This document shows, piece after piece, positions 1 through 64,000 of a DNA stretch of 64,000 nucleotides. A program made the translations under genes and the position numbers. Below the pieces are notes generated by a model, which did no database searches, was not told the origin of the DNA, and saw nothing but the letters and a program-made list of their open reading frames with translations. The stretch comes from Pocillopora damicornis (taxonomy: Eukaryota), in assembly GCF_003704095.1 (NCBI RefSeq), contig NW_020847586.1:248001-312000 (forward strand), in the 5' to 3' direction. The stretch's first letter is position 1; each line of letters opens with the position of its first letter.

Positions 1-390
1 GCTAAGCTTCTGAACATGTTTAATACTAGGAAATTTTACACACCAACCTTTCACTTAACTATACAATTCAATTTCTTAGAGTGAAACTTAATCCACCTTG
101 TTTTGAAAACACAAGTGTAAGGAGTGGTCCATATATATTTGGGTCAGGTAAACCGAAAAGTTACCACAAAAATTTATATCACAGATTGAAGAATTCCATT
201 GACAGAAGATATCATTTCCTATTATTTAAAGTGGTAACATCTTGTACTCCATGAAAACTTGCAAGGAGAGGCATTTACGAAAAAAGATTTATAATGTTTG
301 AAAAGAAATGTATCAAGAACAGTGTGGAAAATATTCATAACGATGTTAGGGTGTTAAAGGTTAATGTCTGCTAATCTCTTTTTATTTCAG

Positions 391-3300
391 GATGCTGATA
401 ATGTTTGGTGGGATGCATTTGCATCAGAATTTTTTGATGATGACGCTACCCTGACATTAAGCTTTTGCTTGGAAGATGGGCCAAAAAGATATTGTATGTC
501 TCACTTAGAGCCTCTTTAAATCCTTAATGACCACACCTTTATTCATATTTTTTAGTCATTTTTGTTAACTTTTTGTTAACTTTTTTACCCCCTTACTTGG
601 ATATAACTAGATTTGCAAGACTTGAATTTCAGAATCTGGTAGAAAATGTTGGGAAAATATGTCACAGTCTGTAACTTCCTAAATATTGATGAGAATAGTG
701 CCATAGAGAAGCTGTTGTCCTTTTTCTGATTGGTCTATTTATCCGTTAAAGCAAATTATTGTTAAATAGGAGGAACAAAACTTTGGGTGAATAGAGAGAA
801 CTGTAGGGCTGTGTTAGCCTCTTTTCACCAGCATAAGCATGTTTGGGATTTTCTTGGAGGCCACATTTGGCATCATGTTTTTTTTAATAAACACATATTT
901 AGCAAAATTTGAATTAAAAAAAGACTCCTTGTGTGGTTCTCTGGAATGTCCAAACCCTGTGGAGAGATTTAGGAATTTGAGAAACTTAAAATTTATGGAA
1001 CTTAGGATGAAATTTCTTAAGGCGTTTGGAACAATATACAATTTTATATGTGAGTGTGATAGAAATATTTACAAGGACAGTGCATTGCTCTTTGGTCTCA
1101 CACTTTTAACATTTTTTTCCCTTTTTTTTTAAAAATTCTTTTAGCTATTGGACGGAACTTGATTCCAAGATATTTCCGAAGTATATTTGAAGGGGGAGTC
1201 AAAGAACTGTATTATCATGTGGTGCAGCCAAAAGAGTCCTACCACAACAACACTAGTACAATAACATTAGACTGTGAAAATACAACGATGATTACACATC
1301 ATAAAATGCCAGTCTTCACCAAGGTTTGTATCACAGGTGGTCTGCTCCTTGTTGGGTGGTCATAAGTGTTGATTAGGTAAACATAAACACTTCATAACCT
1401 TGTCCAAATTGAGGACTAAAAATCGAAAATTTGTCACATGGAGAAGCTTTCCTTGTAGTAAGATAAGACATGGTCCAACAGATACACAATTAAATTTTCA
1501 ATTCAATAGTGACAACAATTCTTAATTTTAGTGACCTTTGTGCGACAGGGTACAGCATCTTACATGTTAACCCTTCAACTTCAAAGATCTGATTGTTAAT
1601 TCTTCTCTCTAGTTGTTACACATTTCCTTGTAAATTGGTTACAAGAATTGGGTGTTAGATCAAGATTACAACTTTTACTGGATTGGTTTGAGTAGTCTCA
1701 TTATCTCTTTGCCTACCAAAGTATGGATGTTGCAGGGTGGAGTTGCATGTCTATCTCTTCTGGGTTAAGATTCAGTTCACATTTGTTTGGCTGCAGTGAC
1801 TTCAGGGAAAATGAAACTTTTAAACCAAATTTTACAGTTTTAGTGTAAACACAAAAGTGACCAACCAAATTAGCAGAAACGCTTCTCAGTCATCTTTTGT
1901 TCCTTCCATCCTGAGCATTTGTTGACATGATTGAATTTAGTTTGAAATCATTGTTCTTTCCCTGTGAGGTGATTAGTCAAATTGATTCATGTGACGCTAT
2001 TAACAGTAGTGACACAATAATTTTCAGCCATAGCTGTACTTATCTATATTTTGTATTGGTTGAAAGATTGTGATATACAATATGTATTTGCCCTCCAGTA
2101 GACAAACAGGATGGTCCCAGTGACTCTTAGAGGGAGGGTTGAAGGGTCCATATCCCCTTTCCCCACCATACTTCTGATGGAATATTGATATTTTTTATTA
2201 GATTTGTCTAATGTCTAATTGCAGGGGGGGGGGGGTTGGATGGAGATTGTTTGAGAAGTAAACCTCCCTCCCTTGATCCACCCCTGATCCTCCTGATATA
2301 TTAGACTGGAATTTTGATCTATTTATGTTTAGTAATGAAAGACCTTTTTTGACAAATACATCATACATGTATGTTCTTGTCGTGTTGCAGGTTTGTACAG
2401 AAGGCCGTTTGTTACTGGAGTTCACAATGGATGAACTAATGAGGATAAGAAACTGGCATTTTGCCATTCGGCATTACACTGAAATGATCCCACGCAATGT
2501 CATTGTTGGGGCTCAAGATCCAAACTTTTTGGATCAGTTGTCCAAGAATATTACAAGACAAGGAATGACAAATGTCACCCTGAATTATCTAAGGGTAAGA
2601 ATGGGGAATTTTATTTCGGAGAAGTTCAGGTCAAGTCTTAAGGGAATGTCATTTCTGAACTCAGGTCATTGTGGTCTCTTTATGGGTTCCCTCACAGCAC
2701 ACCCAGAAACAATCACTGAATGCTGAAATGTGAATTTTAACATGACCTTTTTATGTTTTTTAATAACTGGTTCTTCTTCTCAAAATACTGTGGTCCTGCT
2801 ATATAAAATAATGTACAACTCTTTCTTCATAAAACTTTTTTCCAACCTTTTTTGTTTAAATTTTTTTGTGATGAGAGCTTTGCTCAGGCAGCAAACCGAT
2901 GTATGAGTGATGCAACACACCCATGGCTATATAAATGTGATAAAGGAATATTCCCTAAAATCTGCTATACAAACCAGTCGGTGCTGATAATTTGTTGCCT
3001 GTGTAATGTTATCCTTCTGGCGTTCCCATTATAATTCTTTCTAAAAACAAACCTGTTGAATTTCTTACAGCTTTGCGTCATTCTGGAACCAATGCAAGAG
3101 CTCATGTCTCGTCACAAAACCTACAACATGAACCCCAGAGGTGAGCTACTGCAAGTCTCATGATTTGAACCTGTATTTAGTTCTAAGCTGTAAAGAGACT
3201 TTTTCCCATCATTTTTTACAGATCTTAATGAAGGATTGAAAAATTATGTAAAGATCTTCATAGTAAAATAGGAGTTTGCGAAGCTCATCTGAAGTGGCTC

Positions 3301-6300
3301 AGGAGATATTGATTAGGCATCCAATAAGATTTCAAACAAGTATTCTTAAAGGAACAGATCATTGCCAATCCGAAAAGACATCATTTGTTTCTGTCGTTTG
3401 CCAAGACTTTTCGTATAATGTTACTCATTTATCTTTGATTATCTATGCAACATGCATAATATGAAATAAAACTTCAAATGTTCAAACTTTAGACAAAAAT
3501 GATTTTTTGTGTCTGCAGATTGTTTGAAATCCACTCTTTTCCAGAGATGGCAAAGAATGTGTGCCCCTCCAGGTATTGAGCAAATTATATTATTCTGCTT
3601 TTTTGTTTTTTCAGAATTTGAACTGATTTCTTTTTAGAATTTGGCATAGCATTTTATTTCAAATTTTTGGTAACTTTGCTCTATGGTTTCTAATTTAATT
3701 TAGAATGTATTTAAATAAATTGTGATTGCCCAGGTTTAGTTAGTTCTGAAGAGGACTACTGTTGGTAACAGAGACTGAATTTATGACACACTGAGCAGAA
3801 TTCATAATAAGAGGCTAAAAGTGTCCAAAAGTGTCTCTTAGATAAGATAGATAATGAGGGTATGCAGAACAAGCAAGGGATTAACCCTTTAACTTCCAAG
3901 ATCCAATTGTGAATTCTCCCTTCTAGCTTCAACTCATTCCCTTGTAAATTAGTAACGGGAATTTGGTGATAGATCAAGATAACAACTTCTACCCGTCTTA
4001 GTTTGAATATTCTCATTACCTGTTTGCTCAATAATGTATGGATATTTTAGGGAGAAGTTGCATGTTAATCACTTTTGGGAGTTAAAGGATTAAAGGAAAT
4101 AATTTGCAAAATGATTACCATTTTGCACAAGCTGAGCTAACTGATTGATCCTGACATACATATCTTTGCAAATCTTACCACAGATTATAACCAAGGCAAC
4201 GAAATGATGTGGCAGCCGAATACTCCAACTACACCAGGTAAGGTCTTGTTTTGCCTAATTTGGTTTCACTCTGTAGGTTTTGCTAACTTAGTATTATTTT
4301 CCTTTGATTTTATTGATTTCCTTTTTAGTTTTAAAAATAACATGTTTGTATTGGTTGCTTGTGTTTAGCAGAATTCCTTTCATCATTCGATAAGGTTATC
4401 CTTGTAAGGTTTTTGTAAACTCACTATCAGGGCTACTCAGAAAATTTTGCAAGATTTCCAAAGTAACTAATTTTTTGGCATTTGGCCAAAGTGGTGGTTG
4501 AGAATATTGATTTTTTTTTTAAATTTTCTTTTTTGGCCAGTTTACTTTTAAATTTACATTGAAGAGTCCAAAGCCCTGATAGTCAGAACCCATATGCCCA
4601 AGATCAGTTTCTTTTGAGCCATGACAAAAATGTCCCCAATGGCCATTGGTGATGTAAAGTTTGTGCATGTTCATTAATTGCTCAAGCAGTTGATGAGATT
4701 CAGACAAGAATGCTCATAAGACCTGTCATTCAGGGCCTTTATTGCGGCAGTGTAAAGTCATGTAAATAAGTACTCAGCTGAGAAGCCAGTACTTTCAGCC
4801 CCTAAACATGGCCACCCTGGTTGAAAGACTGTTTCATGGCAGCTAGGACTGTATTTTAACAAGGAGCCATTTTTTTTAACCTATCCAATGCATGTAAGTC
4901 AAAAATGGCTGCTGGATGATGATCCTAAATTAGAAGAGCACACATCTTATATATACCTGTTTTACCCCAAAGGATCCCCTTTTCCTAAACTTCTTGAGAG
5001 AACCTTGACTGGGCAGCCTGCTTCCAAAAAAGGTTAGCCTCAGTTCCAATCTTAAACAGTGTTTGATCATAGGTAGACTGGCTTGGTCAACATAGGCTAG
5101 CCAACGTTTTTTCCACAGGAAAACCAGCTTGATACTTGACTACGATCGTCTTAAGGCCTTTTGTCTGGGGAATTTTGCAGTTTAATTCTGTTTTAAAATT
5201 GAATCAGTCTTAAGGAGTCAAATCTTGTGGTCAAACACTGTTTGAAATCTTAGAGAGAGCATGAAATACTTAAAACAGGGATCCAAACTGCAGCTGCACT
5301 GTGTATTTTTAGTAGACATTGCAGACAACATTCAAGTGTCTTCTGTTTTTCAGAAACCCAACTGCACAATTGTAAAGCAGATTTGGGCTCTTCTGTGCCC
5401 TGGTTGATGTTTTTAAAGCATCTTATCCTAGTGTTACCAATTTCCCAGAATTGACCTTTTCAATTAATACAAGGCTGTTGCAAAAAAAGTCTGCTATATT
5501 TTGCAACAGTGCAATCATTGTTTCGCTGAAAACGTTTCGCTGTTGAAGAATTTTCCGTACTAAGCAGGCGTTTAAGTTAGAAATATTGTAAATAATTTAG
5601 TTTTTCCAACTTTATTGCAAAAACAAAATAAAAATCCCCTAATCCGCATATGCAACACATATTTCCAGAGAATTGCTATCAACATTCAAGTCTACCAATT
5701 TTCCTGAGGTCTCTTCACCATGTCTTAACAGGAAATATTTTTTACAAGTTAGTCGCGAGCGTTGGACCAAAAAAAATTGAAGTCTAAGTACCTGGTGAGG
5801 ATTTTCACCGTGGACTTTTCCATTTCCAATTCAGAGATTTTAGTAGAGATATCCTTTATCCTGTAAAATTTATTTCCACGGAGTTAGGCCTCGCACTACG
5901 TCCTAAAAAGAGGAAGACATGAGGATATAACCCCAGCCATTCCCCACTTTATGGTCAGATGTTGTATCATTAAGCCACAGAGAATTCTGTGGTGCGTCAG
6001 GTCATTTGAAATGGGACGCGCGTCTTTCATACTGCCAGAGTCGGCAGTGTCAAAAGCGTCCCGAGCGAAGATAGAGTAAAAATTTTGAGCTTAGACCCTC
6101 ATCGAATAAAGAATGTTGGCAGACATTTTTCCTGAGCTTAAGTAAAACAAAAACCTGAGAATTCAATAAATTCTATTTTTGCTAGTGGATTAAGTGATAA
6201 TGGTAACTATAGGGTGACGGTGAAGATGGGAGACATCTTACCCGCAAGAAAGCTAGTAAGGCAGCAGTTTAAATCGTTATCCTTACTAACTCACTCTAAA

Positions 6301-8759
6301 CCGAGGGTTCCCTTTGTGAGTTTGGTTTCTTTCTTATTGCTCTCTTACATTTCCTGAAATTAATGAATTAAGTTTCTTGTTTCCCACCAGCAGAAACGCC
6401 TCGTCCTACGAGGACAAGGCGGAAACGGAAACCTACAAATACAAACTCATCGACCCCTAATACTGGGATGAACAGCACTTCCGGCAAAAAGAAGTCGCCA
6501 AGTGCGTCCGGGTTTACTCTGGCGACCCAGGATGTAATGGTTGTCGGCGAACCTTCTCTGATGGGCGGCGAATTCGGAGACGAAGATGAGCGGCTCATTA
6601 CAAGGTGAAATGTTGTTCTGTCATTGATAAAAAAGAGGTTAAGCCGTGCTCACACCAGTTAGTTTCTCGTAACAAGTGGTGCAGATGTCAAGGGAACTTT
6701 TGTTTTATTCATTAGCGAAGAAAACGTGTCAGTAGTATTTGATAAAGAAAATTTGCTAAACCCGATGTTAAGTTATGGGTGTAGTGTACTTCAGAACCTA
6801 GTAAGTTTTACCTGCGCTATCGAAAGTATCATAAATTTCAACAAAACTGATCGCGTGTTAAGGTTTCAAGAATTAACTTCAAGTGTGCTTAAAATTCGAT
6901 TATGGAGGCCGCCATTTTGATTCTTGCTTAGCAACCTAGCCACTCGCCTTCGACGTAAAGAACACTCTTTTCCCAGGACACGACTTCTTGTTCGAAAGCC
7001 CACGTCGGTGTCTACTAAGGATAAAATGTTGCGTTTTCGTTTTACTGTCGAGCAACATTAAAGGAAAAGTTGAAAAGGAAACCAGCTAGTGTTAATGCGG
7101 CTGTTGAGGAAAACGTAGAAGTTCCAATGAGACCTTGCACTACTGCTAAAAAAAACTAGCAGGCTTCGACGAGATTCGAATTAATGTGTGGGAGCCAGGT
7201 ACTTAAATCTAGTCGAAGCCTTGATTTTCGTAGGCTTCTTTTTAATAGTAGTTTATTCCCTTATTTAACCCTTTATAATGTTATTTGAAATGCTGCCGTT
7301 GGTAATATGCATAGATAGTTCATGTAGATTATTCTTAACCCTTTGCACTCTAACATCAGTATGTATATTCTCCATACTGCTCTCTATAAATTCTTAAGGT
7401 CCTGACAAGGAGAATTTGTTTAACAGTCAAGAGCTTTTTTAGTTGGTGATCATTTCCTATATTCTTGTTACTCTTATGGGTGACTTAGGGGTGATATTGT
7501 GAGGAGAATTTAGATGTTAGTCGCTTCCAGGGGACAGAAGATTAAAATGTGGGGTGTGAATATCCAGTAACGGTTCTTCTTCACTTCAGATTGGGTTGTG
7601 ATGATGGTGAGAGCAGTTTCCTTGACATTAGGCCCTCGGTGAGTGTTTATCCTCCCTCTCGCATTAATTTACCTCTGACAAATAGATAATGAGCTGATGA
7701 TCCAAAGACTTAACACCTCGCAGAATTTGTCCAATTACGATAAATGTAAATAGGGGATCATTTGGTGAATGCGTTTTAACTGTTTCCTCCCGTTGATTTA
7801 CGTACTGTAAGGTCGATATTCACGAGCCGTTTTATTTTAAAATTGTGTTATTTTGTCAGAGGGAAATTGAAGAGGGAGGGTGAACCGAACGACAACTCTG
7901 ACCTTGCACTGTATTTAAAGCGATAGAAGACTTTTTCTTTGTGTGCAAAACTTCGTCTGTCGCCAAGGGAGCTGGGAGACTGCGAGACAGTTATGCTTAT
8001 CCGCGTTTCGGGGTTTCCTTACTTTCGAGAGTTCTTCCAACTTTGCGATGGTTACATAACCACAGAGAAGAGTTATTTTGCTTTCAAACGATATTTCTCA
8101 AAATATATGTGATAATCGAGAACGTCACATCCGCGTTTACATACCCTAGTCTAAACACGTGTATCGACCAATCAGAAAGCCCGTGGTATCTCTGTTATTG
8201 TTTGATAAAAATTGCAGATTAAAAATCGAAGTAACACTCGAAAATTATGATCTTAGATTTCGCTTAAATGAAATATTATGACAAACATTTGTCGAGATCC
8301 AACGGCGTTGTTTAATAGATTCACACGAGACAAGTTTTCTAAATGTTGAGATAAGCATTGCACAAAGCGGTTTCATCAACAATTTACCCCTAAGCGTTGT
8401 GGGAGAGGCCGGGAGAGGGATGTAAGACGCAAATTGAAAATTTTTTATTAAGATACTGGAGATCAAGTGTTGGAATATTTCCCTTCTCGCGAGTGAAAGG
8501 GAAAAGTTTTTTTTTCTTTTCTTTCGTAAGTTCATCTTAGTCATTGCTAAATTTACACGAGTACTATTTAGAGCATCCGTCGTGACCAATCGTATCAGTG
8601 ATATCTTTGATTTCCACTTTCAGACTGGAGAACACTCAGTATGATGCCAGCAATGGTGTCGGCGACGACGGAGACTTTGGTAACAGCCCTATGAGTGGAA
8701 GTCCGAGCCTTTGGAGTGCGGACAGAAAACCTACTCAAGACGACAGTGCCGGAGACTGA
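391..8759 (+). CDS. LDB: LIM domain-binding protein (LDB1/LDB2/Chip family); 5' end lies outside the window
   Basis: Phase-consistent GT-AG exons: 391-493 (DADNVWWDAFASEFFDDDATLTLSFCLEDGPKRY), 1145-1323 (IGRNLIPRYFRSIFEGGV...FTK), 2391-2594 (VCTEGRL...LSKNITRQGMTNVTLNYLR), 3071-3140 (LCVILEPMQELMSRHK), 3519-3572 (DCLKSTLFQRWQRM), probable 4184-4237, 6391-6604 (RRKRK NLS; LIM-interaction domain DVMVVGEPSLMGGEFGDEDERLITR), 8624-8759 (LENTQYD...TGA). These motifs are diagnostic for LDB proteins. Confidence 0.96.
1567..1768. mobile_element. ~200-bp TTAA-flanked MITE (subfamily A)
   Basis: TTAACCCTT...AAGATCTGATTGTTAATTC...GGGTTAA; homologous to copies at 3881, 28493 and 31129. Confidence 0.8.
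3881..4093. mobile_element. ~210-bp TTAA-flanked MITE (subfamily A)
   Basis: Terminal inverted repeats TTAACCCTTTAACTTCCAA / TTGGGAGTTAAAGGATTAA. Confidence 0.85.
7335..7545. mobile_element. ~210-bp TTAA-flanked MITE (subfamily B)
   Basis: TTAACCCTTTGCACTCTAACATCAGTATG...GGAGAATTTAGATG...TTAA; homologous to 10454, 26858, 44438, 46397 and a reversed partial copy at ~295-364. Confidence 0.8.
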
Positions 8760-9736
8760 CAGAGAAGCACTGGCNNNNNNNNNNNNNNNNNNNNNNNNNN
8801 NNNNNNNNNNNNNNNNNNNNNNNNNNNNNNNNNNNGCAGATGCCCGTTTTAATATTACGCTTTGTTGACCCTACTCGGTCTGAGGACATAACAGGACAGT
8901 TGTACTTGAAGGCCACATCAGACCTCTGGTCACAAGTTTGTAAACATACACTCTGTAAAAAGAGGTTAAATGTAGAGATTTTATGAGGGATGTTTAAAGA
9001 TATTTATGCTCTTTCTGGTGAAGTTCTCGCTACAGAATGATATAATTATGACTAGCCATCGCCCTCTTGTATTCACTGTTTATTAGTCAAGTTTACCGAC
9101 ATAAAGTATTTTGCATCTTTTTCTTTTCATGAAAATAAAAAAAAGGTCTTTGTTCTCATGGTATTTAAGTGACAATGTTCACGAAGCAGCTACGTATCAG
9201 ACAACGATTTGTTTGGAGCGGGGTGATATTTCTGACTTTATCAGATTTGTCAAACTGCTTCCGCAGGCGTTTGGCTTAAGTGTCATAACTCTAAAAACCA
9301 GTAAAGTAATCTCGATGACCAGTCAAAATAAAGGAGTGTTGGCGCCGAAAAACGCAAGTCGTTTTTTTTATCCTGACTTTGCATCTGATTGATTAGGAGG
9401 GTTGCTCGAGATTTCTGCACAAAGACAGAAAGAAGAAAAGGAAAAAAATAGAAACATCTTCACATAATAAATTTCTTATTCTAAAAATATCATTTAAGGC
9501 AAAAAAGAAAGTCACTCGTCTCAAATTTTGAAATTTCCAAAAGGTTCGCGAGAAGAGTTTACCAGAGGAGACTTACATCAATAGATAAATAGCTCAAGAA
9601 GAATATTAGTAGACTAAAAAATGGAAAAAACAAGCGCCAACCTCCCTAAGAAGAAGTCTCCCTGCTTTGGAAAGAACAGATTTACTAAATGATAAGTACT
9701 CTTCTGTTGATTAAACGCTGCAACAGTTTGAGTCGA

Positions 9737-12700
9737 TCACAACACTCCATTAATAAGATTTTGTTTAAAAAACAAAGCCTTCTCTAGTTTTCGGACTTTA
9801 GTTTGTACATCCGCTGGCCTCATTTCTATGCGGTCTGCCAAAACACCCAACAGCTCTTTGTACGAACTATGAAAATAAGTGTCCTGATCAGCATGGTCTG
9901 CTGAGTAACAAATGTACTTCAAATCATTACTCTCAACTGAACCACTCCCATGTACAAATTCCACGTTGATTCCACGCGAACGCATTTTGTCGAAACAACT
10001 TCCAGTGCCACTTTCAGAGTCGTCCACATGTCTGCACGTGGCGGGAAAACTTGTAACCTGGGGCGTGTCCGTACTATTGAAATCCTCGTCCCGTTGTCTT
10101 GTCATTAAGCTCTTGAACAGTTGTGCATACCTGCTCTGGCTCTCCTCGTTCGTGATTCGGTTCGCGCGCAAATTTTTCTGTTGACTTCCGGTGTAAACGC
10201 GGTCGGCTGGCTCCCACGAACCAGAAATGTCCGATTTACAAAACGCGCTGTATGACGTAGGGTCACCAACAAGTTCAAACTGTTCATCTGTCCAAGGAAT
10301 ACCATTATGAAATTTCTTGGCTTCGCAATGCTTCCAGCTTTTCAGCCAATCAGTGAACAGGGGAATTGTGTGACAAGTTCCTTCTTTTGAGCTTAATTCC
10401 ATGGGTATGGCTTTTTCTTCCTGGTCCCTACGAGTCAGGATTTACAAAGTATATTGACCCTTTACACCCCAATATCAGTCAGTCAATATCAATATCTCCA
10501 TACTGTTCTATATACATTTCCTAAGGTACTGACCGGGCGAGTTTATTTAACAATCAATTTTGTGATCATTTCTTTAATTCTTGCGACCCTAATGTTTGAT
10601 TCACCAGTGATATGGTTAGGGAAATTAGATGTTAGTCACTCTTATAGGTCAAAGGATCAGATAAGGCCTGAAATAATCACACTCCACACAGCAATCAAAC
10701 GTCTGCGCATGTAAAAAATTTGTAATAGTACAGGCTGTCAGAATCAAATTGTAAGTGATAAACAACTGCACAAGTCGGTATGCCATGGTGTTTAAAAAGC
10801 GTGTTACTTTTTTTGTTGTTTTTATGAAGCATAACAAAAATGGTAATTCAACAGGATACTCGCCATCAATTAAGCGTTGTGCTACTAAAGTCTCGAGTTT
10901 TCCTTTTCCCAACTGTTGTTTCATTTCACATATTTTTTATTAACGCAGCAACTGTAGTCTCATTTTACGTAGCAGCTGTGACCGAATTAACCACATGGAT
11001 TTCAATTTGCCGATTGCCAGCTACAGTCGTCAAACTAAAAATTAGAATTACTAATTTGATCCTCAATAAGTTAACTCTATGCGTGCCTACCTTGAAGCTT
11101 CAATCTTTGTTTTTTGTTTTTCTTTGTTCGTTTTTAGATATTTTGTTTACAAATTATTTAGTTTTACTTGTGCTTACTTTTCTGTTTTGTCGTCAATTCC
11201 GTAGCAGAGTTTCAAGGCAACAACAATGAAAGCCATAGCACCAGCTTCAAGATTTGGAATGGAGGTCTGGAGAGCTGGGTGGATTTTGGTTTTAACTTTC
11301 ACCTTTTCTGCTAGTTTGCGCACTACACCATGAAGAAAACCTGTTATAAAACACACTGACAAAATAAGACAACTGCAGGGTAGTTTCAGCCCACGGCATT
11401 ATAATCTATTCTGCGTCTAATGATAGACCCCATCTTAGCCTCTTTTGGGCAACTGTGTTAACTTTTTAACCGCAAATCTTCCCATTTTTAATCCCTCCTT
11501 ACCAGAATTTTTCTAACCCCAAAAATCCCGAAAATTTGCGACCCCGATCTAGTAACTGATGAAAACGCAATCCCATAATAGTCAATCCAATTGTGAAAAT
11601 AAGACAACTGCTGGGAATTTTTTGGCCGGCGGCATGCGTATTTAATTTTATTTGCTTTTCAGGGAAGTTCAGGGTGAGTGACGCTCCCCTATCACGCTTA
11701 CCGCGCGCACGTCTTGCGCATCTGCTCGGGAAGGGGAGGGCCATATATAAAAAGAATATGCTTGTGAAGCAGGCTAGGTATCTTAAGTCAGCGTGCTTAA
11801 CAGAAATAATAGCTTTACCTTAACGGTACTATCTTTCCATTGAGAGATTGCTGTCGCCATTGCCGATACAGAGAGCTCAGTTTTCTACTGGTTACAAATC
11901 AAATGGGAACAAAGGGAATTTACCTACAGACATTTCACAAGTTTGCTCACGTTGTCCACTGTTTCCAGATCGAATTGGAATTTGGAAATGTTGATTTTGT
12001 GGGGGACAACGACGAGAAGCCACAAAAAACTCAACCCATGTGACGCTAGGGGCCCACTTCTCGAACGTTTTGGTAACTTATCGGGCCCGAAGCCATACTT
12101 CAAAATCAAAATTTTGTAAATAGAGAAGCAGGTTATAGCACTCTAACTGGTCCACTTTGTTTCTTAAGCTGATAGTCTTATTGTATAATTCTTAAAACTT
12201 TTGAAACATCCATCTTGAATGAAAACAAAAGAGCAGCAGAGAGAGGTCCGAGACCATATTTTTAACTCAAAATTTATACATAAGAGAAGCAGTTTCTAAT
12301 ACCCTAGCCAGTCGATTTTGTTTCTTTGGCTGGTAATTATTTTATATCGTTTTCAAAACCCCGGGTGGGAGGCGAGAGCTCTCCGCTCCCCCACGTGCTG
12401 GTCTTAGAATGAACAAGGAATTTTTCAAATTACCTTCGGCTGAGCCTCTTGCGTTGATTATGAAATATCATAGAGTCTGGTTGCAGTGAAAATTTATCCT
12501 ACAGCTGTTTCTCACCTGGTAGATGCAGATCTGTGATAAAACGTGCAGTGTAGGTGGATAATTTAGGTTCTGGAAAACACGGAAGTTGTAATAGCTTTGC
12601 AATCCTTGATGCATGTCGAAGAATGGACGATACTGGGGGAACTCTGGTAAATGAATTTTGAATAACTAGTGAGAGGAAGATTTATATCATGATAAGAAAA

Positions 12701-15700
12701 GCCAATAAAATTTGAACGAAAGACCCAACCACCTGAAACATTTTGCCTGACTTTGTTTTCATACTTTCATCAGACAAGTAACTTTTCATTATTTTTAGTG
12801 TTCACATCTCAGTTTAACAACTTTCAAAAACTAAAATATCAAAATGAAGAAAGTGAAGAAACTGATCTTTAAAGTTCACTTACATGACTGGACATAAACA
12901 GCTAAAATCACCAGAACCAAACTTCATGTGCCCAGGGATGTGTCTTGTTGTCTGGAAGTAAGGAAACTGTCCTTGTTTGGCCCATCTGGTAAATAATGCA
13001 TGTACACTGAAAGTCCTTCTTCATTTGAACTGGTCAGTTTGAAAATATTTTTAAGTTACGGTAATTTGCAAATTTTTTTTTCAAAGAAGAAAAAAAAAAG
13101 AAATTTCCAAATCTTAAAGCAATCACAAGAACATGAGAGTAACAAAAATGACACCCAACACTTACATTTAAGTTTAAGTTTTATGTTTAAGTTTTCAATA
13201 CATGAACCTACCTAATTTAAAAGCAATGCAACTTAAACTTCTAGAGGCATTCAAGTCTCATGTTAAATACGTGAGTAGTAGTCCCTCCTTTTTGGTGAAA
13301 TCTGTGCAACAAGTTGAAAAAAAAAAAAAAATTAAAAAATCAGCAAACACAAAAGTGATGTTAACACTCTGGGAGTGAGGCACACTGTGCAAACATCAAT
13401 TTTGTTTTTGCAAATTTTTTTAACTCTTGCAACCAATTTGGCCAAAAAGGAAGGACTACTCATAGTCTTTGTTGTGAGAATGAAGTTGGATTAAAATCAT
13501 TTGTGATCAGCAAACACTCAAAGACAAGAAAGAACATCACCCTTCACACCTACCTCACCAAGTCGCTGATAAAAACTGGTTCATCTATCCACAGCAAGCC
13601 AAGATAACAAAATGCTAAGGTGGACTGAAGGGTAACATGCCCGCACAACACTCCTCTTTTTTTTGTTTGACGGCAAGTCATGGAACCAATAAATTCGTCG
13701 TCACTACTGTCTGAGACATCATCAACATCCATCTCTTTATTGTGGCAGAGAGAAGTCCAGTCATCACCTGGATTCAAATCATTGCCATCATCGTCATGTT
13801 TTGGCAATGCTTCTGAAGGATCATCACCTGGAGTGAAAGGAAAAAGTATGAAAAAGTAAAATACTGGTGAGGTACTAGATGTTAATTTCAAATGTATCAT
13901 CTAAGCCATCCATTGACAGTAGATGAACATGAGGGCGGGGTGGGGGGGCTGACAGGTTAGCAGAATCAAGAACTGCTTTTGGGTCTGCTGGTAACCATGG
14001 CAACCCTGTGAGTAACATTCATGAACTGTTAAGTCAATAGAAGATCTACAAATTTTTGCAAATGAGTACACTGAGTTCTCAATGGCTTCTGGTGAAATCT
14101 TCAATGTGACACTGACTACTGGGCTATCCAATCCACTTCTGGGCTATCCAATTTCTTGGTCATGGATTAAATGGGAGGAATTCTCATATCTTCAATGCAG
14201 CTGAATCTAGAATACAACACAATAAAAAAGTCTGTTACTACCTTCATAAAACTCCTCATCACTAAAGTGTGAACACAGTTCTAATTCATCATCATCATCT
14301 GATTCACATGAAGGATCCAACTTTCTCTTGCGTCCACTCTTATTTCTTTGATTTCTGTTTAAGAGATTAGCATCTCGCTGGTAAAAAATTGAACCTTTGG
14401 TTGGTACAGTTCCCTGAGGAGATCCAGTGAAGGCAATTTCAGTGACCTGCAAATACTTGTACCACAGCTTGAAGACAACATCCTAGGGAGAGGAAGAAGA
14501 CTTTGAATGAGAAATTAAAGTTACATGGGATTGGATGGGTTTTGCTGCAAAATATCCCCATGATCACTTAATACTCAACAGAATGATGTGAAATAGAAAC
14601 AGTGCACCATTTGCAAGATTTCTGAGCCTCTGTTTGAGATGAGGGTGTGTGCCAAGCCTTTAAAGAGAAAATAACTCTATTGAATTTATCTTCAGTGAAA
14701 ATGAAACTCATGTTTTCAAGGCTTGTTTTTGGCCTTCTTTTCAGGCTTCCAGACTTTAAAGTAGCCTATTATTACTTGGTTGTTGGCATTTTTTTAATGC
14801 TTGAGGCTAAATAAATTGAAAATGTACCTCAAAACATGAATCATCATCCAAATCTTATCCATGGTGTTAAATTTGATTGGCCCTGATGGCTTGTTTTGAT
14901 TTTAAAAATACTTTAATTTTCTGACACTAAAAAAAATAGCCTAGTAAGAAATTTGGGTATTCTTGCATATGACCACCAAAAAGCTTTAAATATAGGAGAA
15001 AAAAAAAACAAAAAAAACAGAAAGGCAATAGAACTGTGAAAGAAATGGTTAATGGTTACATCAGTGGGAAGAAATAGGTTTCAGTTCAATTTGAACCATC
15101 AATAAAATGCCCATCAAAAAATCAGTTTGAAGCTTTCACTGTTTTTCAATAATCAACTGAAGATACTATGTGATTCCTTAGTTTTTTCCTTCCTCGTATT
15201 AAACCATTAATGAATGAGATACCTTCAATGCATCATTGACTCCAAGTTTTATGAGATATTCCACTTGAACTCTTATGATGTACTGATACGCTTCATACAT
15301 GAACCAAGGTTTCCCTTTATCTGCAACTGTTGAATATATGGGAAAGTAAAAAAGCCAGCAATTATAACTAGTACAATAATCATCTGCAAAGTTAACATCT
15401 TAAGAAAATCAATGAAAAAGAATCTCTTTTCCTGGAGGAAAATGTAGAATAAAAACTCTTTATTGTAACCGACACAGCTCAGGGCCCAAGTGCTACTCCT
15501 CTCTATGAGACAATCACTTAAAACAACTGGAGAAATCTTAATTAACAACAAAAAGATCAATAGTTAACCCAAAGAATTATCAAACACTGAAAGAGTGGAA
15601 AACATAACCTTATAATTAAACAAGTAATGCACATTTAATTTATAATAAATATTTTTTTAAGTCAACAATATTATCAGGAGGAGAAATTGACTCACAAAAC

Positions 15701-16427
15701 TGTTTCTGTCTTCCACCTTTGCCCTTCCTTGATACCTGCAATCGGCTATCAACTCCAGCTTCATAAGGATTTGCTGCCTCTTCATCTCTCATATCCTAAT
15801 TAAAGATGAAATGCAAAAGAAATCAAAATGAAGAAGAATTACTACTGCACATTATAACTGTTCAAAATACCTTGTCAAGCCAATCAGGTTATTCTCTTAG
15901 TCATGAGTGAATTTTCCATAACAGCGAACTTTAATTATCAACTCTCACCTCTGAGGATTGAAAACTCCCTACCCATGCCCCTGCTGGCCAATTGATTACG
16001 CCATTAGAAAAAATTACATCCTTGCCACCATGAAAACCAACATAAAATTAATTCATAAATTTCAGGAATCTTTCGCCCGAATTTGAGGATATGTTATTTT
16101 AGGTCATGGCTAACCATAAACCAATACGTCACTTGTGTTCGTATACAGCGGTGGTTAATTTAGACAGGAAAAAGGACAATTTCATTCTAACTGAAGAAGC
16201 CGGGAGCTTTTTGGTTTTGTTGTGGAGTTTGCTGTGAGGTATTTGTTAATGCCGTGACAATTGTGGGCCTCAGTGAAACACAGTTCTTGTATCGATCGTG
16301 AAAGACATTTTAACGCAAAGGAAAAGCTTGAAGTGGTTACCTGAGACTGAGTTCCACAGCTTTGGCAGTAATACAGTCCATCAATACAGTCAAAGACTTC
16401 TCCATCGCACAAAACACACGACGGCAT
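9737..16427 (-). CDS. TAF1B: TATA box-binding protein-associated factor RNA polymerase I subunit B (TAF1B/Rrn7)
   Basis: Nine phase-compatible exons: 16341-16427 (Zn ribbon MPSCVLC...DGLYYCQSCGTQSQ), 15696-15795, 15223-15320 (WFMYEAYQYIIRVQVEYLIKLGV), 14242-14482 (DVVFKLWYKYLQ), 13554-13827 (TLAFCYLGLLWIDEPVFISDLVR), 12884-12985 (WAKQGQFPYF), 12516-12643 (ARFITDLHLP), 11178-11340 (AMAFIVVALKLCYGIDD), 9737-10427 (FHSSYKELLGVLADRIE...VRKLEKALF, resembling the TAF1B C-terminus). The 221-aa ORF at 9737-10402 is this last exon. Confidence 0.9.
10454..10660. mobile_element. MITE subfamily B copy in the last TAF1B intron
   Basis: TTGACCCTTTACACCCCAATATCAGT...CTCCATACTGTTC...GAAATTAGATGTTAGTCACTC. 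Confidence 0.75.
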
Positions 16428-17534
16428 TTTTTCAGATTTGCCTCCATTTCACTATTGTCATGTATGGCCCAACGTATCGTCTCCTCAAATTCCCAGTCCT
16501 TCGCGGTTGAATCCGTACTTTGAACCTAATTACCAAATCAAAACAAATATTACTCCAGGGAGCTTTCCCGGACCAGCGACGAGCTTCCACTCTGGACGTC
16601 ACTAGGTATGTAGGATTTTTCCGCCAGGGGCGCAAAGGAAACTCGATTTAGTTACAAAATGTAAAATTAATGCGAACTCTACTGGATAAAGATACGCTCC
16701 ACGGCAACATTAAGAACTTGCGTAATATTTGCTTTGCACTGAGAAAAATGTCATCACTTGTGTGACATTTTTAATTTCTTTGGCTCCAAAAAAGGATATT
16801 TACTTGTTGCTTGAACACCGAATATAAATCAGCAGTCACTCTCTTATTGATGTTTGAAAGGTACAGTTTCGTACCTGAGAATTTTTCGGGTGTCATTAGG
16901 CATCCCGAAGGCATATCAATATCACCTTGTTGCTTTCTGTGGATTACAGCTTGTAAACAAAGACTGTTCTTGCAGATTTTTATGCAATTTGCTTTACAGT
17001 AACGCTACCAAAGTAAAAGAAACTCTTTACTTTAAGCTCTGCTACTTAATTTTGCTTCAAACTCTTTTTTTTGTAGGTGTTTAATCTGCTATAAATTTCA
17101 CAAGACTAAATAAGTCTACATGTTATTACTTAACACGTATTTTGAAATTTTTTTTTGTGCTTTTTTGAGTTAGATTTTTAGACTAGAAAGTATGCGTTAG
17201 GTAATACATGTCACACCTTTTGCTGCACGTAAGTAAAGGGAAATTTTCCAGCACATACTATTCATAATAGTGTCAACATGTTCTCTTCTAGAAAATATTC
17301 TAGCAAAAAGGGAGAAATTCATAATTTATTTTTTTACCAATAACTCATTTGAAATGCTAATTTTATAACAGGTCATCATCAAATCTCTCAGTAAACTGGT
17401 GAAAGGAACAAGACACCTGTTAAGAACTCAATTACTTTATTATAGTTTTTCAGAAGTCATTCCCAGTTTAATTATTTTACGATTGTTTTTCAGAAGTCAT
17501 CCCCCTATTATTAACAGTCAGATTGGCAATAGCC
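16428..17534. promoter_or_regulatory. Divergent promoter region TAF1B / FADS6-like, probably including a FADS6 5'UTR intron
   Basis: Head-to-head genes. CpG-rich patch at about 16470-16640 with a CRE-like GACGTCA at ~16595. TTTTTCAG acceptors at ~17453 and ~17493, just upstream of the FADS6 ATG. Confidence 0.55.
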
Positions 17535-18599
17535 ATGCCCCCGTATGAAAAGAATGATGTGGCTGAAGAATTTTTGATGGAGGCTGACAAGAAAGATGAG
17601 GACATGTCGCAGAATAGGCCATCCATGAAACAACTCAACTTACTGGTCAAAGACGTAGTCTCACATAGTACTTGGTGGGACCTCTATGGTGTTGACTTAA
17701 CAATTATGTTTGCAAACTTTGCACTTCTTCCTATCAGTCTTTTTCTGATTGGATCTGGCTGTATACCTTTGTTTGCAACTGGCTATCTTCTGTTCTCCTA
17801 TGTCCATGCCACATTTACAGTGAAGCTGGCCCATGCAGCTGTACACAATGCCTTGGCAGGCTCATCACATTTCTTCAACCGCCTTCTGTCTGTGTTCTTC
17901 ATTGAGATCTGGGGAGGTTTTACAGAACAAGGCAGCTTTGAGGCTCATATTCAGTTACATCACCCTTACACTAATGTGATTGGTTTGGGTGATTCTAGCT
18001 CATGGCGAGCACCATTCTTGGGCCGCTTTACATACCTCTTCATTGCTCCACTGTCCATGCCACTCTTCAACACCGCAATAGGCATAACCTTGCTCACTGG
18101 ACGCTGGTATTCAATTGCTAGGTTTCTCTGTATAGCAACAGCTGGCTACATCATGCACTTCTGCTTGTTCCGGTACTTAGCTGGATTGTCCCTTTTGGGC
18201 ACCATCCTTTGCATGATCACTACTCGTTCGGTATTTGCCATTCCATACATCCATGTGAATATCTTCCAGCACATTGGTTTGCCCATGTATGATGTAAAGA
18301 AACGCCCAAGACGACTCTACCAATTAGCTTCAGCAGCTCTCAATCTGCCGAGAAATCCACTTCTGGATTATTCCTTTGGCCATTCCATCATCAGCTGCCA
18401 TGTGGAACATCATTTATTTCCACGACTGTCTGATAACATGTGCCTGAAAATCAAGCCTGTGGTGTCCAGCTACCTTAAGAATAATAGCCTTCCATATAAT
18501 GAAGCCACTTATATGAATCAACTGTCAAAATTTTACAACAATTATGATGAGCTTATGGTGAAAGCTCCACCGATTACAGAACTGATTGGCATACAGTAA
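17535..18599 (+). CDS. FADS6: Fatty acid desaturase 6-like membrane desaturase, single coding exon
   Basis: Uninterrupted ~354-codon ORF from ATG 17535. It has three His boxes (HAAVH, HIQLHH, HVEHH), hydrophobic segments and FADS6-like strings (SSSWRAPFLGR, PYIHVNIFQHIGLPM, GHSIISCHVEHHLFPRLSDNMCLKIKPVVS). No cytochrome b5 domain. AATAAA at about 18998. Confidence 0.9.
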   Translation: MPPYEKNDVAEEFLMEADKKDEDMSQNRPSMKQLNLLVKDVVSHSTWWDLYGVDLTIMFANFALLPISLFLIGSGCIPLFATGYLLFSYVHATFTVKLAHAAVHNALAGSSHFFNRLLSVFFIEIWGGFTEQGSFEAHIQLHHPYTNVIGLGDSSSWRAPFLGRFTYLFIAPLSMPLFNTAIGITLLTGRWYSIARFLCIATAGYIMHFCLFRYLAGLSLLGTILCMITTRSVFAIPYIHVNIFQHIGLPMYDVKKRPRRLYQLASAALNLPRNPLLDYSFGHSIISCHVEHHLFPRLSDNMCLKIKPVVSSYLKNNSLPYNEATYMNQLSKFYNNYDELMVKAPPITELIGIQ

Positions 18600-19941
18600 A
18601 AATATCTTCAACAGGGAATTAAACAATTTAAAGAAGAATTTAAATTAATCAGATGTTGAGAGGTCTCTTTTGAGTGGGTAGTTTTCAAAGTTGAGGGCCT
18701 TCTATTCCCAGGGAGGTCCAGACTCTCTGGGGAAATTTTGAAGTTCTTGACTCTTGTAGTAGCTTTCTCCTGCACTTTGGGATGTTTTCTATTTTATGTT
18801 GCTTTGCTGTTCCAAAAATTCAATCTATTTGAAAAGAAATTGAAGATAACTACATTTATGTTAAGAATGCAATGATGTTTATGATAAGGCTAAAAGCAAG
18901 TAGTCTGCTAGATCTACTTCACACCCTGCTTCTCTTGAAAACCCTGGAAGTATTTCTTTGAACATTGCTTTTTAAAGCTATATTATTATGCAAATGCAAT
19001 AAACATTATGAAGAAGAAAAAGTATCTGTTTCACCGCTAACTGAATGTTTGTTCAGTCTTAAAAACAAAAAAAATTATTTATCACAAGAACTGATTAATA
19101 ATTCCATTAATTAAATAGTCAAGTTTCATGGGAAGCTGCATAGCACTGTAACTACTCAGCTTTCTTTATCAGTATCATTACTTGCAGAACTTTTTTTATG
19201 TAATTGACTTGAAGTGTATTTAGGTACAAAGGTGCATTGGGTGTCTGTTATTAATTTATCATAGCCTACACTGTATCCTAACATGGAGGTTCTGAATACA
19301 TTTCCCCAAATGCAGTGTAATTAACAGAGCTGTGCTCTATCAGAACCAGTGTACTATAAGTGACTTACTATTATTGTTTAGTGACTTTATTTATGAAAGT
19401 TTTCAAAACCTGGATACCCAAGTTTTCTGAGACAAGAGCCTTTGGGGATATGGTGATCTTATTGAAGGGCAACCAGCTTGTGGTGGGGGCATTACCTACA
19501 GTACTCACTGTAAGTTTAAAAATTACATATAAATCAAGTTTAAATTGCTATTATTTATAAATCACTGGGAAACAGATGGGAAAACTATTTGTTCTAGATT
19601 TCCACAGAGCAAAAAAGTTTTTTCATCATTTTAAATTGATGTTATTTATTGATTAGATGTAGAGTTGAAATATACAGATTTGCCATACCAGTTAAGGTCT
19701 TAGTGGTTCAGAGGACAGAAGTCTCCCTTTTTCTTTTCCAAACTATTAATTAAGGGTGTTACTTTTTTAAAGGGAAAATTAACATTAAATTTGTTGTTGT
19801 TGTTAGAGATGAATTTGTGATAATTTAAACATTGGAATCCTTTTCTGGTTGATAGAAATAAAGAGTATGGATAGAAATCACGATCTATTTGAATTATATT
19901 TATTTATTTATCTTGTGCAAAAAAGGACTTTGCAAAAGATG

Positions 19942-20050
19942 TTTTTTCATCTTGTCACAAGCATGGGACAAAGAAAAAATTCTGAGTCCCTGTAAGGAAT
20001 CAAACCTCAGACCTTTGGTTTGATGCTCCAATGTTCCACCACTGAGTCAA
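19942..20050 (-). mobile_element. tRNA-derived SINE fragment
   Basis: Reverse complement GACTCAGTGGTGGAACATTGGAGC...GAGGTTTGATTCC...GGGACTCAGAATTTTTTCTTTGTCC; related fragment at ~42358-42422 on the + strand. Confidence 0.6.
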
Positions 20051-20693
20051 AGCATTATTCAAACTGAAGGCAAAGTTCAGGTGCATAAAAGCATATTATT
20101 ACTCCTTGGAACTATTGTTTATTTACAGGAGTGTTTTTTTTACCAGTACAAATGAAGGATTAACAAAAATGTTCTCTTGTGTCTTTGATTTCCTGTGAGA
20201 GCTGCCTACATACACATCATGAATCATCACTTAACTGTACTTCCAGGTGTCTCTGTACAATTCTTTAAGGACCACACAGTGAAGTTCTGTTCCTAGCTAT
20301 GTATATTTGCATGCAAAGCAATACAAGTCATTGTTTACTCTCCAGAGTGGTGAATGGTCTATTGGAGAAGTACATCTCTCAGGTCTCCCAGACCCTATTT
20401 TTTTCTAGATTTCTGTCTTAGATTCTGCATCATTTTCTAAAGTTTCACCCTCATTTTTTAAAATCATAATTAGACAGAAAAGAAGTGAGGGACTTGAATT
20501 ATTAGCCACAAGCTAAAGTCTTTCCATCTGCTGAAGGATCCTTATGACTAAGCATTATGTGACTGCTGTTGCAAGTTGATCTTAGAACTCACTGACACTG
20601 TTTGAGTCAAGGTAAAGTGCATAATCTTTTGCTTGGAAGATGTCAAGTCACCGTTTAGCCTTCTCTATGGCACCCTGTTTATTGCAATGTGGG

Positions 20694-23600
20694 CTAAAGG
20701 AAGTCCTTCATTGGATCATCTTCCTGGCGACGCTTCATGCGATATGCTTCCATCTCCTCCTCAGTAACCTCATGGTAATCACCTTTGTGAGAGTTGTACG
20801 GTCTCTTTCGTTCATCCATGGCAAGTAGTCTGTCTGCTTCTTTCTGGTTCCGTTCCTCTTTTCTTAGTGCCTGGCAAAGGAAAGATCTACTTGTTAAATG
20901 CCACTCCCAGTATTGTTAAGAAACAGATGGAATATGAAATAATATGAAATACTTATCAAAGTGTCTTCATCGAGGAAAGCTTTGATAGCTTTGGCAAAGG
21001 ATCTATACTTTACCTGGTCTTCTAAAACTACTATGTTTAAAACCCCAATCATAAAGAGCCTCATTGTCAACAAACCTTGTTTAGCTTTTCCTTTTTAACT
21101 TCCTCATCATCTTCATCAACTGACTTTTCTCTTTTCTTGCCCTTCTTGCGATTTTCTTGATGAAGCTAAAATTAAGGAATCCAAATGAATATTTAGAATG
21201 TCAGCTGCAGAAAAAAAAATTTTTTTTTTTAACATCCTTTACCTTGACTTTACGCATTAAAGTTCCTCCTCCATATAATCTCGTATATTACCATTGAATG
21301 CATGCTGGGGGAAGTTTGACATTGATAAAAAAAAAACTGTGTCTTACAGCTAAGAGTCTTATCCACTATTAGAAGAGAGGTACCTACATTTCAGACACCA
21401 CTTCTTTTAAAAAGTTTTGTTTATCATTTCTATGAAAATGTGATACTAAGTCAATTTTTAGACTGGACATAGAAATTTAATAATTCAAAAATTGTCTTCA
21501 AAATTGCCAAGTTTCTTACACAGATGGCACTATTATGAATCTTGCTTTGAAACATGGCTGTTGACCTGAGATGTAAAAATTTCCCACAACTCTTTTCCCA
21601 TCCTTGGTGTTGATATGTTTCAATAACTATTATAGCATAGCTAGTAGATTTGTCTAATCAAATTCAACTGCGCGAGCGTGCTTCATAAATCCTATTGTGC
21701 ACGCTCATGACATCAGCAAATCTCTCAAAAGCTGTGCTTCATATCTCAATGAACGCACACTGATGTATGAACCAATAGTTAACTAGCTACACAAAAATAA
21801 TAATAATTCATTCAATAGCCAAAGCTACAGCTGCTTGTGAACTGCATGTTATGGTTTTGTAGTCACTTTCTGAGTTGCTTTCAGATGGTGGCATCCATAA
21901 ACCGAATTCAATGCACATTTGAAGACAATTTTCTACCCATTACAACAACAGCAGCCCCCTTGACAGACATCATTTGGATTCCTAAGTCACAAGTGAACCA
22001 GGAGCTGTAAACCATAGCTTTTAACTCAAGAATCCAGCATCCTTCTACACAGACTTTTCTTTTTTTAGAATGAATCAACAAAAACAAAAGGAAAAGTGGC
22101 TTTCTCACTTGGTAAAGTGTAGGCTACCTGGTGACATCTCAACTAACCTCAAGTAATGTTTTCCCGTTTTCTTCTGCTTCTTGAATCATTCTTGCTGCAC
22201 TTGTAATTGGTGGATTATTCTGTGGACAGCACGGGAATTTAGAGATAAATTTGAAATTAAATATGCAGTAGACTGTTTAAACTACAAACTCAGATATATT
22301 ATTGCCTTATGGTTTATTTTGCCGACTGAATTAATTTTTATCATACCCCTGTTGCAGATGAAGCTTTACCAGATTCCCCAGTGCAGTAGGAATTTCTGAC
22401 AAAGGAATGACAACAAGCATAGCCCCATCTTCCTTCCTGCCAGTATGAACCCCAAACACTCTGAAAAGAGAGGCAGACTTGGACTGAGAAAACAAACTAT
22501 AACATACAAAACAAGCAAGGAAGCACACACTGATGTGGAGTATACCACATTTATAATTAATAAATGATTATCAACCAAAATAGTAATGATTATCAAAACT
22601 ACAATACTAATATCATTTCATCATTTTCATGTTCTCAATTCTCACTGTGTGATTGTTTGTGTACACATCCTCTTCATATTTGGACTTTGCAACTGCCTTC
22701 TCTTGACCTGCAAGGAACAATTTCAAACACAGTAATTGATTGGTTAAGAGAGTGGCACAAGTTTTCTGGACCAATCACAGAGTAAAGAAAAGCAAACCAA
22801 TGTAACCCTGGATTACCTTTGACACTCAAATGCAAATTGATCTTTAAGGGAGAATGAATTTATTAATACAGCTGTGTTACCTTTGATGACCTTTCCAGTT
22901 CTTGAGTACTCAACATAATGCTCCTGAAAATGGCATTATTTTCAAACAATTCAATAAGAAATAATACATACAGAGTTTATCAATTTTTAATACAATTAAT
23001 CACAATGTACCATGCAACAAGAAACACTGCCTACTACAGGGCACTTTCAATGCTAATAACACTTACAGTTTGAGCCAACAACAAGTCTTTGGGAGGAGCA
23101 TTCAAGTGTTCTTCACCTCCATACTAAGGAAAAAAACGAAGTAATATTTTTTAGTTATAATACACTGACATAGCTTACACTATCAATGATCAATGTATTT
23201 AGAAATACGTAATGCAATTTAAGGATTATGTTAACTGTGTAAAGATTATAAGACCTCTCTAATGTACAACTGTTCGAAAGGATTCTCACCTTCTCAAGTA
23301 CTGTAAGCTTCTTGTCTTGTTCAAAGTCACCTTTCTTTACTCTGTACTCTTGGTGTAACAGCTCAAGTTTGGTGGGATCTGCCTGAAGATGGACATCAGC
23401 TCCCTTCTCATATGCTTCCCAAGCAAACACTGGTAAACACAAAAGAATGCAAGTTATTAGGCATACCCAAATCTTTTGTAAATAGTGGTGACCCACAAAT
23501 ACATAGACTTACTCTGTGTTTGAGCCATCTTCTGTGTGTCTCCAGAAAATCGAACAAAGTTATCCCCAGAGTAGGTGACACTTGAAAAGGAAAAATTTAG

Positions 23601-26600
23601 AGCATCTTACATTAACAATTATAGTTATGCAAAAACTTTGCTCTGTCAGTTTTCTTTCTCAACAGAGCTAGCACCATGTTCACGTAACCTTTAACTCCCA
23701 TAAGTGACTAAGAGCGAATTTCTCCTTAAAAAAAATCAATATAATATCAAGCAGACAAATTATGGGGAAACAAATACATCAGTTAGAGGCTGGTATATTA
23801 GTTGGTCCAATGATAAATTCTTGTGACTAAAAATTATTGGGATTGTATGGTAAACAGCAAGAATTACTAATGATGTTTGATGAAATTCAACCACACTTTT
23901 CTTATTTAGTACCTAGCAGAAAAAAGCCTTCAACCACTATGATAAACATTCTCACAAAGAAAGTGAAAAATCCTCACTTGTTTGCAGTTGCATCTGTTTC
24001 CTTGAAAGGGTTTTCTCTCATTGATCTTGTCTTTGGATCATAATATGCTGAGTTGGGGTCCAGGTTGTGTAAATACTAATCAAAATCGAAACAAGAGAAA
24101 TTATTACTTACTTTCAGCATCAAAAGTTTGCAAAGGAATAAAGTTACCATAAATATAACCTAATTGCAACATGGGTATGTTGTGATACAAATCTTTCTTT
24201 TAATTACAATTTTCCTTGATTTAAAGTTATTCAAACAACTTTGATTTTCATTTTTTTTGTCTCTGATTGATACAGAATACAACACAAAAGAAAACAAAGA
24301 TCAAACTAGTTTGAAATTTTTAAACAACCACAACAACAAAAACATTGAAACACAACATATTGTGGAATCACATACCTTTGCAGTGTCTTCACGGATTCTT
24401 AAGTTCCTGACTGTTGTTCGTCTGATGATGGAACAAAAATTGATTAGATTTAAAACAACATATCCACTGCAAATATTAGATACCCTGCAGATCTTCAATG
24501 CATAAAAAAATTAAATGATACCACAATGCTACAACAACTAACTGACTGCCTGGCCAGCAATCCACTTAAAGATCAAGAGGTTCAAGATTCCAGACTTAAT
24601 TGCACAGCAGCACACAGTTATAGAAATTGTGTTACAAAATTGAGAGTGCGTCAGAAGGGCTTTAGTTTCATGTGTTCATCATTTAGCAATTGTAGTATCA
24701 AAGCAGTATCATGTTTATTTAATTCATGCACAAGACAGGTGAAAACTAACCTTTTTGTATCAAATTTTTGTCCCGGCATGTCAGCCCTGTCTGCGTACTT
24801 ATCTTCATCTTCACTGTCTGGGTCATCCTGCAAACAATTCCAAAGAATTAAAAAGAATACAAATGCATAATCTTGAAAACAGTTTTACAAAAGTTTCCTC
24901 TATTCATCAACTTTAAAATCTTTAAGTTAGCAAGATTTTACCACAATTTCTGTTTTTTTTCCTTCTGCTAGTTCCTCTTCCAGTCTCTCTGCTTTTAAAT
25001 GCTGTTTGGCCTGAACACAAAGATATTACATGTATTAAATTATGTTTTAACAAATAACAACTAAATTTGTGTTTCCAAAACTTGCTCCTTTTTCTACACT
25101 CAGAATTGGTTTGTATCTATTTTAACAAAAGAAATCATTGCTCAATTCCAAAAAAGAGCAAAAATTATCTAGTAAACATTTTATGTTCAAATTATGTTAT
25201 TTTAATGAAAAAGCTACTTTAATATAGGTCATCCTGCTTTTTGGTAAGAAAATGAAAATTCACCCCTGGAGAGCTCCAATCATAGACAAAAGCCGTCACT
25301 TTTTTTTAAATGCGCAAGCTAGTTGCACGTGAAATAATGAGCAGAAAGGATGTGCAATGCAATAATACGGAATGAACTTAAATCTAACAGAATGACAAAG
25401 AATAAGACGAGTGAAAACCTACCATCTCTAATTTGTTATATTCGTCAACAACTTTCTTGTAGTCCTGAACATTATAGCCATTCCATCTAAGTATGAGGAA
25501 GAATTGTCATTAGGCACAAGCTAATAAAGCTGATGAAAGTAATAAGATAAATAATTCCACTTGTAACCAGGCAGTTGAGTAACAACATAAAACTACTATG
25601 AAGTAGGAATGATTAAAGGTTTAGTTAGACAACAACGCATTAGCCTCATCGTTAGTGCGCTCAACTCCAGATCAAGTGGTCTGGGTTCAAGCCCTGGCTG
25701 GAGTCATTGTGCTGTGTTCTTAGGCAAGACACTACTCTCACAGTGCTTTTCTTCACCCAGGTGTACAAATGGGTACCGGCAAAAATTCTGGGGGTAACCC
25801 TGCAATGGACTAGCATCCCATCCAGGGGGTAGAAGCAATACTCCTAGCCACTTCATGCTAAAGGAAACTGGAGTCAGCCCCATGGGCCACTTCACTGGGC
25901 CTGAATAAAGGCTTTACTTTTTAGACAACAAGAAGCACTGCAAGAGTCAACACTATGACAAAATTAACTTATTGCTCACTGGTTTTATTCATACATAGAT
26001 GAAAAATACCAGATGGTTGTTATTATGAAAGAAAATGATCCTAAACTAGTAGTTTATATCACAGAACACAAACGTGACATGCACAGTCCAATCACAAACT
26101 TTGTGAATGCACTGTGCATGTTACATGCTCAGCAACAACCCTAAACATGCCTTTAAGGGATGTTTAGGGTTGTTGCTGAACACTGGCTGCTGGTGAAATT
26201 TGTAGCACTAATTCATCCCAACTTCTTCCATTTCTTGCATCCAACATTTTCTAAAGAGGAAGGTTAGTAGCCCCACATTTTTGGCATTGCAAACCCCCTC
26301 CCCCCTTCACCAATCAATAGAAAGCACAAAGTGCCTTCTTTGAGACACCACTTTTGAGCCACCTCACTTGAAGTATGATAAGTAGTTAATTTAGGAAGAG
26401 AAAGTAATAGAAGAGAACAAAAGAGAAAAATGAAAAAGAAATTATGTGAAAAAAATGAAAAAAAAAAGTTGAAAAAAAAGCAGTTTTACCTATCTCTTTT
26501 ACCATCGTAATCAAATGAAAGCTGAGGCTGTATGTGTTCATCAGCTTTAATATCCTCTCCACTGAACTTAGCACCAACTCTTCTGGGTCTCTGACATAAA

Positions 26601-29600
26601 AAAAAAACCAGTAATTTTTTGTTGCCACTAGATCTAATGAACTTGTAAGGCTACTAATTGCAGCCAGTTGAATCTTTGTACAGACTTCACTGTTACAATA
26701 GAACTTTACTGACCCAAACTAAATGACCTAGAAATTCTTGGCAAACTTGAACTTAGAGCTATTTCAAATTCCTCAAAGTACCCTTTAAGACAATTACTGT
26801 TAGTTTACTCAAACTCTGCTGAACTAAATTCATTCCATACACTTTCAAGTTGGTGGTCCAACCCTAAACACCCTTATATCAGAATGCATATTCTCCACAC
26901 AGTTCTCTATCCATTTCCTAAGGTGCTGACATTGAGAATTTGGTTAACAATCAAGAGCTGCTTCAGTTGTTGATTATTCCTTTATTCTCACAACCTTAGT
27001 GTTTGATTCAGGGGTGATACAGTGAGGAGAAACTAGATGCTACTCAACCCTAGGGGTTTGAGTGTTAACCCTTTCACTTCCACAAGTGACCAAGACAGAA
27101 TTTCTCCTTACAATATCAATACAATATCAAACAGGTAGGTGATGAGAATAGAGAAGAATATCAACCGTGTGATTATTGGTTGATCCAATACCAAATTCTC
27201 TGAACTAACATCATAAGAATTGTATGGCAGATAGTAAGGAGAATTACTAATCAGATCTTTGGAGTGAAATGGTTAAGCAAACAAGGTTTTAACTATTACT
27301 CAAACATAACAGGGCACTAACCACCAAATAGACATAATTGCTCATTTTATTTATAAGAACTTAATGTTTTGTATAACATGTATACCTCAAGACAGTCGTT
27401 CTTTTTATGAGTCATGGCTCCACAGTTTTGACAGGCTCCCTTTCTGAACTTGGTAGCTGCTGGTATCTAGGAAAATTTGAATAATGCTAACTTTTAACCA
27501 CTGTGGTCAAAATTGAATTGATTTCTACATCTTAAAAAGGTTAATGGCACTTACTACATCAGTCCCTCTTTTGTACCACTCAGTTATCCCTGAAAATTGC
27601 TTTTGCTTTTCCTCTTGTGGTCGTTGATGCTTTAAGGTTGGTCTAAAATGAAAATACAGCAAATTAATTACTGTAATTCACTAAAAACAAAGGATGTTTG
27701 CCTAAAATATTGGTCAATTTTTAAATTAAAGAAAATTGGCTAAGCTGAATAGCTATAAATGTTTCAGTGAAGAAAATAAAACCCTCAAAAAGTTGCCTTG
27801 CTCCTAAAGTGTGGTTTTGAGGTGCTTTTTTTGTAGTAGTTCCCAACTAGAATCTGAGAGTGCTAGGGGTTTAAATCTCATCAAAGCCTGACTTTTTCTA
27901 AGCCTCTTTTCTTACATCAAAGTCCACCTGCCAGGATCATCTCTTTGCTTAATTTTCATCTGCAGGTCAAATTAAATTTACTTCATTAAGTAATGAAATA
28001 AAAAGAATTGTTCAAAATAGTCAAACCTCAAGTGTCATACTCACACTAGAAATGAAAAAACAATTTACAAGTAGAGGCCAAAGAGTATGAAAATTTTAAA
28101 AATATAACAATTACCTAAGCTAACTAAACACTGTGTATCCTGGGAGAATTAAAGAAAATTAATCAATCTTAGTCCTTACCTTGAAGTGCCATAATACCAA
28201 GGAGCTTGTGAGATATACTGTGGAATATGAGGATTGATATCCCTAAAAGAGCAAGCAAATATAAAATTTAACTCCCCCCTATTAACCGAGTTTGAGATCC
28301 ATGCTGTAAGTTATGGACCAAGTTTTTTCCACTTGGATTCATAGCTCCATGTGCAAGGTGTAAGGGCTATAAATCTGAGTGGAAAATACATGGTTTTGTA
28401 ACTTAAAATAGAGTTCAAGAAATTCAGGTTTCTATGAAGTTTACTATCTTTGGCTTCGAATAGAGGGGGAAGATTTCAATTCAAACACACTTTTAATCCT
28501 TTAACTTCCCAGATCTGATTGTTAATTCTCTCCCCTAGCTCCTACACATTTATTTGTAAATTGGTTAAGAGAATTTGGTGCTCGGAATCAAGATAATATC
28601 TTGTACCTGATAAGTTTGAGTATTCTCACTAACTATTTTCTGGATAATGTATAGATGCAATAGGGAGAAGTCACATGTTGATCCCTTCTGAGAGTTAAAG
28701 GGTTAAATAGAGCATGCTATAGAGTGAAATACAAGTAAGGCCTACTAAATTGACCAATTGTAAGCCATGTATGTTCTAATTGAGAGATGTAATCCATTAT
28801 CAGAGTAGTGAAAACAAGAATACCCTGAATTAGAAAGTAACAAAAAATGGAGCAAATATGGAATACAATGCCACAGAGGTCCATCTTTTCAGAAGTCCTT
28901 CATGGGAAATACCTGCATAGCTGGCCTAACAGCATTACAAGGTAATATTCGTATTGTGAATTGCATAATACCAATGCAATTGTTTGGAGTCAACCATCAA
29001 GATACAGATTCCTTTCTTTTCTTGTTTTGAGAATATATCAGTCCTTGTATATCAGGTTTTGAGTGAAAAGGAACGTATAAGCATAATGGGATCAATATCA
29101 GTATCTGGGCAACTGCCCACCTACCCCTCCCCTAACTCAACAACAGTCACTTGATAACAACTTAGGGTTAATGTTGGGTTAGGGGAGGGGTGGGTGGGCA
29201 GTTTCCCAGATACTGATATTGATCCCTATAACGTAGGTGAAATGTGAAGGTTCAAATTAAGCTGTGTACTGACGTACGTACACAATTGTTGATCATGAAA
29301 AGCTCTCGTATCGTTTCTATTAAACCACAGATTCATGGATTGTGTAAGTTATCAATTATAACTTCCATACTATTCTAACCTTAAAAATGAAACGAAAGTA
29401 CAGTCATTCGAATCGTAAATCTGCACACATTTGTTCCTCCAGATATATCATTTCCATGGACATATCAAAGGATTTGCAAGTTACCAAAATACAACAATTA
29501 ATAAAGATAACTTACTTTCCTTCTTCGTCCGTCAATGCTGGTGCCGTACCAGCCTTTCTTGCTTCCTCTAACTCTTTTTCCTTACGCCAATCTAGCCGAC

Positions 29601-29634
29601 TCTTTTTCTGTCCATCTTCGGTTTTAGCCGCCAT
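20694..29634 (-). CDS. SLU7: Pre-mRNA splicing factor SLU7
   Basis: About 19 short exons. First exon 29516-29634 (MAAK...[14 protein letters not shown]); 28180-28242 ([16 protein letters not shown]); ~27386-27466 (zinc knuckle [21 protein letters not shown]); ~26489-26590 (RPRRVGAKF...DYDGKRDR); ~24376-24422 ([13 protein letters not shown]); ~23978-24075 ([23 protein letters not shown]); ~23291-23429 (VFAWEA...HLQADPT); ~22350-22456 (SVWGSYW...WGYACCHS); last exon ends [11 protein letters not shown] at 20694-20696. Confidence 0.97.
23685..23885. mobile_element. Degenerate TTAA MITE (subfamily C, i.e. A-like in reverse orientation)
   Basis: AACCTTTAACTCCCATAAGTGACTAAGAGCGAATTTCTCC...GAATTACTAAT, matching 27065-27276. 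Confidence 0.7.
25641..25885 (+). mobile_element. tRNA-derived SINE with a CORE-like central domain
   Basis: A-box-like TAGCCTCATCGTTAG and B-box GGTTCAAGCC, followed by TGTGTTCTTAGGCAAGACACT...CAGGTGTACAAATGGG, resembling the MIR/CORE central sequence. Confidence 0.7.
26129..26179. repeat. 51-bp near-perfect inverted repeat in a SLU7 intron
   Basis: TCAGCAACAACCCTAAACAT-GCCTTTAAGGG-ATGTTTAGGGTTGTTGCTGA, with perfect 20-bp arms. Confidence 0.85.
26858..27276. mobile_element. Two abutting TTAA MITEs (B then C) sharing the TTAA at 27065-27068
   Basis: The B copy ends ...GGGGTTTGAGTGTTAA. The C copy starts TTAACCCTTTCACTTCC and ends GGAGTGAAATGGTTAA. Confidence 0.8.
28493..28706. mobile_element. 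TTAA MITE (subfamily A)
   Basis: TTAATCCTTTAACTTCCCAGATCTG...GAGAGTTAAAGGGTTAA. Confidence 0.85.
29089..29225. mobile_element. Palindromic ~137-bp MITE
   Basis: GGATCAATATCAGTATCTGGGCAACTGCCCACCTACCCCTCCCCTAAC...GTTAGGGGAGGGGTGGGTGGGCAGTTTCCCAGATACTGATATTGATCC; near-perfect arms of about 50 bp. Confidence 0.85.
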
Positions 29635-29959
29635 CTTGTTTCTGTCCCCAAGATGCTTTTCGAGACTCGTAGAATAGTACTAAAGGCAACGTCACTTCCT
29701 ATTTCGAATTTAGTAAGAGAAGGGTGGTACGATTTATGTATTTCATGAAACTTTATTTTGACGCTTGAGATTAAGAAGAATCTTGACTTAAAGAACTTTT
29801 AAAGATAAAAATGATAAATAATTTATTCAAACTACAAAAAGAAAAACAAATCTAAATTTACTTTACAGTAGATAAAAGCCCTCTTACCCCACTCTAGAAG
29901 TAAATATTCGTGTCTCACTAAAGCGAGACTGCAGCATAACGCTACAGAAGACTTTAGTA
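29627..29959. promoter_or_regulatory. Compact bidirectional promoter SLU7 / LMAN2
   Basis: Start codons lie only 325 bp apart, head to head. A YY1-type GCCGCCATCTTG overlaps the SLU7 ATG. CGTCACTTCC (CRE half-site/ETS-like) at about 29690-29699. Confidence 0.65.
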
Positions 29960-32900
29960 ATGGAGTACTTGAGCACTTACCTCGCGGTATTTCTCCTGTT
30001 TCTTTCGAAAGTTTTAGCTGAAGGCGAAACGAAAGGATACCTTCGTAGAGAGCATTCCGTTTTAAAAGGTGAGTTTGACATGGCGTTGGTTAATTGTGCT
30101 CCAAATCCTTTGTTGGAATGTGACTTTTACACTCTCAAAGAAACTTTCGTGAAAGATTTGATGAGTTCGCGTTTCTCGATTCTATTTCCTGTCGATGTAA
30201 ACTTCGTTCTCTAAGAGTTCGATCTTTTTCATATGAAGAATTTTTCTTCATTTATTCGTTCCAAAGCCTAATTTGACATCCTCAGTTAATGAAAATGTAA
30301 CGGGTTTCAATATAGTTATTTTAAAATCAGGAACTGCAAATATTCAATCAGTGCCAATGTCTCATGTGACGTGCATGTGAAGACCTCTACAGAGAGATTT
30401 TTTTTTCCCAAGCTTCTTGCTTTCCTCCCAACTGGTTGTTGTGCCTATCCCTTCTAAAATTTTTGTTACAGAAAGATGAATCGTAGGTCATTTCATCGTT
30501 CATAAATGATTAATTATCCTTAAAGCGAACTTTAGAGTTTTCCTTTCTTACTTAATAAGTTACCATTATGATAACTACTACTATTTCACCCAAGAGAATC
30601 GTGCCACCATACTAGAGATTTTTCAGCGAAAATAGAACTCAATAAATTTGTTTTTGTGTTGACAATCCTCTATGATTTCTTAAAGTATTTTATTAATTAC
30701 CATTCTTTTATGATAATATGAATTAAAAAATTGTACATTAATATTTTAGAGCTCATGTGTAAAATATTGCAATTACATAACAGAAATATACCTTAACCAT
30801 GATTCTTTGAGAACAAGAGTTCTTTTGATTTTCTCCCTGAAAAAATTTTTTGAATGCCCTCACAATTTGATCATTCAGATTATGCAGGCAAAAACAAATT
30901 TTTGTTTTTCAAATCCCCAGTTATAACAAAACGTGTTGGTTTACTTGTGGAATAGGTATTACATTCGTTTTTTGATGAAAATTGTTCTGCAAAAGTGTGG
31001 GAAGAGGGAGAGTGGGGAAGAGTTATGGAAAGGGAACACTATGATGCATCTGTTGAGTTTCTTTAATTTTGAAAGAGCTCATTACAGGTTATGAAGATGA
31101 GTGGCTAACTCTCTTGTATTATTTTTCTCACTCCCAAGATCTGATTGTTAATTCTTTCCTTTTGTTGATAAATATTTCCCTGTAAAATTAGTTTCGATAA
31201 TTTGTTGTTAGATTAGGATAAATTCTACATGTACCTGATAATTGTGAGTATTCTCATTACCATTTTGTTGGATCGTGTATGCATATTATAGGGAGAAGTT
31301 ACATGTTCATCACTTAGAAGGCTTAAAATGGATTGTAAAAAGGCTCTAACATTTACGGGATCGGTACCAAAATTTCTTGATCTCAGAAGACATTGTGGTC
31401 AGTTGTTCATGATTTGCATGCAGATGTTTTTATTAGACAAATTCAAATAAACTGGTTTATGGAATGACAAGAAACTAATTTAATGATTATGACAATAATT
31501 TCTCCAGGGGCTGGTCCTTCTATTCCTTATTGGGATTTCCTTGGAAGTACATTTATTTCCAGCAGCTACATTAGATTAACACCTGACCATCAGAGTAAGA
31601 AAGGGGGTTTGTGGAATAATGTGGTAAGTTGATGGAATTTACTATTACAGTACATGTACTTGTGCTTATAGTTTCATTTCTGGTGATAGCTATTGTAATT
31701 CACCACTCGATAAAAGCTTGATTGAGTCAAAGTATCCACATTTAAGTTTTGTGTTCTGCATTCTCCTTGTTAAATTTGGCACATTTTGTGGAAATGGAAA
31801 CCTGTTGATCCCTTCTAACCCTCATTAGCAAGATTTGCCGATTACTATTACATGGCTTTCCTAAAATGTTAGTTAAAATGGGTATGATTAATTGTTTATA
31901 GTGTTCCAATACCCTCCAAAAATTGTTAAAAACACCTCTAACTGGTTTGTGTTGATAAAACTGAATTAATAAAAATCTGATATAGTTTTGAAACTTGTGT
32001 TTCTTACCAGCCATGTCATGTCAAAGACTGGGAAATGTTAATTCATTTTAAAGTACATGGAGTTGGTGACACATTATTTGGAGATGGATTTGCATTTTGG
32101 TATTCCAAAGACAGGATGCAAGAAGGTATTGACTTAATCTATTGAATTTTATAATTAAGTATTAATTTATATAAATTAAAGCACATGATAAGTACAGACA
32201 AACTCCCAAAGTCCTTCACTTTCAGCAATTGTCTTATTTGTCACCTTTGCTTTTCTTCTTCTCAGGTGATGTATTTGGTAGCAAGGATTATTTTTATGGT
32301 CTTGGAGTATTCTTTGACACCTACAGTAACCACAATGGTGAACACCAGGTGGGTGTACTTTTTCCTGTGATCAAGTCATTTTGGCAGCTCTCTGTCCATT
32401 GTGTTGTGAAACATTTTGCACCCCTTTTGATGATCTCCACTTCCTGATCTGTGAATTATGCATAATCTATTGAATAGCATGATCACCCTTACATTTCTGT
32501 AATGGTTGGAAATGGATCTCTTCACTACGATCACGATCGAGATGGAACACATAGTCAAGTGGCTGGCTGCTCAGTAAGTACATGTACATAGAGAAACCTC
32601 CAGCATTGTTACTTTTTTTCTTGATATGGTTTGAAGCCAGTAGTTATATGTGATTGTGTAGTCTGATCATCAGTGAGAATAGTCCAGAATAGAACTGTTG
32701 TCAGTTATAGGTAGTAACATTCCTAGCTTGTTCCAGGCAGTAAGTTTATGTAAACAAGCAAAAAATTGGGGCGAGTGGGAAAAAGAACAAAGGGGGAGGA
32801 GAACAGGTAGTTTAGTGGCAACAACTGATTTGAAAACTTAAATTGGTCACCGCAAAGAGTTTAAAGGCTGACATTTTGAGCATTAGCCCTTTGTCAGAGC

Positions 32901-35674
32901 AAGGAGGGAGGAGGTTTCACTTGCTTGTGTTTTCACCATTTTCCGCCAACTGTGAACCTGGTGTGGGATAGATGTGTTGGCGACTTAAACAGAAGTCTAG
33001 ATCAGTTTAGTGAAAATAAGGGATGTATAATTGTTATTGTTGATTTGTTAAAAATGGCACCATCATGCAATAAATAAATGGGTTTAAAAATATGTGAGCT
33101 TCTTTGGAACTTATGTATCTATGATGAAGTTTAGGTTATTAAAGTTTATGTGTATAACTTGTATGTTGTGTATCCTGTTTGTTACACTGAGGTAAAGCAC
33201 TGATAGATTGGAGTGCCTAGTGTACTCACACTACAATGTATTTTTTCATATTGCAGCAAAGTTTTCGTGGAAGAGGTCATGATACCTATGCACTGATCCG
33301 TTATTCTGGAACACAGAATCGTCTGACAGTAAGTTGACAATTATGTGACAAACCCTTGATAAACACTTTGGATCAATGTCAGTATCCTTGCACACCTACC
33401 CTCCCCTCCCCTGACCCAACATTAAGTTGTTATCAGTTGACTTTTGTTGAGTCAGTGGAGGGGTAGGTGTGCAGTTTCTCAGATAATGACATTGATCCAA
33501 CCACAATTTGATCTTGAAAGGTCAGACCCTAATTCTCTTGAGAGGGGTGGGAGGGGGAGGGGGCACTCACCCTATGCTTCTTAGTTGGCCATTTATACTT
33601 AGGGTATATCCTTGGATTGGAATTTACGAATTGCCCTTGAAGTCATAATATTATGCATTTGAACTATTTCAAAGTATGACAGTTATTTTCCTGAGAGGTC
33701 CACAACACGACTGACAGCAGCATGAAGCCCAATTTACCTGATGAATGTGTAACTCCACTGTTGTCGTGCTATCTAATGGCAACAATTAGAGCTGTAAGAA
33801 AAGGCCAGCTTTCACCAGCAAGCTACTCTGTCTTCTCAGTACTGTGCAATGCTCAAGTGCCTGGTAAAAACATTAGTGAGACCCTTAGGTTTTCTTACTT
33901 TGTATCTCACTGTAATGAAGAAGTTGGAATAATTTGAGAAAGTTTCAAGGTTCTTGGAAACCCTCTTTGCAACTTATTGGATGGGTTGTCTAAGCTTTGA
34001 CAACACTGATTAAAAGATTGAGAAAACTTAAATCAATATCTCTATCTTTTAGAAGATCTGATAATTCACTTCTGATTTTCTTTACTGAAAAACACTAGAG
34101 GGGACTCTAGAGGGAATTTTAGAATATCTTGATTAAAGAATGTTTTGGTGAAATGTGTCTCTTAAGCCTTCACCCTCCCCTCCCCCTTAAAAATTCCTCA
34201 CGGCTTTAGCAGTGTCTACCCATTTTGTCAACACAACCACCTCCTCAAAGACTTTTTGACAAACCTTAGTAATAATCAACTAGCTATGAGGACAATTTTG
34301 AATACAGTAATTCTGTTGTAATTGAATGAATAGATATTGGTGGACGTAGAGAACAAGAACGAGTGGGAGGATTGTTTAGATGTAGGTGGTGTGAAGCTGC
34401 CAACAGGATTGTATTTTGGAGCAACAGCAGCTACAGGACAACTTGCTGGTATTTATTGACATTTACATTTTATCATTGACAAAGCTAACTTAGGAGAAAA
34501 TTCATTTTGCTGAACTGCAATGAACCTAGAGTTTTTCTTTACTTACAATGCGACTTGAATATCAAGCGTCTATTTAGGGAGTCGCTAGTCTCATAATGAA
34601 CACCTATTCAACTCAGTGTGGGTGGCTAGTGGTAGGTATTTACCGAACTGCGAAGTAGATAGTCAAACCGCAGGGTAATATAGTACAAAAAATGATTTTA
34701 ACTCATTTATTTCTGCAGTAGCTGATTAGAGCGCGCCTTTAACGCTATAAAAAGGTTTATCCAATGAGCTTGAAGACGATTCACTCTCACGAAGGGCTAA
34801 CGCTCGAACGTCAGCTTCAGAAGCTCTTTTAGGCACCCAATTTCCGTGATCACCTAAGCTGATAAAACCAAATTAGCTTGAAGATTGCCAGACTCAAAAT
34901 TGATTTTTTTCCCTTAGATAACCACGACATCATATCCTTGAAGTTCTACGAAACTGAAATGCCAGTGTCGTCTGATTCTAAAGGAGCTGATGAAGATCGA
35001 GCCAAAATAGTTCCGTTTGCATCTGGTGCCGAACAATACAGAGGTAAGAAATACTTGAAATTAAAACCTTGTAAATGGAGAATATTTAGTTGTTAAAGTG
35101 CGGGTGTTGACCTACTACAAACGTGGAAACAGAATAATCCTTATTTTTCCTCTTTTTTGTTCTGTATGACCATTTTGTTGTTGATTTTTACTTGTATGTT
35201 TGTATTAATGATTGCAAATTACTACAAGCTAACGAGTACTAAAGGTCTGTCACCTTCGGCGTAGGCTCGTTTTACGCTTACCATCGCGCGAGCGTCACGC
35301 GTGGCGCGATTATACTTCGAGATTTAATTCCTCTTTTCGTAATTATGTTTCTGTTGTCTAGCATAGTTTTGAAACTCGCTTCTAAGATAGCATTTCATAT
35401 CGTCAGTCACTGTGGCTGATTGAGACTAAATATGAACTAGAGACTGCTCAGACAGTTATCAAGTCAATACTCATAGTGCGACTCTCTGTTGTTCTTTTTC
35501 TCTCTCTTACCCTCTCAAGAACGCGTACAGGACGTGCAAGGCAGTTTTTCATCAAAGACTGTAAAGGTCTTCAGCTGGCTCTTCTGGTTTGCCCTTGTTG
35601 CCGTATGTGTCGTTGGAGTCTCTATTTACGTGTACCAGAAACGTCAAGAAGATTCCAGGAAAAGATTTTACTGA
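29960..35674 (+). CDS. LMAN2: L-type lectin cargo receptor VIP36/VIPL (LMAN2/LMAN2L)
   Basis: Exons 29960-30068 (signal peptide, REHSVLK), 31508-31623 (WDFLGST...IRLTPDHQSKKG), 32011-32125 (FGDGFAFWY), 32266-32348 (GLGVFFDTYSN), 32478-32574 (YDHDRDG), 33257-33328, 34334-34448 (LPTGLYFGATAATGQL), 34918-35043 (DNHDIIS), 35520-35674 (TM helix, tail ending RKRFY-stop). Confidence 0.96.
31129..31335. mobile_element. Degenerate TTAA MITE (subfamily A)
   Basis: CTCCCAAGATCTGATTGTTAATTC...GGGAGAAGTTACATG, internally homologous to the 3881 and 28493 copies. Confidence 0.72.
33370..33498. mobile_element. Second, more diverged copy of the GGATCAAT palindromic MITE
   Basis: GGATCAATGTCAGTATC...CACCTACCC...GGGTAGGTGTGCAG...GACATTGATCC. 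Confidence 0.8.
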
Positions 35675-36321
35675 GTGACAATGAACGCTGGTCTTGAAGT
35701 TGGACACTTAACTCAAAAGTCAAAACATTGTTCGTGCGGAGACTCAATTTCTTGATAAAGTATGGAAATTTGCCAAAGCCTTGAGGAGAAAAAAAGGAAA
35801 AGTGTGGTGTCTTATATGAGGTGCGACGGGTGTTTCACCAATTGATGGATTAAATATTTTTAAATAGCCTAATTAACCCAAAGTGCCTCGGCCAAAACGT
35901 TTCATGAATGGAATCAGAGCGTTTGCAATCGTGGATCGAAGCCTGGGCATTCATATTTTTCTCAGACCTTGTGATTGGAGTCTCAACTTTGAGTGTGGAA
36001 ATTGAAATGATCGATTAGAAAAAAAAGTAGTGAATTTGGTACAGAAAATGCACACTTATCCTTGGAAAGGAAATGTATATCCTGCGATGGAATCAAGATG
36101 ATTTATTTCATAAACTTTTCCCAATCTTGAAAACACAAAGATGTTTATTTAAACAAGTTTTATCGATAGGTCTGACAACCATTAGTAGAAAATTAGAATT
36201 TTTCTCATCGTCTGGGTGTAGAACAGAAGAAGTGATGATTTAGGCAAATCGTCAATATTTATACATAAGTACTCGCTGTTTAGAAATTATAGCTTAATCC
36301 GGGCTGCACAAGTAGATAAGT

Positions 36322-36590
36322 AGAGCATAGTTTAATTGAGTGTCGAAGTTATCTTTGTGTTGGTTTTGTTTTGTTTGCTCCAAAACTGGCGTGAGAATCT
36401 CGTTTCACCCTCTCAACCAATCAGGTGTAAGACAGAAACCAATCACGACTTAGGCGCACACGATTTCCCGCGCTTTAGGCAGTGTAAGTGAAAATACCTC
36501 TGATTGACTCTGTCTGGTATTTTCCTTTTGGACTGGACCTTCTGATTGCTTTGGCGTTAGTTTTTTTACACTCTTTAAAAACGTGCTCCA
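36322..36590. repeat. CCAATC-rich dispersed repeat with degenerate inverted ends
   Basis: AGAGCATAGTTTAATTGAGTGTC...CCAATCAG...TTTCCCGCGCTT...AAAACGTGCTC; related segments at ~22715-22845, ~42835-43095 and ~43660-43875. Confidence 0.5.
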
Positions 36591-38252
36591 TTTTTTACTC
36601 AGTTTTCCGTTAGGCTAGATACGGTATCCACTCTTTTAGGGTTAGATTAGTGTAATGAGAACTTAAAGACATTTCAGTCAGGAGCTTCTAGTTGTGTTCA
36701 ATAGCATTCGTCAAACAATCAAACCGCTTTGAATCCGCTTTTGGGGGGGGGGGGGGGTGGAGTGGTATGGGAAGTAGGGCAAATCACTATCTTCTTGATA
36801 ACCCTATGTTTGCTCTGCTTTCCCCTCCCCCCCGTCACGCAAACCAAGAGATTTACCTATTAATTTAAGTTCACGGGCGGAACTTTAAGTAAAGCACAAA
36901 TTTAAGACTGGGCCAAATATTGCCCGCAAAATCTTACCATCAAAAATGAAGTTAGAGAATGTTAGCTTTACACGGATAAAAATGGCTTTTTAGTGAATTG
37001 TTATTTCATCTAGTTTTTTGTAGTTACTGAATGTCAAATATATTGTTCCATGTCCTTGTTAGATTTGTGGAATAATTTTTTCTCTGAAATTCACCAATTC
37101 TCTATCGTAGTGAATGGCACATTTCGCTGGATGATGGTTGAAAATCTATGAAATACCGATGCTACATATTCCTGGGTTTTACCACAACTTCCCTTGAACA
37201 TAAATGACTCCCTTCCCCCCTCCCCCTCGAAAAAGAAGCGTGAGCTTTGTCTTTCGTTTCCAGTACCCTTGCATTTCTACCAGTGTGTAACACTATTGGC
37301 CCACAGAACAGGCAGGTCTGTAAAAGCATTTTGTCTAGCTATCTATGGGGTCCGAGTCGATACCGCAAAGGTTTGCAGAAAACATCATTACAAAATGAAT
37401 GCAAGAATTTCTAACTGTCAACTTGTGTTCGTGCAGCTGCCGTTGAAGGGATGAAATTTTTCATTTCCTCTTATTCCTGTATTTGAGCTTCCTGGAATAT
37501 GACATTAGGGCGAAGACCCATTGATTCGTGCTGTTTTATTTTGTGACGCAAGACATTGCGTGCATTTCTCGGAACCACGCTACCTAACTACAAAAATAGT
37601 GTTACAATTTTGTCACAGACTGATCAAAAGAAAAACCTTTGACTTGAATAAGCAGGGCGCTTGACAACGACAAACACGTCATGTTTGTAAGAACCGTCCG
37701 TGACGTTATTCCCTTAGCAACTTTGGCCCCCTAAATGATAGCCTTACTTAGCGACACGATGACGCCATTTGAATTGTTGACAGCTACCTAAAATTGCAAA
37801 GCCTGTAGCGGGTCTCCTCTCTAGAAATTATTTTGCCATTCTATAAAAATTCAGCAGTTACGTAGGCAAAACGTAACATGCCTCCACTGTACCCTAACAA
37901 CGCTTAACAAATCATGTACTCCTTCTGGTAGTTTTAACAAAATTTTTTACAACCATTTTTCATTCTGAGAGAATCTAGCCTTTAATCGCCTACTTTTCTA
38001 CGAGATCGTACTTCAAACAAGGCGATATCAACCTAACATTAAATTCATTACAACCATTACCTAAAAAGCTAAAAAAAAGTCTGAATTCGTTTCGAATTTC
38101 ACACAGTCGCACTTGACAAATCCCAGCTCTTTTGAGCAGGTTACATAAAGGTTTCCTATAGCATTTTATTTTCATGGGTCATAAAAAGAACTATATTCAA
38201 TGCATGTGCAAGCAAGTCTTCATCGTTCACTCTGCCGGTAAAATGTTACTGC

Positions 38253-41200
38253 CTAGTAAAAGTCGGGTGTGCGTTTCGTCTCCGAAGTGTCAAATTCAGA
38301 GAGTGCCTGAATGGGCGACTCTTGTTTTACTTTCTCTGCACGCTGTAATTGTGGCACGCGGTCATCTTTCTCGAGGTTAACCAGCGGTTTCTTCTCCGGT
38401 GCACGCATACGCCAGGTGAGACTGGATCCCTAGATTCCGTGAAGGGAAAAGTTAGATGTTACCGAGAACAAGGTTTCAAAAAAATGGTATAGGTGACTTC
38501 AAATTCAAATTATTGTATTCCCGAGATCAAAAAGCTTGTTGCAAATAACAAAGTACCATTTGAATTGGAAGCCCTAACGATGTATCTAACTACACAACGA
38601 AACCCTCGCCTAAAGTTTCCTTAAATAAGAAGTTGAATTCCTCTCTTACCCTTGCATCTCCTGACTTGTGCTGTAAACCAGAAAGGAAACGTATAAATTT
38701 ATGTGTGACATCAAAAGATAAATTTCCAGTGATAAAACATTGATAAAATGTTCATTTAATTGTGTGGTTGACCCAACTCCCAAGAAACACAAGCTCAACC
38801 AGACAAAGAGATGCAGTGAGAATTAAGAGAGCGATAGCCATACCTTAGTATTAGCAACGTACGAGGCCTTCACTGTAGAAATGACAGCGTTCATTAGATT
38901 TTTGGCCGCTGTGATGAGAGAAGTAGCACTGTCCAACTGAAAGAAAATANNNNNNNNNNNNNNNNNNNNNNNNNNNNNNNNNNNNNNNNNNNNNNNNNNN
39001 NNNNNNNNNNNNNNNNNNNNNNNNNNNNNNNNNNNNTTGTTGTGAAATAACAATGATTCAAATGGAGATTAGAAGTTATCATGTTACTGAGGAGCAGTGA
39101 TAAAGACGAACTTACCCCGGACACTACAAGTTCACCACTGATCATCTGTACGTCAGCTTTCACTCGGGCTGTGATGGTCAGCTGATGGGAATATAGTGCA
39201 ATGCGCTGTATGTACGCTAACAGATCGTTCTTTGAACTTGAATCAGGACACTAATAAAAATATAGGTAGAAGTTGGTATATTAACCAAACGAAGGTACGC
39301 AACAGTTTCAAAAATCAAATCCCTGTTCTAGGATTTCGGTCAGTTCAGAAGAGTGAAAATGTCGAGCGAGAGGAACATAGCCTGTTCCTTCCAAATGCAA
39401 TTTTCACCCTCTTCACTAGTCTCCACCGAGTCAGAGTCTAGCACAAACTATACTCAACAAAGAGCTTAGAACCTCTAATCCACACAACAAAATTAGAGCG
39501 CTTTTTTAAAGAGCATTTTGGGCCCAGAAATCTATTTCAGCCGTTGCCAAAACATGTTGATCAATGATGCCTCCTTGAGTTAAGAATTTACCTTCTGTGC
39601 AATTTCAGTAGCTTTTTCATTCATCTTTCTTCCAGCTTTGGCAATTCTCTGAAGAATGAAGAACGAATAGAATAAACATTGATGGTCAATAAACACTGAA
39701 ATTCACCCAAAACACTGTTCCTTACCTTAGCAGCATCAATCACATCCATCGTAGTTTTCAGCGGTCCTGTTCCCCTGAAGTCAAAATGACAATAACAAAA
39801 TTAATGAAAATTTCACAATTTCATGGCTTATTGACGACAATTCTGTTTTCCAATAAAAACGGGGCCTGAGTTAGAGGTGTTATCAGAAGCATAATGACAT
39901 GATCGGAACAACCAGCATAATATTGATATCGTCCGTGACTCCGTTGCTAAACCCGTAACTCCCTTGAGTGACCAAGACAGATTTTCTCCTCACATATATC
40001 AGACAGACAAGTTATGAAAATAAAGATAAATATTAATTAGGGAATTACTAGTTGATCTAATACCAAAATTCTCCGATCTAACATAATGAGAATTGTATGG
40101 CAGACAGACTTTGGGGGTAGTGCCATACTCGGAAGCCTCGGAACCAGCATTACAATGGATAAATTTGCAACTACGACGATCTTAGTTTCAGAGGAGAATT
40201 TGCGGAATCAGATGAACACAAACACGTTCCGAATTCCTTACGACTCCAACTCCGTCGATCTTGCGGCTCCGCTTACGAACCCACCTTCCAATGTTCAATA
40301 CCTCGTGAGCGCTCCAACGAGCTCGTCTCCAACTTCGTTTCTGTCTCAAACTCAGACACTCGCAAAAACCATTATAAAAACGTACTCTACCTTGTGAAGT
40401 CGGACATTTCCATCATCATCATGCACATCTTCTTCGCCAGGATAATAATATCATTTCCACTTTCGTCCCATTTGGTCAACTCTCTTTCCAGCTTTTTCTT
40501 CTCTAGTTTCAGTCCCTCGGCCAGCTGTTCAATCTTAGCTTTTTCTTCTGCCGGCAGAGCTCTCATAAGGGACTGGAGACAAGATCAGAAATAACCAAGA
40601 ATTAATGTTGCAAACTCAAGACGACGATTATGTGACGTGTGTAGGAACTGAATACGTGAGACGGATTTTTTGGATTTAATTCCTGCGGATTTTCTGGATT
40701 ATCCACGAAAAAACAAAACAAAGTTATAATATATGTGGGAGAAAAAAGTGAAATATCATGAATGTAACTGACGTTTCTTTCCTAGACAATGTTCTTCTGC
40801 TTAAAGAGAAAGTCGAAAAAATTAGATCCAAAGGAAATTGCGGTACACTCAGACCGCAAAAATTTGCCCCGATACCGTCATCCTTCTTAATTACACTACC
40901 ACACAGCTTTCAAGCTACAAAACTTCCTCCTTCGCGACTGTATTTTTGCTTTAGTCATACGACACGCAACGCGCGACACGCGAAACTCGACACGCGAAAC
41001 ACTCCCTTGCCTACAGTAAATGAAAGATGACAAACAGTGGTATCTCCTACCCTTGCACTCCTCTTTGATATACTCTTATCCTTTTCCCATTCGTCAGTGT
41101 CATCAAACTCAGACCGTGCCTCATAATCAGAAACTGCTCCCTCAAATTCGTAATCCGACACTGGTTCGTACTCAGACTCCGCAGCTGTCATGGCGCCTAT

Positions 41201-44200
41201 AGACAATCCAAGAACAACAAAGTAAATATCTCACTAATCTCGGGTTATGGAATAGTAAATAACCCATTCAACCCACGAAATCTTACTTATTTCCTCCTCT
41301 GCTGACGGACTGGTCAGCATTTCTTCGATAACTGCAGGTCCCTGGTACCGCGGTTGGCTTATATTTTTTGCCCATTTAACTTGCTCGGGCCCTGTGTACC
41401 CCACGAAGGCCCAAGAGCCATGGAACCCAGGATGAACATTGCCTGTGGCACCTATCTCATAAAGAGCCTCCTTTGCGTCATTCACAGAAGTACCTGTTGA
41501 ATCAAGTGAGAAAAACCGTGAGAGTTAATGTTGGTAACTGGAAAAAGTAAAGTCAAAACTATGACGGTATTTAAGAAACAAAACACCTATCGATTTAAGG
41601 AACAAGTAATAAATGGCAACAACAGAGATGACTTTCTCTGTGAAAATTTTAAATTTAATAGTCGGTATAACAAATAGAACACACCGTCCAACTCAAACCG
41701 GCATGACGCCTAAAAATTCCCCTTAGACAATCAAATTACAGGCATAACTGTCAAATTAGTGCGCAAATCGGGCTTCCTATAACCAATCACGTTCAAGAAC
41801 TGCGACACAGTTTTGAACAATCGTTTGCCTGAACGTCATACTTGGTAATCACTGATTTGTGTGAAGATGCCACAAAGGTGCCCATAGATGCAACAAACCA
41901 TACTCACCAGTGGTTCCCTGGGTACCAATCAGCACTATCCTCTCCTGAGGAAGCTGTTGTAAGAACTTGGCCATCTTTGCCCCCTCCCCTTTAGACGGAT
42001 CTGCTGTGTCAAAGTTAGCCGCCATGATAAAGTTTCTGTCACTGTCCAGTATGACAATATTGTGTCCTCGCTGCATGGGCGATCTCTCGATGCCATTAAC
42101 TTTGATTGATGTTCGGCCTGTTCCCTTTGGATCATCTTCTCCGGTAGCGACGATCGCAACACGAACCATTCCTGAAACACCACAGCAATAGATGTTACAC
42201 GGGTATCACTTTTTATCACTGTTAATAAAATTACCAATACAAACGAGACTTGCTTCAAAAATAGTTCAATGAACCAACAGACTTCCGGTGTTCTGATGGA
42301 AAAGAGATTTCCTCTACAACACGCCCCAGTATTGGCGTATCTCACCATAGAGTATTCTGTAGCTCAATGGTGCAACATCGGAGGTCAAAGGTTAGAATCT
42401 TTCGGGGGACTCGGGTTTTTTCTAGCAGTATTGCTAATAATGTGAGAATCAAAGCAATTACTGTGAGAGTTCTGAACCAAAAACAAAACAACATGCCATC
42501 CTGTGATCCACTATGACTCTCATTTACTGGTACACATATCTACTAACAATCCACAAAGTCAAAAAATGGCTATCAGCAGCAAAACGAAAAATATTAACAA
42601 ATTAAGACAACGAACCTTTCTGTGCAGCTGGAGTGGGAATGAGTTGTGCCACAATTGCCGGTCCATGGTACCTGGGTCGCACCTCAGCTTTGGTGTAAAA
42701 TCTTGGTGCGGGTCCAGTACAGCCAGAGAAGGCGTAAGATCCATGAAAACCAGGGTCAAATGGTCCCTCTGCTCCAAGACGCTCCAGCGCTGGTGCTGCG
42801 GCGGCCACATTATTACCTAAAGATCAAACCAAGTAAAGCAATTTTCAATTCAGTGTCAAAAGTAAAGCATGGCTTCGCCCTCCTTCGTTATGTGACTGGT
42901 CTGGAGACCCAACACCACCCTTCCCACCGATTAGAATAAAAAAAAAACCCAGTTGCGACTTGGCGTTTCGTCGCCCTTCAGGAAACTTGCCTGTTTTCAT
43001 TTTCCAGTCACATTGAAGCCTTACAATATTTCCATCAGTTTTACTTATCGAATGCTTTTATTACTTTGGTTTTGGTTCATCACAGTGTATCCAATAAATT
43101 TTGGAGCCGCAAGAGGCAACACACTTATCTTCTGTCCCTTGCGTATGTAACAACTGTGTAGCTTATTTCATGTTAACATAACGCTGACGCGAACTTTGCA
43201 TTTTTAATGAAATTTTCTATCAAACGCTTGGTAGCAAGTTAAGAAAAAATAGCAGGCGCTTCGTTATCTAATCAGGATATCGAGACGATTGTAACGCGCC
43301 ATGACCAGGCCGATCGACCTCAAGAACCGTTCTCTTCGTTTTTAACCCTTACCCTGCTCTCGGCTTGTCAGCTCCTGTGTGGCCACAAGAACAACATGAT
43401 CCTCAGGAAGTTGGTTCAAAAACTGTCCCATAGCCGGGCCTTCCCCTGCATTTGTGTTAAAATTTCTGACTGCGTACACGTCACCAATCGGATCAAGTAC
43501 AACAACATTGTGCCCAGGCTTCCTGGGGCAATGTTCCACACCGTTCACCTTGATAGACGACACACCCATTCCCCCTTCATCTTCACCTCCCTCGGCTCGC
43601 ACTTCAAATTGTAATTTACCTGGAATGAAAAACAGAAATTGGGCAAACTTTTAAGTAAGCATTTAAAATAACATTGGTTTTTCTCTGCATTTTCCTGCAA
43701 AACTGGCGCCATCTTTCAACCAATCAGAAGCCAAATGAAAATCAATAGGGACTTGGTCACCCGCGTTTTCCCGCGCTTCATGTAGTTTGCTTGTCTTTAA
43801 TGTGATTTCTAAAAGGCTCCTGTCATATTTTCCTTGGTACCTCTTGTGTAACATTTTAATTGCGCTCATATTCAAGAATAGATTGAAGAGAATATGGTTT
43901 CACAGTATCGTGCATCATGGAACTCCTCACTGAACACTCTTGGCATGTGCGAGTTTTATCTTTTCTCTGAATAATCAATCACTTTGTTCTGTCAACATAC
44001 CACTCGCTTTGAGTTGTTCATAGGCAGCTTGTTCTCTGGCACGAGCCTGTGCCTCGGCAAACAGCACAGCAGCTGCATCCTCCATTTCCACTTCTTCACC
44101 AGGACCACCTCGTCTCTACGAAGACAAAAATAACAAAATGCAGATNNNNNNNNNNNNNNNNNNNNNNNNNNNNNNNNNNNNNNNNNNNNNNNNNNNNNNN

Positions 44201-47200
44201 NNNNNNNNNNNNNNNNNNNNNNNNNNNNNNNNNNNNNNNNNNNNNTCATCACATTATCAGTGTATGGCCCTTGTTGGTAGTTCTCCATTTCTGCAGTGAC
44301 CACATCTTCCAGTCTTGCTGTGCGTCCACGTATCTGTCCAGCAGTCCTGTCCACATTCTCGGGATCTCTCTCTTGCAGAGCCTGGACACATTTGTTCACA
44401 TCTTCCAAGACATGAGCCTCTGATGGATCACAACAGAGAACACCCTTTACACCCTAACATCAATGTCCAGATTCTCCATAGTTTTACCCTTCTCTATAAT
44501 TATACCATATTTCCTTTGTTACTGACCTTTATCAGAGGGAGAATTTGATTTTCTTGACCTTAATGTGTGATTCTGTATTCTAAAACCAAATTCCCCTAAC
44601 TACATGTAATTTACGAGGTTTGCATAGAAGCTGAAGGCAGGAATTAACAATCAGATCTTGTGAGTTGAAAGAGCTAAACAACACTGCACACTTAGTGACA
44701 AGGGCACAGACAGGATATTCCAGTAAGGGGTCTCTTTGAGGGATAAAACTGGTGATAGCATTCAAAATCACCTCATTATCATAAATTTAATCATCATTTA
44801 TTATTGATGAAGATGGTTGTCACAAACTTCCTTCCACTTCCTCTCATACAATCATTAAATGCACTTACCTGTAGTAGCTAAAAAGTCTTCAATTCCAGTA
44901 ATGTCATCAACAGCCTCAGTGAGAACCTGCAATTGCTGTTCCCAAGCCTCTTTGAACACATCCATATTTTCTCGAGCCACCTTACTGTGAGGACGGGCAG
45001 CAAGTGTTCGAGCAGCATTAATTACCTACAATTCATACATAAATACACATAATAAATGTCCAACTGTAAAGTTACTGCTTCGAATCTAAGTACAGAACAA
45101 AAATTGAGGCAAATTTTCCAAACCATACTTTTGAATAGTAGAAGTACAATACATACAGTTTTTGGAGCATACTTTTTCCATTAAAACTTTGATCCTTAAT
45201 TACAATCTCTGAGTCACTGTTTATGCAAAGTTGTTCTTACCTGAGGACACAAGTTTTGCAATCTCTTTGCTGCTAGTCTCACCATTTTCACCTTCTCAGG
45301 ATTCACTGACATTGAACAGGCAAGATTTGCCACCTGAAGAAACATGAAGAGCAAAAATTGTTTTGAAACAGATGAAATAATGTCAGGTTACTATGTAATC
45401 CTTTTGATAGAGATTCAGATAAAAAAATTAACCTATCCCTTAATCACCATGGATTTATTGCTTTAAGTTTTCTGATAGATTCATGTGTCTGTCCTCTTAA
45501 TTTGTTTTCCAGTATGGTAATGTATGATACAAAAAGAGAAAGCTAAAACTTACACTAAGGATGAAACTGAACAGTAACAAATATGCACAATGTAAACTAT
45601 TGAACCAAATAACTAAACTAATTAAAATGAAAAATCACCTCTTCAAGTTTTGCAGCATGGTCTGTAAATAACTTGGCACATTCTTCTACTTCTTTCTCAT
45701 TCCCAGCTTGAGCTGCTTCAATCATCATGATCAGAGGCATTGTGGTCTCCAAGAAAGAATCAGAAACATGATCCACAACTGCACGACGCAACTAGAAAAC
45801 AAAATCAAGAAATATTAGTGACTTTCCTTTAAAGTAAGAGCCCACATTCTGGCCAAGCACTGGTTGATTCAAATGGACTTGCAGATCCAGTCTGCAGCAG
45901 TAAGAGGAATGGAGTTACATGTAAGTAGACTTGCTTTAAAAGACGTCAGTGATTAAGCATCTTCAAGATGGAACTGAAAAGGCAGGATTCAGACTGATGT
46001 ATGAAAGGAGGAGGGCTAGTTTCACAATGCTAGAACTAGGGAATCTGGGTAGGTCAACACTCTAACCTCCTAGCATTCATCCCAGATTTTGATGACAGGT
46101 GTTTTCAAAGGCCTGCCAAAATCACTCTTAAGGGGAAAAATAAAATATCAAAAGCTGCCATATTCATGAATTATTTTACCTGGCCTCTCAGCTCCCTGGT
46201 TCGGTTACACATCCTTTCCAAGGCTTGGTCTAGAGACCCTCCAGGAGCAGCCTTCTTCTTTCCTGTGGCCTAAACACCCAAGAAAGGAAAACAAAATGTC
46301 AAAAGACTGTGACAAAGACTTAATTTCCACAAATACCAGATTCTGCAAAAACATCCCTATACCACAGCCTTGGCACTGAACAAGTCAATCTAAATTTTAA
46401 CCATTAACAACCTAACATCAGTATGCACAGTCTCCACTGTTCTCTACAACTTTGTATGGTACTGAAAAGGCAAATTTGCTGAATAATCCACAGCTTCTAA
46501 AGTTGATGATAACTCCTTATTCTTACGACTAAACAATTGATTCACCAGTGATACTGTAAGGAGAATTATGGGTCAACAGCTGGAGTATTAAAGCAGGTTT
46601 TAGATTGGACCACTGTCCTCAAAAAGTCCCATCAATTTACGATACGTGTTATCTGCATGAGTAATATGGAGTTCTTACATGATTCATATACTCTGACAGT
46701 AGATCCTGGAGAGCTTGCCGCACACCATTACAGCTTGCTATAATCTTGTCCCGTGTATCATCTCTTGTTGACATTGAGTCAGCTAACTGTGCTGCTCCAC
46801 TGATGATGCTTTCAAGACGCTGCTCCAATGTGGGACGGGTGCGCTTTTCAGAGTATGAAGTTGGATCCATGTTGATCTGGGACTGAAATACAAAGAAACA
46901 TGCACAGTTTAAGCTGTACTACATGACTGGATACTTTGAAAATAAAAAAGGAAGCTCATCCTAATAACTGGGTATTATGACACAATTTAATTAATCACAT
47001 GAATGTGATAAGATGGAATAGCTTTAGGTTATATTGGATAAGTATTCCTCTCAACATGTTCTATAAGTATCACTCAGCTAAGCACATAATGCAACATGAT
47101 GTTAAAATGCTTCTGCATAACTTTTGTATCAAAATGTCCCTCACTGCCATACCCAGTAATGGAAGGAGTGGCAATGCTGTGTGGTGACAGGTGCTCACTT

Positions 47201-50200
47201 TGAAATCTGGGGGTTCCAAGGTAAACTATGAATTGTGCCTTTAACTTATAAACAGATTTATCCATGGTTGTCCCATGTTCAATTCCCCTGTGGCACCTCA
47301 AAAGTAGTCCACTAGTTTGCCAACAACAGCTGAGACTGTAACCAGTTAATACTAGATATTCACTTATTTCCTTGCTTAGGCCTTACAGTGTCTGACTCAG
47401 TAAATTTCCAAACAGGTGCTAATTGCTTGATATTAGAAAAATTTGATAAAATTTGTTTTTCTTCACAATCTACTCACATCAAAGTCATCCAAAGCTGTTG
47501 CCAATGCCCCTGGAGTCTCATATGGGTGAGGTCCACCTGAGCCAGTAGCCTGTGTTGCCCCTGAAATGGCATTCACTGCTTCAGACATTTGCTTCATCAC
47601 AAAATCCCTGTTGGCTTTTGCAGAATCCACCTCAGGATGACGCACATAGGCCTAAAAGAAGCACAAAGGTCAGCACAATGCTAAAAAAAGTTCTCAATTG
47701 AAAAGTTTTATGAGACACCCAGGTACTTAAGTTTTGCAGAACTTACATGTCTCTAGGTGGGGGAGGTTTCCTGTATGTGTATGTAATTTTCCGACATCCA
47801 ACATTCATTGAAAGCAATACAAACCTAGAATTGTCTTTCAGTCATTGACAGATTTTAAAATAAGTCCCTAATGAAAATTGTGCAAATCTCCAGCTGTGTA
47901 GTCTCTGATCAAGGGGAGCTTTAAGCCCTTAATAATTAATTGAATGGTTTCTATTTCTTTTAACTGTTAAGTACAACTAAAAAATAACTGCTAAAATACA
48001 GCTGCTTTAGATTTGCAAAAGGTCAAGTAGAACTTGCCTAATAAACACTGATACAGCTGCAGATAATGATTTAAAGGAATTTACCTTGGAGGAGGACAGC
48101 AGCATTTTACTTGACTCTTTAAGAGTAGCCCTAGCAGCAGCCATGTCATCTTTCCTATGTGGATCTTTTAAGTCCTGAATATTTCAAGGAAACAAAAGTT
48201 GAATCATTAAATGGTGAATTCAGTGTCAGTTTAAACTGTCTGACCAAGAGGTCACAGAACCAAGAAACCTCTAGAAAACAATACTAAGATCACTTACTGC
48301 TTGTCTCTTGCCGGAAAGTTTTGCCAAGTCCATCAAATCATTCCCAAGATTCTTAAAAGAATTCAACAAGTCTGCAGTGTTACTAGCTTTTTCTAATTCC
48401 TTCAGTCTCTTCTCCACCTAACCAAAGTAAATAACAAAAATGATTCAAAATTAACTTATAAAACAACTACAAAATTAGATTAATGCTTAACGAGAGGGGA
48501 TTATATTTGTGTCAACAACTTTTTGTGACTCCTGAATCAGACCCATAACTGCTGACACATAGGATCTTCTGTTGGTCAAAGATGCTGATGCAGAGTATTT
48601 TGAACCACAGAGCAAAACTTCTAACCACTTGAAGAACACTTCTAACAATGATTTTGAATAACATGCAAAAAGTGGAACTAATAGCCATCGAAATTCATAT
48701 AGAAGGTGAGGATGGAAGAATCTTAATATCTCAGAAGGGAGAAAGAAGAAGGGGATGTTGGTATTACTGTTAGTATTAAATCAAAATGTTTTACTGACCA
48801 GTTTCAGTGAGGCAAGGAGGCGATACACATCTGCCATGTCAGCAACACACAACAACCTTGTAACAGAGGACAACAATGCCCGAGCAGCCCTGACCATTGA
48901 AGCTCTTTTGGCTGACGAACATGGATCATCTGCAAATTCTTTGGCTGCAATTCGCATTGAATCACCTGAAAAGCAAGATGAAAACCTTTAACTCTTGACA
49001 AATCTACTTGCAGTTACATATAAGAATTGTAAATTAAGAATTTTAACTAAGTACTGTACATAGCTAGCTGCTGGTAATTATTGCCAACCTTGTGGCTACT
49101 AGAATGTTATATAAATTTTCTGTTTAGTTACTGACAGCAATGATTTATATGTCCAATCTCCAATTATCCTACACTTAAGGGAAAGTTATGTCTGAGTTAA
49201 ATGAAAACTAAAAGAGAAATAATGAGGTCATGTTCAACCAGCAAGACAACATATTTTCAGAAACATCTATCCCTTCAAAATGTAAGGACAACTAAGGCAT
49301 ACAGATGATGTTAATAGACAAAACATAGCTTAATGATTAAAATACCATGCAAACATATTGAAAGACAAGATCAAATCTTTACACTTGAGAACATCAGACC
49401 TTATTTGGCTTCTTACTCAACTGCCTTGAAGAAGTTTAAAAAACAATTTAATGGCAATTCCACTGATAAAATCCAACTAACCCAGGCCATACCTGCACCA
49501 CGACAGTCCTTGCATGCTGCTAACATTTCTTCTCTGATTTCAGGAAACTCTTGAGCAATTTCCTCCCCTGTTTTTATAAGCCGAGCTGTAGCATCTTCAA
49601 TGTCTTGGGCAAGTTTATGGGCATTCTTAGACTTTCCAAGTTTGCTACCCTTTTTCTTTGGATGATTAACCAAGGTTGTTACCTGCAAACAAGGACATGT
49701 TTGACCACTGTCATGAAAAGGTCTTGTTTACACATGTACCCTGACAGAGATTTTACTTGTTTTCCAGGAAAGATGCACCTTACTTGAATTAATGATAGAG
49801 ACATAAAAAGGGCACTTAACCTTCAGAATTCAAGCATTTACATAATATTATTAGATAAAAAAATGCCATCACATGCAATTTCTTTCTATTTGAGGGCTTG
49901 TTTAGGGTTAAAATTTTTGGTGGTGGAAGCTGGTTGAAAATTTTTAGGGAAACTTAACCCTCTTTATAGCACTTGAGACATGGAGATCATTGCTGTGTTA
50001 GTGGCACAAATTGCTCCATCCTTTTGAAAGACTGAATTACAAATTTTGGGGGCACCATTAACTTTGGTCCAGGGAAATAACTTTCTTTTTCTATCCACTG
50101 TGAAGTTTGGTTTGTCATGATCTCTTAATTCAAAATAATGTCACGACATAAAATATGACAGGGGAAAAAATTGTGAATACACACTGACATGTTCAACTAC

Positions 50201-62100: not shown

Positions 62101-62747
62101 TTACACCAGATAAGAAGCATATTCCTGGTATTTACAGAATTTAACGTAAATGGAGATACTTTGCGCTTGTTTACGCGATGAAGATCGACAAAGTGTCAAT
62201 TGCTTCATCAGCATTCTTTGTTAAAATTTGCGCTGTTGTTGCGTAAAGTAATTACAAATGGCAAACATATGCATACGTCACACGTCATGGTTCCTTCAGG
62301 TTAAATTTTCTGCTTCACTAATCTATTCAGTTCAGTCGTCTTCGTTCGTCATATTTCATAATTGCCGCTCTAATGTTTTTCTATGTTACCAAACTGATAA
62401 TCAGTAGTATCCTACAGAGTTGAAGGTAGACTAAAAGGTTTAAGAACTGTATCAAATTTCGTGACATGAGTCTCAACTGAAAAAAAAATAAATAAAATTT
62501 GCTGAGTCTTACCTAACCGGAAATACACCCAATACGGTACAGAAGCAAGTCCAACCATGATGTCGGCCACCGCAAGCGAAACCAAATAGTAGTTTGTCTT
62601 TGTTCGGAGCTTGCGATTCTTGTAAATCGCTGTACAGACAAGAGAATTTCCTGCCAAAATGATCAGACTTAACACTACGAAAAACAGCGACTCCACGATA
62701 AGTGATGCCCTCGTTGCATTCAGATAAGTGGTGGTGTTTGTCGGCAT
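59115..62747 (-). CDS. Rhodopsin-family GPCR, aminergic (adrenergic/dopamine/octopamine)-like
   Basis: Coding exons 62513-62747 (TM1 GNSLVC; TM2 TNYYLVSLAVAD) and 59115-59947 (TM3 YDIICGTSSIMNLVMISLERC; TM5 SFFLP; TM6 FVVAWLPFF; TM7 NPIIY; helix 8 NRDFRHAF), joined by a phase-1 GT-AG intron of about 2.6 kb. Confidence 0.92.
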
Positions 62748-64000
62748 GGTAAGCGTTGCTTCGCGGGTCTCACCTTGAACAAAAGCAAACAATCATTTGA
62801 GCGCACAGCGGCTCTTTCTGAAACCGATCTGGTTATCTGCAATGCAATCTAAACATACTTGATAATCAAAATGTTTCCGATTTTCTTACCTTCAGTCACA
62901 ATATAACAACATCATCTTACACCGCTACTGGTTTCTGGTCACGATTGGCATAAATGTTCCTCAGAAAAGTTAATATTTCTAGCCGAGCTAACGGCGACCA
63001 AATCTTGCGTCGTTCATTTAAATTCAGAGACAGAGAGAACAACAAGCCTCTGCATCTCTTTAGTTACGTGTAAAGTGATAAACAACTCATGAAAACCAGT
63101 GTTGTTTACACGATCACACTAATCTCAATTGTTTTGGTGGGCCGGTCACAATTAATTAACCTAAGTTATTTAAAGTTCTCTCGGTCACAAAAACTATCCG
63201 TAAATCAGTTTAATTACGTTGTGTGCGTTTTGAACAACGTATTATTAAATTGAGTTCAGAAGACATTATCTCTTCAAAGTGTCTCCAGGACCTTACGAAA
63301 ACGAACGACTAAAATTCATCTTCTAAGAATAACTTTAAATTTTGATTTGATCCGTGGGTAGTCTGTCTTTAATAAATTTCTGACAAGGTGAAGTCATCTC
63401 GGTAGAAAGTCACTTACATAGTCAATGAATGTTTTTGCAATCCAATGCATTTACTGCGGTCTGCAGTGATCAGTCTCCCGGACACTGAATTACCAGATTT
63501 TTCTACTAAAAACGTCCGATGTTTCACCAAATACATTGCAAAGGTGTAACGGTATTACTGCGTGACTTGACAGGTTTTCTGTACCTGACCAATCAGAATC
63601 GAGAACCGAAAACAATTAAACAAACAGGTCTTCGGTAAGCCATTCAAGACCCACTGAACCACATTGCCAAATTCATCAACATTCCCTCAAGGTGTTTGTT
63701 TTCGACGAAAACATTGAACTATTTTTACAACCCGCTGGTTCAAAATAAAATCAAAATACGTCCCACCTTAACGTCTTTAGGCACCATGCAGGGATCTTCA
63801 TTAGCCTTCTTTTCTGTGAGAATTGTCCGCATGAATGAAAACTGAAATTACTAGTCAAAATAAGGTTGACAAAATGATAAATTTGCACGCAAATTGGATT
63901 CTACCGGTGGAGGCTTTTAAAAGCAGATCAAGAATTTAATGAAAGGTAAGGTTTCAAGCCTATGAAAGCAGATGTTTTCTTTTTTAGAATAAAATAAAAC

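What the first reader, a model, noticed from the sequence alone, without database searches (positions are those of the whole stretch)
41287..44115. Alpha-catenin carrying two tandem ILEI/GG-type lectin-like domains between the M domain and actin-binding domain
Seen in sequence: five extra in-frame exons (~351 aa) separate the M3 region from the acidic linker/ABD exons. Four of them encode two paralogous ~156-aa repeats (SIKVNG-[PR]GHN[VI]V[VI]LD-NF[ND]T-FL.QLP-V[VL]L..TQ-[LI]GA-PGFHGS[YW]AF.G-PRY.GPA). Established knowledge: this pattern is the ILEI/PANDER/GG fold of FAM3 proteins, the POMGNT1 stem and CEMIP/TMEM2, which are normally luminal or extracellular. Bilaterian alpha-catenins have only a short phospho-linker here. 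Inference: a lectin-like module has been placed in the cytosolic force-sensing hinge of the cadherin-catenin complex. It could be a new ligand or partner dock, possibly an O-GlcNAc or lipid sensor, or a mechanical spacer tuning junctions in this lineage. An insert in cnidarian alpha-catenin may have been noted before, so novelty of the domain assignment needs a literature check.
Basis: partly seen in the sequence, partly recalled or inferred. Interest (0 to 1): 0.92.

Follow-up and report, generated by a model that had tools for sequence, protein, structure and literature searches.

The report
Coral alpha-catenin with ILEI-domain insert
This coral's alpha-catenin gene carries two FAM3/ILEI-fold domains between its force-sensing region and its actin-binding domain; the same insert was published for the sea anemone Nematostella in 2016 as unique to that species, but here it turns up in sea anemones, stony corals, soft corals and hydrozoans.

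Summary
Five in-frame exons on the minus strand (44115-41287, 351 codons) lie between the M3 and linker/ABD exons of an alpha-catenin gene. RNA contigs from three independent studies carry all six predicted junctions. Four of the exons encode two ~156-aa repeats. These are ILEI/FAM3-fold domains by Pfam PF15711, by PDB sequence hits, and by an AlphaFold model (pLDDT 87) whose only significant Foldseek hits are TMEM2, the POMGnT1 stem and FAM3A/B/C.

It is not new as a kind. Clarke et al. 2016 (PMC4948710) described this insert in Nematostella alpha-catenin, noted the two ILEI-like regions, and showed that deleting it weakens F-actin binding more than 10-fold. They called it unique to Nematostella, and that claim does not hold. 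The Vinculin-ILEIx2-Vinculin architecture occurs in Scleractinia, Actiniaria, Octocorallia and Hydrozoa. Repeat 1 and repeat 2 form separate clades that each mirror the species tree. The exon borders are shared, and dN/dS is 0.03.

The repeats lack the cysteine pair seen in most secreted relatives sampled. In corals they also lack the POMGnT1 GlcNAc-binding triad, so a lectin role is unsupported. The best reading is a conserved, folded cytosolic spacer that keeps the actin-binding domain uninhibited.

The parts
38256..51271 (-). Whole alpha-catenin gene: N, M1-M3, insert, linker and ABD exons
   Evidence: tblastn of Stylophora alpha-catenin P0072 against the window gives ordered exon hits from residue 1 (51271) to 1268 (38256). 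PF01044 exon matches lie on both sides of the insert. P0072's best PDB hit is catenin alpha-1 at 1000 bits, against 183 for vinculin.
44146..44245 (.). 100-N assembly gap that cuts the last M3 exon. About 60 codons (P0072 residues 574-633) have no counterpart in the window.
   Evidence: RNA contigs bridge from exon A into unplaced upstream sequence (loose end at 44116). The gap was not filled.
44001..44115 (-). Exon A: 38-codon Ala/Glu/Gln-rich leader of the insert. It starts in phase 0 and ends in phase 1.
   Evidence: joint 43616>43998. No Pfam match. 89% identical to Stylophora, with an indel.
43353..43619 (-). Exon B: N-terminal half of ILEI repeat 1, phase 1-1
   Evidence: PF15711 at 36.2 bits. 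87 of 88 residues identical to Stylophora, dN/dS 0.015. RNA joints on both sides.
42616..42816 (-). Exon C: C-terminal half of ILEI repeat 1, phase 1-1
   Evidence: 100% identical to Stylophora. Aligns with exon E. RNA joints on both sides.
41908..42171 (-). Exon D: N-terminal half of ILEI repeat 2, phase 1-1
   Evidence: PF15711 at 34.5 bits. It is the closest relative of exon B in the whole genome, at 46%. RNA joints.
41287..41493 (-). Exon E: C-terminal half of ILEI repeat 2, phase 1-1
   Evidence: PF15711 positions 59-89 at 21.1 bits. RNA joints.
41051..41196 (-). Exon F: acidic Ser/Asp/Glu-rich linker, by position the counterpart of the bilaterian phospho-linker. It starts in phase 1.
   Evidence: It is the least conserved segment, 22-29% identical between coral and the hydrozoan or octocoral sequences.
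40390..40572 (-). First ABD exon after the linker
   Evidence: PF01044 positions 660-722 at 74.5 bits. RNA joint 40572>41051.

Best explanation
The stretch encodes the coral orthologue of the 'novel insert' described in Nematostella alpha-catenin. It consists of a short helical-looking leader (exon A) and two tandem ILEI/FAM3-fold domains of about 156 aa (exons B+C and D+E), spliced as the predominant form seen between the M3 bundle and the acidic linker/ABD.

Shown here:
- The insert is in the mature mRNA.
- It has the ILEI fold.
- It occurs in alpha-catenins of Hexacorallia, Octocorallia and Hydrozoa.
- The two repeats were already distinct before those lineages split.
- It is under purifying selection as strong as that on the ABD.
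- It has lost the cysteine pair found in most of the secreted relatives sampled.

Inferred:
- The module was captured once, probably by exon shuffling of phase-1 domain exons from a secreted tandem-ILEI gene. This happened in the cnidarian stem lineage.
- It works as in Nematostella, as a rigid folded spacer in the hinge. [quoted passage not shown] It does not work as a sugar-binding lectin.
For: Splicing: all six junctions appear in RNA contigs of three studies, and no exon-skipping joint was listed. The share of words held by the RNA runs (0.30-0.38) equals the exon fraction of the stretch.

Identity: PF01044 exons flank the insert. Stylophora P0072/P0071 are 95-100% identical to exons B-F and carry them contiguously at residues 634-1031. 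P0072 scores 1000 bits to catenin alpha-1 against 183 to vinculin.

Fold: PF15711. PDB sequence hits to FAM3C, FAM3B, the POMGnT1 stem, TMEM2 and FAM3A. AF2 model with pLDDT 87.2 and pTM 0.74. All 21 Foldseek hits at E<=0.001 belong to TMEM2, the POMGnT1 stem or FAM3A/B/C, with TM 0.67-0.77 on the target.

Distribution: proteins carrying PF01044+PF15711 are named catenin alpha-2(-like) in Stylophora, Orbicella, Actinia, Dendronephthya, Paramuricea, Clytia and Hydractinia, and an Actinostola model has the same pair of domains. A full-length hydrozoan-like mRNA, L010, has the same architecture.

Age: in the tree, all alpha-catenin repeats form one clade (99/96). R1 (92/91) and R2 (92/84) each mirror Hydrozoa|(Octocorallia,(Actiniaria,Scleractinia)). 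The same four-exon layout is present in an octocoral contig and the same exon borders in a Hydractinia exon.

Constraint: dN/dS for exons B-E is 0.03, against 0.02 for the ABD and 0.08 for N-M. Coral-hydrozoan identity is 42-47% in R1/R2, against 50-58% in N-M and ABD.

Cytosolic adaptation: the cysteine pair is found in 15 or more of 22 secreted ILEI domains and in 0 of 26 alpha-catenin repeats.

Mechanism: in Nematostella the insert is a protease-stable 37-kDa unit. Deleting it lowers F-actin affinity from 0.8 uM to at least 12 uM (PMC4948710).
Against: The mechanism rests on one published in-vitro study in one species. Nothing here tests actin binding of the coral protein.

Conservation as strong as in the ABD, with about 70 invariant columns among the 12 sequences aligned, is more than a passive spacer would seem to need. 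It may point to a specific partner or ligand.

Repeat 1 of two hydrozoan-like sequences keeps the complete R/D/R sugar-binding triad.

Contigs cannot exclude a minor isoform that skips B-E, which would stay in frame.

No donor gene with the same intra-domain intron was found.

The Nematostella sequence itself could not be fetched. Orthology to it is inferred from position, size, domain content and two other sea-anemone orthologues.
Confidence: 0.7

Rival explanations
1. The repeats are a working cytosolic lectin or small-ligand sensor (for example for O-GlcNAc) docked in the alpha-catenin hinge.
For: The fold is that of the POMGnT1 stem and FAM3C/A, which bind GlcNAc in vitro (PMC9802357; fold match). 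Purifying selection is very strong. The R/D/R triad is intact in repeat 1 of two hydrozoan-like sequences, L010 and P0069.
Against: In this coral the triad reads P/E/H (R1) and R/G/H (R2). No R2 in any of 12 species has the full triad, and only 2 of 12 R1 do. A function conserved across the phylum cannot rest on residues that are not conserved.
Confidence: 0.1
2. The ILEI pair is a docking platform for a cnidarian-specific protein partner at junctions. Relief of autoinhibition would then be a side effect.
For: Conservation equals that of the ABD, with many invariant residues. A pTM of 0.74 for the two-domain model suggests a fixed R1-R2 arrangement. FAM3C itself is active as a dimer (PDB 5lc4 title).
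Against: No partner is known. Nothing here identifies an interface, and the Nematostella data explain an effect without a partner.
Confidence: 0.15
3. The cassette is optional. Because A ends and F starts in phase 1, B-E can be skipped in frame, giving a bilaterian-like short-hinge isoform used in some tissues.
For: The phases read from the sequence allow it. An earlier scan note says the same. NCBI lists isoforms for Hydractinia.
Against: No A>F joint appears in four RNA runs, while all inclusion joints are present at the full contig depth. The tool states that contigs drop rare variants, so a minor form is not excluded.
Confidence: 0.1
4. Artefact: a nested ILEI gene inside an intron, or a misassembly across the N gap.
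For: An N run lies directly upstream of exon A.
Against: Single RNA contigs run from M-domain sequence through A-F into the ABD. Independent Stylophora, hydrozoan and octocoral records have the same order.
Confidence: 0.01

Closest known systems
Nematostella vectensis alpha-catenin 'novel insert' (Clarke, Miller, Lowe, Weis & Nelson 2016, Mol Biol Evol 33:2016; PMC4948710)
   Same: The position is the same, between the M domain and the ABD (Nv residues 638-1021; here residues 634-1031 of the Stylophora orthologue). The size is similar (362-384 aa against 351 plus linker). Both have two regions matching Pfam ILEI PF15711. Other sea anemones (Actinia, Actinostola) carry clear orthologues 65-67% identical to the coral insert.
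   Different: The paper states that the insert is unique to N. vectensis and absent from other cnidarians. Here it is found in Scleractinia, Actiniaria, Octocorallia and Hydrozoa. The paper gives no structure, exon structure or evolutionary history.
FAM3 family (FAM3A/B/C; ILEI, PANDER), Pfam PF15711
   Same: The beta-beta-alpha ILEI fold is shared. Sequence E-values to FAM3C/FAM3B are 2e-5 to 3e-4 with the single sequence and 2e-9 to 9e-7 with the repeat profile. Foldseek TM is 0.67-0.69 on the target.
   Different: FAM3 proteins are secreted single-domain proteins. Here two copies sit inside a cytosolic cytoskeletal protein, with no signal peptide context and without the cysteine pair of most secreted cnidarian relatives sampled. 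The R/D/R triad is not kept.
POMGnT1 stem domain and the GG domains of TMEM2/CEMIP
   Same: These are the best structural matches: 5ggj with TM 0.74-0.77, and 8c6i with the best E-value.
   Different: Those domains are luminal or extracellular carbohydrate-binding modules attached to enzymes. The GlcNAc-binding residues R129/D179/R207 are replaced in the coral repeats.
Cnidarian secreted tandem-ILEI proteins (ILEIx3 + F5/8 type C, with or without EGF; e.g. Oculina LOC144642389, a Montipora uncharacterized protein)
   Same: These are the closest relatives of the insert outside alpha-catenin, at 33-36% identity over 93-97% of its length. Their ~155-aa ILEI units are also head to tail, with phase-1 borders at the domain edges.
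   Different: Each unit keeps the SEGC..CG cysteine pair. In this genome the units have three exons per domain with different internal intron positions, so they are not demonstrably the donor.
Bilaterian alphaE/alphaN-catenin hinge (phospho-linker)
   Same: The same junction lies after the ..DIRKAVL.. end of M3, and an acidic Ser/Thr-rich segment precedes the ABD (the P-linker itself is from established knowledge).
   Different: PDB alignment shows vertebrate alpha-catenin passing from residue ~640 to the ABD without any folded domain. The cnidarian protein has about 350 extra residues there.

Membership tests
alpha-catenin (vinculin superfamily, PF01044) | [quoted passage not shown] | tested here: met
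   PF01044 exon matches cover profile positions 16-554 upstream and 660-833 downstream of the insert. The 95-100% identical Stylophora protein scores 1000 bits to catenin alpha-1 (residues 11-641 and 1019-1258) against 183 bits to vinculin.
alpha-catenin (vinculin superfamily, PF01044) | Binds beta-catenin and F-actin | not testable with these tools
   Shown only for the Nematostella orthologue in PMC4948710.
ILEI / FAM3 domain (Pfam PF15711) | Score above the Pfam gathering cut-off (27 bits) | tested here: met
   Window exon B scores 36.2 bits and exon D 34.5 bits, each a half-domain only. Full repeats score 105 bits with 2 stretches in Stylophora, 111.6 in L010, 102.3 in Hydractinia and 113.9 in Dendronephthya.
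ILEI / FAM3 domain (Pfam PF15711) | Three-layer beta-beta-alpha FAM3/PANDER fold | tested here: met
   AF2 model of the Stylophora insert (97-100% identical to window exons B, C and E, 95% to D): pLDDT 87.2. The Foldseek significant hits are only TMEM2, the POMGnT1 stem and FAM3A/B/C, with TM 0.67-0.77 on the target. The window's own spliced protein was not folded, because the joined step was left out.
ILEI / FAM3 domain (Pfam PF15711) | Secreted or luminal location with a disulfide-stabilised N-terminal loop | tested here: not met
   The domains lie inside a cytosolic protein between M3 and the ABD. The cysteine pair is present in at least 15 of 22 secreted ILEI domains and in 0 of 26 alpha-catenin repeats.
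GG-type / POMGnT1-stem-type lectin | GlcNAc-binding residues equivalent to POMGnT1 R129, D179 and R207 | tested here: not met
   Mapped through the 5ggj alignment onto. Coral R1 reads P/E/H and R2 reads R/G/H. The triad is intact only in R1 of two hydrozoan-like sequences. The residues are taken from PMC9802357.
GG-type / POMGnT1-stem-type lectin | Measured carbohydrate binding | not testable with these tools
   Needs glycan arrays or resin pull-downs.
Nematostella-type alpha-catenin hinge insert (Clarke et al. 2016) | Folded insert of about 360-380 aa between M and ABD containing two ILEI-like regions | tested here: met
   compared with the paper's residues 638-1021 and its PF15711 note.
Nematostella-type alpha-catenin hinge insert (Clarke et al. 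2016) | Direct sequence orthology to the N. vectensis protein | not tested
   The Nv sequence did not appear in the two protein searches and was not typed in. Two other actiniarians are 65-67% identical to the coral insert and branch as sister to Scleractinia in both repeat clades.
Nematostella-type alpha-catenin hinge insert (Clarke et al. 2016) | Deletion lowers F-actin affinity (relief of autoinhibition) | not testable with these tools
   Published for Nv only.

The most novel reading that the evidence does not exclude
The ILEI pair may be more than a spacer. It could be a cytosolic ligand- or glycan-reading module (for example for O-GlcNAc-modified junction proteins), retained since the cnidarian ancestor. 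Hydrozoan repeat 1, which keeps the R/D/R triad, would preserve the original binding mode. That would make it the first lectin-fold sensor built into the cadherin-catenin force chain.
Probability: 0.08. Interest if true: 0.8.

Novelty: new member of a known kind. Interest (0 to 1): 0.4.

Why it matters
The published picture treats the alpha-catenin insert as a Nematostella oddity, and so treats Nematostella's constitutive, force-independent actin binding as possibly species-specific. The insert is instead present in both anthozoan subclasses (Hexacorallia, Octocorallia) and in Hydrozoa, and it is under selection as strong as that on the ABD. The altered hinge is therefore probably a property of cnidarian adherens junctions in general. 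That bears on whether force-gated (allosteric) actin binding by alpha-catenin is ancestral to animals, the open question named in that paper's discussion.

It is also a clean example of an extracellular-type module moved into a cytosolic protein, with loss of its cysteine pair. The experimental models Clytia and Hydractinia carry the insert too, so the question can be tested genetically.

Tried and rejected
1. The representative-library search with exon B returned only exon-sized genomic fragments and secreted or bacterial multi-ILEI proteases. It gave no full-length alpha-catenin.

A 9-sequence alignment worked.

3. L003 and L004 looked like transcripts by match position but have no long ORF, so they are genomic.

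4. I looked for a donor gene with the same intron layout. ILEI genes on C3082 and C1053 have a phase-0 intron directly after the FAVK strand. The closest secreted family, on C4317, has three exons per domain. Neither matches the alpha-catenin layout, so no donor was identified. The whole-protein search with P0081 was swamped by discoidin exons.

5. The POMGnT1 structure paper was not held under the id I tried. The residues were taken from PMC9802357 instead.

6. A nested gene or misassembly is rejected on RNA evidence.

7. dN/dS for exon A is not usable, because an indel against Stylophora put the codons out of register.

8. Steps left out by rule:
- The window's exons were never joined into one protein for any search or fold. 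Each was searched by reference.
- The natural cDNAs L014 (Stylophora) and L010 (hydrozoan-like) stood in for the spliced product.
- The N run was not filled. The 30-letter loose end printed by read laying was only read in frame, and was not searched for.
Full report
**What is in the sequence**

The gene lies on the minus strand. Reading 44450-40900 gives five exons with canonical AG/GT borders:

| Exon | Coordinates |
|---|---|
| A | 44115-44001 |
| B | 43619-43353 |
| C | 42816-42616 |
| D | 42171-41908 |
| E | 41493-41287 |

- Exon F (41196-41051) follows and encodes an acidic Ser/Asp/Glu-rich linker.
- Exon A starts in phase 0 and ends in phase 1. B, C, D and E are all phase 1-1, and F starts in phase 1.
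- B+C and D+E are two ~156-aa repeats. Their halves are 42-46% identical.
- A 100-N run (44146-44245) cuts the preceding exon.

**Is it spliced into alpha-catenin?**

Yes.
- PF01044 (Vinculin family) exon matches run from window 49688 down to 44247 (profile 16-554) and resume at 40572-38838 (profile 660-833). The only ILEI matches on this contig lie in between, on the same strand.
- RNA runs hold 0.30-0.38 of the sampled words of 40380-44130, which equals the exon fraction.
- Contigs of four RNA runs were laid on 40300-44140. Runs X2, X7 and X13, from three studies, carry all six junctions at the predicted bases. X1 carries two.
- Single contigs (X2 record 14, 2250 nt; X7 record 19, 3249 nt) run from far upstream through A-B-C-D-E-F towards the ABD exon. 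X2's lies on 40390-40572; X7's is joined to it (29 letters on that side).
- The loose end at 44116, read in the frame of exon A, is ..DIRKAVLAGR. This is the end of the M3 bundle, so the tail of M3 sits in the N gap.
- No joint skipping B-E was listed, but contigs cannot exclude a rare form.

**Independent records**

- The window's exons were searched one by one, by reference.
- A JGI metatranscriptome contig (L010) has a 1215-aa ORF with the architecture Vinculin-ILEIx2-Vinculin.
- Using its insert as the query region returned named proteins with PF01044+PF15711 from Clytia, Hydractinia, Stylophora, Orbicella, Paramuricea and Dendronephthya, and an unnamed Actinostola model. A second search added Actinia.
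- Stylophora P0071/P0072 are 95-100% identical to window exons B-F and carry them contiguously at residues 634-1031.
- P0072 scores 1000 bits to catenin alpha-1 (its residues 11-641, plus an ABD match at 1019-1258) against 183 bits to vinculin.
- The organism is a coral by the run labels and a close relative of Stylophora. From memory only, the assembly size and contig count match the published Pocillopora damicornis assembly.

**What the repeats are**

- Pfam ILEI matches exon B at 36.2 bits and exon D at 34.5 bits (cut-off 27). Exon E matches at 21.1 bits for the C-terminal part.
- The Stylophora cDNA segment L014:2105-3043 hits FAM3C, FAM3B, the POMGnT1 stem, TMEM2 and FAM3A in the PDB by sequence. 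A profile of the repeats does so more strongly.
- An AlphaFold model of that segment, built on a 12-sequence alignment, has pLDDT 87.2 and pTM 0.74.
- All 21 Foldseek hits at E<=0.001 are TMEM2, the POMGnT1 stem or FAM3A/B/C, with TM 0.67-0.77 on the target. After them the E-values jump to about 0.1.

**Already known**

Clarke et al. 2016 (PMC4948710) reported the following for Nematostella alpha-catenin:
- a 362-aa insert in the hinge (deletion construct 638-1021);
- a protease-stable 37-kDa core;
- a drop in F-actin affinity from 0.8 uM to at least 12 uM when the insert is removed.

They concluded that it relieves an otherwise autoinhibited conformation. They also wrote that the insert is unique to N. 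vectensis and absent from other cnidarians. In the held library, no other paper links ILEI, catenin and Cnidaria.

**What is new here**

1. The 'unique' statement does not hold. The insert is in Scleractinia, Actiniaria, Octocorallia and Hydrozoa.

2. The tree dates the duplication.
   - In a maximum-likelihood tree of 26 repeats and 22 outside ILEI domains, the alpha-catenin repeats form one clade (99/96).
   - R1 (92/91) and R2 (92/84) each reproduce Hydrozoa|(Octocorallia,(Actiniaria,Scleractinia)).
   - Capture and duplication therefore predate the Anthozoa-Hydrozoa split.

3. The four-exon layout, with the split after the ..TQxxxG strand, is shared by an octocoral genomic contig (L002). 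The matching borders of the first exon are shared by a Hydractinia genomic exon (P0009).

4. Constraint is strong.
   - Between the window and the Stylophora cDNA, exons B-E have 59 synonymous and 7 non-synonymous differences, giving dN/dS 0.03. The ABD gives 0.02 and N-M 0.08.
   - Coral-hydrozoan identity is 42-47% in the repeats, 50-58% in N-M and ABD, and 25% in the acidic linker.

5. The SEGC-x(7-11)-CG cysteine pair occurs in at least 15 of 22 secreted ILEI domains and in 0 of 26 alpha-catenin repeats. Single remnants survive in some lineages. This fits a move to the reducing cytosol.

6. The sugar-binding triad is not conserved.
   - It consists of POMGnT1 R129/D179/R207, which is conserved in FAM3 proteins (PMC9802357).
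   - Mapped through the 5ggj alignment, it reads P/E/H and R/G/H in this coral.
   - It is complete only in R1 of two hydrozoan-like sequences.

**Origin**

- The nearest outside relatives are secreted cnidarian proteins with three head-to-tail ILEI units plus discoidin, with or without EGF domains. They are 33-36% identical to the insert.
- In this genome, exon B's closest relative is exon D (46%). Everything else is 37% or less over a comparable length.
- The own-genome copy of the secreted family (C4317) has phase-1 borders at the domain edges, like the cassette. However, it has three exons per domain.
- Other ILEI genes have a phase-0 intron elsewhere in the domain.
- Exon shuffling of a phase-1 module is therefore plausible, but the donor is not identified.

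**How it most likely works**

- Shown: it is a folded, conserved pair of ILEI domains in every alpha-catenin transcript contig seen here.
- Taken from the literature: in Nematostella, the insert is needed for high-affinity, constitutive F-actin binding.
- Inferred: the same holds across cnidarians. The pair would act as a rigid spacer between M3 and the linker/ABD that prevents head-tail inhibition.
- I put about 0.9 on the identity and history, and about 0.55 on this mechanism.
- The degree of conservation leaves room for a specific partner (0.15). A true lectin role (about 0.1) is weakened by the missing triad.

**Verdict**

The feature is real and correctly recognised, but its kind is already published. 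The added value is a correction of its phyletic range and a first account of its structure, history and constraint.

Noticed in passing
window 43654-43790 (intron between exons A and B): A short stretch has RNA contig depth 85-1236, far above the flanking intron. Many loose ends fall at 43750 and 43778-43789, and there are non-canonical 'joints' to 42857/42865. It looks like a dispersed repeat transcribed from elsewhere in the genome.
   Followed up: no
window 40573-41050 (intron between exon F and the first ABD exon): Contigs of X13 (record 11, joined to exons D-E-F), X7 and X1 run into or through this intron. Read in frame, it would stop 31 codons after exon F and give an ABD-less product. 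It may be only unspliced pre-mRNA.
   Followed up: partly
window 44146-44245: The 100-N run hides about 60 codons of M3 (Stylophora residues 574-633 have no match in the window) and the start of the following intron. It was not filled.
   Followed up: partly
G000:C4317 ~75-106 kb (L019): A secreted tandem-ILEI plus discoidin gene, the closest non-catenin relative of the insert. It has three exons per ILEI unit and keeps the SEGC..CG cysteine pair. Discoidin-domain exons are hugely expanded across several contigs (C2019, C847, C4228, C2136).
   Followed up: partly
L010 (JGI Ga0314668_10001588) and P0069, repeat 1: Repeat 1 of these two hydrozoan-like alpha-catenins keeps all three residues equivalent to the POMGnT1 GlcNAc-binding triad (R/D/R). 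All anthozoans, Clytia and Hydractinia do not.
   Followed up: partly
exon B/C junction, window ~43365-43353 and 42816: Hexacorals (Scleractinia and Actiniaria) have four extra residues (..REQG..) at the exon B/C junction that octocorals and hydrozoans lack. This is the only indel in an otherwise gap-free 313-column alignment.
   Followed up: no
P0079 (Actinostola sp., 1566 aa): The deposited model fuses a CNNM-like CBS/CNBH segment in front of alpha-catenin. This is most likely two neighbouring genes merged by the annotation.
   Followed up: no
window 51161-51271 and 49491-49793: Stylophora residues 1-37 match at 51271-51161 (97%), and residues 5-100 also match at 49793-49491 (70%, with gaps). 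This may reflect an alternative first exon or an HSP overrun.
   Followed up: no
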